From: an uncultured virus (IMG/VR IMGVR_UViG_3300042889_002336) | Lineage: Duplodnaviria; Heunggongvirae; Uroviricota; Caudoviricetes | Direction: 5' to 3' (one strand) | IMG/VR virus record: IMGVR_UViG_3300042889_002336 | DNA: 64,000 nt | Shown here: positions 1 to 64,000 of the stretch, piece after piece | How positions within the stretch are numbered: the stretch's first letter is position 1 | Layout: each line of letters starts with the position of its first letter | The notes under the pieces: model-generated | Database searches by the model: none | Told to the model about the DNA's origin: nothing | Seen by the model: only the letters and a program-made list of their open reading frames with translations | Made by a program: the position numbers and the translations under genes

Positions 1-172
1 CTCCGAACTTTCTTACATAATCATTATAAGAAGTTACTACTGTAGGCATTTCTACAGGCCCTTTAACTGTTGGTCCAATAAATGCTGCTCCTACCGCTAC
101 CGGTGCTGGTTGTATAAAAGAAAGGTCATTTTCTCTTGTAAATACTCCTGGAGAGATAATTGATTCTGCCAT
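1..172 (-). CDS. gp18: Tail sheath protein, N-terminus (runs off left edge)
   Basis: Manual translation from ATG at 172: MAESIISPGVFTRENDLSFIQPAPVAVGAAFIGPTVKGPVEMPTVVTSYNDYVRKFG; SPGV..E.D / GP...P..V.S..DY...FG is the typical contractile sheath N-terminus. Confidence 0.88.
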   Translation of the reverse strand, partial: MAESIISPGVFTRENDLSFIQPAPVAVGAAFIGPTVKGPVEMPTVVTSYNDYVRKFG

Positions 173-313
173 GTTTATTTAATTTGTTTTAATTTATTAT
201 AAATATCTTGGGATTTCGATAACCTTCTTATATGATTAGAGGTTCTATATTCTCTAATAAATAGGAAAGGAGAGTCAAAACCCTCCTTATATTCCTCTTA
301 TTTTTTACAGTAA

Positions 314-586
314 TTACTTTACCTCTTCTGCTTCTTCTACAAAAGGAGTAAATTCTCCTTTTTCAAGGTCAATTGTACCTTTTCCGTAAGCAGCTTCTAA
401 GGATTCAGCTAATGCTTTTTCTTCTTGTGCTAACTCTTTTAAATAGTCTTCAGCATTTTGTCTTCTAGATTCTAGTTGAAGTTTTAGTAATTCAATTTGA
501 CCTAATTCTTGTACAACTGCTTGGCTTTTTTGTTTTACCGTTTCAATTTGTTGTAACTCTTCTTGTGTTAATTTTTTGTTTTCCAT
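314..586 (-). CDS. Small coiled-coil hypothetical phage protein
   Basis: 90 aa, E/Q/K/L-rich heptad pattern, C-terminal YGKGTIDLEKGEF. Confidence 0.7.
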   Translation of the reverse strand: MENKKLTQEELQQIETVKQKSQAVVQELGQIELLKLQLESRRQNAEDYLKELAQEEKALAESLEAAYGKGTIDLEKGEFTPFVEEAEEVK

Positions 587-642
587 GAAACTTGTTTTTG
601 TGTTAATCGATTAATACTTTAATATAGTAAATATTTTTTAAA

Positions 643-981
643 TTACAAACTACCTGTTACTGGTGTATTCCAAGGAGCAGCTAAAGTTGCTGTTACTGGA
701 TTGTTTATTAAGTTGATTTGAGAATCAATGTTTGCTTTTATAGCATCCATATCCATTACTGCTTCTAACCACCCTTCTGCTTGTTCTTGAGAAATTTCTA
801 AGAAAGGAGTAAAGTTTTCCGGGTCAGGAGCTCCTACAGATTGTGCTCCGTAAGTCTCTGCAGATGTTCCATTTTCATCAGTACCTCTATATCTCCAGTG
901 TACTGTTGTTACTACTTTTTGCATGTCATCTTCGTTTAAGATGCAATCGAATGGACCTACAGTCCAAGTGTAATTTGTCAT
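643..981 (-). CDS. Hypothetical protein of a type found next to phage tail-fibre genes
   Basis: 112 aa, acidic, YTW..VVTTVHWRY...FTPF....W...PW pattern; A-rich leader. Confidence 0.7.
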   Translation of the reverse strand: MTNYTWTVGPFDCILNEDDMQKVVTTVHWRYRGTDENGTSAETYGAQSVGAPDPENFTPFLEISQEQAEGWLEAVMDMDAIKANIDSQINLINNPVTATLAAPWNTPVTGSL

Positions 982-1005
982 AATCTATTTGTTTTTAATT
1001 TGGTC

Positions 1006-1251
1006 ATCCAGAGCCGAAACTCCCAATTTGTTATCTTTATGTTTCCATAAAGTTCGGACTATATCATCACTCTTACAAGTGTCGGGCGCTCTAGCTGGTT
1101 ATTAAGAGGACTTTACCTCTCCAGTAGTCTCTGAACCTTCCTAGGATGTATCCTAAGCTTGGCTGCTGATTTTCCAATCCTCAAGATTGTTACGCTTTGG
1201 TACTTGAGGCTCTAAGGACTTTCCAGCAATTCACCCGATTTAATCTGGACG
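1006..1251 (-). ncRNA. Group I ribozyme (IA-like core), intergenic, apparently permuted at L1
   Basis: Minus strand: P AATTGCTGGAAA (1231-1220), Q AATCAGCAG (1171-1163), R GTTCAGAGACTA (1136-1125), S ATGATATAGTCC (1067-1056). Helices: P3 UCGGGUG/CGCCCGA, P4 UUGCUG/CAGCAG, P5 extension CCUCAAG/CUUGAGG, P6a UUAGGAU/AUCCUAG, P7 GACUA/UAGUC, P7.1 CUGG-AGAGG..CCUCU..CCAG, P8 CACUU-GUAA-GAGUG, P9 CUUUAUG-GAAA-CAUAAAG; likely omega-G at 1024 (..ACAAAUUG). Confidence 0.93.
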
Positions 1252-1259
1252 TTTTGTTA

Positions 1260-1922
1260 TTATAAATATGGTTGTATTAAATTAATATAAAATTCATCTC
1301 CTCTACTATTAGAAGCTACTGTATATGTTTTTTCACCTGTGTTGCTTATAGTTACCTGTATATCTATAATACCTGCTCCATAATTACTTGATAAGTACTT
1401 ATCTTCATATCCAATAAGACGACCTTTGAAGTCGTAAATAGGGATTCTATCAACAGGTTCTCCTTGAGATTCACTTAAAAGAGTGTAGTTATTTAATCCT
1501 GTTTTTGCTGCTGATGATTTTTCGTACAGCCTATATGCACCTTTATCTACGGTTTGTCGACCTCCGTTACGTCCTCTTTGAGTCATTTTATTTCTAACTG
1601 CAAAATATTTATATGTATTTGTATCTTTTACTACATCTGTTCTCTCTCTAAATACTATATTTGATGCAAGGTTTGCATCTGATATTGCTGATGCACGGTC
1701 TTCTCCTGTTACTACTATTTTGTTACGTGACAAGATTGCATAAGGGAGTGTTACGAATTGATTTGTTCTTGAATCAAATGCCGGAGTTGTTCCGTTTGGA
1801 TCTCTTAGGTCGTAGTAAATTACTGCTCTGTCTCTTGTAGTAAATCTACTCTGTACCTCTACTTTTACTTCTGTAGCAGTTCCCCTATTTACTACTGCAA
1901 ATGCTTGTATTTTCTGTATCAT
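1260..1922 (-). CDS. Hypothetical protein
   Basis: 220 aa ORF, in line with neighbours, no recognisable motif. Confidence 0.65.
   Translation of the reverse strand: MIQKIQAFAVVNRGTATEVKVEVQSRFTTRDRAVIYYDLRDPNGTTPAFDSRTNQFVTLPYAILSRNKIVVTGEDRASAISDANLASNIVFRERTDVVKDTNTYKYFAVRNKMTQRGRNGGRQTVDKGAYRLYEKSSAAKTGLNNYTLLSESQGEPVDRIPIYDFKGRLIGYEDKYLSSNYGAGIIDIQVTISNTGEKTYTVASNSRGDEFYINLIQPYL
1261..1268 (-). promoter_or_regulatory. TATTTATA promoter-like motif directly upstream of the ribozyme
   Basis: Same motif recurs upstream of many minus-strand genes; here it overlaps the stop codon of 1260..1922 and lies 10 nt before the putative IGS. Confidence 0.6.
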
Positions 1923-1933
1923 AATTTATACTG

Positions 1934-2341
1934 TTAACATGAACTTAAAAATAACCCATTATCTGTTAGTACCGTAGAGGCTACATTAACCTCCCATTCT
2001 GTATATACATTTGCATCCAAGAGTGGTTCATAGTACATATACTCGTACCAGAGATCTGCATAATTATACATTGGATCGTAGTATGTTCCATCAAACCTAT
2101 AATATACTCCGTCACTACCGTAGTATATATCCCAGTAATCGTAGCTGCAAGGTCCGTAAGCAGTATAGTTTGCATGATACGTGTATGTTACTGCTCCACT
2201 ATACCCGTAAAACTCACTAACAGCATCAGGAGTAGAAAATCCTGCTGAATTAGACATACTTCTTAAAGATAATGGCGGGTCTACTCCTAATTCTCCTGCT
2301 ATATCTCCTAAACTTAATTGCCCGCTAGCTGGTAATGCCAT
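1934..2341 (-). CDS. Putative fibre-tip/adhesin-associated protein
   Basis: N-terminal MALPASGQLSLGDIAGE...SEFYG motif common in proteins following S74-chaperoned fibres; Tyr-rich C-terminus; overlaps the fibre gene end. Confidence 0.55.
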   Translation of the reverse strand: MALPASGQLSLGDIAGELGVDPPLSLRSMSNSAGFSTPDAVSEFYGYSGAVTYTYHANYTAYGPCSYDYWDIYYGSDGVYYRFDGTYYDPMYNYADLWYEYMYYEPLLDANVYTEWEVNVASTVLTDNGLFLSSC

Positions 2342-3875
2342 TTACAATTTGTTTTAATTCGTCAATTTGTTTTTGCTGGTCTTTAATACACTCAACTAGA
2401 AGCGGTATAATTTTATCATACTGAACAGCTTTCATTCCGCTTTCTCTTGTCTGAACTATTTCCGGTAATACTTGTTCAACTTCTTGAGCAATAACTCCTA
2501 TATCATGTCCTTTATTTCCATGAACTGGTTCGTCTTCGATCCAATCAAATTCAACTCCATTAATTTGAGATAATTTTTCTAAAGGAGAATTAATATTTTT
2601 AATATTCTTTTTCCATCTCTTATCTGAAGATGAATAAGCTACTATGTCATTTGAAGCTTCAAATCTACCAGCTGTGTTAGTTGGTACTATATTAAGTCCC
2701 AAAGCTCCTCCACTTGTTAAATTCAACCAACCAGCATTTGCTGTACCGAAAACCATCCTATCGTTTGTATGCTGGTATTGTACATATCCTCTCCAAGGAT
2801 CATTACCACTAGCTCCATCTCCGAAAGCTAAAGTACCATTTCCTGCAGTTCCTGATCCAATACATATTTCAGGAGATCCACTAAATGCTCCAACTTGGAA
2901 ATCCCTAACCATTGATGTAGTGCTTACCCCTACTCTACCGCTACTATCAATAACCATTCTAGCTGTTCCTGCAGTTGAGAATCCTAATGTATCAGCTGAG
3001 ATGTTATACATACCTGTATTAGTATCTGATGTGAATGCAAAAGATGGAGCTCCTGCTGTTCCTGCACCTGCTCTAACAGTTCCTAGTCCTGTTAAATCAG
3101 AATATCCATTTCCTAATGACATATTAGTTGAACCTATCTGTATTGCACTATTTACTAGTTGTGAATTTGCAATACTTCCTAATGTTCCTCCTAAAGTTAA
3201 ATTTCCTGTTGTAGAAACTGTTCCTGTTAATGTAATTCCATTTACTGTACCTGTACCTCCTACAGAAGTTACTGTTCCAGTATTAGTAGTATATCCTGAG
3301 TTATTTGTAAACTGTGATATATTCATTGAAGTCAGAGCAGTCGCTGTTGAAGCATTACCTGTTAATGCTCCTGAGAAGGTACCTGCTGTTAACGTGTTTG
3401 AAGATGGGTTGTAGGTTAGGTTTCCAAGATTTGTATACAATGTTTGAGGGGTTCCGTTGCCATTTGATGCGAAAACTAAATACCTTGTTGCATTAGTACC
3501 TTCGTTATAGACAAGACTAGTGCGACTAAAGTCAGCTCCTCCAGCTAGTGAACCTGTTATAAAAGCGCTTGATCCTATTACTCTAATAGGAGGTGCACTG
3601 TATTGTCCAATGTTTACACTATTATTTGCAAAAGCTTCTATTACTGGAAGTCCTGCTATGGTATTTACTGAAAATAATGAATCAGATAAATCGTCAGATA
3701 CTGAGAATAATCTTCCGTTATTTCCATCTATTGAAAATAAATCTGTTCTTCCAGTTGATCCTGAACCGTATAGGGTTAGGGATCCGGAAGGATCTTGTGT
3801 TATTCTTTCTATAAAGTTTAACGAACTTGTAAAGCTCATTATTGCATTTCCGGGTACTATTCTAATATCTGGCAT
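2325..3875 (-). CDS. Tail fibre with C-terminal intramolecular chaperone (peptidase S74-like)
   Basis: G/T/S-rich beta repeats; SSDKRWKKNIKNI..PLEKLSQINGVEFDW...GVIAQEVEQVLPEIV...Y..I.PLLVECIKDQ coiled coil. Confidence 0.85.
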   Translation of the reverse strand: MPDIRIVPGNAIMSFTSSLNFIERITQDPSGSLTLYGSGSTGRTDLFSIDGNNGRLFSVSDDLSDSLFSVNTIAGLPVIEAFANNSVNIGQYSAPPIRVIGSSAFITGSLAGGADFSRTSLVYNEGTNATRYLVFASNGNGTPQTLYTNLGNLTYNPSSNTLTAGTFSGALTGNASTATALTSMNISQFTNNSGYTTNTGTVTSVGGTGTVNGITLTGTVSTTGNLTLGGTLGSIANSQLVNSAIQIGSTNMSLGNGYSDLTGLGTVRAGAGTAGAPSFAFTSDTNTGMYNISADTLGFSTAGTARMVIDSSGRVGVSTTSMVRDFQVGAFSGSPEICIGSGTAGNGTLAFGDGASGNDPWRGYVQYQHTNDRMVFGTANAGWLNLTSGGALGLNIVPTNTAGRFEASNDIVAYSSSDKRWKKNIKNINSPLEKLSQINGVEFDWIEDEPVHGNKGHDIGVIAQEVEQVLPEIVQTRESGMKAVQYDKIIPLLVECIKDQQKQIDELKQIVNGITS

Positions 3876-3879
3876 ATTC

Positions 3880-4221
3880 TTATCTTAATTCTTCCATTGG
3901 TTTAGTCCACTCTTCAGTTGATAATATATGAAGAATTTCTTCATGAGTATACTCTGTATCACCTTCTTGGTAAATATTTGGTCTTCCGTATACCCCTGCT
4001 TCTGTAGTACATACTTCAGGTTCTCCTGTTTCTGCATTTATAAATTCAGTTTGACATGTAACCGGTACTTCTATAATTTCATACTTAATAAAAGTCTTAG
4101 TACCATCTACCGATAGTCTTAAACTCTCTGGTGATGATTCTAATACTTGATTGAAATCAATCGATCCTGTTGCTGTGGTTGGTATTATTAACCATCTTCT
4201 ATTTGGAAATTGTGTACTCAT
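3880..4221 (-). CDS. Hypothetical protein
   Basis: 113 aa ORF between fibre genes, preceded by the TATTTAT motif at 4226-4233. Confidence 0.65.
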   Translation of the reverse strand: MSTQFPNRRWLIIPTTATGSIDFNQVLESSPESLRLSVDGTKTFIKYEIIEVPVTCQTEFINAETGEPEVCTTEAGVYGRPNIYQEGDTEYTHEEILHILSTEEWTKPMEELR

Positions 4222-4233
4222 ATATAATAAATA

Positions 4234-5502
4234 TTAACTTAAGTTGAATCTTGTTTTATAATGTAAATAATTCTGTCTTAACTCAGATGCTGAAAGTGTT
4301 CTGTTGTAGTGTTTAAATACAGGTATCTCTCCCTGCCATGGACTTCCTCCTAAATCTGCTCCTACCCAGTACCTATCTCCTCCTGTAGGGCTAATTGAAT
4401 TACTGTGAATCGATACATCGTTTCCTACCTTATTTCCATTTACATAAAATGAAATAATATTACTTACCCTATTTACTACAATTGCCATGTGGTAGTACTG
4501 TGTTGTTGTTGTTGCAACAAATCCTCCGTCTTGAAAATGCAAGTACTGGTTACCGCCGTAGTTTAAGAAAAGACATCCCTGTCCTGTACTGTAGTAGTTA
4601 TGTACCCATAGATACCCTGCTAAACTATCTCCCCTAGACTCTAGTAAGCAATGTCCAGAAGTTTTTGACTGCTTCATTACACATTCAAGGGTAAAATTAC
4701 TAGTACCCATTCTATAAGCTGTAGGATTACCTGCTGCAATATAATCATTCGTACCATCGAAAGTCATTTGTGCATTTGAATCAAAAGATACGTTTGTTAG
4801 ATCTATTGTTGAATTTCCTACCAATGGTAAAAGTCCTTGTGTTACTGAACGGGTAGTCCCTGATGGTATTATTTGCTTAGGAGGTCTTATTGTACTTCCA
4901 GGAGTTATTGCTATAGCAGCTATTGATACTTTATCTGCTACATTATAGTTATAGTACCATAATCCTGTATATCCTTTAACAGCAGTTCCTCCTACTGTAA
5001 ATGTATTCCAAGCATGAAACCATCCATCTCCTAGGGATTCCATTTTATTTGTATCCAATAATCCATACTCTGTTATATATGATTCCCCACTTGTATATTG
5101 ATAGTGGTACATAAAATTAGGATGTGTATATCCTGAACGTGTTTTGAATATAATTTGATAAGTATATGTTTGGCCGGGAGTCCATATGGGACTGTTGAAA
5201 CCTCCTGTATAGTTAAATAAATTAGGGCAGCATGCATTTCCTGAAGCTGAGTTATTAATTTCAATGCTCTGCACATTAACTGTTCCTAATGCTGGTATAT
5301 TTACAGTTTCAGCATATCCGTTAGTTTCAAAAAATACACCAGGTGAGTATGTAGTAAGGCTGTATCCGTTATAGTTCCTATTAACTCCTGTTGTTATGTT
5401 AGTACCTGGCTGTCCAATATAACTATTTCTAAAATCTGCTACATCGTAAGCAAACACCGATCCTGATGTGACTGTTTTTCCGTATCCTTGTGCTACTGCC
5501 AT
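4234..5502 (-). CDS. LamG/concanavalin A-like domain virion protein
   Basis: FDGTNDYI...FTLEC...YHMAIV....FYVNG...GEI....YNRTLSASEL.QNY motif set. Confidence 0.75.
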   Translation of the reverse strand: MAVAQGYGKTVTSGSVFAYDVADFRNSYIGQPGTNITTGVNRNYNGYSLTTYSPGVFFETNGYAETVNIPALGTVNVQSIEINNSASGNACCPNLFNYTGGFNSPIWTPGQTYTYQIIFKTRSGYTHPNFMYHYQYTSGESYITEYGLLDTNKMESLGDGWFHAWNTFTVGGTAVKGYTGLWYYNYNVADKVSIAAIAITPGSTIRPPKQIIPSGTTRSVTQGLLPLVGNSTIDLTNVSFDSNAQMTFDGTNDYIAAGNPTAYRMGTSNFTLECVMKQSKTSGHCLLESRGDSLAGYLWVHNYYSTGQGCLFLNYGGNQYLHFQDGGFVATTTTQYYHMAIVVNRVSNIISFYVNGNKVGNDVSIHSNSISPTGGDRYWVGADLGGSPWQGEIPVFKHYNRTLSASELRQNYLHYKTRFNLS

Positions 5503-5503
5503 A

Positions 5504-6652
5504 TTAACTTAAATTAAAACGTGTTTTGTATTGTTGGTAGTTTTGTCTTACTTCTTGGGCTGTTAATGCTCTGTTGTATATTTTTGTTACAGGTATTTGT
5601 CCATTAAAAGCATAATTATCTACGTCTCTACCTAACTTTAAAGAAGTAGCTGTTATCAAGGTTGCAGGAGATACCCCATTTTGATAGTATATATCAGTTT
5701 TGATCCCATCTAACCATATATCGTAAGTTGTACCATTCCAATTAAACAACACGTGGTGGTATCCTACCCCTGCATATACTCTATTTGATGTTGCTCCTCC
5801 GCCTGACCATATATGAATAGCTTCATTAGTCATTCCTCCTGTCCAAGCTCCTAAATGTACCCCTGTCCTATCCCCGTTAAATTCTATGGGCGTTTGGTAT
5901 GTTGTAGGACCACCAATTGCAGTATCGTTGTTAGGGATAGCATTATTATTATACCATACCATTTCTAAGCAGTATACCCCTATGCTTGAAGGAAGTGTTA
6001 CTGAAGCATAATCATTCGTACCATCAAATACCATTTTAGCATTTGAATCAAAAGATACATTTGATAAATCTAAGGTACTGTTTCCTATTACTGGAAGAAG
6101 TCCTTGTGTTGCTGAACGAGTTCCATTTACAAATTGAGTTGGGTAGGATTTTTGCTCTATTTGAAGATTAGCTAAATAGTAAGTTGATACAGGTTGACCA
6201 TTACTATATTGCAGGGTTACGTAAAGGTAATCCTGAGAAGTAGCTGTAAAAGTTGTCGATACTCTATTCCATTGCCCTTTTACCCCTGTATATCCTGGTG
6301 CACCGTATCCAAAATAAGATATAGTAGTATTATCACTTGTAAAGTATATATAGAAAGAATAGGTATATGTTACACCGGGTGTTAGTATTGAGGATAGTCC
6401 TGTAAGGTAAACTCCATTCCAGTCTTGTGCTGGGTTCGAAGTATTCCTCAATGTAGCATTTCCAAATAAAGTAAATCCTGTATCAGTTACATGAGTACCT
6501 CCATGATCATTATACGATGTTAATAGTACATTACTTGATGGAAGTACATTAACCGTAGGTTGTCCTCTATAGGAATTACTCACATCACCTGTATCGTAAG
6601 CGAATACTAAATTACTTTCTCCTAATGTATTTGGTCCTCCTGCTACTGGCAT
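5504..6652 (-). CDS. LamG/concanavalin A-like domain virion protein (paralogue of 4234..5502)
   Basis: FDGTNDYA...YHHV....WLDG...FNGQI....IYNRALTAQEV.QNY; shares ends with neighbour. Confidence 0.75.
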   Translation of the reverse strand: MPVAGGPNTLGESNLVFAYDTGDVSNSYRGQPTVNVLPSSNVLLTSYNDHGGTHVTDTGFTLFGNATLRNTSNPAQDWNGVYLTGLSSILTPGVTYTYSFYIYFTSDNTTISYFGYGAPGYTGVKGQWNRVSTTFTATSQDYLYVTLQYSNGQPVSTYYLANLQIEQKSYPTQFVNGTRSATQGLLPVIGNSTLDLSNVSFDSNAKMVFDGTNDYASVTLPSSIGVYCLEMVWYNNNAIPNNDTAIGGPTTYQTPIEFNGDRTGVHLGAWTGGMTNEAIHIWSGGGATSNRVYAGVGYHHVLFNWNGTTYDIWLDGIKTDIYYQNGVSPATLITATSLKLGRDVDNYAFNGQIPVTKIYNRALTAQEVRQNYQQYKTRFNLS

Positions 6653-6653
6653 A

Positions 6654-6875
6654 TTATATAAATCTTTCTACTTCTACTATGTTCCAGTATGGTAATCCTC
6701 TTAACTGAGTTTCCCATCCGTCGAAGTATTCTTTATTAGTATTTTCTTCAGATAAAACTAATCCTCTTTGTTCAAATATTATATTTCCTTCTAAATCTGT
6801 AATTACTTTATCCCATGTACCCACTCCTTGAGTGAGTATTAATTTCATAGGTTTTAATTGTGTGTTTGCTGGCAT
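6654..6875 (-). CDS. Hypothetical protein
   Basis: 73 aa ORF tightly packed between neighbours. Confidence 0.6.
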   Translation of the reverse strand: MPANTQLKPMKLILTQGVGTWDKVITDLEGNIIFEQRGLVLSEENTNKEYFDGWETQLRGLPYWNIVEVERFI

Positions 6876-6877
6876 AA

Positions 6878-7612
6878 TTATTTTATATAAACTGCTCCGT
6901 AGTTATGTAAATCAGATCCTGCTCCTGCCCAGTTAGGTTGGGCAGCATATCCCCCTCCTGCAGCGAAGTAATTACCATCCCAACAAGCTCCATACCACCA
7001 TGGCTGGTTACCGAAAGCAGTAGAGCAGTTGCTTCCGTAAGCATCTTGATCTTGATCGTAAGTTGAGAGTGAGAATCCATTTGCAGCATGATAACCGTAC
7101 ATACCTGGTGCTCCTGTTGATGTTTCATCGCTTATAGCTGCTACTCCTGTAAATGCGTAAGTACTCGAAAAGCTATTAAATCTCCACCTATATCTTTTTG
7201 CATGTAATCCTGTTGATCCTAATGCTGCTCCTACTGTCGAAGATACAAATTGTACTACTGTTACATAGCTTGAATTTACTCTTTTTCCTAATAATTCCCA
7301 ATACTTAGTTCCTATCCAAATATTATAATTTGATAATCCTGATAGAGGTGAATACGGATCTACTACCGGTCCTGCTGTATTTACAGAACCTCCTGTCCTA
7401 TAGTTACTTGTATTTACAGCATTTGAGTATGTTAAGTTTGTCATACCTCCTGTATTTTCCCTATTGGCTAATACACATATCCAACCACCACCATCATACT
7501 CCTGGTCTACATATACAGTAACGTATTCCCCTCCAAGTTTTATTGAATAAAAACCTGAAGGACCTCTTACGTCTGAAACTTTGTTATGTCTTGGTCCATG
7601 AATCTCAGCCAT
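6878..7612 (-). CDS. Fibrinogen C-terminal-like domain protein
   Basis: SG.Y.I....VYVDQEYDGGGW and STYDQDQD...SNCS......WWYGAC match the fibrinogen-related domain pattern. Confidence 0.72.
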   Translation of the reverse strand: MAEIHGPRHNKVSDVRGPSGFYSIKLGGEYVTVYVDQEYDGGGWICVLANRENTGGMTNLTYSNAVNTSNYRTGGSVNTAGPVVDPYSPLSGLSNYNIWIGTKYWELLGKRVNSSYVTVVQFVSSTVGAALGSTGLHAKRYRWRFNSFSSTYAFTGVAAISDETSTGAPGMYGYHAANGFSLSTYDQDQDAYGSNCSTAFGNQPWWYGACWDGNYFAAGGGYAAQPNWAGAGSDLHNYGAVYIK

Positions 7613-10600
7613 TACTTATCGAATTCTGTTATTAATTTCTCAATATCTTTTCTTTCAGCAAATACTGTATAGAAGCAGTTTATTTCATTTTCTGATCCTA
7701 CCGTAATAGTAGTGTCTGTTACCGTTTCTACCCATAGGTCTTGTCTTTTACCTATTGGTGTTAGGTTCACTGTAATTGTATCTTCATGTACAAGTCCTGT
7801 CCAGTGGTCTGGAAGTGTAATTGTATTGTTGTTTGTTAATTTTCCTCTTACGTAAACTGAATGTTCTGGTCCCTCTAATACTCCGTATTGAAGTTTTTTA
7901 CCTTCTTTGGTTGGGTGATCAATGATGAACGATTTTACAGTTGCTGTAAGTGTTCCTGTTATGTTTGTATTTCCGTTTACATCTAGTTTATATCCTGGTG
8001 ATGTTGTTCCAATACCTACGTTACCGCCATTTGGATTTAAAGATAAGTTATAATTTATAGCGTGATTACCTTTATTTGTAGCCTGTAGCCATGCATACGT
8101 TGCAGGACCCGATACCCCAATATGCATACCCATGTCTAGAGCTTCACCCCATCCTTCTGTACTGGCTGGATCTACTCTAAAGATTCCGTTTTGAGTTGTA
8201 CCTGAAGTTGCAGGTTGACCTTCATCTCCTCTAACATGAAGTTTTTGAGAAGGGGAAGATTCTCCTATACCTACGTTACCGTTGTTCTTGATAATCATTT
8301 TGGTAGTTCCTGCTGTATTAGCTCCTCCCGTACCAAAGTCTATGTCAGGAGAACTTACTGCAGAACCTAGATTCATGTAAGTTGTACCGTAACTGCTATT
8401 CAATATTGTCCAACCTGAACCATTCCATAGCTGGTTCATACATAACATAGTGTCAGGTGATACAGCTGTACCGTACGTACCCCATCTAAATGCTGCTCCT
8501 ACGGATGCGTTTTGTTGAAAATGTGCTAATCCGCCAACTACATCTAACTTGTTTGTTGGGTTATTTGTTCCAATACCTACGTTACCTGCCGAAGTAATAC
8601 GCATCTTCTCCGTAATAGAAGAGTTGGTATTAGTTGTTCCTAATATTAAAGCTCCATTCCAACTGCTAGCACTTCCTTCTTTTATACCTTGAATTTTTCC
8701 AAAAACATATGGAGTAGTTCCTGTTGTTGTATTTGTTCCTCCTAATGCTATAGATCCCCCTATATCAGCCGCTGCTGTATTAGTTGTAAATACATTGATG
8801 TTTCCGTAACTATCAAATATTTCGTTTGTGTCTGCAACGTGTAATTTAGCAGTTGGACTTGTAGTTCCAATACCTACATTACCGTCTTCTGCAATTGTTA
8901 ACTTAGCATCTGCAAGGGTAGCGTTATTTGCATCTCCTTGAGGTCCGTTTAGTATATGTATTTTTCCTTGAGCGTTATTTGCTGTGAGGTCTGTTCTTTC
9001 AAATACTATTGCAGATTTTCTATATAAGTTGTTAGATTCTCTATATCCAAAATGAATACCTGCAAATTGACCAACACCTATTGAATTAACACCAACAGAA
9101 ACAAAATTATTACCGTCTGAGATTACTTCTAATGGTCTTTGAGGGCTGCTTGTTCCAATACCTAACCTTCCATTACTGTTATCCCAAAAGAAATTCGCAT
9201 TTGAAGATTGAGAAGTTGTTCCTGTCCAAAAAGCTACTCGTCCATTTGCTCCTGTTCCTGTTACTGGATTTGTAAGTGCTAATTGGAAAGCACTTGCATG
9301 ATTTCCATCTAATAAATCTGCATCTAATCCTGATGAAGCTCCGTCATTTCCTGCATGCCAATACTTATCTCCTGAATTGTCTGATGATCCTTTCCATAGA
9401 TCTCCATCTGAACCCATCCAAGCAACAATTCCTGATGCTCCGTTACCGAACCCTGTTCCTGTTGTTCCTGCGTAGTAGTTTAAGTATATTCCATTATTGC
9501 TGTTTGCAGCGTCTAGGTGTATGTTACCATCTGTTGTAACAATACTTGCCATTTCAGTTCCTGTAGCAGTTCTGCCATTTCCTCCTATTCTTAGAGAAGA
9601 TCCCCAACTTGAGTTTGGTCCAAATGTTATATGGTTATCTGCTCCGGTAGTTAGGTTTCCTGTAAATACGTCATCTGCATCACTTCTTATAAAAGAAGCA
9701 GCGTGTAATGAGTCTACTGTATCTGCATTGGTAGCTGTTGCAGCATTTCCTGATAAAGCTCCTATAAAAGTCGTAGCTGAAATATCACCTATGATTTCTG
9801 TGTTACTTATGGCAGGTAAGCTGTTTGAAGCCCATGAAGTAGATGATAAATTTAATGTCTGAGTGCAGTATCCGTCAAATAGAACTACTGGGGAGTTTGT
9901 ATTCTCTGACCATACATATACTCCTACCCATCCGTCTACTACTTCTATATCTCCTATTCTTAAACTATTTCTTGCTGCTCCTACTGCTGCTGATTGTCTT
10001 GTCTGTCCTGAATCTATTGTGGTACTGTTATTTGATGTATATACACCAAACTCTATTTCAAGAACTCCCATAATAGCTGCCCAGTTCCAGGCACCTCCTA
10101 CTCGAATTCTACCTCCCATAAAACAAGCTCCTTGTGAGGTTTGGTATAATCTTACAAACCATCTACCGCCACCTGCATTTGCACTTGGTGATGGTAGGGC
10201 TATTTGCCTAATGTAGTGATTTCCGTTTAATAGAAGATTGTTTGCAATTGAAGCATTTGGTGTACCTAATGTTGTTCCGTCAAATGTTAAATTTGCTTCA
10301 CCATCAACTGTTGAACCTCCTGTAGCTGTTAATACTCTATTATCTGTATTTCCATTTATAGATAAGGTTGGTCCTGTTGCACCTGTTACTCCTACTGGTC
10401 CAGTAGCACCACTAACACCTATTACACCTGTTGCACCTGATACTCCGATTACCCCAGTAGCCCCAGATACACCTGTTGGCCCTACTACTCCTGTTGCCCC
10501 GCTTACTCCAGTCGGACCTGTTAAACCAGTTGCCCCAGATACTCCGATTACACCGGTAGCACCGCTTACTCCTGTTGGCCCTACTACTCCTGTTGCTCCG

Positions 10601-13600
10601 CTTACCCCTGTTGGTCCGGTAAGACCAGTAGCACCTGATACTCCGATTACTCCTGTTGCTCCTGATACACCTGTTGGACCTGTTAAACCAGTTGCACCAC
10701 TTACTCCGATTACCCCAGTTGCACCGCTTACTCCTATTACTCCTGTAGCTCCTTGAGGTCCTGTAGCACCTTGAATACCGGTAGCTCCAGCCACTGTTGG
10801 TGTTTGAGCAAACATAGCATAAGAAGCAGTTCCAAATAATGAACCTGTTATACTTCCTTGTACTTTTATTGATCCTGTAACATTCATTACATCATCTGAT
10901 GAATCACCAAATTTTGTTGAACCTGATTGGTATATAATAGAAGATGATACAAATTCTGTATGGAATTCTTCTGCTGTTATTTTTCCTGTTACTGTAAGTG
11001 ATCCTGTTATGATTGCATTACCGTTTACATCTAGTTTTGCATTTGGAGTTGTTGTTCCAATACCTACGTTACCTGACGAGCTTATCATCATTCTTGTGGT
11101 AGTTCCTCCTGTTGCAAATTCTAAATTTCCACCACTATCAGTAACGTTTGTGTTAGAACCTATAAATGCGAAGACATTATTACCACTATTTGCCCACTGT
11201 ACTGATCCGTTTGTTGTACTATCAGTTGTCTGTAATCTTACAATAGGTGCTGTGGCTGCTGCTTTAGCTATATGAAGTGCCGTGGAAGGGCCTGTTGTTC
11301 CAATACCTACGTTACCTGCTGAGGTAATTATTGCTTTTTCTGATCCGTTTGTTTTGAAATTTATATTATTTGAAGAAACCCATATCTGATTGTCAGTTGT
11401 ATTACCTAAGTCAATTGTTGGTGTCTGTATTCTTAATGATCCATTTATGTCTAAAGCCCTAAACGGTGTTGTTGTTCCAATACCTACGTTACCTGAAGAG
11501 TCAATACGCATTCTTTCGGTTAAAACATTACTTGTATTGGCATTATAAAAACGTAATTCGCTTCCGTTTGCACTACTAGCAACATCCGTTGCTTCTATTC
11601 TTGCTCTATTTTCTTGTGAAAATCCTAAAAAATTTAATTGTGTTAATTCTGGATTTGCTGTTGTTCCAGCATTTGAATTTGATATACTTATTGAAGTTGT
11701 TCCACTACCTAAAACATTAAGTTTTGAAATAGGACTTGTCGTTCCAATACCAACATTTGTACCGTTGTCAAATATTAAAGAGTTTCCAATGGCTGTACCA
11801 CTTGTAAATTTAGCAACATAATTTGTTGTACCACTTACTCCTGGTCCTGTGGCTCCAGTAACCCCTGTTGGACCTGTTAATCCTGTTGCTCCACTAACAC
11901 CAATTACTCCGGTTGCACCTGTTACTCCTATTGGACCTGTTGCTCCTTGAATACCAGTCGGTCCTGTTAAACCTGTTGCTCCTGATACACCAACTACTCC
12001 TGTAGCTCCGCTAACACCTACTGCTCCTGTTGGTCCAGTCAATCCTGTAGCTCCGCTTACTCCAATTACCCCTGTTGCACCTGATACTCCGGTTGGACCT
12101 GTAAGTCCTGTTGCTCCTGATACTCCAATTGGACCGGTTGCTCCTTGAATACCGGTTGGTCCTGTTAGTCCTGTAGCTCCTTGTGGACCTGTAGGTCCGG
12201 TTGCACCGGTTACCCCTGCTATTCCAGAAACTGTAATTACATTACCACTTGAATCTGTTGCTAGATATGCTGCTGCTGTTCCTGGAAATGCTGCTGTGCT
12301 GTTGTAAGCCGGCATTGCCATTTGCTTACTATGCATACTCCACCAAGCTACTTCTGCATCACTTCCAGCGTTTGTACCTCTTAGTATTCTAAGTCTGTTT
12401 TGATAAAGATCAAACATTGACGCAGATGTATAAGTACCTCCTGAAGCATTAAATCCTAATTGACCTCCTTCTCCTGCTGTATCTCTAGCTCCTAAAGTTA
12501 AAGTATTTTCACTTGGTCCTAAAGAACTTGATCCTATTACTGCAGAACCTGTTATAATTGTATTTCCGTTTACATTTAAAGAACTTCCATTAAATGTTAA
12601 ATTTGCTTCACCATTTACTGTTGAACCGCCTGTTGCTGTAAGTATGTAATTATCTGTATTGTTTACTACTGCTAGAGTAGCTCCTGTTGCACCTGTAAGA
12701 CCTGTTGCTCCACTTACTCCGACTACTCCCGTAGCTCCACTTACTCCTGTTGGACCTGTTAATCCTGTTGCCCCAGATACTCCGATGACTCCAGTTGGAC
12801 CTGTAAGTCCTGTTGGTCCAGTCAATCCTGTAGCTCCTGATACACCTACTACTCCTGTAGCACCTTGAGGTCCAGTTGCTCCTGTTGCCCCTGCTACTGT
12901 TGGTGTTTGTGCAAATAAAGCGTATGAAGCTGTTCCTTGTAAAGAACCTGTTATTCCTGCTGTTACTATTAAAGATCCTGTTACTTGTGTAGTACTGTTT
13001 ATTGATACAACTGATCCATTATCTGATATATTACTATCATTTAGATGTTCTATACCTGTTCCTTTTGGTATTCTGTTTGCTGTTAGGTATGTTTCATTAC
13101 CTAAATTATTATATGTTTCTGGTCCTAATAGGAAAACAGATGATGTTATTGCACCGGCTGATGTTCCTTTATGTACAAATATAAATTCATCTTGAAGTGA
13201 ATCATATAGGAATGAACCAGATACTGTTGGTGATGATCCTGAATCAATTACTGCTAATCCTCCAAATCTTGTAGAAGGATTGAAGGTGTTTACTGTAATT
13301 AAATTTGTACCAATATTAAGTGTTGATTCTGAAATATATTGAATAGATGCAGATCCTAATACTGTTATATTATTTGTTATAGTAAGTGATCCGGTTATTG
13401 TTCCTCCTGTTAGAGGAAGATAGTTTGGAGCCAGTGAAGCTGTTAAAGCATGTGATGCTGTTGTAGCTGTTGTTGCGTTTCCTGTTAATGGTCCTACAAA
13501 AGAAGTTGCATTTAAAGATCCTGTTAACCCGTAAGATCCGGTTAATTGTCTAGAATTAATCCAAACACTTCCACTTTTTACTAATAAATCTCCATATGAT

Positions 13601-14202
13601 GAAGTTGTTGTAGTGTCTACTACATCATGTAATTCTCCTAATTCATATCCATTATCAATACGGACATACATTGAACCATTATTAGTCTGTACTCTTAGTA
13701 CTTGCCCTAATCTTACAGCATGTAATGGTGCTACGGGTGCTGTTCCTATTATAGATCCAGCTGCTCCTAAATAAAGTAATTGTCCTGCTGAGAATGCATT
13801 TGTGTTTATTCCTATTAAGGTACCTTCAGTTATTACATATCCAAAGCTATCATTAGGGATATCTTGATTGGTAATACCTAAAGTGTTAGCTGAAACTGGA
13901 TCACTTTCATATGAGGCTGTTGATATTAAAGCATTATCACCTGTTGCTCCTGATATTCTTACTACTTTTCCTTTGTTGATTTGAGCTCCAGTTACATTTT
14001 TAACATATATTAAAATGTCTTGAGCATTTTGAGAATTAGATGCTGTTAATGCAAAATTTGCATATGAAGCTGTTACAGCATTTGAAGCAGAAACTGCCCA
14101 TGAAGCAGTTCCGAATAAAGAACTTGTTATTCCGTTTGAAACGGTAAGAGAGTTTAAAGCAGCATCTGAGCCGCTAATTATGACTTTTTTCCAACTTGGC
14201 AT
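7612..14202 (-). CDS. Giant tail fibre with collagen-like (Gly-X-Y) segments and GNVGIGT modules
   Basis: 2196 aa; three G-A/P/V/L-T/S triplet runs; at least 9 G(N/R)(V/L)GIG modules; C-terminal KSFIIDHP...L.YG.LEGPE..VY.RG domain. Confidence 0.85.
8006..11493. repeat. Dispersed exact 20-mer GTTCCAATACCTACGTTACC within the fibre gene
   Basis: Exact copies at 8006, 8567, 11054, 11297, 11474; one-mismatch copy at 8864. Confidence 0.85.
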
Positions 14203-14211
14203 ATTAAGTAG

Positions 14212-14266
14212 TATTATGATTGGTTACAGATTCGTGTCTGCCCACTTCCTTCTCAGGTCTATAATA
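14212..14266 (-). promoter_or_regulatory. Structured 5' leader (three-way junction) of the giant fibre gene
   Basis: UAUUAU(A)GA..UCAUAAUA outer stem enclosing CCU-GAGA-AGG and UGG-GCAGA-CACGAA-UCUGU-AA-CCA; GC-rich island in an AT-rich spacer. Confidence 0.5.
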
Positions 14267-14281
14267 TATAATATAAATATC

Positions 14282-14506
14282 TTAAGATTCTGCTTTAGCA
14301 GTTTTTTCTATTTTACGAATACCTGCTTGTTTTTTCTTTTCTTCTTCTTGAATCATGGTACGGATTTGAGAAATCTCTTGATCAAGTTTTACTTGAAGGG
14401 TAGCTACAAAGATAGCCGAACTGCCTTTTATTTCAATTACGTTAAGTGATTGTCTTAAGAGGTTTATTTCTTCTAGTGATAAATTTTCTATTGTAAATAC
14501 GTTCAT
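14282..14506 (-). CDS. Hypothetical protein
   Basis: 74 aa ORF, helical. Confidence 0.6.
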   Translation of the reverse strand: MNVFTIENLSLEEINLLRQSLNVIEIKGSSAIFVATLQVKLDQEISQIRTMIQEEEKKKQAGIRKIEKTAKAES

Positions 14507-14554
14507 ATGCTTTTCTTTTTAAGTTATGAGATTTTTTTTAAAGAATCAACTAAC

Positions 14555-14576
14555 AAAAAAGAGCCCTAAGGCTCTT
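14555..14576 (-). terminator. Intrinsic terminator
   Basis: AAGAGCC/GGCTCTT hairpin followed by a U-run on the minus strand. Confidence 0.65.
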
Positions 14577-14578
14577 GT

Positions 14579-14761
14579 TTATTTCTCTAATTTTTCTAAT
14601 TCTTTTGTTACTTTAACCCATATGTTGTAGAACGTTTCAAATTCATGTCCTGTATAGGTTGCCGATCTTAATTTTGAGAGTAAAAATTTATACTCTTCTG
14701 CTGTAAAACTGTTAACCTCTTCTTGTTTTGATGAAGGGTTAATCTTGTCCAATAATCCCAT
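14579..14761 (-). CDS. Hypothetical protein
   Basis: 60 aa ORF. Confidence 0.6.
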   Translation of the reverse strand: MGLLDKINPSSKQEEVNSFTAEEYKFLLSKLRSATYTGHEFETFYNIWVKVTKELEKLEK

Positions 14762-14784
14762 TATAACTTTTTTTAAAATTTATT

Positions 14785-15561
14785 TTATGAATAGATAAAA
14801 ATATCTCCTGATGTTGCTGTGTAAATTGCTCCTGCTGCTACAAACTCTCCTGATGTTGGAGCTGATACGTGTGCTGCTTCTGTGAATACGTATCCTGCAA
14901 ATGCACTATTTCCGTTTGTACCGATTGTGATTGCGTTATCTGTATCTACTAATCCGTTCTGGTATCCCCATCTGTCTGTTGCTGAATCATATCCAAAGGC
15001 AATATTACCTAATGCATCTGAACCTCTATCAATTATGATACCACCGTCTCCTGCTGATGCTGATCCTGATGCTAATATAATGAACTGGTCTTCTACTAAT
15101 AACTGTGTTGTATTTATTTGAGTAGTTGAACCATTTACAAATAAATCACCTGATACTGTTAAGTTGTTTCCAATTGTAACATCACTTGGTAACCCTATTG
15201 TAAGAGTTTGACCTGACATTGCTGTCTCAACCTCTAAAGAAGTACCTTGTATAGTAAATGTTTGAGTTTTTATATCAATTGCTCCATTACCTGTTGAACC
15301 AGATACGTTTAGAGTAGAAACTAATCCTGTTAAGTTTGCTCCATCTCCTGAGAATGATCCTGAAAAAGATCCTGAGAATCCTGCTGCTTGTACTTGCGAA
15401 GATCCTAAGTTTAATAAGGTTCCATTATAGGTAAGTCCACTGCTTTCTAAGGCACCGCCTGCACCTGCTATTACTAAATTGTCGTCAGTTAAGTTAGAGG
15501 CTGTTACATTTAGTAAATGTGCTGCCGAGCCACTAACTATGACCTTTTTCCAAGTTGCCAT
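14785..15561 (-). CDS. Fibre-like virion protein
   Basis: N-terminus MATWKKVIVSGS nearly identical to [12 protein letters not shown] of the giant fibre; FSGSFSGSFSG repeats. Confidence 0.7.
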   Translation of the reverse strand: MATWKKVIVSGSAAHLLNVTASNLTDDNLVIAGAGGALESSGLTYNGTLLNLGSSQVQAAGFSGSFSGSFSGDGANLTGLVSTLNVSGSTGNGAIDIKTQTFTIQGTSLEVETAMSGQTLTIGLPSDVTIGNNLTVSGDLFVNGSTTQINTTQLLVEDQFIILASGSASAGDGGIIIDRGSDALGNIAFGYDSATDRWGYQNGLVDTDNAITIGTNGNSAFAGYVFTEAAHVSAPTSGEFVAAGAIYTATSGDIFIYS

Positions 15562-15596
15562 ATTCTATTGTGTATTTGTTTTATTAATAAATATAC

Positions 15597-15959
15597 TTAA
15601 TTATTGAATCCCAAATAGAAAGCATCACTGGAGCTGTAAAAGATTCCTCCTGATACTGCTGTCGGTGTTACTGTTTGTGGTGTCAATTGTAAAGTACCTT
15701 CTGTGTTTACTTTTATTTTTTCCTGCCCTCCAACTGATACTGCAAAATATTGATCTACTCCATTAAGAGCAAGTTGAAAAGACCCTGTTATTCCTATATT
15801 TTCTGTCGTATTCCAGTAAGATCCTGTTTCTCTAAAAATACTTTGATTTATAGATAAGTCAATACCATTTAGTACAATAGCCCCTGTTACGTTAAACGAA
15901 CCTGTGTATAACGAACTTGTTAAATCTGTATCTAATTGTTTCCACTGTATTAATGCCAT
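15597..15959 (-). CDS. Small virion/fibre-associated protein
   Basis: 120 aa with TGS repeats shared with the fibre genes. Confidence 0.6.
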   Translation of the reverse strand: MALIQWKQLDTDLTSSLYTGSFNVTGAIVLNGIDLSINQSIFRETGSYWNTTENIGITGSFQLALNGVDQYFAVSVGGQEKIKVNTEGTLQLTPQTVTPTAVSGGIFYSSSDAFYLGFNN

Positions 15960-15963
15960 GTGC

Positions 15964-17181
15964 TTATATGAATTTTCCTACCAATACTACCTGATCTTGA
16001 CTATCGATTGGGTAACCTAACCCTACAAACGTAACTGTTATACTACCTCCTGACTCTCCTACTGTTCTTAAATCTGTAGAAATAAACTGTCCGTTTATAA
16101 ATACTTTAAAATCATCCTGAGTTATAGCGGCAAACCCTGTTGGCGGGGTTGCAAATACCTTACCTACAAATGTTGCTACTGTTGCAGTTTTTGTATCAGC
16201 TAATGCTGTTGTATTTAACCCTACGTACAGTATTTCTGCTGCTGTCATTCCTACTGATTTTGGAGAGGCCCCTGTTAAAGCTGTGTCGAAGAATCTAGAA
16301 GGTGCTTTTACTGTCGGTGTACTTGCTCTAGCATTTAATACCTCAGTTGATCCTGCAGTTTCTATTCCAAATTTTAATGCTGCTTTTGAGAAAAATTTAT
16401 TTGGATTCCCTACATTTGTATTTATTGCATCCGATACAATATACCCTGCTATCTTAATTTGAAAAGAAGTCTTTACTGTTCTATCTCCTCCTTCAACTAA
16501 CTCAGTTGTTGTTGTATAATTATCAATTGCTGCTCTAAATTTAAACCTTTCTGGATCTCCCCAGTATGAATCTGATGCAAAGTTTACTGATTCTATAATT
16601 TTATTCATTTGGTCTATATACTCTGTGAAAATCACACATGAATAAACCAGGTTTACATAATCCGGCATAATAACACCGTAATATTCCCTAACAGGTTCTC
16701 TATTATTTAAAGTAGAAAATCTATCATATACATTTTTTTGTGAATATTTTTTTTGGAATACTCCAAAATGTATAGGATTATTTGCATCCATCTTATTTCC
16801 AAGTGATCTATTTTTTTCAATAGAATCTCTTTTAACCATTATAAGAGGTGTTTGAATCTTACCGTTTTTATCTCTGTAAAATCCATCTTTTTGCATTGCT
16901 GCCCATCTTTCTGGTGAACTGTAAATAACTGGAACGTTTATTTTTGTACTGTTTTGAATTACTGATGGTCTAATTACATTATCGAAGTAATAAAATATAG
17001 ATGCATCTACATCTTTTAATCCTACTTGAAATTGTTTTACATCGTCATTCTTAACTGTTCTTTGATTCTCTCTTTTTTTATTTACAGGCACAGGAGCTTT
17101 CCCTTGACTTAAGTAAGGTGTGATTGTTTCTTGAGACAATTCTACTTGTGATTTAGGTACCGGTTTTCTTGTTAATGCCAT
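15964..17181 (-). CDS. Tail completion/terminator protein (T4 gp15-like)
   Basis: VPVIYSSPERW...P.I, later P....L.Y......DQMN.I.E.V; position after the neck genes. Confidence 0.55.
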   Translation of the reverse strand: MALTRKPVPKSQVELSQETITPYLSQGKAPVPVNKKRENQRTVKNDDVKQFQVGLKDVDASIFYYFDNVIRPSVIQNSTKINVPVIYSSPERWAAMQKDGFYRDKNGKIQTPLIMVKRDSIEKNRSLGNKMDANNPIHFGVFQKKYSQKNVYDRFSTLNNREPVREYYGVIMPDYVNLVYSCVIFTEYIDQMNKIIESVNFASDSYWGDPERFKFRAAIDNYTTTTELVEGGDRTVKTSFQIKIAGYIVSDAINTNVGNPNKFFSKAALKFGIETAGSTEVLNARASTPTVKAPSRFFDTALTGASPKSVGMTAAEILYVGLNTTALADTKTATVATFVGKVFATPPTGFAAITQDDFKVFINGQFISTDLRTVGESGGSITVTFVGLGYPIDSQDQVVLVGKFI

Positions 17182-17729
17182 TATAGTATTGTATTTGCTT
17201 CAGTAGTTGCTGTTGCGATTGAGTTTGGATCTACCGGTGTTGCTTCATATCTTGAAACAATTCCTACTTTATCTGCTCTTGTTAAATGGCATACACATAT
17301 AATAGAAAGTGTTCCTGCATAGTTTGGTCCGTAGTTGGTTAAGTTGTAATTCTCATCTCTACCTACAAATAGCTGGTTCTCTATGGTGTTATCTACTTCG
17401 TAGTAATCCTCTTGCCATTGTATAATATCGCCTACTTCAGGTACAGTATTTACATCTTTTAAATCTTCCCTTAAAAATCTAAAACTTGTAGTCCTTCCTC
17501 TATCAGGTCCGAAATCATCTACAGACATTCCTGGCTCTCCTCGATCTATAAGGCAGTTAACTTTAACTGGTGACCAAAAAACTTTTTCTTGTGCTTCTCC
17601 GTATATGTTTGCTTGAGTTTCTTCCAAAGATATTTTATAATAGAGAATTTCTTGCTCTATTACATCTGATAACAACTCTCTGTTTATCTTTATAAGTAAA
17701 TTAAAATCTCTTTGGCTTCCGAATATCAT
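17181..17729 (-). CDS. Neck/head-closure protein (T4 gp14-like)
   Basis: NIYGEA..K.F..PV, FG.D, PEVGDII.W...YYEV; synteny. Confidence 0.6.
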   Translation of the reverse strand: MIFGSQRDFNLLIKINRELLSDVIEQEILYYKISLEETQANIYGEAQEKVFWSPVKVNCLIDRGEPGMSVDDFGPDRGRTTSFRFLREDLKDVNTVPEVGDIIQWQEDYYEVDNTIENQLFVGRDENYNLTNYGPNYAGTLSIICVCHLTRADKVGIVSRYEATPVDPNSIATATTEANTIL

Positions 17730-18028
17730 TATTCTATTTTTTCAATTGATTTTAAAGATAAGTCTACCTTTTTAATATTTGGTACTAACTTAAATGTATC
17801 TTTTTTTAATTTTTCAAATACAACTGGACCTGGTTTACCGGTTAGTATTTTTACCTTTAGTACAACTATATTTCTATCTTCATCTGAATCAATAGCTGTT
17901 ACTCTTGTAACCCCTGGCATAGCTCTTACAAAATCTGCAACTTCTGAAGCTGTGATTTCATCTTTGTGTCCAACCCTGATAAGGCCTTGGTACATTCCAA
18001 AAGTCATTTCGTTTAATAGTTTACTCAT
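17729..18028 (-). CDS. Hypothetical protein
   Basis: 99 aa; starts MSKLLNE. Confidence 0.6.
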   Translation of the reverse strand: MSKLLNEMTFGMYQGLIRVGHKDEITASEVADFVRAMPGVTRVTAIDSDEDRNIVVLKVKILTGKPGPVVFEKLKKDTFKLVPNIKKVDLSLKSIEKIE

Positions 18029-19230
18029 TATCCTACGTATATTAACATCGGTACTTTATCTAAAGCATCGTTGATATATTGTGTTTGTGTTGCTTGTAAG
18101 GAAAGCTGATTTGTTAAAGATGCTGTTTGCATTGTTGCTTTTAGAGATTCCACTAAAGTAGCTTTCTCCGTTCTTGCATCTGCTAATAAATCTGCTGCAT
18201 TTAATCTAACTTCTGATCCCGGTACTGGTACTGTTTCGTATTTACCTCTAACATATGCTAAGATCTCTTTACAAGTAGCTGCAGCATATTTGAATATCCA
18301 CTGACGTCCTATTGCATTTATTTCAGAATATACTAAGTTTTGTGCATTAGCATTTGACATGTTAGTTGTTACTCCTGTCGTTGAACTACTTCCTCCTGTA
18401 CCTGTTATTGCTCCAGAAGAATTTGCAGATGCTGCAAAAGAAATAGTATCACTTATGTATTGATTTGTCTTTTCACTTAGAATATAGTACTGAACTTTTA
18501 ATTTTCCAGCTCTCATTGGTACTGGAAATAGAGTTAGTATATTGTTGTGAATTTCAAAGGAATATGCTGATTTTCTTATCTGATCATTAAATTCGATTGC
18601 TTGTGTTTTTAATACATCGTAAGATGCTGGCATCAATAAGAAGTTTACCCCTGGTGAAAATGATCCAAAGTCAAATGCATCCATAAGAGATTGAATACCT
18701 GTTCCTGTTCCAGCATATGGGTCAAAATATCTCATAATTGCAGGAGGTGCTTCGTAAAATACTTTTCGTATCTCAATTGCTCCTTGTCCTATTAAAGATG
18801 TAAGGTTGTAGTCTTGTTGGCCTGCTACAAGATCTATCATTGCTGTTCTTAGAGTAACTGGACCTCCGACTCCTGCTTCTGTACCATATTGTGCACTTGT
18901 TGCAATTACGTTTTGTAGACTAGGTCTAAAGATGGTCTGATTTACAGCTGAACCTCCAGCACTTCCTCCTAATTGAGAAGATAATGTCTCTGCAGTTATA
19001 GCTTCTATTACTTCTTTTCCGTAAGCAGTAACTGCTTCTTCAAAAGCTGCATAAAACTGTCTTTCGTGTAATTCTATATCTAGAACCGGCCATCCTAATT
19101 TTTCAGCACAGTAGCGTGCTACTTTAGGTGCATCTTCTTGGAAAGATAAGTCATCATCATAAAAGCCAAAGGGAGTTGATTCCCCTGCTATGAAGTTTGT
19201 ACTGCCATCCCAGATTTGAATATTTGCCAT
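18028..19230 (-). CDS. Neck/head-tail adaptor (T4 gp13-like)
   Basis: LGWPVLDIEL...Q....FEEA; WI.KYA.A..KE.L...RGKY..VP.PG..V.LN. Confidence 0.72.
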   Translation of the reverse strand: MANIQIWDGSTNFIAGESTPFGFYDDDLSFQEDAPKVARYCAEKLGWPVLDIELHERQFYAAFEEAVTAYGKEVIEAITAETLSSQLGGSAGGSAVNQTIFRPSLQNVIATSAQYGTEAGVGGPVTLRTAMIDLVAGQQDYNLTSLIGQGAIEIRKVFYEAPPAIMRYFDPYAGTGTGIQSLMDAFDFGSFSPGVNFLLMPASYDVLKTQAIEFNDQIRKSAYSFEIHNNILTLFPVPMRAGKLKVQYYILSEKTNQYISDTISFAASANSSGAITGTGGSSSTTGVTTNMSNANAQNLVYSEINAIGRQWIFKYAAATCKEILAYVRGKYETVPVPGSEVRLNAADLLADARTEKATLVESLKATMQTASLTNQLSLQATQTQYINDALDKVPMLIYVG

Positions 19231-19242
19231 GTTTTAAAAAGT

Positions 19243-19662
19243 TTAAGTAGTTACTACTAAGTATCCAATAGTAGCTTCTGAGTCAACTGGAGAGGCTTTT
19301 ACTGATCTTAAATCTCCATATGTAAAGTTATTAAACTGACCGCTTACGTATTCTGAATTAAATATAAAGCTACCGCTTCCTCGAAGTAAAAAGTTAAATT
19401 GATCTGTTGAACCAGACAGCTGTAGATTAACAGATCCTGTTGAAAGATTTGAAATTCTAGCATACCTTACACTACTTGATACAAAGGTACCTGCTCCTGG
19501 AAGTGCTGCTAAGTTAATAATCTCAGTCATTGATCCAGTAGGTATTGACATTACTCTACTATCTGCATAGTTCACACCTGTTATAGATGTTTCAAAGTTT
19601 GTACCTCTTTCAACTCCGTTTAATTTAAGTCTTTCTCTTATAAAGTATGTAAATTTTGCCAT
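19243..19662 (-). CDS. Hypothetical virion protein
   Basis: About 140 aa ORF preceded by TATTTATA at 19679-19686. Confidence 0.6.
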   Translation of the reverse strand: MAKFTYFIRERLKLNGVERGTNFETSITGVNYADSRVMSIPTGSMTEIINLAALPGAGTFVSSSVRYARISNLSTGSVNLQLSGSTDQFNFLLRGSGSFIFNSEYVSGQFNNFTYGDLRSVKASPVDSEATIGYLVVTT

Positions 19663-19696
19663 TACCAAATAGTTTATTTATAAATAGCAACTTACT

Positions 19697-20383
19697 TTAA
19701 TCCCTAAAGTCTTGGTATACTTTTAAAATAGGAGATACAATATCGTGTCTATGGTTTTGTTTTAATGCAAATATTCTGAATCCTTTTACCTGTTCTTCGA
19801 CTCTTGTAAGGAAAGAAAATCCTGTTTCCTTTTTTACTTTTAAATCAATTTGAGCTAAGTCTCCACAGATTACCATTTTAGATCCTTTACCAAGTCTCCC
19901 CAGTACTGTCTCCATTTGGTCCTGGGTTACGTTTTGTGCCTCATCTACAATTACAAAAGAGTTAACAAATGTCCTACCTCTCATAAATGCAAAAGGAACT
20001 ATCTCAATATTCCCGTATTCCAATTCTTTATCTACTTTATCCTTGCCATATAGCATGTATAAGTTATGATATATTGGTGCTAACCAAGGGTCCATTTTTT
20101 CCTTTAAATCGCCTGGTAAAAATCCTAAGTCTTCCTTAGCCACTGTAGGTCTAGTTATAATAATCTTATCTACCTCTCTACTAAATAGCATATCTAGGGC
20201 TGCTTGTACTGCTACTAAAGTCTTTCCTGAACCTGCCATTCCTTTTAGAACGACTACTGGATTTTCTACAATAAGTGCTTTTGCTAATTTTTGTTCTTCA
20301 TTAAGTTGGAGTTGGAACTTAATTGGGTTTTTCGGTTTTCTCTTTGGAGTGAAAACTTCATCAGTATGATGGTTTGAAGCCAT
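19697..20383 (-). CDS. phoH: PhoH-like ATPase
   Basis: GMAGSGKT, ITRP, LGFLPGDL.EKM.PW, FMRGRTF, IVDEAQN, RLG..SKMVI.GD..QID. Confidence 0.95.
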   Translation of the reverse strand: MASNHHTDEVFTPKRKPKNPIKFQLQLNEEQKLAKALIVENPVVVLKGMAGSGKTLVAVQAALDMLFSREVDKIIITRPTVAKEDLGFLPGDLKEKMDPWLAPIYHNLYMLYGKDKVDKELEYGNIEIVPFAFMRGRTFVNSFVIVDEAQNVTQDQMETVLGRLGKGSKMVICGDLAQIDLKVKKETGFSFLTRVEEQVKGFRIFALKQNHRHDIVSPILKVYQDFRD

Positions 20384-20417
20384 ATTGAAACGTTTATTTG
20401 TTTCTAATAAATATACG

Positions 20418-20442
20418 AAAAAAGCCTAGTAAAAACTAGGCT
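20418..20442 (-). terminator. Intrinsic terminator
   Basis: AGCCTAGT/ACTAGGCT stem plus U-tract on the minus strand. Confidence 0.7.
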
Positions 20443-20473
20443 CTTTCTTATTTATTTTTATTTATTTTAAAAA

Positions 20474-21361
20474 TTATAAGCAAATATTCTGTATACTTTC
20501 TATGATTGTTTCTGGGTCATATGAATCTGTTACTAATCCTGATGTTCCTAGTGCTAATGTTTCTAGAGGAGCATACGAAGTTGCTGATGCTTTCATAAGT
20601 AATACCTTAATTCCTTCTGTATTACAATCTTCTACTAATGTTTGTACAAATGCTGTATCTGTTGCATTATTAATATCATCGTCACCTGATGAAGGTTGAT
20701 CTGTAATAAGGACTATTAATCTAGATACATTTTCTCTGAAGGTTCCTACTATATCATGGTTTACTATTCTATCGATACCCATATCAGCAGGTTCAGGACC
20801 ACTTACTCCATATCCTATAGGAAAATCTACAGTATTTAGTACACTAAGCTGTGTAGTAAAACTACTTTCATTATTTTGCGATAACATCTCCATCGCAGTT
20901 ATGTATTGAATTCTATCAGAGGCTGTGCCAGCAATGTCATATAGGTTTGTGTATCTTTGAGCGGCAGGTAAACTGGTGTAGGCTGCTTTAGGTAGGTATT
21001 TGTTTATCAGTGCAGGGTGTGTGTCATTTGGATTATATTCATCAAATAGTACTAGTCCTAGTCTATAGTTATTTCCCGACTCTGTTACAATTGCCTGGAC
21101 AATAGAAGCTATTGCTGCTTTAATAGCATTAATTGCATCCCCCATACTACCTGTATAGTCTACTAGAAATACTACATCTATTCCATCTGCACAAGTTATT
21201 ACTCCATCATCTGCGGTTAGGGGTCCTTTATTCTGATGACTTATCCAATCATTTAACTCTACTAAATACTTGTAATAATGTTCCATTTGCTGGTTTTCGT
21301 TTAGGCTTCTTATTGAATCTAAAGTCTTGAACTGCTGCCAGGTTAATTCTCCTATAATCAT
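20474..21361 (-). CDS. von Willebrand factor A domain protein
   Basis: DVVFLVDYTGSM MIDAS-like motif, RLGLVLF, LIVLITD. Confidence 0.8.
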   Translation of the reverse strand: MIIGELTWQQFKTLDSIRSLNENQQMEHYYKYLVELNDWISHQNKGPLTADDGVITCADGIDVVFLVDYTGSMGDAINAIKAAIASIVQAIVTESGNNYRLGLVLFDEYNPNDTHPALINKYLPKAAYTSLPAAQRYTNLYDIAGTASDRIQYITAMEMLSQNNESSFTTQLSVLNTVDFPIGYGVSGPEPADMGIDRIVNHDIVGTFRENVSRLIVLITDQPSSGDDDINNATDTAFVQTLVEDCNTEGIKVLLMKASATSYAPLETLALGTSGLVTDSYDPETIIESIQNICL

Positions 21362-21399
21362 ATTACCGTTTTATATAAATATACGAACTTTTTTTTTAC

Positions 21400-21426
21400 A
21401 AAAAAAGAGAGCTAAAAGCTCTCTTT
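21400..21426 (-). terminator. Intrinsic terminator after the major capsid gene
   Basis: AAAGAGAGCT/AGCTCTCTTT stem with T-runs. Confidence 0.75.
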
Positions 21427-21447
21427 AATTTATTATTCTGTAGTAAA

Positions 21448-23106
21448 TTATACAGTAGCGATATCGCTAACGAAGATTTTACCGTAGAATTCTGGTCTGA
21501 TCATTTTCTTAGCGTAACGAGTCATGATACCTTTTCTTGGAGTGAAGGTAGTTGGATCGTATACTAATGGAGTCATGATTAATGGAATATATGGAGCATA
21601 AACTGCACCTGTTTCCAAGAATTGAGATCCTCTGTAACCTAATAAGATTACGTTTTCAGTCATGTAAGGGTTTTTGTAAACTCTGAAACGAGAATTTAAG
21701 TTACCTACTTTCTGAACTCCCATTGCAAAGTCCATTTTATCACCGTTTGTATCTGCTGCATATCCTGGAATTGATTCTAAGATTGTAGCTACAGTTGGAG
21801 ATACTACTAAGAAGTTAGCTCCACCTCTTAAAGTTTTTTGGTGAATTTTGTTAGATACTTTTTGTACTTTAGTACCTAAAGTTCCAAACCATTGACCTTG
21901 AGTGTTGTAGAAGCTAGTTCCTGCACTAAAAGTACCTGTTTCCCAGTTACTTGTTGCTGGATTCCAGTTTTTGTTGTTAACTGCTGACCATCTTTCAGTT
22001 GTAGCTGCATCTTGGATTAACATATCCATTAACTCTAAGTCAATCTCCATAGAGATGTACTCTGATAATAATGAAGTTAATTCTGCTTCAGCATCAATTG
22101 AATGGTAAGCGTTTAAGTCTTGTGCGAACTCTGGAGTCCATTGTGCTTTTAATTTTCTTGTTTTAGCAACGATAGCTTCAGAAGCTAATGATACGTTGAT
22201 TTCAGGAATTTTAATAGTTCCGTTGTTGTTACCTTGTGGGTTAGTTCCGTTATCTTCAAAATCACCTCTTGAAGTATCAGTTGGTTGCATTTGGTATTTT
22301 ACAGTTGCATTAAATGTACCTGCAGCGTTTGCAGTATAAGCACCACCTGCTGCAGTTGTTTTAACTACGAACAATACGTGTGTTCCGTTTGTACCAGTAG
22401 AACCTGATAAGAAAGTTAATTCTGGGTTAGATGTAAGATCTACTGATGCAGAATATAATCTAAATGCTCTAACACCTTTAGCGTCAAATCCTACCATACT
22501 TGAAGTAGGGAATGCTACTGTGCGGTAGTCAGAAAGAACTAATCCGTCTTGGTATCCTAAAGATGCTGATGTAGCAGATCCTGTAGTCTGTCCTGTTACT
22601 ACTGTAGAAGATGCAGAGTTGATTGAGTAACCAAACTGTCCTGCTCCGTATAAACCTCCGTTTACATCTTCGTCAATTGACATTTTGCTGTTAGCGTCAG
22701 ATACGTTACCGTATAAACTTTCGTCTGCTGCTCTACCTACTGTGTTTGTACCGTATTTAAAGTCTAAGTAAAATACAAGTCCTGAAGGTAAATTCATTGG
22801 TTGTACAGAAACGAAGTCTTTAGCTGCGATTTGAGCGAATACTTTACGTACTAATGGTAAAGCTACTCCAGCCCATTGCTCAGCACCACCTGTAGAAGTA
22901 CCCATTGCACCTGTACCTGTAGTATTTCCTTCTGATACGATTTGTTTTGCTTGATTCTCAAGAATCATAGCCATGTTGTTTTTCTCGATTTCATTAGAAA
23001 TTCCTTCTAATAAACCTGATTTAGCCCATTTACCTGACAAACGAGCAGCATCTGCTTGTAATGTCTTGTAGTTGTTAGCCCCTTCGAATAATTGATTTAA
23101 TTCCAT
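21448..23106 (-). CDS. gp23: Major capsid protein (T4 gp23-like)
   Basis: VQPMNLPSGLVFYL, AKTRKLKAQWTPEFAQDL.AYH.IDAEAEL..LLSE.I..EID, YAPYIPL, TFTPRKGIMTRY. Confidence 0.96.
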   Translation of the reverse strand: MELNQLFEGANNYKTLQADAARLSGKWAKSGLLEGISNEIEKNNMAMILENQAKQIVSEGNTTGTGAMGTSTGGAEQWAGVALPLVRKVFAQIAAKDFVSVQPMNLPSGLVFYLDFKYGTNTVGRAADESLYGNVSDANSKMSIDEDVNGGLYGAGQFGYSINSASSTVVTGQTTGSATSASLGYQDGLVLSDYRTVAFPTSSMVGFDAKGVRAFRLYSASVDLTSNPELTFLSGSTGTNGTHVLFVVKTTAAGGAYTANAAGTFNATVKYQMQPTDTSRGDFEDNGTNPQGNNNGTIKIPEINVSLASEAIVAKTRKLKAQWTPEFAQDLNAYHSIDAEAELTSLLSEYISMEIDLELMDMLIQDAATTERWSAVNNKNWNPATSNWETGTFSAGTSFYNTQGQWFGTLGTKVQKVSNKIHQKTLRGGANFLVVSPTVATILESIPGYAADTNGDKMDFAMGVQKVGNLNSRFRVYKNPYMTENVILLGYRGSQFLETGAVYAPYIPLIMTPLVYDPTTFTPRKGIMTRYAKKMIRPEFYGKIFVSDIATV

Positions 23107-23133
23107 TGCGGTTTTTTGTGTTTTTTATTTTTT

Positions 23134-24342
23134 TTATTTAATAATTCCTGCTAACTTCTGCCATCTTGATACTTGCTCAGATACTTCTGATAAGATTTCT
23201 TTTGGTGCAGTTGTTTGTGCATTACCTGTTGCTTTAGAAGCAAAAGATCTGTGCTCTTTAATTGTAGCTGGTTTAGCAACTACGTTTTTAGAAACTGTTT
23301 CGAAAACTAATTTTACTTCTTTAACTGTCTCTGCTTTGTCAAAAGCTGCGATAACGTTTACTTTTTGACCTTCAGATAAGTTGTTTGATTTGAATACTTT
23401 ATTTACATAAAGTAATTTTGCATTTAAAAGGTTAACTTCTTGAAGTTGTCCTCTTAGAGCTTCTACAGTTGCTAATGCTTCTGCTAAGTCTTCAGATTCT
23501 TCACTTATTTTATGACCTTTTGTCATACCGTGTCCTGTTAATCCTGCTTTTTTAGCTTTCTCCTGTGCTGCTGCTATTGCTCTTTCAATTGCTTGAATAG
23601 CTGGATTTTCTTTACCGAATTTGTCCATTTGAGCAGAAACTCTATCTAACCACTCTTCAAAGCCTTCTTCTAAGTTTTCAGATTCTCCTTCAAATACTTT
23701 ATGACCTTTTGTCATACCTGTACCTGTTAATCCTGCTTTCTTAGCTTTTTCTTGAGCTGCTGCTACTGCTTTTTCGATAGCTTGAATAGCTGGATTTTCT
23801 TTACCAAATTTCTCCATTTGAGCAGAAACTCTATCTAACCACTCTTCAAAGCCTTCCGATAATGTATCCTCTTGAGCTAATTCTGCTAACAATTCGTTAA
23901 TATCGATCTCTTCTGAATCACCGTCCATGCTTACCATATCTTCTTCTCCTTCTGGAGTTTCCATACCTGTTAATTCTTCTTCTGATTCGTCGTGACCTAC
24001 TTCTTGTGAAACGATATCACGGATAAGATCTTTTAAGTCCTCGATAGACATATCTTCGATTTCCACTTCTTCTTCTCCTTCTTCGCTTTCCTCTTCAGCT
24101 CCCTCTTCTTCAGCCTCTTCTCCTTCTTCTGCTTCTACCTCTTCTTCTTCAGCTTCGTAGATGTTTTCATCCATTACTTCCTCATCTTCTTTTTCTTCCA
24201 TTTCTTGCAATTTTGCAGCAAGCATGTCTTTTAAGTGTGGAGTTAATGTTTCTTCTAAAGCTTCTTTAGCGTTGGCGATTGCAGCTTCACGAATAGTTTT
24301 AGCTTCAGCAATAGCTTGCTTTAATAAATCTTTGTTTGACAT
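23134..24342 (-). CDS. Prohead scaffold/core protein
   Basis: Highly acidic coiled-coil protein immediately upstream of the MCP; many L/I-x-E sites. Confidence 0.75.
   Translation of the reverse strand: MSNKDLLKQAIAEAKTIREAAIANAKEALEETLTPHLKDMLAAKLQEMEEKEDEEVMDENIYEAEEEEVEAEEGEEAEEEGAEEESEEGEEEVEIEDMSIEDLKDLIRDIVSQEVGHDESEEELTGMETPEGEEDMVSMDGDSEEIDINELLAELAQEDTLSEGFEEWLDRVSAQMEKFGKENPAIQAIEKAVAAAQEKAKKAGLTGTGMTKGHKVFEGESENLEEGFEEWLDRVSAQMDKFGKENPAIQAIERAIAAAQEKAKKAGLTGHGMTKGHKISEESEDLAEALATVEALRGQLQEVNLLNAKLLYVNKVFKSNNLSEGQKVNVIAAFDKAETVKEVKLVFETVSKNVVAKPATIKEHRSFASKATGNAQTTAPKEILSEVSEQVSRWQKLAGIIK
23511..23856. repeat. 189-nt-period tandem duplication in the scaffold gene
   Basis: EGFEEWLDRVSAQM(E/D)KFGKENPAIQAIE...GMTKGHK occurs twice (about 23700-23856 and 23511-23667). 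Confidence 0.9.
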
Positions 24343-24468
24343 AATTTGTGTTTGTTTGTCGTACGTCTATTGTAGTATGTGAGACGTAATAATGTTTTAC
24401 TTTGTAGTAGATATCATATAAGTGTCATGATATATTCTTAAATAAATATACATATATTTTCAAAACAT

Positions 24469-24494
24469 AAAAAACCCGTCTTTATAGGACGGGT
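24469..24494 (-). terminator. Intrinsic terminator
   Basis: ACCCGTC/GACGGGT stem plus U-tract. Confidence 0.7.
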
Positions 24495-24505
24495 ATGTTG
24501 TGTTA

Positions 24506-24979
24506 TCAATAGTCTGCTGCTTGAGTGACTAGTTCATTCCATTCAGGAATTTTTCCTAGCATGTCTAATACGTCTTGGTGATCGTTATCAATTAAGTAGT
24601 TTATAACTGCTTGAATTTGGCTTAATGATTCGAAGTCCATCTCTTCATTTACCTTCTTTGTATTGTCGATTGATTTATTTTCATCTAGGTCTTCTGGGTC
24701 GTATATATCTTCTAATTTGTTTCCTTCAAAATCAACTGCATATCCATACCCTTCTTTTACATCTCCGTCATCATCTTGAACTTCACCTGTTATAAAGTAC
24801 CCGTTCTTATGTTTAGTTATTGAAATAATTATTCCATCATCTAAAGGATCTTGTTCTTCGACTGCAAAGCGTGTACCTCCTAAAGTAACTTCTTCTACTT
24901 CTACATTCTCTTTTATAAGTTTTGAATTAGCAGTTAATTTATTTTCTACTAAGAATTTTTTTAAATTAAAATTTTCCAT
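24506..24979 (-). CDS. Putative internal head protein (MENFxLKKFLVENKLT family)
   Basis: Shared N-terminal tag; acidic. Confidence 0.65.
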   Translation of the reverse strand: MENFNLKKFLVENKLTANSKLIKENVEVEEVTLGGTRFAVEEQDPLDDGIIISITKHKNGYFITGEVQDDDGDVKEGYGYAVDFEGNKLEDIYDPEDLDENKSIDNTKKVNEEMDFESLSQIQAVINYLIDNDHQDVLDMLGKIPEWNELVTQAADY

Positions 24980-24991
24980 CTTAAAGTTATT

Positions 24992-25228
24992 TTATCCTAA
25001 ATGACCTAAGTTATATAAAGCTTCTTCTATATCTACTTCTACATCGTTAAATGGATTTTCGTTAGAAGCTATTTGATTTGCTTCCTTATACTCTTCCATT
25101 ATATCTAGTGCAATCTTTAAATGTCTCTTTACTTCAAGTGCTACCGTATCTTGAGTTATCTGTTCATTCAAAGATACTTTCTTTAAATGTTTAGCTTGCC
25201 AGTTATGTATATCGAAATTGTTTTCCAT
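24992..25228 (-). CDS. Small hypothetical protein (possible internal head protein)
   Basis: MENNFDIHNW...SLNE. Confidence 0.6.
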   Translation of the reverse strand: MENNFDIHNWQAKHLKKVSLNEQITQDTVALEVKRHLKIALDIMEEYKEANQIASNENPFNDVEVDIEEALYNLGHLG

Positions 25229-25809
25229 TATGCTCTTAGTATATTGTTAATAATAGAATCTAATCTATCGTATTTTCCTACTGCTTGTTTCCCTTCATTC
25301 AATGAAATTGGATTCATAAATGCTCCTTGTGTAGAAGGATTAGAAACGAAATCCCAGCATACTAATTCAAAGTCTGGTTGAACCATTAAAGTTCCTTCGT
25401 TTGTCTGTGTTACTGATCCTGTTCCTCTTGAAGAGATTCCAATTGTATGCCCTCCTCTTAATATCTCTTTCACGATATTTCCTGAAGGTGTGTTTAGTAA
25501 TTCTACTTTACCCATCAAATCATCTCCATCCCACCATAAGTCTTTTACAACATGTGATGCATTCTTTAAAGATACGATTGCTGATTCTGGATGATCTAAT
25601 TCTCCGTAAGCATTTCCAACTTTAACAAAATTCTCTATGTAGTTTTGAACTTCTTGTTCAAGAATTTCTCTTTTATAGATTCTTCCGTTTTGATTCTTAG
25701 CTCCTGCTCTTTGCATGATACCTGTTACCTCAAAAACTCCTGGTTTAGTTTTTGATTCGGTAAGAAGTCCTTTGAAAGGAGTTACATTTATTAATAGTGG
25801 ATTGTTCAT
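25228..25809 (-). CDS. gp21: Prohead core protease (T4 gp21-like)
   Basis: KNQNGRIY, GELDHP, NASH, TPSGNI, GISSRGTGS, DFVSNPS..GAF. Confidence 0.93.
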   Translation of the reverse strand: MNNPLLINVTPFKGLLTESKTKPGVFEVTGIMQRAGAKNQNGRIYKREILEQEVQNYIENFVKVGNAYGELDHPESAIVSLKNASHVVKDLWWDGDDLMGKVELLNTPSGNIVKEILRGGHTIGISSRGTGSVTQTNEGTLMVQPDFELVCWDFVSNPSTQGAFMNPISLNEGKQAVGKYDRLDSIINNILRA

Positions 25810-26894
25810 TATAGTAAATCTTTTAATGATATTGATTCATCCATAGTAAAACCGCCAATAAAATCATCTACTTCTTTTGGTGTTTCTAAAGATGTAAATA
25901 AATCCCATGTATTAGCTCCTTCATCTTCAATATTAGCTTCAATTTCTTTAGCTTTTGCAGCACCGTATTTCTGTACTATGTAAGTTGGAGCATAAAATTT
26001 ATCCGCATTTTCATCCATTCCTTCTCTGTCAGCTTCGAATCTATCTTGATTTGCTAAGCTCTGCAAAGCTCCTGCTTTTGCTCTATCAATTAGAGATAGT
26101 AAATGTTTGAATTTAATATCCTTAGTAGTTGATGCTTGAGTTTGTGCTTGCTTGTGTAATTTTTCAAACTTAGAAGGTTCAGTTTCGTACATAGTCATTA
26201 ATTTACGAACCATGTTTTTATCTGCTTCTGCATCTGTAGCTTCGTCTAATTCTCCATCAATCATTGGATCTGAGAAGTTCTCATCATCGTAATCGATATC
26301 ATCTTCTCCATACATTTCGTATACCTCTTCCTCTTCTTTGTAGCTTTCAACATCCATTACCTCTTCAGATAATACTCTTTTGATAAGTTTTTTAAAGCCT
26401 TCTTTTAACTCTGCTTTTTTCATACCGTTAAAAGTATCTACAGTATTTTTTGCTGTAGCATCTACCATCTTATCGTGAAGGTCCACTTTTGGATTAACTC
26501 CTGCTAATTGATTTGTATAGAAGATAGAATCTTTTGCTAAGTTTTTAGATACTTTTGCTAATGCTTTTGCATATTCTTCTGCTGTTGGTGTCCCAAAAAC
26601 TCCTGCTACTTCTAACTCAACTCTAATTCCTCTAAGAATTTGTTCGTATGGATACTTATCCATTTCGTTAGTTGGTTTATATCTGTAGTCAGTTAGGTTA
26701 TTCTTAGTAAGTCTAGCTTCTTCTACTCTAGCTTCTTGAATCATTCCTCTGTTCTTTAAAATCTGAACAGCATCATCGTATCCGTTAAAACGAGTAATTA
26801 GCTGTGGTTGTTGCATTCTAGCTTCTGCTAAGAAATGTTCTTTAGAGAATTTTCCCTCTTGAATTGCGTTATATTTTTCTTGTAAAGTTCTCAT
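25809..26894 (-). CDS. Hypothetical head-associated protein
   Basis: 361 aa, acidic, between portal and protease, multiple x-x-E boundaries. Confidence 0.65.
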   Translation of the reverse strand: MRTLQEKYNAIQEGKFSKEHFLAEARMQQPQLITRFNGYDDAVQILKNRGMIQEARVEEARLTKNNLTDYRYKPTNEMDKYPYEQILRGIRVELEVAGVFGTPTAEEYAKALAKVSKNLAKDSIFYTNQLAGVNPKVDLHDKMVDATAKNTVDTFNGMKKAELKEGFKKLIKRVLSEEVMDVESYKEEEEVYEMYGEDDIDYDDENFSDPMIDGELDEATDAEADKNMVRKLMTMYETEPSKFEKLHKQAQTQASTTKDIKFKHLLSLIDRAKAGALQSLANQDRFEADREGMDENADKFYAPTYIVQKYGAAKAKEIEANIEDEGANTWDLFTSLETPKEVDDFIGGFTMDESISLKDLL

Positions 26895-26895
26895 A

Positions 26896-27117
26896 TTATT
26901 TATTTTCGTCTAAGTAATCAAACATTTTAGTATGTGAAGGACGTTTAGGTCTTTCAACTGTTTTATAACCTAATTTTTCAGCCGTTTTAGTAGCTACATT
27001 CTTACCTTGTCCTTTTTTAGAGAAAGCATTTTTAGTTAAGTATCCTCCTACTGCTCCAGTTGTGTTCATCTCCTCTAAGACTTCCTGTATTGCTTTTACT
27101 ACCTGTGATCTTTTCAT
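26896..27117 (-). CDS. Small hypothetical protein (MKRSQ tag family)
   Basis: MKRSQVVKAIQEVLEE. Confidence 0.6.
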   Translation of the reverse strand: MKRSQVVKAIQEVLEEMNTTGAVGGYLTKNAFSKKGQGKNVATKTAEKLGYKTVERPKRPSHTKMFDYLDENK

Positions 27118-27968
27118 AAATTTCTTAATTCATTTACTAATTCATAGTACTGCATTAATGAAACTAAGTGATTATCTTCTACTTTTTGAGTATTTTTAAC
27201 AGGTGTAATTGCTTTTTGGATCTCTTCTAATTTAATTTTAACTACTTTATCTGCAACGTTTTCTTTCAACTTAGAAATTTCTTTTTGTAGTTTTTCCATT
27301 TCTTCGTTTACTACGTTTCTCAGTCTTGCTGATGAATTAACTGAAACGATAAACTCTTTTAATATGTTTTTTTGTTCTGGGAGAAGATCTTTATACTGAT
27401 CGTTAAATTTCTCTAATAGTATCTTGTATGTAAGTAGTCTTAGATCTTTATCGTATTTTGAATACTCTTCAATTAAAGCATCTTTTACTTTTCCGTCTGT
27501 TAATTTACTTTGAGTTAAGTGTTCCAGTAGGGTTGTTTTATTATCTACAAATATATCTAAGTCAACAAGACCTGATGTTGCTTGTGCTTCCATTAAGCAA
27601 TATAAAGCTGCTAAAGGTTTATAAGTTTCTACTTTAATAGAAAAGAATTCTTCTAAGTCATAGTGACTTTTAAGTTCTTTTATTAACTCGTACTTTTGTT
27701 TTTTAAGTGAGTTAGCATCAAGTTTTCTAGAGATCTCTACAATAGTACTTAGTACTGATTCTGCTTTTTTCGAACCTACCCCTTTATTCTTTAATATAAA
27801 ATCATAAAGTTTAAATTCCTTTACTAGTGTTGTATTTCCTGTATAGAATTTTCTTAGTACCGATAATGCCGGAGATTCTCTTTTTGATAGAGTATCTGCA
27901 GCGATTTGCTTTACTAATAGTTCGTAGATTAAGCCTGTGTTTTTATACTTACTGTGTTTAATACGCAT
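27114..27968 (-). CDS. Conserved-looking phage hypothetical protein
   Basis: 284 aa helical, MRIKHSKYKNTGLIYELL; directly downstream of portal. Confidence 0.7.
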   Translation of the reverse strand: MRIKHSKYKNTGLIYELLVKQIAADTLSKRESPALSVLRKFYTGNTTLVKEFKLYDFILKNKGVGSKKAESVLSTIVEISRKLDANSLKKQKYELIKELKSHYDLEEFFSIKVETYKPLAALYCLMEAQATSGLVDLDIFVDNKTTLLEHLTQSKLTDGKVKDALIEEYSKYDKDLRLLTYKILLEKFNDQYKDLLPEQKNILKEFIVSVNSSARLRNVVNEEMEKLQKEISKLKENVADKVVKIKLEEIQKAITPVKNTQKVEDNHLVSLMQYYELVNELRNL

Positions 27969-27997
27969 CTTAGGTATGTCTTTGTTATAAATAGTGT

Positions 27998-29851
27998 CTA
28001 GTTATCTAAATCCTTAATATTCTCTTCATTTAAAAGATCTAGCTCTTTCTCCGCCTCTTGTTCAAAGAGGTTTTGCTTTTTACCAGTGAATATATTCTTG
28101 TTTCTAAGAAAAACTGACATTGTATTATTTATGCCTTCTTTAACGTTTTCATTATCGCTTGGAAAGCCGCCCTTCATTCCTTGAACTCCTAATCTATCTC
28201 TCCCACCCATAGGATCTGCATTTGTTCCAATTACAGACATTTTTTCTCTAGGTCTTCCAGGTAGATTTTCATCATACCCTGCCGGTAATTCACCTTGCTC
28301 TCTTCCGTAAATTGAAGCTAAATCGTGAGGTGTTCCAAAAGACATTCCTGTTGCTACTGGGTCATTACCTTCGTTTTCAATTTGAGATAATCTAAACTCT
28401 CTTTTAGCATCCTCTCTGATAAGTTCTCTCATTTCGTTATAGTTATCTTCTGAGATATCAAATAACATATCGTAAATATAATCTGAAGAGAATAATTTAG
28501 TTGCTTGCATTTGAGTTGCTAAATCAACTTTCTCTTTCCAAAGAGCTACTTTTTCTTGTTCGTAAATAATAGAAGGAGTAGTCAACTTAATTTCAAAGTT
28601 TACTAACGACTCTTTGTCAAATCCTTGTGAATATAAATGTACTAATCCTATTTTAGTTAATTCACTCTCTACAATTCTTTGAAGTCTTTCTACTGTTCTA
28701 GCAAAACGGATATCTTCTGCTGCAAGAGTTGCTTTACCTGTAAGATCTTTCTCAAATCCAAAGTATGCTTTAGGCACTTTTAATGCTGCAAACATCTTAT
28801 CTCTTAAGTACTCAATATCATTTGTTCCATCGTAATCAAGTCCTTTAGTAGTCTCAATTCTTGTAGATGTATCTCCACCTCTAACTGGTAAGTAGAAATC
28901 CTCCATCATGTTTTGCATGTTGAATTTCAAATTATATTGACCTGTTTGTGGATCTACATAAGGAGTTTTCTTAATATTGTTAATTGTTTTTTGCATGAAC
29001 TGCTCAACTTCATTTGGTGGAATAGATCCTACGTTAATGTAGAACATTCTCTTCTCAGGAGCTCTCATGATTCTATGAATCAACATTGCATCCTCCATTA
29101 AAGTTAATTGTTTATATATTTTACGAGCTGGTTCAATATAAGATCTACCGTATGGTAGGTAATTTGTATCTGATATTAATCTAAAGTGTGCTACTTCGTA
29201 GTTGTCTAATTTAATTACATTCTTATCGTTATTTGGAATATAATTTGGATCTGATGAAGAAGCTAATCCGTCTGGATCGATTGAGAATGTTACTTTGGTT
29301 GGATCATCTTTATCCATCCCCTCATGTCTTACCATATGGTAAACTGTATATGGAATAACATTATATACTCCAAACTTTTCTGATACTTCTAATTTTAAAA
29401 AGAAGTCCCCGTACTTGCACATATTTCTAACCCATGACCATAGGTTAAATTCGATGTTTAATACATCGTAGTATAAATTATAAAGGACTCTTTGTATGTT
29501 TTCGTCTGTAGATTTAATTGAAAGAACCTCCCCCATTGCACTCTTCAATGTAGATTCATCTGCTAAGATATCTAAAGTAGAAGCAATAAGTGGATCTGTG
29601 TCCATTGCTTCATAGTCTGAGTATAGTTGTATCCTTAATGTCTGGTAATTAAGGTTTGGGTTAAAGATGTTCTTATTATTGTAGATATATAAACGAGAGA
29701 ATCTATCCAATAGTGAATTGGTTTGATATTTCCCTGTCGACTGTATGTGATTAATATCAGCAATCTTTAACTCATCTCCTCCTACATTTCTAACTAATAT
29801 ATCAGTTGAGAATAATCTCTGGAGTGAGGTGAATAAATTTCTTTCTGCCAT
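27998..29851 (-). CDS. gp20: Portal protein (T4 gp20-like)
   Basis: L.LMEDAMLIHRIMRAPEKRMFYINVG..P, MMEDFYLPVRG, DIEYL..K.F.ALKVP, E.IRF...V.RLQ. Confidence 0.94.
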   Translation of the reverse strand: MAERNLFTSLQRLFSTDILVRNVGGDELKIADINHIQSTGKYQTNSLLDRFSRLYIYNNKNIFNPNLNYQTLRIQLYSDYEAMDTDPLIASTLDILADESTLKSAMGEVLSIKSTDENIQRVLYNLYYDVLNIEFNLWSWVRNMCKYGDFFLKLEVSEKFGVYNVIPYTVYHMVRHEGMDKDDPTKVTFSIDPDGLASSSDPNYIPNNDKNVIKLDNYEVAHFRLISDTNYLPYGRSYIEPARKIYKQLTLMEDAMLIHRIMRAPEKRMFYINVGSIPPNEVEQFMQKTINNIKKTPYVDPQTGQYNLKFNMQNMMEDFYLPVRGGDTSTRIETTKGLDYDGTNDIEYLRDKMFAALKVPKAYFGFEKDLTGKATLAAEDIRFARTVERLQRIVESELTKIGLVHLYSQGFDKESLVNFEIKLTTPSIIYEQEKVALWKEKVDLATQMQATKLFSSDYIYDMLFDISEDNYNEMRELIREDAKREFRLSQIENEGNDPVATGMSFGTPHDLASIYGREQGELPAGYDENLPGRPREKMSVIGTNADPMGGRDRLGVQGMKGGFPSDNENVKEGINNTMSVFLRNKNIFTGKKQNLFEQEAEKELDLLNEENIKDLDN

Positions 29852-29880
29852 TTTAAAATGTTTTATTTATAAATAGTAAC

Positions 29881-31455
29881 TTATCCTAATAGCCAGGTTA
29901 AGTCCTCTTGGCCATTTGGTGTCTCCATAAGATACGGATTATTATGCATAGGAGCAACATTATATACACCAGGAGTTCTTTGGTTAAGATTAACAAAAGA
30001 GTTCATTGTAGCTCTTGAAAGATCCATTCCTTGTTGTCTCATTCTAATGGCTGTATCTCTAACATATAATGCTGTAGCAAAAGCCATAATTAAATCATCA
30101 TTATACCCTGACTGTGCCTGTGCTTTACCATTTCTCCATATGAATACCCTCATTTCAGCTAATAACCTCTTAGACTGCACTATAACCGATCTTTCCCGTA
30201 TGTATTCAGTCATCTTAGCTATTACTAGAGGTCTAGTCTTTAAGGACATTGTAAATCCTGGTACTAATTTATCTCTTTCGTACTTGGCCATATACGATTC
30301 AACTGTTTCATTATCTGATCTTGAGGAATAATACAGGTTTTTATACTCTCTGGATATTACTTGTTCAATAGTTGACCATCCGATATTAGCATTTTCTATT
30401 ACTAGTAATGCATCACAATATTCTGTTGCTATTCCTACCAATACGTTTCCGTATTCTTTAGGTGATATCTTACCTTTATACTCTGCAACCTGCACACAGT
30501 TCTCAATATCAAAGACATGAAAGCCGGAGTAGTCGGTAGAGTCCCCTCTAGCGACGTCGGCAACAACCATATACGACTTTTGATAGTCAGGTGATTCCCA
30601 TATCCAAAGATTTCCGTCTACACCTCTCTTTTCAGTTGGTTCTTTTACATATGTCTCTTCGTAGAAAGCCATATTCTCAACCTCAATTACTGAGTCTCCA
30701 GATGATAAGAAGTCACAATCACACTCTTGAGCTGCTTGTTTCTCTCCTAATTGTCTTGTTTGTTCATCTCTCCAGTCTTGTTTTCTTTCCGGATGCACAT
30801 CCCATTTTAATTTAACAGGTACAAATCCATTCTCTCCTGCTTCAGCTTTTTCCCATGTCTTATGGAACCAGTTTCCTACACCATTTGGAGTAGAAAGAGC
30901 CATACATTGTCCTCCGGTAGCAAGTGTTTGTTGAGCTGCAGTAAATGTTTCTTCAATATTATCAATGAAGGCTGCCTCATCTATTAATAGTAGCGATACC
31001 GCTTCTGAACGAGCTGCATCTGCGTTAGATGATTTAGCTGTAATTTTAGAACCGTTTTTAAGTCTAAGAGATAATTTATTCTTTTCTGTAAAAGGTAACT
31101 GTAACCATTTTGGTAGATTCTCATACATGAAAATCGTTTTGGTTACAAGGTTTCTAGCTGTTGCTTGAGTAATCGCAAGTGCTAGTACGTTTTTATCTTT
31201 ATGGAAGATCATTAACCATAAAGCATATGCTGAGGCTAGTGTAGAGATTCCTAACTGTCTTGATTTAAGAGTTACTATAAACTTTTCATCTCTAAATAAA
31301 TGCAGTACTCCTTCTTGAAACGGGTAGAGGTTAAATAAGATTCTACCTCTGGTCGGATGTTGAATATAGCAATACTTCTTCATGAAGTAAGCCGGGTCTT
31401 TTGCACATTTTATGTACTCTTGTGCAACTATTTGTTTTATATCTTGTTGTGACAT
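29881..31455 (-). CDS. gp17: Terminase large subunit (T4 gp17-like)
   Basis: KSRQLGIST, LLLIDEAAF, STPNG.GN.F, QEC.C.F, RNase H-like VADVARG..DYS and DDLIMA. Confidence 0.95.
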   Translation of the reverse strand: MSQQDIKQIVAQEYIKCAKDPAYFMKKYCYIQHPTRGRILFNLYPFQEGVLHLFRDEKFIVTLKSRQLGISTLASAYALWLMIFHKDKNVLALAITQATARNLVTKTIFMYENLPKWLQLPFTEKNKLSLRLKNGSKITAKSSNADAARSEAVSLLLIDEAAFIDNIEETFTAAQQTLATGGQCMALSTPNGVGNWFHKTWEKAEAGENGFVPVKLKWDVHPERKQDWRDEQTRQLGEKQAAQECDCDFLSSGDSVIEVENMAFYEETYVKEPTEKRGVDGNLWIWESPDYQKSYMVVADVARGDSTDYSGFHVFDIENCVQVAEYKGKISPKEYGNVLVGIATEYCDALLVIENANIGWSTIEQVISREYKNLYYSSRSDNETVESYMAKYERDKLVPGFTMSLKTRPLVIAKMTEYIRERSVIVQSKRLLAEMRVFIWRNGKAQAQSGYNDDLIMAFATALYVRDTAIRMRQQGMDLSRATMNSFVNLNQRTPGVYNVAPMHNNPYLMETPNGQEDLTWLLG

Positions 31456-31489
31456 ATTATATATGTATATAATATAAATATAGGGATAT

Positions 31490-31515
31490 AAAAAAACCCA
31501 CCTTTATAGGGTGGG
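31490..31515 (-). terminator. Intrinsic terminator
   Basis: CCCACC/GGTGGG stem plus U-tract. Confidence 0.7.
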
Positions 31516-31537
31516 CTTGTTTAATTACTCTGTAATA

Positions 31538-32554
31538 TTATTTTCTATTTTCTGCTAAGAATTTTCTTAAGTCAAATCCTTCCTGTAAAGCTTCAGTAGC
31601 TTTTTCTTTAACTGGAGTTTCTTTCTTTTCTTTACCTGAGAATTTTTTATCGAATTCTTTTCTTAATTTCTCTTCTGCTTTTCTTAATGCTGCAATATCT
31701 TTACGCATTTGTTTAACAGCTTTTTGATCGATATGCTCAGCATGCTCTCCTTCTTCTAAAGACCCTACTTTAGCTTCTAAAGCTTCGTAAACTCTTTTCA
31801 TCTCATCCATTTTATATTTGTGAGCTGCTTCGTTTGTTCCGTGTTCAATCTCTTTCATCAATTCTTCAATTGAATTGTATTTTGGAAGAGGTTTTTCTTG
31901 TACCATTTCTTCTTCTGCCATTGGTACTTCTTCTGCCATTGGTACTTCTTCTGCTACAGCCTGTGGTGCTATACCTAAAGCATCTTGAACCATTTCAACA
32001 AGTCTTCTCTCTTTAGCAGTTAATTTTGTTTCTTTCATCATTGGTTTTTTATTATTTTCATAAAGCGATTGAGCAGCCATATCTCCTAACTCTCCTGATT
32101 GGTATAATTCGTCTGTTAATTGCTCCAACTCTTCCTCACTTAAAGGAGTTCCATCTTCAAATTCTGCAGATATAATATATGCATCTACAAAGTCAGGGTA
32201 ATCGTCTGGGTCGATTCCATCGATTTGAATAGAGCTGTAATTTACCCCTTCTAATCCTGGTTGTGGTTCTGCTTGTGGTTTAGCAGCTGGTACTTGGTAA
32301 GGCTGTACTGATTTTATTGACTGTACGAAGTCTGGGTTGTCTATAAAGATATCTGCAAAAACCTCTTCTGCTTGTTCTGGTGTTTCTGCATTTAGTATTC
32401 TAGAGTCTCCTCCTCCGTATTTGTTTACGAAACTTACTTGGAAAGCTTTTTGATTCTCATCAAATCCGTCTACTCTTGCTTCTTTAAGAAGTTGTGCATT
32501 TTTTGTAAGGTTATTCTCTGTTAAGAATGATCTTAAATTAAAATTATCTGCCAT
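31538..32554 (-). CDS. Putative internal head protein carrying the tag at both ends
   Basis: N-terminal MADNFNLRSFLTENNLT..LLKE, C-terminal EGFDLRKFLAENRK; EEVPMA tandem repeat. Confidence 0.65.
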   Translation of the reverse strand: MADNFNLRSFLTENNLTKNAQLLKEARVDGFDENQKAFQVSFVNKYGGGDSRILNAETPEQAEEVFADIFIDNPDFVQSIKSVQPYQVPAAKPQAEPQPGLEGVNYSSIQIDGIDPDDYPDFVDAYIISAEFEDGTPLSEEELEQLTDELYQSGELGDMAAQSLYENNKKPMMKETKLTAKERRLVEMVQDALGIAPQAVAEEVPMAEEVPMAEEEMVQEKPLPKYNSIEELMKEIEHGTNEAAHKYKMDEMKRVYEALEAKVGSLEEGEHAEHIDQKAVKQMRKDIAALRKAEEKLRKEFDKKFSGKEKKETPVKEKATEALQEGFDLRKFLAENRK

Positions 32555-32588
32555 TGTAGTTTATTTTTGTTTATAAATAGTCTATCAT

Positions 32589-33593
32589 TTAGTTATCAGT
32601 TCCGTAAACCTGTGTATATATTCTGTCTAGTGCACTAAACATTCCTGTAGATACAAGCTGGCTCATTGTTATTTTACTTTTCTCTACTGCAGGGAAGTTA
32701 ACTGAGGTTGTAGTTTCCCCAGAGCTTCTTCTAATAAAAGTTGGGGATACGTTTAGGTATTTAGATTTTATATCGGCAACTACTATTACATCTCCCTTAC
32801 TATCTACTAAGTTCCATCCTGATTTACTTGCTTTAGCTCTTGTCGGGCTTGTTGGAATTACTCTACTTTGCTTAAAAGTATCCATTACTTCTGTATAGTC
32901 GTACTTTAATGTATGTATTGTAATTTTTGTAAGTAACTTGGTGTTTTTATCTGTAGTTTTTTCTACCCATACAAAAAACTCACTATTGCTAGGTCCTGTA
33001 AGTTTTTTTGCAATAGCATCTATTCTTGCAATAATATCTGGGTAATATTCCTTAGCAGCTTCAACTGTTTCTAATTGACCTACAGTGTATTTCGTTAATT
33101 CTGGATTTGCTTTAAAGTAGTTTGCTAATTCAATTGCTCTACTATCCATTACTTCTTTCTCACTACCTAGTCCAATTTTAGTATCTCCTGATGTAGTTTT
33201 TAAACTTATATTATGTCCATTGACTACTAGGTCGGTTAATCCTTGTGCTCCTCCTGTATGTTGAGTCTCTATTCCTTTGCTTGCTAGAAGCTTTGCAAGT
33301 AATACTTCTGAGATAGTCCCTAATGAGTTTGGATCGAATAGCATAAATACTTTAAGGTATTTAGCATAATCTTCTTTTATTGAATTAAATGCTTCTCTTA
33401 GGTACTTAACATCTGCATCCGTTGCATTACTTTCATTTTCCTTTTCATCTTCTTTTGACTTTTCCTCTAAAACTATCCCAAATTCAGAATAAATCTCTTT
33501 CAATACTTTCATATCGCCAGGATTATTCATATCTGGATAGCCTTTCTTACATCGAAAAGCCCATTCTGCAACTATTTTATCTACTACGCTCAT
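32589..33593 (-). CDS. Hypothetical protein, possible PD-(D/E)xK-type nuclease
   Basis: GTISEVLL...TDLVVNGHNISLKT resembles the restriction-endonuclease-like E..D..(S)xK arrangement. Confidence 0.45.
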   Translation of the reverse strand: MSVVDKIVAEWAFRCKKGYPDMNNPGDMKVLKEIYSEFGIVLEEKSKEDEKENESNATDADVKYLREAFNSIKEDYAKYLKVFMLFDPNSLGTISEVLLAKLLASKGIETQHTGGAQGLTDLVVNGHNISLKTTSGDTKIGLGSEKEVMDSRAIELANYFKANPELTKYTVGQLETVEAAKEYYPDIIARIDAIAKKLTGPSNSEFFVWVEKTTDKNTKLLTKITIHTLKYDYTEVMDTFKQSRVIPTSPTRAKASKSGWNLVDSKGDVIVVADIKSKYLNVSPTFIRRSSGETTTSVNFPAVEKSKITMSQLVSTGMFSALDRIYTQVYGTDN

Positions 33594-35464
33594 TAAAGTG
33601 CTTCTGGTGTTTCTGGTTCTGTTCCTGCTTCTTCTTCACCTGCTGGTGTTTCTTCTGCTCCAAATTCAGCTGCTGGTTCTCCTCCGGCTTCTCCACCTGG
33701 AAAGTCTCCACCACCTCCACCTGCTGGTGCTGCTGGATCTGCTCCGAATTCTTCTCCACCTGGTTCTTCACCTTGAGAGATTGGTCCGTTTTTAAGAATA
33801 TCGTTTATTTTGTCTAAAGCTTGTTGATAGTCTTGTAGAGTATCTAAATAGTATTTTTTACCTTCTATTTGTGCTTCAAACCCTTTACCCATCCATTTTA
33901 AATTAAAGGATTGACCGTTTTTAAGATCAACTGCAAATGTGGAAGGTTTTGGTGCTACCCATCTTATGTCTGTTACAAATTCTGGGTATTCTTTTGTGAA
34001 TAGAGATGTTATTGCTTTCTTTACTGTAGGAAATTTTCCCAGTATTTCATCTGTAGATGTTTCTAATACTGCTCCTTCTTCTTCTCTAAGAACTTCAATG
34101 TATGCCTCTAACATTAACTCCCTTATTTCCTCTTTAGTTATTTTTTTAGAAATAGTATTTCTTCTATTTTTTAAATATTTATCTGTCTTATCGACTTTTC
34201 CATCATTATTGATATCGTCATCTTCTTTTCCAACGGCATCTAAAGCTTCATTTTTAAAAGGCCTTGGACAAGGTGTACCTTTAACATGGGTATGTCCACA
34301 TCTTCCGCAGTATGTTGCTTTCTTTTCATTTAATGCTAATGCAACTATTCTAGTTTCTTGATCTTGATGCTTTTCTGACTCTGTATATCCTGCTGCTGAA
34401 TCCAGATAATCTTCTGCTTTTGTCAGTTTAGCTTGAACCCATGCATCTAATTGATCATCATCTCCTAATAGATCCATCATCTTACTTGCGTTTGATTGAA
34501 TAGACCTTAACTGTGCTTTTGCCATTGAAGATTCGTCATCTGGCTGTAAGTGGTCATCTTCTTGTAAAGCAGGTGCATTCATTTTAATAAAATCATCCGA
34601 TACTGCAAATACTATTACCTTTCCAGCTCCATTATCCGATACATCGATATCTTCTATGTTATATTTTGCTTGTAACTTATCTGCTACTGCTTGTCCGATT
34701 TCCATTGCTTTTTTAATTCCAAACTCTCTCTCTTGTCCAGACAATGTTTTTTGTCCGTAAGCTTTTAAGTGCCCTACTCCTTCTGGGTATTTAATGAATA
34801 CTTTTAAAAAGTTAGGATTGTTAGGATCTTTGGTAGCATATGGCTTAAAGTCTTTTGAGTCGAAATTACCTTCTGCTATGTTTTTATTCATCTGTGAAGG
34901 ATCTGTTGGTGTTTGCATTGCTGCCATATCATCGTACTCAGTGTCTGTAGGTTCTCCTACATACTTTTTCATTGCATCACTTAGTTTATCTTCTAGTTCA
35001 GGAGTCGGCATAGAGACAGTATTTCCTTGTGTTATCACAAAGTCTACTAGCTCTATTGGCTCAGTTCCTAAATCTAATAAAATTGCTGTTCCTTCTGGGT
35101 TAAGGTCAAATTTAAAAGTGTCTACTCCCTTATCATTTCCGTATTCAACATGAATATTGAATTTATCAACTCCTATTCCTGTAAGTTTTAGTTTTGAGAT
35201 TTCATCTCCTTGAGCTCTAAGAACTTTTACAAGAGATTTAGCTACTGCTTTTCCTACGGCTGCTGATTCTTGAGTAGTATATTTACGTACTTCTTCTTTT
35301 ATCCTTTTACCATCTGCAGTATCTATTTTTGCAATATCCTGATTATCTTTCAAACCTGTGAGTTCATCGTCTTTCTTATACTCGATTGTCTTCTTCTCAC
35401 CTTTTGAAGTCTGGATAAATGCTGTCTTTTCTCCTGCTTCTACTATTCTTATTAATTTCTTCAT
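33593..35464 (-). CDS. Modular hypothetical protein (possible head polyprotein)
   Basis: 623 aa; short modules ([23 protein letters not shown]-hand-like) separated by x-x-E sites; acidic G/E/P tail. Confidence 0.65.
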
Positions 35465-35523
35465 ATTATAATATCTAAAGATAGTTATTTTGAACTATAT
35501 ATACAAATAAATAGTTAATTTTT

Positions 35524-35952
35524 TTACTGACAGTGGTAATTTAAGTATCTCTGCAATGCTTTTGCATAGTGAGTACCTTTATCTTCTAACTTACTTCTTT
35601 CTGCTCTTACTTTTGAACATGTAAGTTTACCTAACCTTTTTTTTAAAATACCTGGTTCTACTGGGTCGTGTTTACCTTCCTCTATATTGGATAATTTATC
35701 GTAATATTTAGGATCTTCGTATACATGGTCAAAAGCTATTTCCATAGCAATATCTAAATCTGTTGTATGTTCTGATTCTGTCTTTACTCCTTTTACTATC
35801 TGCTTTATGATTTGATCTAAAGGAAGATTATGCATTGTAGCTAAATCTCCAATAGTAGCAAACTGTGCTAGTCCTCCTGGTATTTCATTAGGAGCAGGTG
35901 TTGAAGCATCTAATACCTCTTTAATTATCTTTTTTAGTTGACTTTTTTTCAT
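35524..35952 (-). CDS. Hypothetical protein (MKKS tag family)
   Basis: MKKSQLKKIIKE; G..TE.EHT.D...A.EIA.DH..EDP.YY.KL module. Confidence 0.65.
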   Translation of the reverse strand: MKKSQLKKIIKEVLDASTPAPNEIPGGLAQFATIGDLATMHNLPLDQIIKQIVKGVKTESEHTTDLDIAMEIAFDHVYEDPKYYDKLSNIEEGKHDPVEPGILKKRLGKLTCSKVRAERSKLEDKGTHYAKALQRYLNYHCQ

Positions 35953-36565
35953 TTTCTAAAGTGTAGTAGTAAGTATTTTCATTACCTTTTTCCATTGTCC
36001 ATTTATCGGAAACCGATTCACAGAACCAGTCTTTATTATCAATCATCCAATCCGGTTTATCAGGGAATGGTTGAGTTACAAAAGACATATCTCTCCACAT
36101 TAACCTATTGTTTGGCTGGAGAGTAAAGTTCCCATTATCTAATTTAATTAGATGTGCTGCTTTATATTGTGTTGGTTCGTTAGAATATGGATTATCGTAC
36201 CAGTCAAATGTCATGATATAATTACCCCACTCTTTACTTCCGTCTTTAAATATTGCTTTTACTCTTGATTGAAGTAAGTAATCGTATGCTGTACATGATA
36301 CTTCATGTCCAAAACAATCCCATAATTGTAAGTGGTCTAAAGCCATTCTAGGAGCATCATCTTTCCAAGCAAGCATGTGAATTGGAACTCTTGATCTAAC
36401 AGCTCCTTCATCAGTCATTACATGGAAGGTAAGAGCTCTTCCTCCTACAGATTGTACTCCAAATACAATTACATCTTGCATACCTTCTCTTCCGTCATGC
36501 TGATAGAGATGTTCGATTCGCATCTTAGCATAGAAGTGAGGTATAGATGTATTTAGTGTTGACAT
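35921..36565 (-). CDS. Conserved-looking phage hypothetical protein
   Basis: 214 aa; LQLWDCF, FDW, L.NGNF..QPNNR. Confidence 0.7.
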   Translation of the reverse strand: MSTLNTSIPHFYAKMRIEHLYQHDGREGMQDVIVFGVQSVGGRALTFHVMTDEGAVRSRVPIHMLAWKDDAPRMALDHLQLWDCFGHEVSCTAYDYLLQSRVKAIFKDGSKEWGNYIMTFDWYDNPYSNEPTQYKAAHLIKLDNGNFTLQPNNRLMWRDMSFVTQPFPDKPDWMIDNKDWFCESVSDKWTMEKGNENTYYYTLENEKKSTKKDN

Positions 36566-36879
36566 TATTTATTCTTTATTAGCAATTCTCCTAGTACTTC
36601 TAGTCTTCCTACCTCTCTTTGAAATTCAATTTGAGTCATATCTAGAGAGATCTTTTTATAAGTCTCTTCGTACTCTTTCTTTGCTTGTTCCATATCAAGC
36701 TTTCCTTCAGAAGCTTTTTTATAATACGGAGCTTTTACTTTGAAATGATGCCAGGTTAGTAAAGCAAGTCCTCCTTTTTCTTGAGCATTTGATGCTATTT
36801 TAGCTGCACCTTCTCCTCTGGTTTTAGCGAAGTCTTCTAATACCTCTTTTGCTTCTTTTAGTAGTTGTAGTAGCTTCAT
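36565..36879 (-). CDS. Hypothetical protein (MKLLQLLKEA tag)
   Basis: First 10 aa identical to 36881..37102. Confidence 0.65.
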   Translation of the reverse strand: MKLLQLLKEAKEVLEDFAKTRGEGAAKIASNAQEKGGLALLTWHHFKVKAPYYKKASEGKLDMEQAKKEYEETYKKISLDMTQIEFQREVGRLEVLGELLIKNK

Positions 36880-36880
36880 A

Positions 36881-37102
36881 TTATTTTGTGATTTTTACAC
36901 AGATGTCTTTTCCGTCTTTAGTGCCTGCATATCTGTACCCTTTCCAACAAGCTTTACCGTCAACACCTTTTACTTTTTCTGCAAGAACCTCTTTTACAAG
37001 TTCTTGGATTGCTTGTTTTACTTTAGCATATCCTGAACCATAAGGTGCTGCTTTACCTGCTTGAGGGTTATCTGCTTCTTTTAACAGTTGTAGTAGCTTC
37101 AT
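36881..37102 (-). CDS. Hypothetical protein (MKLLQLLKEA tag)
   Basis: GKAAPYGSGY and CWKGY.......C modules. Confidence 0.65.
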   Translation of the reverse strand: MKLLQLLKEADNPQAGKAAPYGSGYAKVKQAIQELVKEVLAEKVKGVDGKACWKGYRYAGTKDGKDICVKITK

Positions 37103-37103
37103 A

Positions 37104-37241
37104 TTATTTTCCTTGCCCTCTATAAAGCTTTTTATAGTTCTTAGAACTCTTCAATTTTGAAGTTTTAGATTTAGCGTGAACTCCAGGTCTAGATACTTTA
37201 GTAGTTTCTACTTTAACGGAAGATTGTGCTGCTTTTGCCAT
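37104..37241 (-). CDS. Small basic protein (45 aa), absent from the ORF track
   Basis: MAKAAQSSVKVETTKVSRPGVHAKSKTSKLKSSKNYKKLYRGQGK; fills the gap exactly; TATTTAT motif upstream at 37259-37266. Confidence 0.7.
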   Translation of the reverse strand: MAKAAQSSVKVETTKVSRPGVHAKSKTSKLKSSKNYKKLYRGQGK

Positions 37242-37280
37242 AGATATTAAATGTTTTTAATAAATATACAAAAGTATATA

Positions 37281-37859
37281 TTACTCCTCTATATGGCTCT
37301 TTATGTGTTTTAAGTACTCTTGAAGGTTTTTGCTTAACTGTTCTTTGAATTTTGAATCATTATTATTCCAATCTTCTATATCTCCTTGCTCTGTTACAAA
37401 ACTGTTAGTTACTTCTAATGAGGCTAGTACCCATTGTTCAACATCTCTTGCAAAAGCTTTAAGGCTTCCTTGCATCATATTCTTTTCATATGATTCATAT
37501 AGACCTGCTTTTCTTAGTTCTGCTTCATAATCAATTACACAATCAAAACACATTTTATGTATCTTATACATCTTATGACTGAGGTAGTAGTTCATAGATC
37601 CTCCGCATTTCGGACATGCTAACGGTATCTGGAGAGCTTTCTTTGCTGAGTCTAGTTTTGTAATATTCTGTCTTAATCCGTTTTTAATAGTCCAAGTTCT
37701 TCCACTCTCTTCCCATATATCTCCTTCTTTGTAGGCAACCTGTGCCTTAGAGTATCCAATACCGTCTACAGTCTTTGCACTAAAGTCTTTGTTAACTAAA
37801 TTTCTAGCTCTATTTACGTCTTTTGATTTGAATTCTTTTTTAAGTAAGCTCTCGCCCAT
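37281..37859 (-). CDS. Hypothetical protein with Zn-ribbon (CPKC...CFDC)
   Basis: Two CxxC pairs. Confidence 0.65.
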   Translation of the reverse strand: MGESLLKKEFKSKDVNRARNLVNKDFSAKTVDGIGYSKAQVAYKEGDIWEESGRTWTIKNGLRQNITKLDSAKKALQIPLACPKCGGSMNYYLSHKMYKIHKMCFDCVIDYEAELRKAGLYESYEKNMMQGSLKAFARDVEQWVLASLEVTNSFVTEQGDIEDWNNNDSKFKEQLSKNLQEYLKHIKSHIEE

Positions 37860-38427
37860 AACCAAGTTCTTTTAATTTATTAATAACCGATTGTATTTCT
37901 CCGTCTTTTACCTCTAATGCTATCCCTCCTTTTGCAGCAAATGCAGCTAGGTTAGAAGGTCTATCATCTATTAATATAGCTTTTTCATTTGCAAAATCCG
38001 ACTTACTTGCTCCGAACCTGAATTCTACAGGAGGGGCAGGTATTAGATGTTCTTTTACCCACAGTCTTTTCCCCAGTCTTGAAGTGTTCTGTCTAGATGG
38101 AGATGTAAGTATAGTTGGACTGTATGGCTGTATAAAAGACCATATTTCTCTTCCATTTGGCATCCAATTCATTCCTGACCAGAATTCTAATCCTATATGG
38201 TTATCAATGAAGTTCCAAAACTCTGTTTCTCCTTCAAGTTTCTCAAAGTGTTTAGGTCTTGTTACTTGGTTTATAACCTCTTTTGAATAGTACTTTGGTC
38301 CTTCTTGTCTTAACATCTCAACAAATCTGTTTTCAAAATCTGTTAATACTCCGTCCATATCACAGTATATCTGATAAGGAGGGTTAAAATCTTCTTCTGT
38401 AAGCAATAAGTCTACTAAATTTCCCAT
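37840..38427 (-). CDS. HAD-family 5'(3')-deoxyribonucleotidase-like protein
   Basis: IYCDMDGVLTDF, ILTSP, K..W, ILIDDR..N. Confidence 0.8.
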   Translation of the reverse strand: MGNLVDLLLTEEDFNPPYQIYCDMDGVLTDFENRFVEMLRQEGPKYYSKEVINQVTRPKHFEKLEGETEFWNFIDNHIGLEFWSGMNWMPNGREIWSFIQPYSPTILTSPSRQNTSRLGKRLWVKEHLIPAPPVEFRFGASKSDFANEKAILIDDRPSNLAAFAAKGGIALEVKDGEIQSVINKLKELGYGRELT

Positions 38428-38440
38428 AACCTTTTTATTT

Positions 38441-41164
38441 TTATAATGTTTGTTTTAACCCTAATGCAGGTAATCTCTTACGCCATAATGTTAGTATCTC
38501 TTCTTTTTCCTTAGATGTAATTTTTTGAGCATCTAAGTATGTGTTTACAACATCTGCAAATGGTCTTTTTTCTTTTTTAGCTCTAAGGTACATTCCTTGT
38601 AGGTTTGCATCTACTTCTTTTGGTAAAAGAAAGTACTCTTTGTTTTTTAACAATTTTAGTTTGACTAAATCTCGTATGTACTGATCATCTTCCATGTACT
38701 TACCTGATTTTAGGTTATCAGAATCACTATGAGTTAAATGCTCTATTTCATGTCTAATAACATCTTTTAGATTCATGGAAATTTCTTCCCAAAATTCAGG
38801 TAGCATTGCAGGATCAATTTGGAAAGTTACCATAATAGCATCATCATATTCTCCTTCTGGTGAGTAGTCTGCTCCTCCGTCTACTTTAAGTTTCTTAGTA
38901 CCTGGTTTTAGTACTAGTGTAGCCTGTACATCGAAAGCTAAGTCATCTGATTCAATAAATTCACTAAAACTGGTGAGTTTACTACCTTCTTCTACTTCTC
39001 TTTTCCAGTGATTGAAAATAACACTACTAACTCGGTTTGTTATTGTATCATACCTTCCTTCTGCCATAACCTCTTTATTATTATTTTTTAATCCGTCTTC
39101 CCAATTTCTGAATGTGATATTACCTTTTAGGTAAGCTTCTTTTTCTATCTCTTGTAAGTAATCGTCCTCGTTTGTATTAGTAGTTCCAGCTAATCCTTCA
39201 AGTCTTCCTTCCATGTTTTGCATATGGTGAATCATTTCATGAGAGAATGATCTACAAACATCTTTAGGATGTCTATTCATTACATAGAGTACTACTTCTT
39301 GCTTGGTTGGATCATAGTAAGCTGTTTTACCAAAGAAGTCGTTTGCTTGTTTTTCGTCATACCTTATTTTTACTTCCGGTAATGGTGTAATATTCATCTT
39401 CTGATCTATCATATACTCTAAAAGAGATGCTATGTATGGTGTATAGTTAAATTTTTCCTGCTCTGCTCCTTCTGGTAGTCTCTTTTGTTGAGGTGTTTGA
39501 TCAAAGCTTACATCTGCATACGTTTTTATGTACACTCCTATTCTATCTTGCTCAAATACTACTGTATATTTGTCTGAATCAATAGTTGTTCTTAATTGAT
39601 CGAAAAGTTCTATTAAATCTTCTCTATCTTTTGATGGAATAGCTCCTGATGGCTGTATTGGTGTTCCTGCTGATCCTTCTTTTATTACTTCTTTCTTAAC
39701 TTTCTTTGGAAAGAAACTTTCAAATACATTATCTACCGCAGTTAACATTTTATCTTCTACTGAATCTTCTTGCTGTGGTGCTATGATATCTATGATTACT
39801 TGCTTATCTTCTTTTGATACTACTTTTGGAATCCATTTACCTTCTAATAAGAACTTTTCCGACTTTCTAATATCAGTTGCTGAGAATTTATCGTCCTCTT
39901 TGTTTGTGATGACAGGTAATTCTTTTACTTCTACGTTACTGTATTCACCTTTCTGCTTTTTCTTTTCTATTCCAGAGAATTTACCCATTTCATCAGCCAT
40001 AGCTCCTGTAATAATGTTTGTTACTTTGTCTTGATTTGCATCAATCCATTCATATGTATCTAATATTGGAGTTACTTTACTGATTACAATCTCCATTGGT
40101 ACATTTATGTATTTTGCATAGATTTCCCAAATAGCTTTTGATTGTTCTGCTGTAATTTTTACACCTTCTCTAATCTTAGGTCCGATAAATATTACAATTT
40201 TATCTGCTTTAGTAGATAGGAATTTAGCATTTTCAAAGTGAGCTAAATGCGGTGGTTTAAATCCTCCAGCATAAAGTGCTACTACTTCAGATCCATCATC
40301 TAAAGCTTCTGCAAGTGTTTGTGCTACTTTTTCTAATGCATCTTCTTTACCTTTTCCTTTGGCTGTTCCAACCTCTCCTGATTTAACAGATACCATTGAT
40401 TTAAAAATACCTGCTATTCTATTTTTAGATCTAGCATTTGTAAGTTTTTTAGCAACATCATCTAATAGATCTTCGAAAGAACCATCTATATTAAATCCTT
40501 TAAATAATATCTTAATAGTACCCCAAGCTGTTGTTGACCATACCTCTTCTCTTGCTATTTCTCTAAAGTTTTCTAGTTTTACTTTTCTTAAAGACAGTTT
40601 TACCGATGATAAGTTAAATTCAAACTCTTCACCTTTTTCTAGATTAGGTACATTTGATATACCCATTCTTCTAAATACATCTTGTGGGTCTTGTTCAAGT
40701 AAGATTACTTTTGCCAGTCCTATTAATAGTCCTTGCTTTTCAGCTGGTAAGTCTAAGAATGATCCTTTAAATGCATGCTCTTCTTCTGTAAGAGATATAA
40801 TATTATCAACCTGAATGTATTGATCTTCTTTTCCTACAATTGGATAGAGTACTGAGATTAGTTCACCTGAGTTATAGTACCTTCTTCCTGTATATTTTTC
40901 TGATTTAAAAGGTACAATTATGTTCTGCGGAAGAGCTAGAGCTGCATCGATAAGTCTTTGTTTAACTTCTCTCTTATCATCTCCTTCAAACCATACAATG
41001 ATGTCTAAGTCTCCAAAGTCAGCTTTTGTACCTGCTTTAACAGATCCTGATAGAGAAGCTTTTTTAAAGCCTGGTATTTTACTTAGAACTTCTTCTACGT
41101 ATTTGTTGAATGTATTATGTACATCCCCTCTTTCGATTCTATTTCCTCCTGCTACTCCTGACAT
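38441..41164 (-). CDS. Multidomain protein: Pol-beta-like nucleotidyltransferase + HxxH cytidylyltransferase-like domain + two HExxH metallopeptidase-like domains
   Basis: SGSVK....DFGDLD..QVD; YAGGFKPPHLAH...FSATDIR; HEMIHH; HEIEH. Confidence 0.65.
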   Translation of the reverse strand: MSGVAGGNRIERGDVHNTFNKYVEEVLSKIPGFKKASLSGSVKAGTKADFGDLDIIVWFEGDDKREVKQRLIDAALALPQNIIVPFKSEKYTGRRYYNSGELISVLYPIVGKEDQYIQVDNIISLTEEEHAFKGSFLDLPAEKQGLLIGLAKVILLEQDPQDVFRRMGISNVPNLEKGEEFEFNLSSVKLSLRKVKLENFREIAREEVWSTTAWGTIKILFKGFNIDGSFEDLLDDVAKKLTNARSKNRIAGIFKSMVSVKSGEVGTAKGKGKEDALEKVAQTLAEALDDGSEVVALYAGGFKPPHLAHFENAKFLSTKADKIVIFIGPKIREGVKITAEQSKAIWEIYAKYINVPMEIVISKVTPILDTYEWIDANQDKVTNIITGAMADEMGKFSGIEKKKQKGEYSNVEVKELPVITNKEDDKFSATDIRKSEKFLLEGKWIPKVVSKEDKQVIIDIIAPQQEDSVEDKMLTAVDNVFESFFPKKVKKEVIKEGSAGTPIQPSGAIPSKDREDLIELFDQLRTTIDSDKYTVVFEQDRIGVYIKTYADVSFDQTPQQKRLPEGAEQEKFNYTPYIASLLEYMIDQKMNITPLPEVKIRYDEKQANDFFGKTAYYDPTKQEVVLYVMNRHPKDVCRSFSHEMIHHMQNMEGRLEGLAGTTNTNEDDYLQEIEKEAYLKGNITFRNWEDGLKNNNKEVMAEGRYDTITNRVSSVIFNHWKREVEEGSKLTSFSEFIESDDLAFDVQATLVLKPGTKKLKVDGGADYSPEGEYDDAIMVTFQIDPAMLPEFWEEISMNLKDVIRHEIEHLTHSDSDNLKSGKYMEDDQYIRDLVKLKLLKNKEYFLLPKEVDANLQGMYLRAKKEKRPFADVVNTYLDAQKITSKEKEEILTLWRKRLPALGLKQTL

Positions 41165-41165
41165 A

Positions 41166-42074
41166 TTATACTTTATATTGTGTTAAGTTTGAATTATCTG
41201 GTAAGAACTTACCTTTTAATCCTAATCTTTCTTGATTTTCTATCCAATAAGATTGCAATTCTCCTGGTATATCTGCTCTTGTACTATCTAATATTTTTAA
41301 ATAAGTATCATATACAGCGTGTAAATCTTCCGGAGATAACCCCGCTTCCAGTGCTTCTGTTAATTTAAAATAGTCTCCTATCGTATCTCGATCTAGATTC
41401 AGACCATATACCTTATTCAAAAGGTCTATTGCTTGTTGCGGTTGATTTGCTACAATCTCTTGAGATTCTTTATCTTTTACCCCATAGTTATGAGAGAATG
41501 TATATCCTTTCTGAGAGAATAAAGATACAAGTAATTGTGTTCTATGCAATCCTTTTACGTTCCCTGAATATGTAGCTGAATGGTATGCAAACTGTAACCA
41601 ATCAACATCTCCTACATTTACGTCTATTTGAACGTTTTGGCCTACTACTTCTACGTTTTCATCATACTGAGGAAATAATAGGAATAGAGCTCCTGCTCCT
41701 GATCCTTTTACATCTGCTATGATTTCTGTATCCGCTTCTGCTATTTTTTGTGCTATTGCTACAATTACAGCTCTTTTTGTTAACTGATCATCTGTAGAGG
41801 TTCTAGCTCTCTTTTTAAATCCAACAAATAGGTCTTGAACATGTTTCTCATCTAAGCCCCAGTCGTTTATATCATCAAAGGATGACCCGGCAAGTGCTAG
41901 GTCAATATCCCCTGAATAGTCTTTCTTTCCTACAGATCCTAAAGTTTTCATTTCTCTAAAGAATGGTTCTGCTTTTGGAAATATAGTTTTGAACTGCTTA
42001 AAGAACTCTAATAGAGTAGGTTTAATATGTTCTTTTTTTATCGGTGCTGTACTACTAAATACGTTTCCTCCCAT
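41166..42074 (-). CDS. Pol-beta-superfamily nucleotidyltransferase-like protein
   Basis: LGSVGKKDYSGDIDL and VQIDV. Confidence 0.65.
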   Translation of the reverse strand: MGGNVFSSTAPIKKEHIKPTLLEFFKQFKTIFPKAEPFFREMKTLGSVGKKDYSGDIDLALAGSSFDDINDWGLDEKHVQDLFVGFKKRARTSTDDQLTKRAVIVAIAQKIAEADTEIIADVKGSGAGALFLLFPQYDENVEVVGQNVQIDVNVGDVDWLQFAYHSATYSGNVKGLHRTQLLVSLFSQKGYTFSHNYGVKDKESQEIVANQPQQAIDLLNKVYGLNLDRDTIGDYFKLTEALEAGLSPEDLHAVYDTYLKILDSTRADIPGELQSYWIENQERLGLKGKFLPDNSNLTQYKV

Positions 42075-42078
42075 ATTG

Positions 42079-42573
42079 TTATGCTTTACTTTCGTTTACT
42101 GAAAAAAAACTAGGGTCTGCTTTTAGGTTTGAATCTTTTTGCCAGATTTCGAACATAAAGTCACCAAAATATACTTCTAATTTACAAGTAAGACCTTTTG
42201 TATATTCCTCAAAATCTTCATCCTCTCCCATCAATTCTCCTGTTCCTGGATTAATATCGTCACTAAAGTTATATAGTACTTCCTCGTACTCATCTTGGTC
42301 TGGATCTTCTTCTAGTCTTTGTAATCTTTCTTGTTCTAGTATCTTTGCAAATTTACCACCTAACATAATTATAGGGTGATCCCCTTGTATTGTTAGTCCT
42401 GAGATCATTATTGCTCTTTCAGAAGGTACTGCTGTAATTGGTTTAGCTAAGTCTATATCTGCTTTTCTGAAAGCCTGTTCTACTGTCTCTCCTTCATATT
42501 CCTCTTTTAGTAGTTTTGAATTAGCAGTTAATTTATTCTCTACTAAGAACTTTTTCAAATCAAAGTTTTCCAT
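42079..42573 (-). CDS. Putative internal head protein (MENFxLKKFLVENKLT family)
   Basis: MENFDLKKFLVENKLTANSKLLKE. Confidence 0.65.
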   Translation of the reverse strand: MENFDLKKFLVENKLTANSKLLKEEYEGETVEQAFRKADIDLAKPITAVPSERAIMISGLTIQGDHPIIMLGGKFAKILEQERLQRLEEDPDQDEYEEVLYNFSDDINPGTGELMGEDEDFEEYTKGLTCKLEVYFGDFMFEIWQKDSNLKADPSFFSVNESKA

Positions 42574-42641
42574 CTTATTTATTTTACCTAAATATACGAA
42601 TATTCTTTTGAATATCCAACGATTATATTAAATAAATAGTA

Positions 42642-43424
42642 CTAAAGTTTGATAGTGGTCGGGTATGAAGAGAATTTAGGCTCTGTTGTTGGATTCTCTA
42701 TTTCGTATAATTTATAGATTAATTTGAATAATTCAAAGTTTTTTTCTATCTCATCTACTACTTTTAACTCCCATCCTTTACCTTGTATTTTTTTACCGCT
42801 CTTATCAGCTCCTCGAGTTGATGCTTTTAACCAAAGAATAGCTGTTCTGTCAATCTTAATTCCTTTTGTTTCTTCAATTGATTTAGCATAGGCTGCTAGT
42901 TGTAAGTCGTAGGATTTATGTAAATGGTTCGATGTCTTAAAGTCGATTAACCAATTCTCATCATTCATCTTTACAACGATATCGGCTGTTCCTGCATACT
43001 TGTGTTCATCTGAGTAAGTAAATTCTTCTGTAAAGATTAGTTCAGGTTTTGCTACATCCCAGAACTCTTTGAATTTCATAATCATTCCCCATACCAATTC
43101 ATTATAACGGGCATTACCGTAATCATCCATCCACTGGATTTCTTTACCTTCTAATAGTTCTTCGATTGCATTGTGAGTTTGAGTACCTTCATCTCCGGCT
43201 CTTCTCATTATAATGTCTGAGTTATGTCCTACATCTTTTAACCATGATTCAAAGAACTTATTCTTTGGCATGTATTGAAGTACTGTAGTAACTGAAGGAT
43301 AAAAGACTCCTTCCGATCGTTGATAAACCCTTCTATCTAAAAAATTAATCTGCTTTAATTCAGGTTTAAAGTCTAACCTTTTTTTGGCATGTTCTGATAG
43401 AACATTTTGTCCTTTTTGTATCAT
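42642..43424 (-). CDS. PD-(D/E)xK exonuclease (lambda-exo/Cas4-like fold)
   Basis: YPSVTTVL, GT.TH..IE, YAGTAD, LIDFKTS, QLAAY; start moved to MIQKGQ at 43424 to remove the overlap with the primase. Confidence 0.8.
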   Translation of the reverse strand: MIQKGQNVLSEHAKKRLDFKPELKQINFLDRRVYQRSEGVFYPSVTTVLQYMPKNKFFESWLKDVGHNSDIIMRRAGDEGTQTHNAIEELLEGKEIQWMDDYGNARYNELVWGMIMKFKEFWDVAKPELIFTEEFTYSDEHKYAGTADIVVKMNDENWLIDFKTSNHLHKSYDLQLAAYAKSIEETKGIKIDRTAILWLKASTRGADKSGKKIQGKGWELKVVDEIEKNFELFKLIYKLYEIENPTTEPKFSSYPTTIKL

Positions 43425-43425
43425 A

Positions 43426-44346
43426 TTATGATAGTTTGTAGCGGAGTAACTTTCCGAAGTCCATTTCCTCTGCCTGTTGTACATAACGAGTGAAGCCTGC
43501 AAAGCCCATCTCGCTTGGATCCTTATCTTGCATATCTACTAGATATACTTTCTTTCCCATATTCAGAAACTGTTCTGTATATGAGAGTGCTTTTTTAAAT
43601 GCATCCCTGTCTAGGGCTACGTATATATCTTCTACCTGACTTGATACTATCTTTTTTATCAAAGATTTTGATAAAGACTTACCAAGTATTGGTACTGCGT
43701 TTCTTTTTACTGCTATTGCATCAAATGCACCCTCTACAAGTACTATGGGCTGGGACCAGTTAATGAGGTTTTCGAACATTATAATATCTTTAGAAATCTC
43801 TGGACCTCTGTATTTATGGTATGCATCTTCGTAGGTCCTACCTACAAATGTATTTAGTTGGTTATTCTCATTATATGACGGAATAATTACTCTTCCGGCA
43901 TATTCTCCTGACGTACAGTACCCTATATTGTATTTTAAGAAGTCTCTATCGGTAAAACCTCTTTTATATAGGTATCTTCTTACTTTATTTGCTATAATAG
44001 ATGTATGAGATGCTGTATAAAGTGCTTGAAACTCTTTAGGAAGTTCTACAGAAGTTGTTGGAGCATACCCTATTTCGTCACCTTTTCTTACATATTTAAG
44101 TATTTCATATGCTTGTTCGGCAGGTACCTGTAACTGCTTAAGTAAAGACTTAATTGTACGTCCTTTAAGCCCACATACCCAGCATTCGAAAGGATTCTCT
44201 CCTTTTTCATTGGTATGCATGTTTACCTCTAGCTTTGGTTTATGATGATTGCATTTTGGACAAGTAAAAGCATAGTTTTCCCTAGCTCTTTTGTGGGATT
44301 TTCCTAAAACGTTCTCTATAAAACCTAATAAAATATTACTACTCAT
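43426..44346 (-). CDS. DNA primase (Zn finger + TOPRIM)
   Basis: CPKC...CWVC, YL..RG, RVIIP, VEGAFD, LDRD, KDPSE. Confidence 0.88.
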   Translation of the reverse strand: MSSNILLGFIENVLGKSHKRARENYAFTCPKCNHHKPKLEVNMHTNEKGENPFECWVCGLKGRTIKSLLKQLQVPAEQAYEILKYVRKGDEIGYAPTTSVELPKEFQALYTASHTSIIANKVRRYLYKRGFTDRDFLKYNIGYCTSGEYAGRVIIPSYNENNQLNTFVGRTYEDAYHKYRGPEISKDIIMFENLINWSQPIVLVEGAFDAIAVKRNAVPILGKSLSKSLIKKIVSSQVEDIYVALDRDAFKKALSYTEQFLNMGKKVYLVDMQDKDPSEMGFAGFTRYVQQAEEMDFGKLLRYKLS

Positions 44347-44380
44347 ATATGTACATAACCGATTGACATCTTAAGATACG

Positions 44381-44407
44381 AAAAAAGGCTCACATAAGCA
44401 AGCCTTT
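44381..44407 (-). terminator. Intrinsic terminator
   Basis: AAAGGCT/AGCCTTT stem with U-tract. Confidence 0.55.
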
Positions 44408-44431
44408 CTTTAGTTATTTTTACTCTACAGA

Positions 44432-45142
44432 TTACATCTTTCTTCCTGCATCTATTATAGCTTGCACTTGCCCTGCTAGATCTACATCCTCTTCCGCTAT
44501 TACTGAGTTTCTAGTAAAGCCATCTGTTGCTGCTGCTCCTGCCCCTATTCCAGCTAAAGCACCTACTATTACTGCCGCTGCAACTATTGGCAATGCTGCT
44601 GCTCCAGCTCCAATTGTACCTGCCATTATTAATGGTGCTATAAGAGTTGTTAATGCTGCTCCTGCTCCTGCACTTCTTAGTATCTGTACGATTGTTTTAT
44701 CTTTTTCTTTACGTCCTGAAGGATTATCATGGTATGCAGAATACTCGGCATTAGGACCGGATGATTTACCGCCTGAATACTGCCTTTGTTTTTCATTTGC
44801 AAAACGTACCATATCTTCATATGCTTTGTCTGAGTCGTATTTTGACCTAACTACTCCAAGTTCTTCGGCGGTTTTAATTTCTTCAGGAGAAAATGCTTCA
44901 CTAATATTCTCTGGTGCTTTAAAGTCACCGTCTACTATGTTAGCTGCTACCTTTGCTGCTTGTTTAGCTAATTGAGGATTGTTTGCTAATGTATCCTGCA
45001 GCTTTTGTACTTCCGGTTTATTTATTAAACCTCTTACTAAAGCTAAGTCGATACCTTCTACCTTATTTTCGCTTAATAATTTAGAATTGTTTGTTAATTT
45101 ATTCTCTACTAAGAATTTTCTTAAGTCAAATGTGTTTTCCAT
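44432..45142 (-). CDS. Tagged protein with C-terminal hydrophobic helices
   Basis: MENTFDLRKFLVENKLT; long A/G/L/I stretch near the C-terminus. Confidence 0.65.
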   Translation of the reverse strand: MENTFDLRKFLVENKLTNNSKLLSENKVEGIDLALVRGLINKPEVQKLQDTLANNPQLAKQAAKVAANIVDGDFKAPENISEAFSPEEIKTAEELGVVRSKYDSDKAYEDMVRFANEKQRQYSGGKSSGPNAEYSAYHDNPSGRKEKDKTIVQILRSAGAGAALTTLIAPLIMAGTIGAGAAALPIVAAAVIVGALAGIGAGAAATDGFTRNSVIAEEDVDLAGQVQAIIDAGRKM

Positions 45143-45585
45143 TATACGTCTATTACTTTTATATTACCATAATACCTATCTTGCATTATGTTATCCATCT
45201 TAATTGAACCTCCTGGTCCTTCTAAGTCTGGATATATTCCTAACATTTCTGCTTCTTCCATTATATCATCAATTGGAACATCTTGTTCAGATCCTGTAAA
45301 AGGTTCTAGATTATCCATTGTGATGATTCCTAGTTTTGGATTTCTAACCTCTACATCGTATATGTATACAAAGTATTTAGTCTTTTGTCCTTTTATTTGC
45401 TGTGCATCTTCTAATTCTTCTGAATCAGTAGTTACTTTTTTTACTTTATTTCCTACTAAGAATACTGCTCCATAATCTCCTTCTCCTAAATACTCTCCTC
45501 CTTGATCAACAATATCGTTAACAAGTTCTTGGTATTCTTGAGTTGGTGTGATTACCTCTTTTAGTATTCTGTAGATGCTAATCAT
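45142..45585 (-). CDS. Minimal protein-kinase-like protein
   Basis: LGEGDYGAVF Gly-loop, VKKVT Lys, E, D......DNIM, IKVID. Confidence 0.55.
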   Translation of the reverse strand: MISIYRILKEVITPTQEYQELVNDIVDQGGEYLGEGDYGAVFLVGNKVKKVTTDSEELEDAQQIKGQKTKYFVYIYDVEVRNPKLGIITMDNLEPFTGSEQDVPIDDIMEEAEMLGIYPDLEGPGGSIKMDNIMQDRYYGNIKVIDV

Positions 45586-45591
45586 TTATTC

Positions 45592-45996
45592 TTAGGTTAT
45601 ATCCATTTCGTAAGAACCAGCTTGAATACCTTTTGCTTTTAAAGCATCTACAATTTTAGATACTTCAGGGTCAGTGTAATCAGCTCTTTCTGGAAGATCT
45701 AATCCTGTAAGATTATTTATGATTTGGTTTGCTTCTTGGTAGTTAGATATTTTCTTATTATCTACATTTATTGAGTAGAATCTCTGGTTTGGGAAAGTAT
45801 AGCTAATATCAAGTCTTTGTATATTAGAAGCTTCTTCAGAAACAGATTCCTTTTCTTCGGTACCTTGCTTTGCAATTGTTGTTAAGATGTTTCTAAAATC
45901 ATCTGTAGTACCTCCTTTAGTCTCTCCACCTGGAGCATATTTTGAATATCCTTTTAATTCTTCTTGGATGATTCTTTTTAATTCAGATTTTTTCAT
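45592..45996 (-). CDS. Hypothetical protein (MKKSELK tag)
   Basis: Start moved to MKKSELKRIIQEE at 45996. Confidence 0.62.
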   Translation of the reverse strand: MKKSELKRIIQEELKGYSKYAPGGETKGGTTDDFRNILTTIAKQGTEEKESVSEEASNIQRLDISYTFPNQRFYSINVDNKKISNYQEANQIINNLTGLDLPERADYTDPEVSKIVDALKAKGIQAGSYEMDIT

Positions 45997-46006
45997 TATA
46001 TATGTG

Positions 46007-46582
46007 TTATAGTATTGATTTAATTGCTGGGTATGCATTTAATATTGCTTCATCTGCTTTAGCTACTGTCTTTAAAGAGGCTAATGCTCCTTGGAACCAT
46101 TCTGCTTTTGATAATCCGTTTACTGCTTCTGCTCCATACCCTGCTGCCATACTTGTAATAACAATTGCATAGATAGCTTTAGTTGTTGTTTCTAATGTAT
46201 TTGGATCTTTTATAAAAAACCCTAACACTCTCTTAATTGGAGATTGAAAAGCTTTTTCATTATCATGTGCCCAGTGGTGTATTTTTTCTGCAAAGTCTTC
46301 TCCTTTTTTCCAGTTAAGTCTTTTCATTAACTTAGCAGCCATTTTAGAAATAAACCCTATAAGTGCATTTCCTGTTAAAACTCCTGCAATTACAGTTGCT
46401 ACAATTGCTTCATCTAACTGACCTTCGTTCTGTTGCTTTTTATTCTTCAATTCAGACCCTATTGCTGTTGCAATACCGTTAGCAGTTGCCATTAAGTCTG
46501 TATCAAACTGTGCTTCTTCTGGTCCGTTATCCTGTATATTAAGTTCTTCTTTTATTAACTGTACTAGTTCCGATCTCTTCAT
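46007..46582 (-). CDS. Tagged protein with hydrophobic segments
   Basis: MKRSELVQLIKEE; AIVATVIAGVLTGNALIGFI. Confidence 0.65.
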   Translation of the reverse strand: MKRSELVQLIKEELNIQDNGPEEAQFDTDLMATANGIATAIGSELKNKKQQNEGQLDEAIVATVIAGVLTGNALIGFISKMAAKLMKRLNWKKGEDFAEKIHHWAHDNEKAFQSPIKRVLGFFIKDPNTLETTTKAIYAIVITSMAAGYGAEAVNGLSKAEWFQGALASLKTVAKADEAILNAYPAIKSIL

Positions 46583-46674
46583 TACTTATCTCTTTTATAT
46601 TCTTCTATGATTAAATACAATGCTAAGGTAACAACTGCTGCTATCCAATAATACGCTATGTTTCCTCCGTCCAT
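46582..46674 (-). CDS. 30-aa single-pass membrane peptide
   Basis: MDGGNIAYYWIAAVVTLALYLIIEEYKRDK; TAATG overlap with the next gene. Confidence 0.55.
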   Translation of the reverse strand: MDGGNIAYYWIAAVVTLALYLIIEEYKRDK

Positions 46675-46693
46675 TAGAATTTTATAGTTATTG

Positions 46694-46789
46694 TTACTTC
46701 TTTTTAGGTTTAATTATAAATAGTAAAGTATTTAATAGAATTGCAAAAGCACCTAATACTATTATGCCTGCTATTATATCCTGTATCAT
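46694..46789 (-). CDS. 31-aa single-pass membrane peptide
   Basis: MIQDIIAGIIVLGAFAILLNTLLFIIKPKKK; TAATG overlap with the upstream gene. Confidence 0.55.
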   Translation of the reverse strand: MIQDIIAGIIVLGAFAILLNTLLFIIKPKKK

Positions 46790-47046
46790 TAGTATTCTTT
46801 TATTCTTACATTTAACGTTCCTGTTCCTTTTATAAGTCTATGATAGACCTCTTTTGGTATAAAAATTTTACCTTCTAATACCTGCGGTAATTCATTATCG
46901 AATTGAAACATCCAATCGGTAGATTCTAATATCTCTACCTCTCTATCGTTTTCATCTCTATGCCATACAAACTCTTCTTCTGGGGTATCTTCTGTAAATT
47001 TTCTATAAAGATACTCTGATGTCTCTAACTGAAAATAAGGTCTCAT
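46789..47046 (-). CDS. Small cupin-like protein
   Basis: VWHRDENDREV...IPKEVYHRLIKG; start moved to MRPYF at 47046. Confidence 0.55.
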   Translation of the reverse strand: MRPYFQLETSEYLYRKFTEDTPEEEFVWHRDENDREVEILESTDWMFQFDNELPQVLEGKIFIPKEVYHRLIKGTGTLNVRIKEY

Positions 47047-47047
47047 G

Positions 47048-47605
47048 TTACCAGTATCCACTAAAGTTTCTACTACCTCCCAATGATTTCCAATATCTTC
47101 CGATATTACAAGCCCAGTATCCTGGTTTTGTTTTATCTTTTTTAGTAGCACATTTATGTCTAGCTGCAAAAGAAGATCTTGCTCCTGGCTCGTCGATCTT
47201 AACATTCAATCCTGTTGTACCTCCAAAAGATACTTTTACTACATTTCCTTTTTTATTTTTAGTATAAACGTAGAATTTTTTGGATCCGCCTCTTTTTGGT
47301 TTGTTTAAAGGAACATCTTTACCTCTGTATTCTGCTTCTTCAAGTTCTTCATCGACCATTGGAAGATCTAAAGGAACTTTCTGTCCTTCATACATTCCAT
47401 ACTCTCCAATATCTGTTAATTCTAGCAGTAGAATATCTTGTTCACTTAATACAATTTTACCGTCTCTAAAGGCTTGTCTTGCTTCAGCAAACAATTGTAT
47501 AAACGAGTCAGAGGAGTACCTGTAGACACATTCAGATAGTGTTAGCTTGTTGTCTAAATGGTACTGAAGGTTTGGTAATCCAACTATTTCCTGTAATCTT
47601 ATCAT
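47048..47605 (-). CDS. Hypothetical protein
   Basis: Basic C-terminal module after LEE: AEYRGK.V.LNKPKRGG.KKFYVY...SF.ARHKC.....PGYWAC. Confidence 0.7.
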   Translation of the reverse strand: MIRLQEIVGLPNLQYHLDNKLTLSECVYRYSSDSFIQLFAEARQAFRDGKIVLSEQDILLLELTDIGEYGMYEGQKVPLDLPMVDEELEEAEYRGKDVPLNKPKRGGSKKFYVYTKNKKGNVVKVSFGGTTGLNVKIDEPGARSSFAARHKCATKKDKTKPGYWACNIGRYWKSLGGSRNFSGYW

Positions 47606-48039
47606 AAGAAATCTTTTCTAAAATATCTTCCTTCTATATTATCATTTATATAGTTGGAATCTGGTTCTATTACTCCTTTTATAAATAGTAATTTATTTTC
47701 ATAGTATGTATGAAGCTTTTTATTTGGAGTAAATATAAGAATTTCTCTTGAGAATTCCGACTGTTTACCTTCTTTTACTAAGCCTTTTATTTCTGAGTGA
47801 GAACCATAATAGGTTTTCCAATCAGATTCTTTTCTAACTATTTTAGATTTACTAGCTCTTTTATCTGTTATTAAAGCTAATTCTTTTTTACCTAAAGCTT
47901 TTTTTGTAACAGAAATAAGTTGTTTCTTTCCTAAGTATTTTCTACCGGTTGGTAGATGTGTTACTTCATAGATAAACCCGAAGTTGTCTCCGGGCATATC
48001 TTCTAGTTCTTTAATTTCTTTGTTTTGATATAACCACAT
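47602..48039 (-). CDS. GIY-YIG-like nuclease domain protein
   Basis: GFIYEVT....GRKYLGKK, YYGS, F.REIL, E, YINDNI. Confidence 0.65.
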   Translation of the reverse strand: MWLYQNKEIKELEDMPGDNFGFIYEVTHLPTGRKYLGKKQLISVTKKALGKKELALITDKRASKSKIVRKESDWKTYYGSHSEIKGLVKEGKQSEFSREILIFTPNKKLHTYYENKLLFIKGVIEPDSNYINDNIEGRYFRKDFL

Positions 48040-48052
48040 TTTTATTTTGTTT

Positions 48053-51000
48053 TTATTTACTTTTTAGTAGTAAAATTTCATTTTGTAGTTCCTGTACTTG
48101 TTGGGATAGGTCTTGAATTGCCTTTACCATTACTGGTAGTAGGTTTGAATATCGAGCTTCTAATTTATCAGGATTACTATTTGACACTAAATCTAAGTGT
48201 TCTCCTATTTGACTATTCTCTTGAATTTCAAGCAAATCTTGTGCTATAAATCCTGCTGCTTTTATATCTTTTTTAGCTCCATCTCTAGTATCCCATTTAA
48301 AGATAATAGGTTTTAATTGATTTACAAACTCTATACCTTCTGTTATAGGTGTTACTTCTTTTTTATCTCTAATATCTGAAAGAGAGGTAATTGATGTTAC
48401 TTGACAACGAAGCGTTGTAATTGAGCTGTTACCTAGTGTAATAGTATCTGAACCACCTCCTATAGCATTAGCTCCTATTACAATTTGATTAGTCTCATTA
48501 CTGTTTAAAGCTCTGGTATTAGCTCCTAGGAATACTGAACTACTAGCCATACTCGCAATAGATCCATTTGAAACTAACCTACCTGCTTCAACACCAACTG
48601 CTGTGTTATTACTTCCAGTTGAATTCGATTGCAGTGCTTTGTGTCCAATTGCTGTATTACTATTTCCGGTAGTATTAAAATACGATGCCTGGAGTCCTGT
48701 TGCTGTATTGTTAATTCCAATTGTGTTACTATATAATGCTCCTATTCCTGTTGCTGTATTTTCACTTCCAGTCGTATTATTAAATAATGCACTAGATCCA
48801 ATTGCAATATTAGAAATTCCAATTGTATTAGATGCTAATGTTCCACCACCAATTGCAGTATTATTACTTCCGCTTGTGTTTGAGTACAGTGCTTGTAATC
48901 CAATTGCAGTGTTGTAGTCACCTGTACTGTTTGTATACAGTGCTTCTTTACCTGTTGCTGTGTTACCGCTACCGTTTGTGTTTGTATATAGCGTATCTCG
49001 TCCAATTGCGGTATTTTCACTTCCGCCTGTATTAGATCTTAAAGCTCCATCTCCAAATGATGTATTAGATGACATATTGCCTTTCCCATTGTTCCAAACA
49101 GTTAAATCTGTAGCGTTTGACTCTAACCATGCAATAGGAGTACTTGTTACCCCTGTTAAAGCAGAACCGTTTCCTGAGAAAGACCCTGTGAATCCTTGAG
49201 TAGCAATTACTGAACCTGTTACTTGAAATTGTGAACCTGATGCAAATACTAGATTTGATCTAGTAGTGCTGTCACTTCCGTTACCGATTATAAAAGCATT
49301 TTCAGCTGAGGATGTTATATTACTGTTTCCTACTACTGTTTGATAAGCTGCTGATGCAGTCGTGTATGCTCCTTGAGTGTGAGATGCAAATCCTTCTGCA
49401 CGTGTAAAATATCCTTCAGAGTGAGCAGCTGGTCCGTATGATACTGTTCCTCTACCTTCTGCATGTGATGATTCACCTTCTGCGTTATTACCAAATCCTT
49501 CTGCATGTCCAAATGCTCCTGAAGCAGATGTTTGTCTTCCTTCTGTATGTGAAAAGTCTCCTACTGCTACTGTAAAGTAACCTTCAGCATGTGAAGTAGA
49601 TCCTTGTGCTATAGTTCCGTTTCCTTCAGCATGTGCTCCTGTTCCTGTTGCTTTAGTACCTTCCCCTTCAGCATGTGAGACAGTTCCTGATGATGTTGTA
49701 AATCTACCTTCAGCGTGTGAATAGTTTCCAGTGGATAATGTATTATCACCTTCAGCATGTGAATAGACTCCTGAAGCTGTTGTAGCATACCCTTCAGTAT
49801 GTGATGCCTGCCCTAGTGAGAGTGTATTTTGCCCTTCAGCATGTGAGTAGGATCCTGATGCTTTTGCGAACTGTCCTTCAGCATGTGAACTGTATCCTGA
49901 TGCTGATGTAAAGTATCCTTCGGCATGTGAAAAAGAACCGTCAGTACGTGTTTGATTTCCTTCAACATGTGATCCATACCCTACTGTTCTGGTACCAAAT
50001 CCTTCTGCATGTGATGACTGTCCTTGTGTTATTGTTCTTTCTCCTTCAGCATGTGAATAGTCCCCTATTGCTACTGATCCTGTACCTTCTGCATGTGAAA
50101 AGTTTCCAGTTGCTATATTTCCTTCTCCTTGTGCTAAAGATCCTGTTACTCTTAACGATCCTGTAATCTGAGCAGATCCTGTAAATGGAAAAGCTGCTCC
50201 ACCTCCGCCGTTTAGAGCGTAAGAAGCTGTTACTGCGTAAGAAGCAGTCCCTTGTAAAGATCCTGTTATACCTTGGGTCACATTTAAAGATCCTGTTATA
50301 ACAGAAGTTCCAATTACTTGAAATGCTCCTGCTGTTGCTCCAGAAGCTGATACCTGTAGCCTATATCCTGCATCTGTAAAATCAGTACCATGTATTACGT
50401 TTCCGTTTGCAAGGAATCGAGTTGATTCTACTCCATTGGTTGGGTATATTCCGATATATTTGGTACCATCTGTTTTAATAGTTCCAAAAGTAGTACCAAC
50501 ACCCAGAATTAAATCTTGTAATTGGAATGTTCTTCCTGCAGCATATATGTCACCTGTCATTGTACCTCCTGCTAGTGGCAGGTATAGTGGAGCTGATGAA
50601 GCAGTTGTTGCATAAGAAGCAGTGCCAAATAATGAACCTGTTATTTGACCTAATACCTGTAATGATCCTGATACTGTTACTGTTTTGTTAGCAAAGTCTC
50701 CACCAATTAACGGTGTACCTGAACCTGAACCGATATAAAGTTTATCGTACTCTACCACTACGTTACCTGGTCCTGCTGAATTACCTATGTATACGTTATT
50801 AGATCCTGTTACTGTGTATAGTCCTGCTGCATTCCCTATAGCTACGTTATTATTTCCTTCTTTATTTTGAATTAAAGCACTAGTCCCTATGCCGATATTA
50901 CCACCTCCTGCAATACTATTCCCTAACGCTAAGATACCTAGAGCTATGTTAGAACCTCCTGTAGTATTATCCTGTAGGGCACCATTTCCTATAGCTATAT

Positions 51001-51334
51001 TACTATTCCCTGTAGTATTCGATATTAGGGCTGCATTACCTAAAGCTACGTTACCGGTACCGGTTGAGGACATGCTATCGTCAAATATATTATTAGCTAA
51101 AGCATTTACCCCTATCCCTATACTTCCAAGGTATGAATTATTACCCTTCAGCACTAATCCGTTAACTGACCCTGTTACTTCTAATGAACCTGTAATTTGT
51201 GCAGATCCTGTATAAGGGAATGCTGCTATAGCTCCACCGTAGTAGGATGCTGTTAAAGCATGTGAAGCTGTTCCGAATAATGAACCTGTAAACGATGTAG
51301 CTTCTACTGAATCAGCTGTATATTTTTTTGCCAT
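48053..51334 (-). CDS. Tail fibre/adhesin with 14-residue beta-roll repeats and C-terminal S74 chaperone
   Basis: Many SHAEGxxTxAxG and NTAxGxxALxxNTxG repeats; LSDIRDKK...F.WD..GFIAQD. Confidence 0.82.
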   Translation of the reverse strand: MAKKYTADSVEATSFTGSLFGTASHALTASYYGGAIAAFPYTGSAQITGSLEVTGSVNGLVLKGNNSYLGSIGIGVNALANNIFDDSMSSTGTGNVALGNAALISNTTGNSNIAIGNGALQDNTTGGSNIALGILALGNSIAGGGNIGIGTSALIQNKEGNNNVAIGNAAGLYTVTGSNNVYIGNSAGPGNVVVEYDKLYIGSGSGTPLIGGDFANKTVTVSGSLQVLGQITGSLFGTASYATTASSAPLYLPLAGGTMTGDIYAAGRTFQLQDLILGVGTTFGTIKTDGTKYIGIYPTNGVESTRFLANGNVIHGTDFTDAGYRLQVSASGATAGAFQVIGTSVITGSLNVTQGITGSLQGTASYAVTASYALNGGGGAAFPFTGSAQITGSLRVTGSLAQGEGNIATGNFSHAEGTGSVAIGDYSHAEGERTITQGQSSHAEGFGTRTVGYGSHVEGNQTRTDGSFSHAEGYFTSASGYSSHAEGQFAKASGSYSHAEGQNTLSLGQASHTEGYATTASGVYSHAEGDNTLSTGNYSHAEGRFTTSSGTVSHAEGEGTKATGTGAHAEGNGTIAQGSTSHAEGYFTVAVGDFSHTEGRQTSASGAFGHAEGFGNNAEGESSHAEGRGTVSYGPAAHSEGYFTRAEGFASHTQGAYTTASAAYQTVVGNSNITSSAENAFIIGNGSDSTTRSNLVFASGSQFQVTGSVIATQGFTGSFSGNGSALTGVTSTPIAWLESNATDLTVWNNGKGNMSSNTSFGDGALRSNTGGSENTAIGRDTLYTNTNGSGNTATGKEALYTNSTGDYNTAIGLQALYSNTSGSNNTAIGGGTLASNTIGISNIAIGSSALFNNTTGSENTATGIGALYSNTIGINNTATGLQASYFNTTGNSNTAIGHKALQSNSTGSNNTAVGVEAGRLVSNGSIASMASSSVFLGANTRALNSNETNQIVIGANAIGGGSDTITLGNSSITTLRCQVTSITSLSDIRDKKEVTPITEGIEFVNQLKPIIFKWDTRDGAKKDIKAAGFIAQDLLEIQENSQIGEHLDLVSNSNPDKLEARYSNLLPVMVKAIQDLSQQVQELQNEILLLKSK

Positions 51335-51348
51335 TTTATTTTACTTTA

Positions 51349-53604
51349 TTACCAGTTATTTTGTACTATATTTACCCATTCATAAGTTGAAGCTCCTGTT
51401 TGCATTGACATATCTACATAAGAATTGTTTCCTGATGTTCTATATCTCAATGAACCTACATTCGATATACTTGCTGCTGCTGAATTATTTCCTACTTGTA
51501 GAGAACCTGTTATTGATAAAGAACCAGTAAACTGATGTGTATCGTCTAATGTATCTCCAAATCTAGTAGATCCTGAAGAGAATGATTCAGTAAAGTATGT
51601 TACAGATGAAGATATTATATATTGCTGTGCTGTAAGATTTCCTGTTACTGTTAAGTCTCCTGCTACTGTTCCTCCTGTAAGTGGTAAGTATCCTGGTGCT
51701 ATAGATGCTGTTTGAGCATAAGAAGCAGATACCACACTTCCATTGTAATAAGAAGCTGTTTGAGCATATGATGCAGAAGCTACACTTCCATTGTAATAAG
51801 AAGCTGTTTGAGCATATGATGCAGAAGCTACACTTCCATTGTAATAAGATGCTGTTAAAGCATGAGAAGCAGATACTGCTCTTGAAGCTGTTACTGTTAA
51901 TGTATTTGTTGTAGCATTATATGAATATAAAGTACTATCAATATATATTGCATTGTTTATCGTACCATCTGTAAATAACGGATAGTAAGGTCCTGTTCCT
52001 GTTGGTACATCTATTACATCTATGTATGATGCTGATTGTGCATATGAAGCACTTAATGCAAAATTTGAGTAAGAAGCTGTTACTGATCCTAGTAGGTGAC
52101 TTGCTGTTGCTGCATTTGTTGCAAAAGAACTTGATCCTGCTTGTAGTGCATAAGAGGCTGTTTGTATAAATGAAGCGGTTGCTGCATAAGAAGCAGAAGT
52201 TGCTATGGAAGCTGTATTACTAGATTCAGCAAAAAAAGCAGAAGTTGCTATAGATGCTGTATTGCTATTCTCTGCAAATGAAGCTGATATAGATGATGAT
52301 GCAAACCCTACTGCTTCTGTATATGAAGCAGATATTGCAAAAGTTGCTGTAATGGCTGTTGGTGAAACAATTCCTGTTATCCCTGATCCGTCTCCTACAA
52401 ATAGATTTGCTGTTATAGTATCTGTTACTATTAAAGATCCTGTAATACTTGCACTTCCAGATAAAGATCCATCCCACTCTGCTGCTATACCTGTTAACCC
52501 AGATCCGTTTCCTGTAAATGATCCGGTATAAGATCCAGTATTAAATGAACCTGTAAATGTATTAAATGCTGTTAATGTTGTTAATCCACTTGTATTGAAA
52601 TAGGAAGCAGTTGTTGCAAAAGAAGCAGATGTTGCTTGATTAGAAATTGTTGCGTAAGAGGCAGATACTTGAACTGGTGCCCATGAAGCAGATAATGCTT
52701 GAGAGGCGTAAGATGCTGTTCCTAGTAAAGAACTTGTTATAGATGTAGCGTGTATATTTCCTTCTACTTGTAATTTTCCTAGAGTTGGGGTTGCAGTTCC
52801 AATACCTGTATTACCGCTTGAACTAATATACATTCTAGGTGTTACAAGTCCATTTGAGAAAAATCCTATACCATCGTCATATATTACTGATCCTAGTGCT
52901 GTAGTATTAAAACCTCCTGCTTTCCAGTGTATTCCGTTTGTTGGTACTATATCAACTCCTGCTACTGATTGTATCTTTCCTGTTACTTGTAGTGTTGATG
53001 ATACTGTTTGACTACCTGTTATATCTAGAGATCCTGTTAATACTACATCCTGTATTAATGGATTAACATATGATGCTGTTTGTGCACTTGTAAATGATCC
53101 ACTCCAGTATGATGCTGTTGCAGCATAAGAAGAAGATATTGCGTAAGAAGAACTTGCTATCGAACCACTCCAATATGAAGCTGTACTTGCAAAAGAAGCT
53201 GATGTTGCATTTGTTACAGATCCTGTAAAGAAAGAAGCAGTTACTCCTGTCAATCCTGATCCATTTCCTGAGAAAGAACCTGTAAAAGAACCTGTAAAGT
53301 TACTTCCTGATGCCTGGTATCCGTTTAGGTTTAGGCTTGTTAAGTTTGATCCATTTCCTGAGAATGATCCTGAGAATGATCCAGATACTCCTGATGCAAA
53401 TCTTAGGTCTACATTTCCTCTATCTACTCTAAGGGATCCTGATATATCTACACTTCCTGTAATTATTCCATCCCATTGTGAGGAAGCTGTTACGTATAGA
53501 AGGTTAGATCCATCTCCATAGAATGCAGAGGCAGATATGGATTGACTCACATTAAGTGAGCCTGATACCTGTACATCGTTATTAAATATATGCTCGTTAG
53601 CCAT
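51349..53604 (-). CDS. Ser/Thr/Ala-rich fibre-like protein
   Basis: ASYA/TAS and FSGSF repeats; shares modules with the other fibres. Confidence 0.72.
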   Translation of the reverse strand: MANEHIFNNDVQVSGSLNVSQSISASAFYGDGSNLLYVTASSQWDGIITGSVDISGSLRVDRGNVDLRFASGVSGSFSGSFSGNGSNLTSLNLNGYQASGSNFTGSFTGSFSGNGSGLTGVTASFFTGSVTNATSASFASTASYWSGSIASSSYAISSSYAATASYWSGSFTSAQTASYVNPLIQDVVLTGSLDITGSQTVSSTLQVTGKIQSVAGVDIVPTNGIHWKAGGFNTTALGSVIYDDGIGFFSNGLVTPRMYISSSGNTGIGTATPTLGKLQVEGNIHATSITSSLLGTASYASQALSASWAPVQVSASYATISNQATSASFATTASYFNTSGLTTLTAFNTFTGSFNTGSYTGSFTGNGSGLTGIAAEWDGSLSGSASITGSLIVTDTITANLFVGDGSGITGIVSPTAITATFAISASYTEAVGFASSSISASFAENSNTASIATSAFFAESSNTASIATSASYAATASFIQTASYALQAGSSSFATNAATASHLLGSVTASYSNFALSASYAQSASYIDVIDVPTGTGPYYPLFTDGTINNAIYIDSTLYSYNATTNTLTVTASRAVSASHALTASYYNGSVASASYAQTASYYNGSVASASYAQTASYYNGSVVSASYAQTASIAPGYLPLTGGTVAGDLTVTGNLTAQQYIISSSVTYFTESFSSGSTRFGDTLDDTHQFTGSLSITGSLQVGNNSAAASISNVGSLRYRTSGNNSYVDMSMQTGASTYEWVNIVQNNW
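51705..51855. repeat. 48-nt tandem repeat, about 3 copies (YYNGSVASASYAQTAS)
   Basis: gctgtttgagcata..acacttccattgtaataaga repeated with period 48. Confidence 0.85.
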
Positions 53605-53617
53605 GTCTTATATTGTT

Positions 53618-54253
53618 TTATACTTTTCTCTTAAATGCTGTTACTAGCATATTTATCTCGAAGTTTCCTCCTACTGCATTTACTGATAAAGAAGCAGATG
53701 TTAAAGAAGAAGCATTTAAGCTAAATGTACTATTTATTGCATCTCCTGTTGCTACTACATAATTATCTGATATATCTGCATGTCCTGATCTGTCCCAAGT
53801 ACCTAATAATGTACCTACTTTCTTTTCGTTTTCAGTAGCAGTTGTTAGGACATAGTCTGCTTTAAATCCAGCGTAACCTGCTGAGGCAGATATTGGGAAA
53901 GTCATCAGAGTTGTCACTCCTGAGAGGCTACTTGTTGAGTATTGAAATATATCTACTTTAGCAGCTGTTGTACTTCCTGTTGTAATAGTTAAAGTACTTC
54001 CTACTGTTACTCCTTGAAGTGATGTACTTCCTGATATAACTGTTAAAGATCCTGTAATAGCTGCACTACCGCTTCTAATTCCATTCCAGTTGGCTGTTGT
54101 TATACCTGTTAGTCCTGATCCATTTCCTACATAAGATCCAGAAAAAGAACCGCTAAAAGAACCACTTCCTTGAAAAGTAGTTCCTGGTTGCATTATTATA
54201 GATCCTGATACTACTAAAGGCCCTATTACTGTTAAATTACTTATTGTTGGCAT
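53618..54253 (-). CDS. Fibre-associated virion protein
   Basis: FSGSFSGSYVGNGSGLTGI / WNG.R.G.A.ITGSL module shared with neighbours. Confidence 0.65.
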   Translation of the reverse strand: MPTISNLTVIGPLVVSGSIIMQPGTTFQGSGSFSGSFSGSYVGNGSGLTGITTANWNGIRSGSAAITGSLTVISGSTSLQGVTVGSTLTITTGSTTAAKVDIFQYSTSSLSGVTTLMTFPISASAGYAGFKADYVLTTATENEKKVGTLLGTWDRSGHADISDNYVVATGDAINSTFSLNASSLTSASLSVNAVGGNFEINMLVTAFKRKV

Positions 54254-54274
54254 ATTTTGTTATGTTTATTTTTA

Positions 54275-56107
54275 CTACGGTACTCTTACCATTACAAAGG
54301 GTCCGTCTTTATATAGAGCTCCAATCGGTAATGACATTACCCCTGCATAGTCTTGTTGTATATCTAGTAACTCAGGCATAAATACCTTTACAGCATTCAG
54401 TGTTAATATTCTTTGTGCAAAATCTCCTTTTATTAAAGCGTCTGGTCTTGTTGAATTATCTATATAAAGCTGATCATACTCTTCTGATATGTAATCTCCT
54501 GAGTTTGCTCCGATGTATACATTTCTTGCTCCTTTTTCTAGTTTTGGACCTCCTGCTTCAAAACCTATACCTACATTTGCCTTACCGTCAATAAGGTTCC
54601 TAAATGCTCCTTTACCTACAGCTGTATTGTATGCACCGGTTTCTAGAGATGATAGAGTTTCTGCGCCTATTGACACATCTGCATATCCTTGCCTTACTTT
54701 AAATAAAGATAAGTACCCCAAAGCAGTCTCAAAACTCGATTCATTAGCTTTAGATAGTACTTGACTTCCTATTCCTGTTGAATACTTTCCATTGTTACCT
54801 CCTCCTGCTAGATATCCTAAGTATGACGATTCGTTTCCTGCTCCTTGACCTGCTCCATACCCTACTGCAACAGTCTGACTGGTTGCTGATTGACCTGCTG
54901 CATATCCTATTGAAACAGTTTGATCCTCTGCTTGTGATCCTGCATAAAATCCTACTGCTACACTACTACCTGGTGAATTATTTAATGTATTTTCCCCTAC
55001 ACCAATTGAATCTGTTGTTGGGTTGTGTATTTTAATATTCTGATGAATAGTTGTAACACCTTTTAGGTTAATGGTCGGTGAAGACCCTGATACAATAAAT
55101 GATCCTGTTATCTCTGCATTTCCATTTCTTCTACCATTCCATATTGCTGTAGAAGTAATACCTGTTAACCCTGATCCATCTCCTATAAATGATCCTGAGA
55201 ATATAGATCCTGATATTGAAGAAACTCCTGTAAAATTTACTGTTGTTCCTACTCCTCCTGATACAATTAATGATCCTGTTATTTGTGCATTACCGTTTCT
55301 AATACCATTCCACGTTGTTGATACTCCTGTCAATCCTGCTCCATTTCCTACGAAAGAACCAGAGAAAAGCGATGCAGACACCTGGCTATGTATAGTTACT
55401 TGACCAGTTGCAAAATCACCGTAAATAAGAGGTGTATCGTCTGGTATATTATTTATGTACAGTTTATTGTCCTGTAAGGGAGTATTTGTAATCGGTCCTG
55501 CTCGGTACCCTAAGTACAGATTTCCACCACCACTACCTACGTTTTCTGCTGTACCGTATCCTAAAGCTGTATTACTATCTCCTCCATTTAGGTTTATTAG
55601 TGAATCACTTCCTACTACTGTATTTGCTTCACCTGTTGCATTTCGTAAGGAAGAGTTACCTACTGCAATATTAAGTTGGTTATGCAACTCATACCCTGCA
55701 TTTTGTCCAATAAGTATGTTATTAGCGTCTAGAGCATTTGTTCCTGCACCAGATCCTATACTTAGATTTCCTGCTGCATCTATTGGTTCAAATCTTCCAG
55801 CTAGAGTTAGTATACTTCCATCAAAAGTAAGATACTGCTCTCCTTGAAGTGATGCTCCTCCAGTTGCTGTTAATAACCTATTGTTTTGATTACCATCTAT
55901 TGTTACTGTACCTCCTCCTGGTGCTGGTAATTCAACACTGTGGTATGTTGGGTCGTCTGTATCGTTATCGAACCATAATTTTAACTCTTTTGAAGTAGAG
56001 TTAGGTATATTGTGAATGGAACTTGAGAAGTAAACAGAAGAGAAGTTCTCATCCATTTCTACATGGGTAAGAGCTGCTCCTTTACTTGTTCTAAATGTTA
56101 TTGCCAT
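54275..56107 (-). CDS. Tail fibre-like protein
   Basis: MAITFRTSKGAALTHVEMDENF N-terminus; N.AVG..A beta-roll repeats. Confidence 0.72.
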   Translation of the reverse strand: MAITFRTSKGAALTHVEMDENFSSVYFSSSIHNIPNSTSKELKLWFDNDTDDPTYHSVELPAPGGGTVTIDGNQNNRLLTATGGASLQGEQYLTFDGSILTLAGRFEPIDAAGNLSIGSGAGTNALDANNILIGQNAGYELHNQLNIAVGNSSLRNATGEANTVVGSDSLINLNGGDSNTALGYGTAENVGSGGGNLYLGYRAGPITNTPLQDNKLYINNIPDDTPLIYGDFATGQVTIHSQVSASLFSGSFVGNGAGLTGVSTTWNGIRNGNAQITGSLIVSGGVGTTVNFTGVSSISGSIFSGSFIGDGSGLTGITSTAIWNGRRNGNAEITGSFIVSGSSPTINLKGVTTIHQNIKIHNPTTDSIGVGENTLNNSPGSSVAVGFYAGSQAEDQTVSIGYAAGQSATSQTVAVGYGAGQGAGNESSYLGYLAGGGNNGKYSTGIGSQVLSKANESSFETALGYLSLFKVRQGYADVSIGAETLSSLETGAYNTAVGKGAFRNLIDGKANVGIGFEAGGPKLEKGARNVYIGANSGDYISEEYDQLYIDNSTRPDALIKGDFAQRILTLNAVKVFMPELLDIQQDYAGVMSLPIGALYKDGPFVMVRVP

Positions 56108-56146
56108 AGTACTTTATTATAAATATCTTCTTTTAATCTTCTATTG

Positions 56147-57784
56147 TTAGATACCTCCGTACATAATATATGCTAAAGCATAGTAAGGCGGTAGGTTTTT
56201 ATTAGTACCTGATTCCCCTGTCGGTGAGTCTTCTACGAATACATTCTGCCCTACACCTGTTCCTTTCAACCCTGTCGTATTATTGTATATTTGACCACTT
56301 GTTGCTGCTGTAGCTTCTGCATCTCCTCCCTGTACCTGTCTATTCCCATTACCGTTATCACTGACGTTTGTGTTAATATTATGTGTGTGCCCCGGGTCTA
56401 CTATCCTTATATTGTGTGAATGCTGTACAACTACTGCATCTTTGGTACCACCGGTTGTTGTTGCTGTACCTGTCACATTAGTTGTTGGTGTTACTCCGTA
56501 GTTTGTAGTAGCTCCTATTATAAACTTGTCCTGTAGATTTGGTGTTACTATTCCGTTTATAGTTTGTCCATTACATAAGTACCATCCTGTTGGGATTGCT
56601 GAGTAAGTTCCTGACCAAAGTATAATACCTCCTTTTGGAATTGGTGCTGCATCTATCTTCTGTACTAGTCCTGCTGATGTTGCTACTAAAGCACTTGTTG
56701 TTGCTGCAGAACCTGCTGATAGTAATTTTATAGTTGCATTCCCTGTAGTCGTAAAAGAACCTGTTACAATAGTGTCTCCGTTTACATCCAATTTAGCATT
56801 AGGTGTAGGAGTATTGATTCCCACATCCCCAGCTTGGGTAATTCTCATATTTTCTGTCCCTACTGTTGCAAAAGTTAATCCAAAGAATCCAGATAAGTTA
56901 ACAGGGTTTGTTCCGCTTACTTTACTTAACCCATAATGTGCATAAGTATCTCCTGATGAGCCTGTAGCATAGTTATCCCAAACTCTAAAACCTATTTTCC
57001 CGTTTACAATTTCTGTTGAGATATTACCATTTACAAGTAGTTTTTCTTGTGTAGTACTTGTTCCAATACTTACTTCATCTCTAAAATACCCTCTACCTTC
57101 TACATGTATTGCTCTTGTAGGTAACAATGTACCTATACCTAATCCTACAGGAGTCCATGCCCCTACCCCTGTGGTTGTATTGCTTCCTATATTAATTATA
57201 AGGTGACCTGGTTGTTGTGGTTTTGTACCGAAGACCGGATCAGTAGGTATGTATGTTTTTATGTATAGATTATTGTTATTGTTGTTATCTTTTCCTATAG
57301 TACCCATAAAAGTAGATCCTTGGTAGAAGTCTACAGTAGCTTTCTTAGCCTGACTGTTACCGGAAGTGGTGCTCTCTAACCTTAATGTGGCTGGAGTAAT
57401 AGTTGAACCTACTGCATGTATTTTTGTATTGATTGCAGGAATAGTTGCTCCTATTCCTAATTGCTGTGAAGTAGTGTATATGAACCCTGTATCTGCATCT
57501 AATCTAGGATCTGTAGCATGTCTAAATTGAATGTTCCTTGGATTTCCTGCTACCACAAGTGTTGGATTGTTTCCTGTAGTTGGTTGTAATTCAATCTCTA
57601 CAGACCTAGCAGGTCCGAAATTGTCATCCTGTGACATATTTAGGTTTGCACTCCCTGTGTACCATAGGTAAAGTCGGTTAGTATCTGTATCTACGGACGC
57701 TGAATAGAAGAAAGATGAGAAATTTCTATCCATCTCATTATAGGTAAGTGCTGATGCTTTATTTGTTCTTAATTGTATTGCCAT
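56147..57784 (-). CDS. Tail fibre with tail-collar domain
   Basis: IPKGGIILWSG....IPTGWYLCNG...TPNLQDKFIIG and NLPPYYALAYIM; N-terminus paralogous to 54275..56107. Confidence 0.8.
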   Translation of the reverse strand: MAIQLRTNKASALTYNEMDRNFSSFFYSASVDTDTNRLYLWYTGSANLNMSQDDNFGPARSVEIELQPTTGNNPTLVVAGNPRNIQFRHATDPRLDADTGFIYTTSQQLGIGATIPAINTKIHAVGSTITPATLRLESTTSGNSQAKKATVDFYQGSTFMGTIGKDNNNNNNLYIKTYIPTDPVFGTKPQQPGHLIINIGSNTTTGVGAWTPVGLGIGTLLPTRAIHVEGRGYFRDEVSIGTSTTQEKLLVNGNISTEIVNGKIGFRVWDNYATGSSGDTYAHYGLSKVSGTNPVNLSGFFGLTFATVGTENMRITQAGDVGINTPTPNAKLDVNGDTIVTGSFTTTGNATIKLLSAGSAATTSALVATSAGLVQKIDAAPIPKGGIILWSGTYSAIPTGWYLCNGQTINGIVTPNLQDKFIIGATTNYGVTPTTNVTGTATTTGGTKDAVVVQHSHNIRIVDPGHTHNINTNVSDNGNGNRQVQGGDAEATAATSGQIYNNTTGLKGTGVGQNVFVEDSPTGESGTNKNLPPYYALAYIMYGGI

Positions 57785-57794
57785 ATTACTTATT

Positions 57795-58868
57795 TTATAT
57801 ATCTATTTTTACAATGAAAGTCATATCTGTGTTTGCAGATTTTGGTACTGGTTGACCTAATTTCCCTACTGCTATTAATTCGTTTGCATCGTTGTATAGT
57901 CCAACTGTTGTTATATAGGGTTGGAAATAACTTCCTGTTATATTACTGTTTAAATCTCCTGCTGATGAAGGAAGTGTATTTGAATACTCTGTTCCATCGT
58001 TATAGTAGGTTGTTTTTATTGAACTACTTATTGCTGAAGGATTATATGTATGGTTGAATTCTGACTCTCTAACTCTACAGTGATAGTTATGTGTATAAAT
58101 AGGGTGATTAGATTTCCATCTTATTGTTCCATCCACATAATTCATTAGGTAATTTGCTACAAGCTCGTCTGTAAGAATAATTTGACCATGAGTATATATT
58201 ACATTTCCTACATACTTTTTAGGGTTAGAACATTTTAAATAAAGATTACCTTCTCCATCGTCTACTATTGTAGAAGAGTACCCTTCTGGTATGTCTAAGT
58301 ATTCTCCTCCAGCTGCTGGTGTTTCCTCTACGTAATCTCCTTCATTACTTAAGTAATCGTTACCTATTGTAGCACAGGCGTTAGGTGTAGATCCGTATAT
58401 GTTAAAGAAGTCTTCTACGTAATCATCTTCAGAATTTTCTCTAGCGTAAGAGGATAGTACATAACTTGAAGAAACTCCTGATTCAGGTACTATCTCTAAA
58501 GAGAAAGGCTCTATGTGAGTACCTACAATATCTCTTGGCATAGAGTAAACCCCTATGTAAGACTTTATATTTCTAGATCCACTAGTGTATGAAGATTGTA
58601 AGAAGTTTTCGTAAGATCCTGTAGTTGTAATACTTCCGCTTTGGAATAAACTGTAATATAAGTGGTTTATGCTTTGGAAAATTAATCTCTTATATGAAAT
58701 ACTTTGTATTTCGTTTACAGGTAAGTAGTAATTTGAAGAACCGGAGATACCTGAAAGTGTCTCTATATTATTTGCGCTATATTCACTACCAGATACTGCC
58801 CAAGATTTTCGGGCAGTGTAGGTTGTGATGTAAGCATCTTGCTTGTTTAGTTTTTTGTAAGCACTCAT
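57795..58868 (-). CDS. Putative baseplate/tail structural protein
   Basis: C-terminal YITTVGLYND..EL.AV.KL..P..K shared with 58872..59906. Confidence 0.6.
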   Translation of the reverse strand: MSAYKKLNKQDAYITTYTARKSWAVSGSEYSANNIETLSGISGSSNYYLPVNEIQSISYKRLIFQSINHLYYSLFQSGSITTTGSYENFLQSSYTSGSRNIKSYIGVYSMPRDIVGTHIEPFSLEIVPESGVSSSYVLSSYARENSEDDYVEDFFNIYGSTPNACATIGNDYLSNEGDYVEETPAAGGEYLDIPEGYSSTIVDDGEGNLYLKCSNPKKYVGNVIYTHGQIILTDELVANYLMNYVDGTIRWKSNHPIYTHNYHCRVRESEFNHTYNPSAISSSIKTTYYNDGTEYSNTLPSSAGDLNSNITGSYFQPYITTVGLYNDANELIAVGKLGQPVPKSANTDMTFIVKIDI

Positions 58869-58871
58869 TCA

Positions 58872-59906
58872 TTAATAATCCAACTTGATTCTTACTAATG
58901 CTTCTTTTGTGAAATCCTTTAAGAGTGGTTTAGATAGTTTTGCTACTGCTAAAAGGTCATTATTATCGTTATATAACCCTACTGTTGTAATATATGCTTG
59001 AGGTGTATTGATCATAATATCATGTCTCAATTCTCCTGAACCTGTAATGTTAGAAGGGTTTGTTGAATAATTAAATTCACTATTTCTTACTCTAACAAAT
59101 ATATAGTTTGAAGATACTGTTTCTTCTGCTTGTGCTTCAAAGTACAATCCTCCTGAGATAGCATTGTAGAATTTTCTTGTATTTTCACTATCAGTAATAG
59201 GGCCAACAGCTTGAACTGTAGCTAAGTCTATACCTCCTGCTCCGGCTGTATCGTCTAATGCTTCTCCGTTAAGTACTATGATTCCTACATCTGGTAAAAA
59301 TTTACCGTAACTTCCTCCTGTTTGGTTATATCCACTGGTTGCAGATGTAACGTTAAGGTCCCATGGTTGCCCGTTTGATCCACTAATAACGTCGTAAACT
59401 CTTCCTGAGTCTACATAAGAGATAGTTGTTAATGCTTTACTATTATCTGTTAAGGATATAACATCTCCGTTTGGACCTTTTAGTTTTAAGTTAAAACTAC
59501 CTGGTAGTAGTTTTTCTTTATACCTACTTCTGTCTATAGAGATTACATAAATGTAGTCAGAAGATTGATTTTGAAATTGAAAAACTGTATCTTCATCTCC
59601 AAATACTAAATTCCTATACTGTCCGTATATTGTCGCTGATGGTGATTTTCCTGCTGCTCCTACGTTATAGTTTACTGATCCTCTCCCTAATCTATCTCCA
59701 TAGGTAATTCCCATTTGAGCTACTGCTGTAGCATCATTGTTGATATTTGCATTAAATATCCTAGTGTAGTATTCTCCAGAAGTGGAGTACTGAGCAGATG
59801 ATGTAAAAAATGTAGTTAACAATTTACTATTTGTAGACCATAGAGGAGTTACTACTGACTCTGCACTGATGGATATATCTTCTGGATCTAATCTTTTAAA
59901 TGCCAT
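58872..59906 (-). CDS. Putative baseplate/tail structural protein
   Basis: EFNYS.NPS, YITTVGLYNDNNDLLAVAKLSKPL. Confidence 0.6.
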   Translation of the reverse strand: MAFKRLDPEDISISAESVVTPLWSTNSKLLTTFFTSSAQYSTSGEYYTRIFNANINNDATAVAQMGITYGDRLGRGSVNYNVGAAGKSPSATIYGQYRNLVFGDEDTVFQFQNQSSDYIYVISIDRSRYKEKLLPGSFNLKLKGPNGDVISLTDNSKALTTISYVDSGRVYDVISGSNGQPWDLNVTSATSGYNQTGGSYGKFLPDVGIIVLNGEALDDTAGAGGIDLATVQAVGPITDSENTRKFYNAISGGLYFEAQAEETVSSNYIFVRVRNSEFNYSTNPSNITGSGELRHDIMINTPQAYITTVGLYNDNNDLLAVAKLSKPLLKDFTKEALVRIKLDY

Positions 59907-59909
59907 ATC

Positions 59910-60569
59910 TTATTGATTTACTTTTACTATAGTTACTGGAATAGTTAATCTAGCACCTGAATCTCTACCAATCACTGTAAGTGTTGTTTGAAGTGATGTA
60001 TTATCTCCAAATAGTGTATTAATTGTTGTTGCAGTTATGTTGATAGAAGTTCCAATTACTGCTTTAGAAACGTTTGTTCCTAGGGTAGTAGTTGAGTTTA
60101 ATCTTTCAGCTTCTGAGGTATTAATACCTACTCCATTAAATGTATTTGTTACTCTAGCGTCTGCAATAGTTGCTACATATCCTCCAGCTTCAAAAGTTTG
60201 AGAAGATCCTAAATAATTTAATGTTTGAGGAGTAATTGCAAGTGATGCTCCTTGTTTTAATCTAATAGCCGAGAATCCTAAATCTAGAATTGGTAACTTA
60301 GCAGTTCCTCTTGGAAGAGTTGTAAGTTTATACTTCATGATTTGAGTTTCATCCGGAAATGCTTCTAGTAGTGGCATTTTTTCAATAGCCTCTCCATAAT
60401 ATGCTGATCCATTTGGATGTGTTGGATTATATAATGTGTAATCAATCTCATCATCTGCTAAAGCAAATTGAGTGATTTTGAAAGAACCATCACCTCTTGC
60501 AAGTAATTCTCTTCCTTTTTTAGTTAAAATTGCATCAACTGTTACAATTGAATTATCTAAGTATCCCAT
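59910..60569 (-). CDS. Putative baseplate/tail structural protein
   Basis: DAILTKKGRELLA....FKITQFAL.DDEIDY. Confidence 0.6.
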   Translation of the reverse strand: MGYLDNSIVTVDAILTKKGRELLARGDGSFKITQFALADDEIDYTLYNPTHPNGSAYYGEAIEKMPLLEAFPDETQIMKYKLTTLPRGTAKLPILDLGFSAIRLKQGASLAITPQTLNYLGSSQTFEAGGYVATIADARVTNTFNGVGINTSEAERLNSTTTLGTNVSKAVIGTSINITATTINTLFGDNTSLQTTLTVIGRDSGARLTIPVTIVKVNQ

Positions 60570-60623
60570 TTTGTGTTTTTTATCTTATTATAAATATACG
60601 TTTTTTTATTATTTTATACAACC

Positions 60624-61859
60624 CTAAGTTATACACAGACTACTGCTACTATAAACTAACCCGTATTCATCTGTCTCTAGTATCTCTTTTGAATCTTTTA
60701 CCCATATTCTAGAATTTGTTGAATTTACAATTTTTGCACTTGTATTATCTACTTTAAAAATCTTTAAAGGCTTTACTGTAAGAATTTTACCGTATTGCGG
60801 CAAGGTTGTAGGTGCTGTATTTAGGTATCCTCTTGTTACTATCAATGTATTTGGTAAACCTCCTATTCCTGGTCTAATTCCAGTTACCCTTAATTTTTCT
60901 GATAGTATTACTCCTGTGTCTTTATTTTGGATCTGTAATATACTGCCTATTTCGACAGGACTTATATCAAGTGAACTGGTTGTTCCGTATGCTAGAGAAA
61001 TAACAGGCGCAAGATTTTGTTGCAATAATTCATACTTTGTACTTACAAGTCCGTCGAAAGAAGGTGTCTCCTGGTCTCCTGTAAATAGAAATTCTGTCGT
61101 TACCCTATCTGTTAATGATCTTGAACATATTAACTGATATGCAGAGGATGATGGATTCTGTTCTCCTACAAATGTTTTAGCTGTTATTGCAGGTGGAATT
61201 CCTTTATAACTCTGTGCATCTGTTGTTGATCCTCTATACCTTGCGTTACTCCATCCTGTAGATGAGTAATTACTGTCTTGTATTTGTGCTTTTTCTGCTG
61301 AACCTGATAATATTTTCGGTAGGTTTGTAGGATTTACTCCTGATCCTACCCTGTCTGATTGCTGTATGTAAGTGGAGTTTCTATTTACCAGTGCATTACT
61401 GATTAATGGATTGAAATCACTATATTCGTACTTCTCATCTTGAACATAAGGTAGAAAAGCAACCTCTATTTGATCTACTCCTCCTTGATCTTCATTATTA
61501 GGAGTTCTATTAAATTCTATCGGCAATATTTCAAAGTAGTAGTAATCACTTATTGGATTACTAAAACTATTAGGATACTTAGACCTACTTTCGATAGGTA
61601 TTAAATATACCTGCCCATCTACAACAAATCGGATGCTGGTTGCAGTTAGTAGTACATTCTCTAGATCTATTTGATTTAGAGGTGATGTCTGTAAACTCCA
61701 ATCTCTCCTTGTAGCAACTGTTACAGTAACCCCTGTTACCATAACCTTGTTAGCGTTGTCTGTAGGATGTGGTTCACAGCATACATTTATACTGGCATCC
61801 TTATTTATATTGGTAAGGTTGTCTGTTTGATGTAAGAAAAGGAATGTTGCTATATTCAT
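60624..61859 (-). CDS. Hypothetical structural protein
   Basis: 411 aa ORF in the baseplate region. Confidence 0.6.
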   Translation of the reverse strand: MNIATFLFLHQTDNLTNINKDASINVCCEPHPTDNANKVMVTGVTVTVATRRDWSLQTSPLNQIDLENVLLTATSIRFVVDGQVYLIPIESRSKYPNSFSNPISDYYYFEILPIEFNRTPNNEDQGGVDQIEVAFLPYVQDEKYEYSDFNPLISNALVNRNSTYIQQSDRVGSGVNPTNLPKILSGSAEKAQIQDSNYSSTGWSNARYRGSTTDAQSYKGIPPAITAKTFVGEQNPSSSAYQLICSRSLTDRVTTEFLFTGDQETPSFDGLVSTKYELLQQNLAPVISLAYGTTSSLDISPVEIGSILQIQNKDTGVILSEKLRVTGIRPGIGGLPNTLIVTRGYLNTAPTTLPQYGKILTVKPLKIFKVDNTSAKIVNSTNSRIWVKDSKEILETDEYGLVYSSSSLCIT

Positions 61860-61874
61860 TTTTATTTTTATTTA

Positions 61875-64000
61875 TTAAAGTGTAGACCAACTTGCACCTG
61901 TACCTGGGCCATGGAGACTGTTACATAGTATTACTCCTGTATTAGCGCTGTTTGTGTTTTGAACTTGTGTATTAGGGTACCCGTTAGTGTAAAAGTATGC
62001 GTATGTTCCATCACTATACCATCCACTTATAGGTACGTCAGTTCCAACAGTTCTTAAAAGTTTTCCTGCAGTCCATAATCCTGGGAAGTCATAAGGAGGT
62101 TGGTTAATTAGCTTTGTATAGTATACTTGTCCGAGTAGTCCTACTTCCCCTGATGAGACATTTAAAGCACCGTTTGTACATGCTTCGTTTGGACCTCCTG
62201 CACCATAGTTTATTCCTATATTTACAATCTCTGTTGCTACTCCTGATTTAAGAAGTCTAATAACTCTTTCACAATTGTCCGGTACGTTTACTAATTTAAC
62301 CCACACTGCCCTAGAACCAAATGTAAAGTTCTGTGCTTGTGCAGTTGTTAGTTGCTGTATAGCAGGTACAGTAATTGCTCCCCAGTTACTAGGTTTAGCA
62401 AGTCCGGGATATACGTAGTAGGTTGCATTTGGCAATTCTCCTTCAAAGAAAGTTGTTAAGTCTATATTAAGTACGTCATTTCCATAATCTCCTGCAAAGA
62501 GGTCAATTTGTGTATCTTCCTGTGGTGACAAGAAACAGTTATAAAATGCTCTACTTACTGATGTTTTACAGGTAGGGTCATATGTATCTGCTACAGTAAC
62601 GGTATACCTGTCCCCTGTAATACCGCCGACAAATGTATAAGTAGAGGTTCCTGGAGGAAGTGGTACCGGTGTTTCGTTATTCTTCTGTACTGTATACACT
62701 ACTTGAGTGTTTACGCCTAGTGGGAACCAGTTTGCGAAGTTATAACTTGCTCCTGCTATTATATAGTTTGGTGCTGTAATAGGTCCTAATGTACAAGCTA
62801 CGGTACGGAAGTTTACCGTTTCGTAACATGTCTCGTTTGATCGTCCGTATATAACTGTTGAGTTGTATTGAGGAGCTGTAAAAGTGTACGTAGATGGAAT
62901 TACTTGTCCTGTTGCAGAATTAAGACGGTATACTGTATTAACAGGTGCTGATACTCCATTTTCTCCGAATAGTGGACCTAGTGCGTATGGAATATTTGGC
63001 TTTACAGTAAATGTATCGTTGGCTAATGGCTTTAGTGTACATGTTCCTGGTGGCAGGTCTTCATAAAACTTTATATTAAACTGAACTCTTGGTGGGATTC
63101 CTTTCTTTAATACATTATTATTATTAAGCTCTCCTGTTGTTACTCTAATAAAACTATTTGCTAATTCTCCATCAAACTTTGCTTCTTCTTTGTTTTTAGC
63201 AAGTGATACGGTTCTTCCTATTGGTGTTTCTACCACCTGTTTGTAAGAAGCTGTATATTCTACTACTGCTCCAAAAGTATCTCCGTGATATCCTTCCGTG
63301 AAAGCTGTATTAATAGATGATGTATAGTTGAAAGCATTATCCATTGAAGCAGATAGAATTGTATCTACGGATGCTTTTACTGATTTTGCTTTTGATCTAT
63401 TAAGTAAATTTGGTTTAATTATTATACCCGTATCTGCTACTGTTCTAGCAGGTACAAAGTCTTTAACCATCTTAAAGATTACGTTATCAAAAAATTTAAT
63501 TAACCTAACATATGCTCTTACATCGTATTGTGATAAATTTCCTAATATGTCTTCTGCTACTTTATAAAGACCCTCGTAATCTGGGAGTATTAGATTGCTT
63601 GGATCTCCTATATACTGATCTATATTGAATGTAGCCAGATTTGGATCTGCTAATGATTTAGATATAATATACTTATCTACGTTATCTGTTGGAGAAAATC
63701 CTACTTCAATAACATGTAAGTCATCTGTATACTTATTATCTCTTTTTATTATAGATGTATAGCTTGATAGAGTATCTCCTGGTATGATACTTCCTGTATT
63801 GTCAATTCTTATCTTATCTAAAGAACTTGTATAGTACTGGTAGTCTCCGTAGAATGGTCTTTCATTTGTATTTCTACCTCCATATAGTTTTATATTTAAT
63901 ATATCTGAAGGAATACCAAAACAGTTTATAAGTGCTCTTAGTCCTCTCTCTGTACCTTTTGTTTTTAGTAAATAAGAAAGGTTATGGTAAATTCTTTTTT
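61875..64000 (-). CDS. Large baseplate wedge-like protein (5' end beyond the window)
   Basis: Frame stays open upstream of the ORF-track ATG at 63470 (..FNIDQYIGDP..IKFFDNVIFKMVKDFVPAR); near the edge it reads KTKGTERGLRALINCFGIP. Confidence 0.65.
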   Translation of the reverse strand, partial: KRIYHNLSYLLKTKGTERGLRALINCFGIPSDILNIKLYGGRNTNERPFYGDYQYYTSSLDKIRIDNTGSIIPGDTLSSYTSIIKRDNKYTDDLHVIEVGFSPTDNVDKYIISKSLADPNLATFNIDQYIGDPSNLILPDYEGLYKVAEDILGNLSQYDVRAYVRLIKFFDNVIFKMVKDFVPARTVADTGIIIKPNLLNRSKAKSVKASVDTILSASMDNAFNYTSSINTAFTEGYHGDTFGAVVEYTASYKQVVETPIGRTVSLAKNKEEAKFDGELANSFIRVTTGELNNNNVLKKGIPPRVQFNIKFYEDLPPGTCTLKPLANDTFTVKPNIPYALGPLFGENGVSAPVNTVYRLNSATGQVIPSTYTFTAPQYNSTVIYGRSNETCYETVNFRTVACTLGPITAPNYIIAGASYNFANWFPLGVNTQVVYTVQKNNETPVPLPPGTSTYTFVGGITGDRYTVTVADTYDPTCKTSVSRAFYNCFLSPQEDTQIDLFAGDYGNDVLNIDLTTFFEGELPNATYYVYPGLAKPSNWGAITVPAIQQLTTAQAQNFTFGSRAVWVKLVNVPDNCERVIRLLKSGVATEIVNIGINYGAGGPNEACTNGALNVSSGEVGLLGQVYYTKLINQPPYDFPGLWTAGKLLRTVGTDVPISGWYSDGTYAYFYTNGYPNTQVQNTNSANTGVILCNSLHGPGTGASWSTL

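What the first reader, a model, noticed from the sequence alone, without database searches (positions are those of the whole stretch)
985..1268. Free-standing group I ribozyme with its 5' splice site placed after its 3' splice site (natural L1-permuted, self-targeting ribozyme)
Seen in sequence: a complete group I core (P3-P9, P/Q/R/S, P7.1 insertion, GNRA loops on P8/P9, AA/UU P9.0, omega-G at about 1024) lies between two intact genes. No P1 hairpin is visible upstream. Instead, 10 nt after the TATTTATA motif, the RNA starts AUAACAAAAC-GUCCAGA-UUAAA-P3. CGUCCAGA (1251-1244) pairs over 8 bp with UCUGGAUG (1012-1005), DOWNSTREAM of omega-G, and the single wobble is G1250.U1006. Established: a U.G wobble near the top of P1 defines the group I 5' splice site, and engineered guide-first, target-last group I constructs circularise the RNA between omega-G and the target. 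Inference: this is a natural ribozyme opened at L1 with its own transcription start, working as an RNA-processing enzyme in the tail-fibre/sheath region rather than as a parasitic intron. I do not know whether natural examples have been reported.
Basis: partly seen in the sequence, partly recalled or inferred. Interest (0 to 1): 0.93.

Follow-up and report, generated by a model that had tools for sequence, protein, structure and literature searches.

The report
Guide-first group I ribozyme, no exon
A complete self-splicing-type (group I) RNA enzyme sits between two whole genes of a lake T4-like phage with nothing upstream for it to splice, and its guide sequence instead matches a site just downstream of itself, so it may simply cut itself off the next gene's messenger RNA.

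Summary
Rfam finds one full-length group I intron match (96.9 bits, cut-off 50) on the minus strand. The conserved unit is about 1255-1024. It lies between a complete gene A (1922-1260; all 39 aligned homologues end ...PYL) and a complete gene B (981-643, DUF7936).

No 5' exon partner for the guide exists upstream. By homology to a conventional relative (L023), the guide GUCCAGA (1250-1244) has G1250 in the wobble register. Its only good partner is UCUGGAU|G (1012-1005), 18 nt after omega-G 1024. The duplex is -12.4 kcal/mol, against -6.1 for the best upstream site. It appears in the MFE and centroid folds of the window and of relative L017. An in-register match in the leader has a chance of about 0.5-1%.

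TATTTATA, 5 nt before the unit, is a recurrent promoter-like motif.

Function is unproven. Only three distinct variants of the arrangement were retrievable, and the guide is invariant in them, so covariation could not be tested. L017 lost two distal pairs and its gene B is dead. The same core occurs in another context.

Best reading (about 0.45): a 5'-exon-less ribozyme derived from a mobile intron, which cuts after U1006 using guanosine. Main rival: a stranded mobile intron.

Earlier findings of this scan held no such case on other DNA.

The parts
1260..1922 (-). Gene A (220 aa, no family). It is complete, with stop TAA at 1262-1260.
   Evidence: 39 of 39 aligned proteins share the C-terminus ...FY(I/T)N(L/I)(I/V)(Q/H)xYL.
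1261..1268 (-). TATTTATA promoter-like motif (sense strand). It overlaps gene A's last codons (Y-L-stop).
   Evidence: 15 sense copies in the window. 11 are intergenic or at gene edges, and 9 lie 10-25 nt upstream of an ATG. Its role as a promoter is inferred, not shown.
1024..1255 (-). The conserved ribozyme unit: L1-like AAAAC, IGS, J1/3, P3-P9 with a P7.1 insertion, then omega-G.
   Evidence: Rfam 96.9 bits. There is 1 difference in 232 nt versus L002/L016 and 6 in 232 versus L017. Core positions are shared with relatives that split genes.
1244..1251 (-). The guide: IGS GUCCAGA (1250-1244) plus C1251. G1250 is in the wobble position.
   Evidence: It has the same register as the GCGGAUG + UAAAAUCGGG of the conventional intron in L023. 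It is invariant in L002, L016 and L017.
1232..1238 (-). P3 5' strand UCGGGUG, which pairs with CGCCCGA at 1088-1082.
   Evidence: Rfam structure line and MFE fold.
1068..1081 (-). P8 hairpin CACUU-GUAA-GAGUG.
   Evidence: The helix is kept with other sequences in L017, L023, L025 and L026.
1035..1052 (-). P9 hairpin with a GAAA loop.
   Evidence: Compensatory variants are seen in L023, L025 and L026.
1024..1024 (-). Omega-G, the 3' end of the intron-type unit.
   Evidence: RNA contig X20 matches 1189->1024 with 0 mismatches and is unlike the window from the next base on. L017 diverges from 1022 on. The position aligns with the 3' splice sites of L023 and L026.
1013..1023 (-). Tether between omega-G and the target (GGAGUUUCGGC). 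It is G+C-richer than the other leaders of this phage.
   Evidence: 5 of its 11 nt differ in L017, without any change in length.
1005..1012 (-). The target UCUGGAU|G. The predicted guanosine attack site lies between U1006 and G1005.
   Evidence: L017 has AAUGGAUG, which keeps 6 pairs.
982..1004 (-). A-rich leader of gene B that would remain after the cut.
   Evidence: It resembles the other leaders that follow TATTTATA in this phage.
643..981 (-). Gene B (112 aa; DUF7936 / phrog_7802), intact.
1253..1260 (-). ATAACAAA, the first copy of an 8-nt direct repeat that brackets the ribozyme. The second copy is at 1034-1027.
   Evidence: Read. The repeat is not exact in L017. Its meaning is unknown.

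Best explanation
**What it is.** A complete group I ribozyme of the phage IA type with a P7.1 insertion (the subgroup is my reading, not a test). It derives from a mobile intron lineage. It is lodged in the leader of gene B of a T4-like lake phage, about 5 nt behind a recurrent promoter-like motif.

**What is unusual.** It has no 5' exon and no P1 hairpin, so it cannot splice in the ordinary way, and it has no need to, because it interrupts no gene. Its internal guide (GUCCAGA, with G1250 as the wobble G) pairs with UCUGGAU (1012-1006), which is tethered 18 nt behind omega-G. This forms a P1 helix 'opened at L1'.

**Predicted reaction (inferred, not shown).** Exogenous guanosine or GTP bound in the P7 site attacks the bond between U1006 and G1005. 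This is first-step chemistry only. It would cut the ribozyme, and any gene A read-through RNA, away from gene B's mRNA. Gene B's mRNA would then start with an added G followed by GACCAAAUU....

**Other possible reactions.** Hydrolysis at omega-G is a possible side reaction. A second step would make an 18-nt circle, but that is unlikely because no P10 is evident.

**Benefit.** Whether the cut helps the phage or only makes a selfish element harmless is open.
For: **Shown by sequence or computation**
- The core is real and looks intact. Rfam gives 96.9 bits. It shares the P3, P4, P6, P7 and J8/7 positions with relatives that split a capsid gene and a glycosyltransferase-like gene, and P8 and P9 show compensatory variation.
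- Genes A and B are both whole. In the ribozyme-free relative L008, the counterparts of A and B are 22 nt apart.
- There is no upstream partner for the guide. The best contiguous in-register site is 6 pairs at U1409, inside conserved coding sequence, and it weakens to 4 pairs in L017.
- The guide is in the same register as the IGS of the conventional relative L023, which has a canonical 7-bp P1 with U.G.
- The guide-target duplex is -12.4 kcal/mol against -6.1 for the best upstream site. It is part of the MFE and the centroid structures of both the window and L017.
- An in-register match in the 43-nt leader is expected by chance at 0.5-1.1%.
- UGGAUG and the 18-nt spacing are kept in L017, although 7 of these 18 nt differ.
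- TATTTATA recurs before genes, and the highly conserved unit starts about 5 nt after this copy.

**Weak hints**
- At 88% likeness or more, RNA-library contigs cover the ribozyme part of the stretch; elsewhere only 869-907 inside gene B is covered, and gene A not at all.
- One RNA contig (X21, 185 nt, 3 mismatches) runs 1187->1006 and ends 3 nt later.
Against: - No catalysis was observed. No joint or mapped RNA end proves cleavage. The laid runs are contigs, which cannot show ends.
- There is no covariation. The guide is identical in all 4 loci, and L017's two target changes (UC->AA) break the two distal pairs without compensation.
- In L017, gene B is reduced to a stop-riddled remnant while the ribozyme stays 97% identical. 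The ribozyme is therefore not kept for gene B there.
- The core is 97-99% identical while gene A is 74-79% identical, with 68-71% at third codon positions. That fits recent lateral spread of a selfish element at least as well as selection.
- The same core (166 of 166 nt) is joined after G1024 to a tRNA-like flank in another sample. This is ordinary mobile-intron behaviour.
- The complementarity was noticed after the fact, and its chance probability of about 1% is not negligible.
- The transcription start is inferred from a motif only.
Confidence: 0.45

Rival explanations
1. A stranded mobile intron. A group I intron, or its IGS-to-3'-flank part, landed by illegitimate recombination or endonuclease-driven repair in a harmless spacer. 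It lost its 5' exon context and does nothing useful. The downstream complement would then be a footprint of the donor or of a cryptic homing site. For example, the donor 3' exon may have repeated the 5' exon's last bases with an 18-nt, six-codon period. Or it may be chance.
For: - Relatives of the core are classical mobile introns, including one with a LAGLIDADG ORF in L1 of a capsid-gene intron.
- The core is near-identical in diverged phages, and similarity breaks sharply at omega-G.
- L017 keeps the ribozyme beside a dead gene B.
- The G+C-rich 22 nt after omega-G look foreign to the A-rich leaders of this phage, so the target probably arrived with the element.
- An 8-nt direct repeat brackets the ribozyme.
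- A SegE-type GIY-YIG endonuclease gene lies in the window at 47602-48039.
Against: - A useless ribozyme in a spacer should decay, yet all 4 loci (3 variants) carry an intact core, and their differences fall in loops or keep P8 paired.
- All 3 distinct full-length gene A loci with downstream DNA have the ribozyme at the same site.
- The in-register complement has a chance of only 0.5-1%.
- No donor gene with this IGS or tail was found: 0 other loci for the 22-nt tail and 0 other loci for the IGS+P3 19-mer in viral contigs.
- Even if the origin is as described, a folded core with a tethered 8-bp P1 would be expected to cut there.
Confidence: 0.35
2. A permuted intron-exon (back-splicing) element. 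After the cut at U1006, the new 3'-OH attacks the omega-G bond. This releases the ribozyme and an 18-nt circular RNA (1023-1006).
For: The order omega-G ... 5' splice site in one transcript is that of engineered PIE and cis-splicing designs (passages of PMC11417360). It is also that of the coral mitochondrial case, seen as a passage in PMC8637638.
Against: - No P10 is evident. The 3'-exon start GGAG does not pair with AAAAC beyond one G-C.
- An 18-nt circle with 7 nt held in P1 is sterically strained, and no function for it is apparent.
- No joint was seen in the RNA contigs, although contigs could hardly show one.
Confidence: 0.08
3. Conventional or trans splicing from an unrecognised 5' splice site, either inside gene A (for example after U1409) or on another transcript ending in UCUGGAU.
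For: - UUGGAU at 1414-1409 gives 6 in-register pairs.
- 17 in-register 7-bp sites exist on the sense strand of the window.
Against: - Splicing from U1409 would delete about 50 conserved C-terminal residues of gene A, which are present in all 39 homologues.
- That site drops to 4 pairs in L017.
- No split gene is evident on either side.
- No joints were seen.
Confidence: 0.05

Closest known systems
Self-splicing group I introns of phages (IA type with P7.1), such as the relatives L023, L025 and L026 found here; T4 td and Twort orf142 are recalled examples
   Same: The same conserved core, omega-G, and an IGS placed directly before J1/3-P3. The lineage is mobile, and one relative carries a LAGLIDADG ORF.
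   Different: This copy has no 5' exon strand and no P1 hairpin, interrupts no gene, and has no exons to ligate. The guide's complement lies 18 nt after omega-G.
Engineered guide-first ribozymes and permuted intron-exon / cis-splicing circularisation designs (L-21-type Tetrahymena ribozyme, recalled; PMC11417360, abstract and passages read)
   Same: The IGS lies at or near the 5' end of the RNA, the substrate strand is supplied from elsewhere, and the 5' splice site comes after the 3' splice site.
   Different: This one is natural and sits in a phage mRNA leader. The 'exon' between omega-G and the target is only 18 nt and no P10 is evident, so cleavage is expected, not useful circularisation.
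Back-spliced giant group I intron of mushroom-coral mitochondria (Chi et al. 2019; seen only as cited in a passage of PMC8637638)
   Same: A natural group I precursor in which exon order is permuted relative to the ribozyme.
   Different: There the splicing joins misordered coding exons of an organelle gene. Here there is no coding exon, the unit is compact at 232 nt, and it lies in a phage.
Lariat-capping ribozyme (GIR1)
   Same: A group I-derived ribozyme that acts on the RNA just downstream of its own core and creates the 5' end of a downstream mRNA (passage of PMC8637638).
   Different: GIR1 has a remodelled core and makes a 2',5' branch. Here the core is a standard group I, matched by RF00028 and by no other Rfam family at gathering score. 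The predicted chemistry is ordinary guanosine attack.
c-di-GMP-II / group I allosteric ribozyme of Clostridioides difficile
   Same: A group I ribozyme in an mRNA leader whose choice of GTP attack site decides the shape of the downstream mRNA (review passages). The detail that the alternative attack site lies near the 3' end is recalled from Lee et al. 2010, which is not held.
   Different: No riboswitch aptamer is present here, and there is no conventional 5' splice site at all.
HYER: ORF-less group IIC-derived hydrolytic ribozymes
   Same: The concept of an intron-derived ribozyme standing alone and using its guide on a target instead of splicing.
   Different: A different ribozyme class (group II), different chemistry, and it acts in trans.

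Membership tests
Group I intron (Rfam RF00028) | Conserved catalytic core P3-P9 that scores above the family threshold | tested here: met
   96.9 bits against a gathering score of 50, covering model positions 1-253 of 253. L002, L016 and L017 score 93.6-95.7.
Group I intron (Rfam RF00028) | P7 guanosine site and a terminal omega-G | tested here: met
   The P7 strands (1129-1125 and 1061-1057) and J8/7 are invariant with relatives. Homology ends at G1024 in two independent comparisons. Activity itself was not tested.
Group I intron (Rfam RF00028) | P1 hairpin: the end of the 5' exon pairs with the IGS, with U.G at a 5' splice site upstream of the core | tested here: not met
   There is no in-register partner within the 244 nt upstream (best duplex -6.1 kcal/mol; best contiguous match 6 pairs, inside conserved coding sequence). 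The P1 in the Rfam alignment is mispaired.
Group I intron (Rfam RF00028) | Interrupts a gene whose exons are ligated | tested here: not met
   Genes A and B are each complete. In a ribozyme-free relative the two genes are 22 nt apart.
Group I intron (Rfam RF00028) | Self-splicing or guanosine-dependent cleavage | not testable with these tools
   This needs in vitro transcription or raw RNA reads. Contigs showed no joints.
Permuted intron-exon / back-splicing group I | The 5' splice site (a U.G-bearing P1 strand) lies downstream of omega-G on the same transcript | tested here: met
   UCUGGAU|G at 1012-1005, 18 nt after G1024, pairs in register with the IGS.
Permuted intron-exon / back-splicing group I | Circular ligated exon product, with P10 support for the second step | tested here: inconclusive
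   No P10 beyond one G-C pair is readable. The product itself cannot be tested here.
Lariat-capping ribozyme (GIR1) | GIR1-type remodelled core | tested here: not met
   Only RF00028 reaches a gathering score in the window.
c-di-GMP-II-controlled group I ribozyme | A c-di-GMP-II aptamer directly upstream | tested here: not met
   No riboswitch family reaches its gathering score in the window. Gene A's coding end lies directly upstream.
IStron | An IS200/IS605-type transposase or TnpB module at the 3' end of the intron | tested here: not met
   The neighbours are DUF7936, a 90-aa ORF without a family, and tail-fibre-type genes. No transposase family appears among the 60 ORFs scanned.

The most novel reading that the evidence does not exclude
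A natural 'L1-opened' group I ribozyme cassette. It is transcribed from a phage late-type promoter so that its guide sits at the very 5' end of the RNA. It uses first-step chemistry alone on a target tethered behind omega-G to cut itself off the downstream mRNA. That mRNA would be left with an added guanosine (possibly GTP, hence a triphosphate) at its 5' end. This would be an RNA-processing module that evolved from a mobile intron and travels as guide + core + tether + target.
Probability: 0.3. Interest if true: 0.9.

Novelty: new variant of a known kind. Interest (0 to 1): 0.7.

Why it matters
**If the guide-target pairing is used.** In nature, group I ribozymes are known almost only as introns that ligate exons. 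This would be a natural counterpart of the laboratory guide-first ribozymes. It would be a second example, after the lariat-capping ribozyme, of a group I core turned into an mRNA 5'-end-forming device, and the first in a phage.

**What it would show.** An intron landing in a leader can stay harmless without any 5' exon. It would also supply a compact, naturally evolved cis-cleaving scaffold of 232 nt.

**If the rival holds.** The locus is still a clear case of a group I core kept intact outside any gene. That bears on how ORF-less introns spread and persist in T4-like phages.

Tried and rejected
**Rejected readings**
- Gene A split by the intron with a short exon 2: rejected. I derived two open continuations by hand, but all 39 homologues end ...PYL at the stop.
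- Gene B extended upstream: rejected, because of the in-frame TAG and the DUF7936 match starting at residue 1.
- An upstream 5' splice site at U1409: rejected.

**Searches for cultured relatives**
- Megablast of 600-2000 gave 4 records with a 42-nt match only.
- tblastn of gene A gave none.
- blastn of the ribozyme gave 133 records of partial core matches, covering 48% or less.

**Searches for more copies**
- Viral-contig scan with the gene A alignment: 14 loci, of which 2 are full length.
- Metagenome scan: 7 loci, of which 3 are full length; L015 is the same contig as L002.
- 26-nt core pattern: 5 loci.
- 31-nt P7-P9 pattern: 3 viral loci and 2 genome loci. The latter are introns beside 23S-like sequence (my reading) in candidate-phyla bacteria.
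- Motif + P3 pattern: 12 loci. I read 2 of the 10 new ones (L036, L038); both are coding chance matches, and the other 8 share the same 31-nt match length and were not read.
- 22-nt tail: the window's own contig only.
- IGS+P3 19-mer: the window's contig and L002 only.

**The window's assembly**
- It is not held.
- The nearest record, G001, lacks this region.

**RNA runs (4 of 24 listed runs laid; all are contigs)**
- No joints were seen.
- Gene A has no cover. Gene B is covered only at 869-907, by contigs that run on unlike the window. The tool states that missing cover is not evidence.
- The 30-nt loose end of contig X20 was not found in viral contigs or in the window. It resembles tRNA 3' halves, but I could not place the intron position or the IGS of that copy.

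**Other checks**
- There are no tRNA genes in the window.
- A sigma-70-type scan around the locus gave 7 sites against 5.2 expected, which is uninformative.
- Literature: no natural phage or bacterial guide-first or permuted group I ribozyme turned up in the searches. Nothing was found on TATTTATA as a phage promoter.
- Lee 2010 and Chen 2011 are not held.
- Earlier findings of this scan held nothing equivalent.
Full report
**1. What is there**

On the minus strand, Rfam's group I intron model (RF00028) matches 1299..1035 at 96.9 bits (gathering score 50, E 9e-24, full model length). It is the only family above threshold in the 64-kb window.

Read from the sequence, guided by that alignment and by a thermodynamic fold:

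| Element | Coordinates |
|---|---|
| P3 | 1238-1232 with 1088-1082 |
| P7 | 1129-1125 with 1061-1057 |
| P7.1-type insertion | about 1124-1093 |
| P8 (GUAA loop) | 1081-1068 |
| P9 (GAAA loop) | 1052-1035 |
| Tail AUAACAAAUUG ending in G1024 | 1034-1024 |

The part of the Rfam alignment assigned to P1/P2 (1299-1262) is badly paired and lies in coding sequence. It is not a real P1.

**2. The flanks are two whole genes**

- Gene A (1922-1260, 220 aa) has 95 database relatives.
- I aligned 38 of the full-length ones with it. All 39 sequences end ...FY(I/T)N(L/I)(I/V)(Q/H)xYL, with Y219 and L220 invariant. The stop at 1262-1260 is therefore the true end.
- Gene B (981-643) matches DUF7936 from residue 1 and phrog_7802. 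A TAG lies in frame just before its ATG.
- In the ribozyme-free relative L008, a gene A paralogue and a gene B homologue are 22 nt apart.
- The ribozyme interrupts nothing, so there are no exons to join.

**3. No conventional P1, and a guide that points downstream**

- L023 is a relative with the same P3-P4 sequence and a textbook arrangement. Its 5' exon CAUCCGU pairs with GCGGAUG, with U.G at the splice site. The spliced reading frame gives ...SDHP|LSPSGVGTQ... (my reading).
- Its IGS lies directly before UAAAAUCGGG.
- In the window, GUCCAGA (1250-1244) lies directly before UUAAAUCGGG. G1250 is therefore the homologous wobble G.
- The expected 5' exon, UCUGGAU, is absent upstream. Allowing wobbles, the next match on the sense strand is at 6307.
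- The best duplex in the 244 nt upstream is -6.1 kcal/mol. The best contiguous in-register match is 6 pairs at U1409, inside conserved codons, and it falls to 4 pairs in L017.
- Downstream, UCUGGAUG (1012-1005) pairs with CGUCCAGA (1251-1244) at -12.4 kcal/mol.
- This helix appears in both the MFE and the centroid of the 282-nt RNA 1256->975 (z = -3.9). The 6-bp version appears in L017 (z = -3.0).
- In-register sites of 7 or more pairs occur 17 times on the 64,000-nt sense strand, so 0.011 are expected in the 43-nt leader. Shuffles of the leader give 0.5%.
- The match is unlikely to be chance, but it was noticed after the fact.

**4. A promoter-like motif in front**

- TATTTATA on the sense strand occurs 15 times in the window.
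- 11 copies are intergenic or at gene edges, in a window that is about 95% coding. Nine of them lie 10-25 nt before an ATG.
- The copy at 1268-1261 has the same extended context (TATTTATAATAA) as several others. It overlaps gene A's Y-L-stop codons.
- If it acts like a T4-type late promoter, transcripts would start at about A1255. The distance from motif to start is recalled from T4, not tested. Position 1255 is where near-perfect conservation among relatives begins.
- Such transcripts would carry the guide at their 5' end and could have no 5' exon.
No RNA 5' end was seen, and I found no paper on this motif.

**5. Relatives**

The phage is T4-like: Gp23 capsid, Gp20 portal, T4-type terminase and prohead protease. 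G+C is 35%. No cultured relative holds this locus.

Only three further loci with a full gene A and downstream DNA could be retrieved: L002/L015, L016 and L017. All carry the ribozyme at the same place.

| Comparison with the window | Ribozyme (232 nt) | Gene A nucleotides | Gene A third positions |
|---|---|---|---|
| L002 / L016 | 1 difference | 79% identical | 71% |
| L017 | 6 differences | 74% identical | 68% |

- L017's differences fall in loops or keep P8 paired (CACUU-UUU-AAGUG).
- Directly after G1023 the similarity collapses. 7 of the 18 nt between omega-G and the predicted cut differ in L017, with no change in length.
- UGGAUG is kept. The two distal target bases changed (UC->AA) without compensation.
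- The guide is invariant, so no covariation test is possible.
- In L017, gene B is a short stop-riddled remnant followed by another TATTTATA and the next gene.

**6. The core belongs to a mobile lineage**

- The 26-nt P3-P4 pattern also finds L023, L025 and L026.
- L023 lies in a gene with a weak, below-threshold glycosyltransferase match. L025 and L026 are in the same kind of gene as each other.
- In L026 that gene is a capsid gene, with Phage_capsid_3 split at profile position 69/70. A LAGLIDADG ORF sits in L1 and runs into the IGS and P3.
- L025 and L026 reach Rfam's threshold. L023 and L027 do not.
- In a freshwater RNA library, a 207-nt contig (X20) matches 1189->1024 without a mismatch, then continues with 41 nt unlike the window.
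- The shown 30 nt of that continuation resemble tRNA 3' halves: 89% to a phage tRNA-Thr and 96% over 24 nt to a cyanophage tRNA-Trp.
- The same core therefore sits in another context, and the unit ends exactly at G1024.

**7. How the target got there**

- The 22 nt after omega-G (GGAGUUUCGGCUCUGGAUGACC) are G+C-rich, unlike the A-rich leaders of this phage. They occur nowhere else in the window or in the viral contigs.
- They probably arrived with the ribozyme.
- One possible origin, which is speculation: the donor site lay in an 18-nt (six-codon) tandem repeat, so that the 3' exon repeated the end of the 5' exon.
- An 8-nt direct repeat (ATAACAAA, 1260-1253 and 1034-1027) brackets the ribozyme. 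Its meaning is unknown.

**8. Mechanism**

Shown: an intact-looking core, a guide in the right register, a tethered complement, and a tether of 11 nt plus the 10-nt tail before omega-G. By my estimate that tether is long enough to let P1 dock.

Inferred: guanosine attack after U1006 (first step only) would separate the ribozyme from gene B's mRNA. Hydrolysis at omega-G is a possible side reaction. A second step giving an 18-nt circle is unlikely, because no P10 is evident.

Weak hints from RNA libraries:
- In the four libraries laid, contigs cover the ribozyme part; the only other cover is 869-907 inside gene B, by contigs that run on unlike the window.
- Contig X21 (185 nt, 3 mismatches) runs 1187->1006 and ends 3 nt later.
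- Contigs cannot show ends, and no joints were seen.

**9. Weighing the readings**

For function:
- the register of the guide;
- the low chance probability of the match;
- retention of the six cleavage-proximal pairs and of the spacing in L017;
- presence in all three distinct loci;
- an intact core outside any gene.

For a stranded selfish intron:
- the mobile relatives;
- near-identity across diverged phages, with a sharp break at omega-G;
- persistence beside a dead gene B;
- uncompensated target changes.

The two readings overlap. Whatever its origin, a folded core with this tethered P1 would be expected to cut there. My odds are:

| Reading | Odds |
|---|---|
| Self-targeted cleavage | about 0.45 |
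| Inert relic | 0.35 |
| Back-splicing | 0.08 |
| Hidden conventional or trans splicing | 0.05 |
| Other | the remainder |

**10. What is known**

- Natural circularly permuted group II introns are described.
- A permuted group I precursor is reported in coral mitochondria (passages of PMC8637638).
- The C. difficile riboswitch-ribozyme shifts its attack site in a leader (review passages; the original papers are not held).
- My searches found no natural phage or bacterial group I ribozyme with a guide-first, target-last layout.
- This is a new variant of a known kind. The evidence for the architecture is solid, and the evidence for its use is still missing.

Noticed in passing
window, sense (minus) strand: 60596, 56125, 32579, 31480, 29875, 27993, 21381, 19686, 1268, 205 and others: TATTTATA recurs 15 times on the coding strand. 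11 copies are intergenic or at gene edges, mostly 10-25 nt before start codons, often as TATTTATAA(T/A)AA. It is probably this T4-like phage's late-type promoter. It is the reverse complement of T4's TATAAATA (the T4 consensus is recalled).
   Followed up: partly
window 1253-1260 and 1027-1034 (minus strand): An exact 8-nt direct repeat, ATAACAAA, brackets the ribozyme. One copy overlaps gene A's stop codon and the other lies just before UUG (omega-G). It is not exact in L017. It may be a recombination footprint.
   Followed up: partly
window 47602-48039 (minus strand): A free-standing SegE-type GIY-YIG endonuclease gene (Pfam E 3e-26), 46 kb from the ribozyme. It is a possible agent of gene conversion in this phage.
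   Followed up: no
RNA run X20, contig of 207 nt laid on window 1024-1189: The same ribozyme (166 of 166 nt) continues after G1024 with a tRNA-like 3' half containing GGUUCGAUCC. This suggests a copy of the intron inside a tRNA gene of an unknown lake phage or bacterium.
   Followed up: partly
L017 3447-3590: Gene B is reduced to a remnant of about 100 nt with stops (ATG ATA AAT TAC AGT TGG TAA...), followed by another TATTTATA and the next gene. The ribozyme in front of it is intact.
   Followed up: partly
L026 153-419 and 1156-1446: A phage capsid gene (Phage_capsid_3) carries two group I introns. The second has a LAGLIDADG ORF in L1 whose 3' end overlaps the IGS and P3. The last exon U there seems to face an A, not a G, in the IGS.
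   Followed up: partly
L030 and L031 (genome contigs of Candidatus Falkowbacteria and Saccharibacteria): Two candidate-phyla bacteria carry group I introns beside a sequence I read as 23S rRNA-like. They share an identical 31-nt P7-P9 segment with the phage ribozyme.
   Followed up: no
window 7612-14202 (minus strand): A 2196-aa ORF with collagen triple-helix repeats lies in the tail-fibre region. It is followed by fibrinogen-C, Laminin_G_3 and endosialidase-chaperone domain proteins.
   Followed up: no
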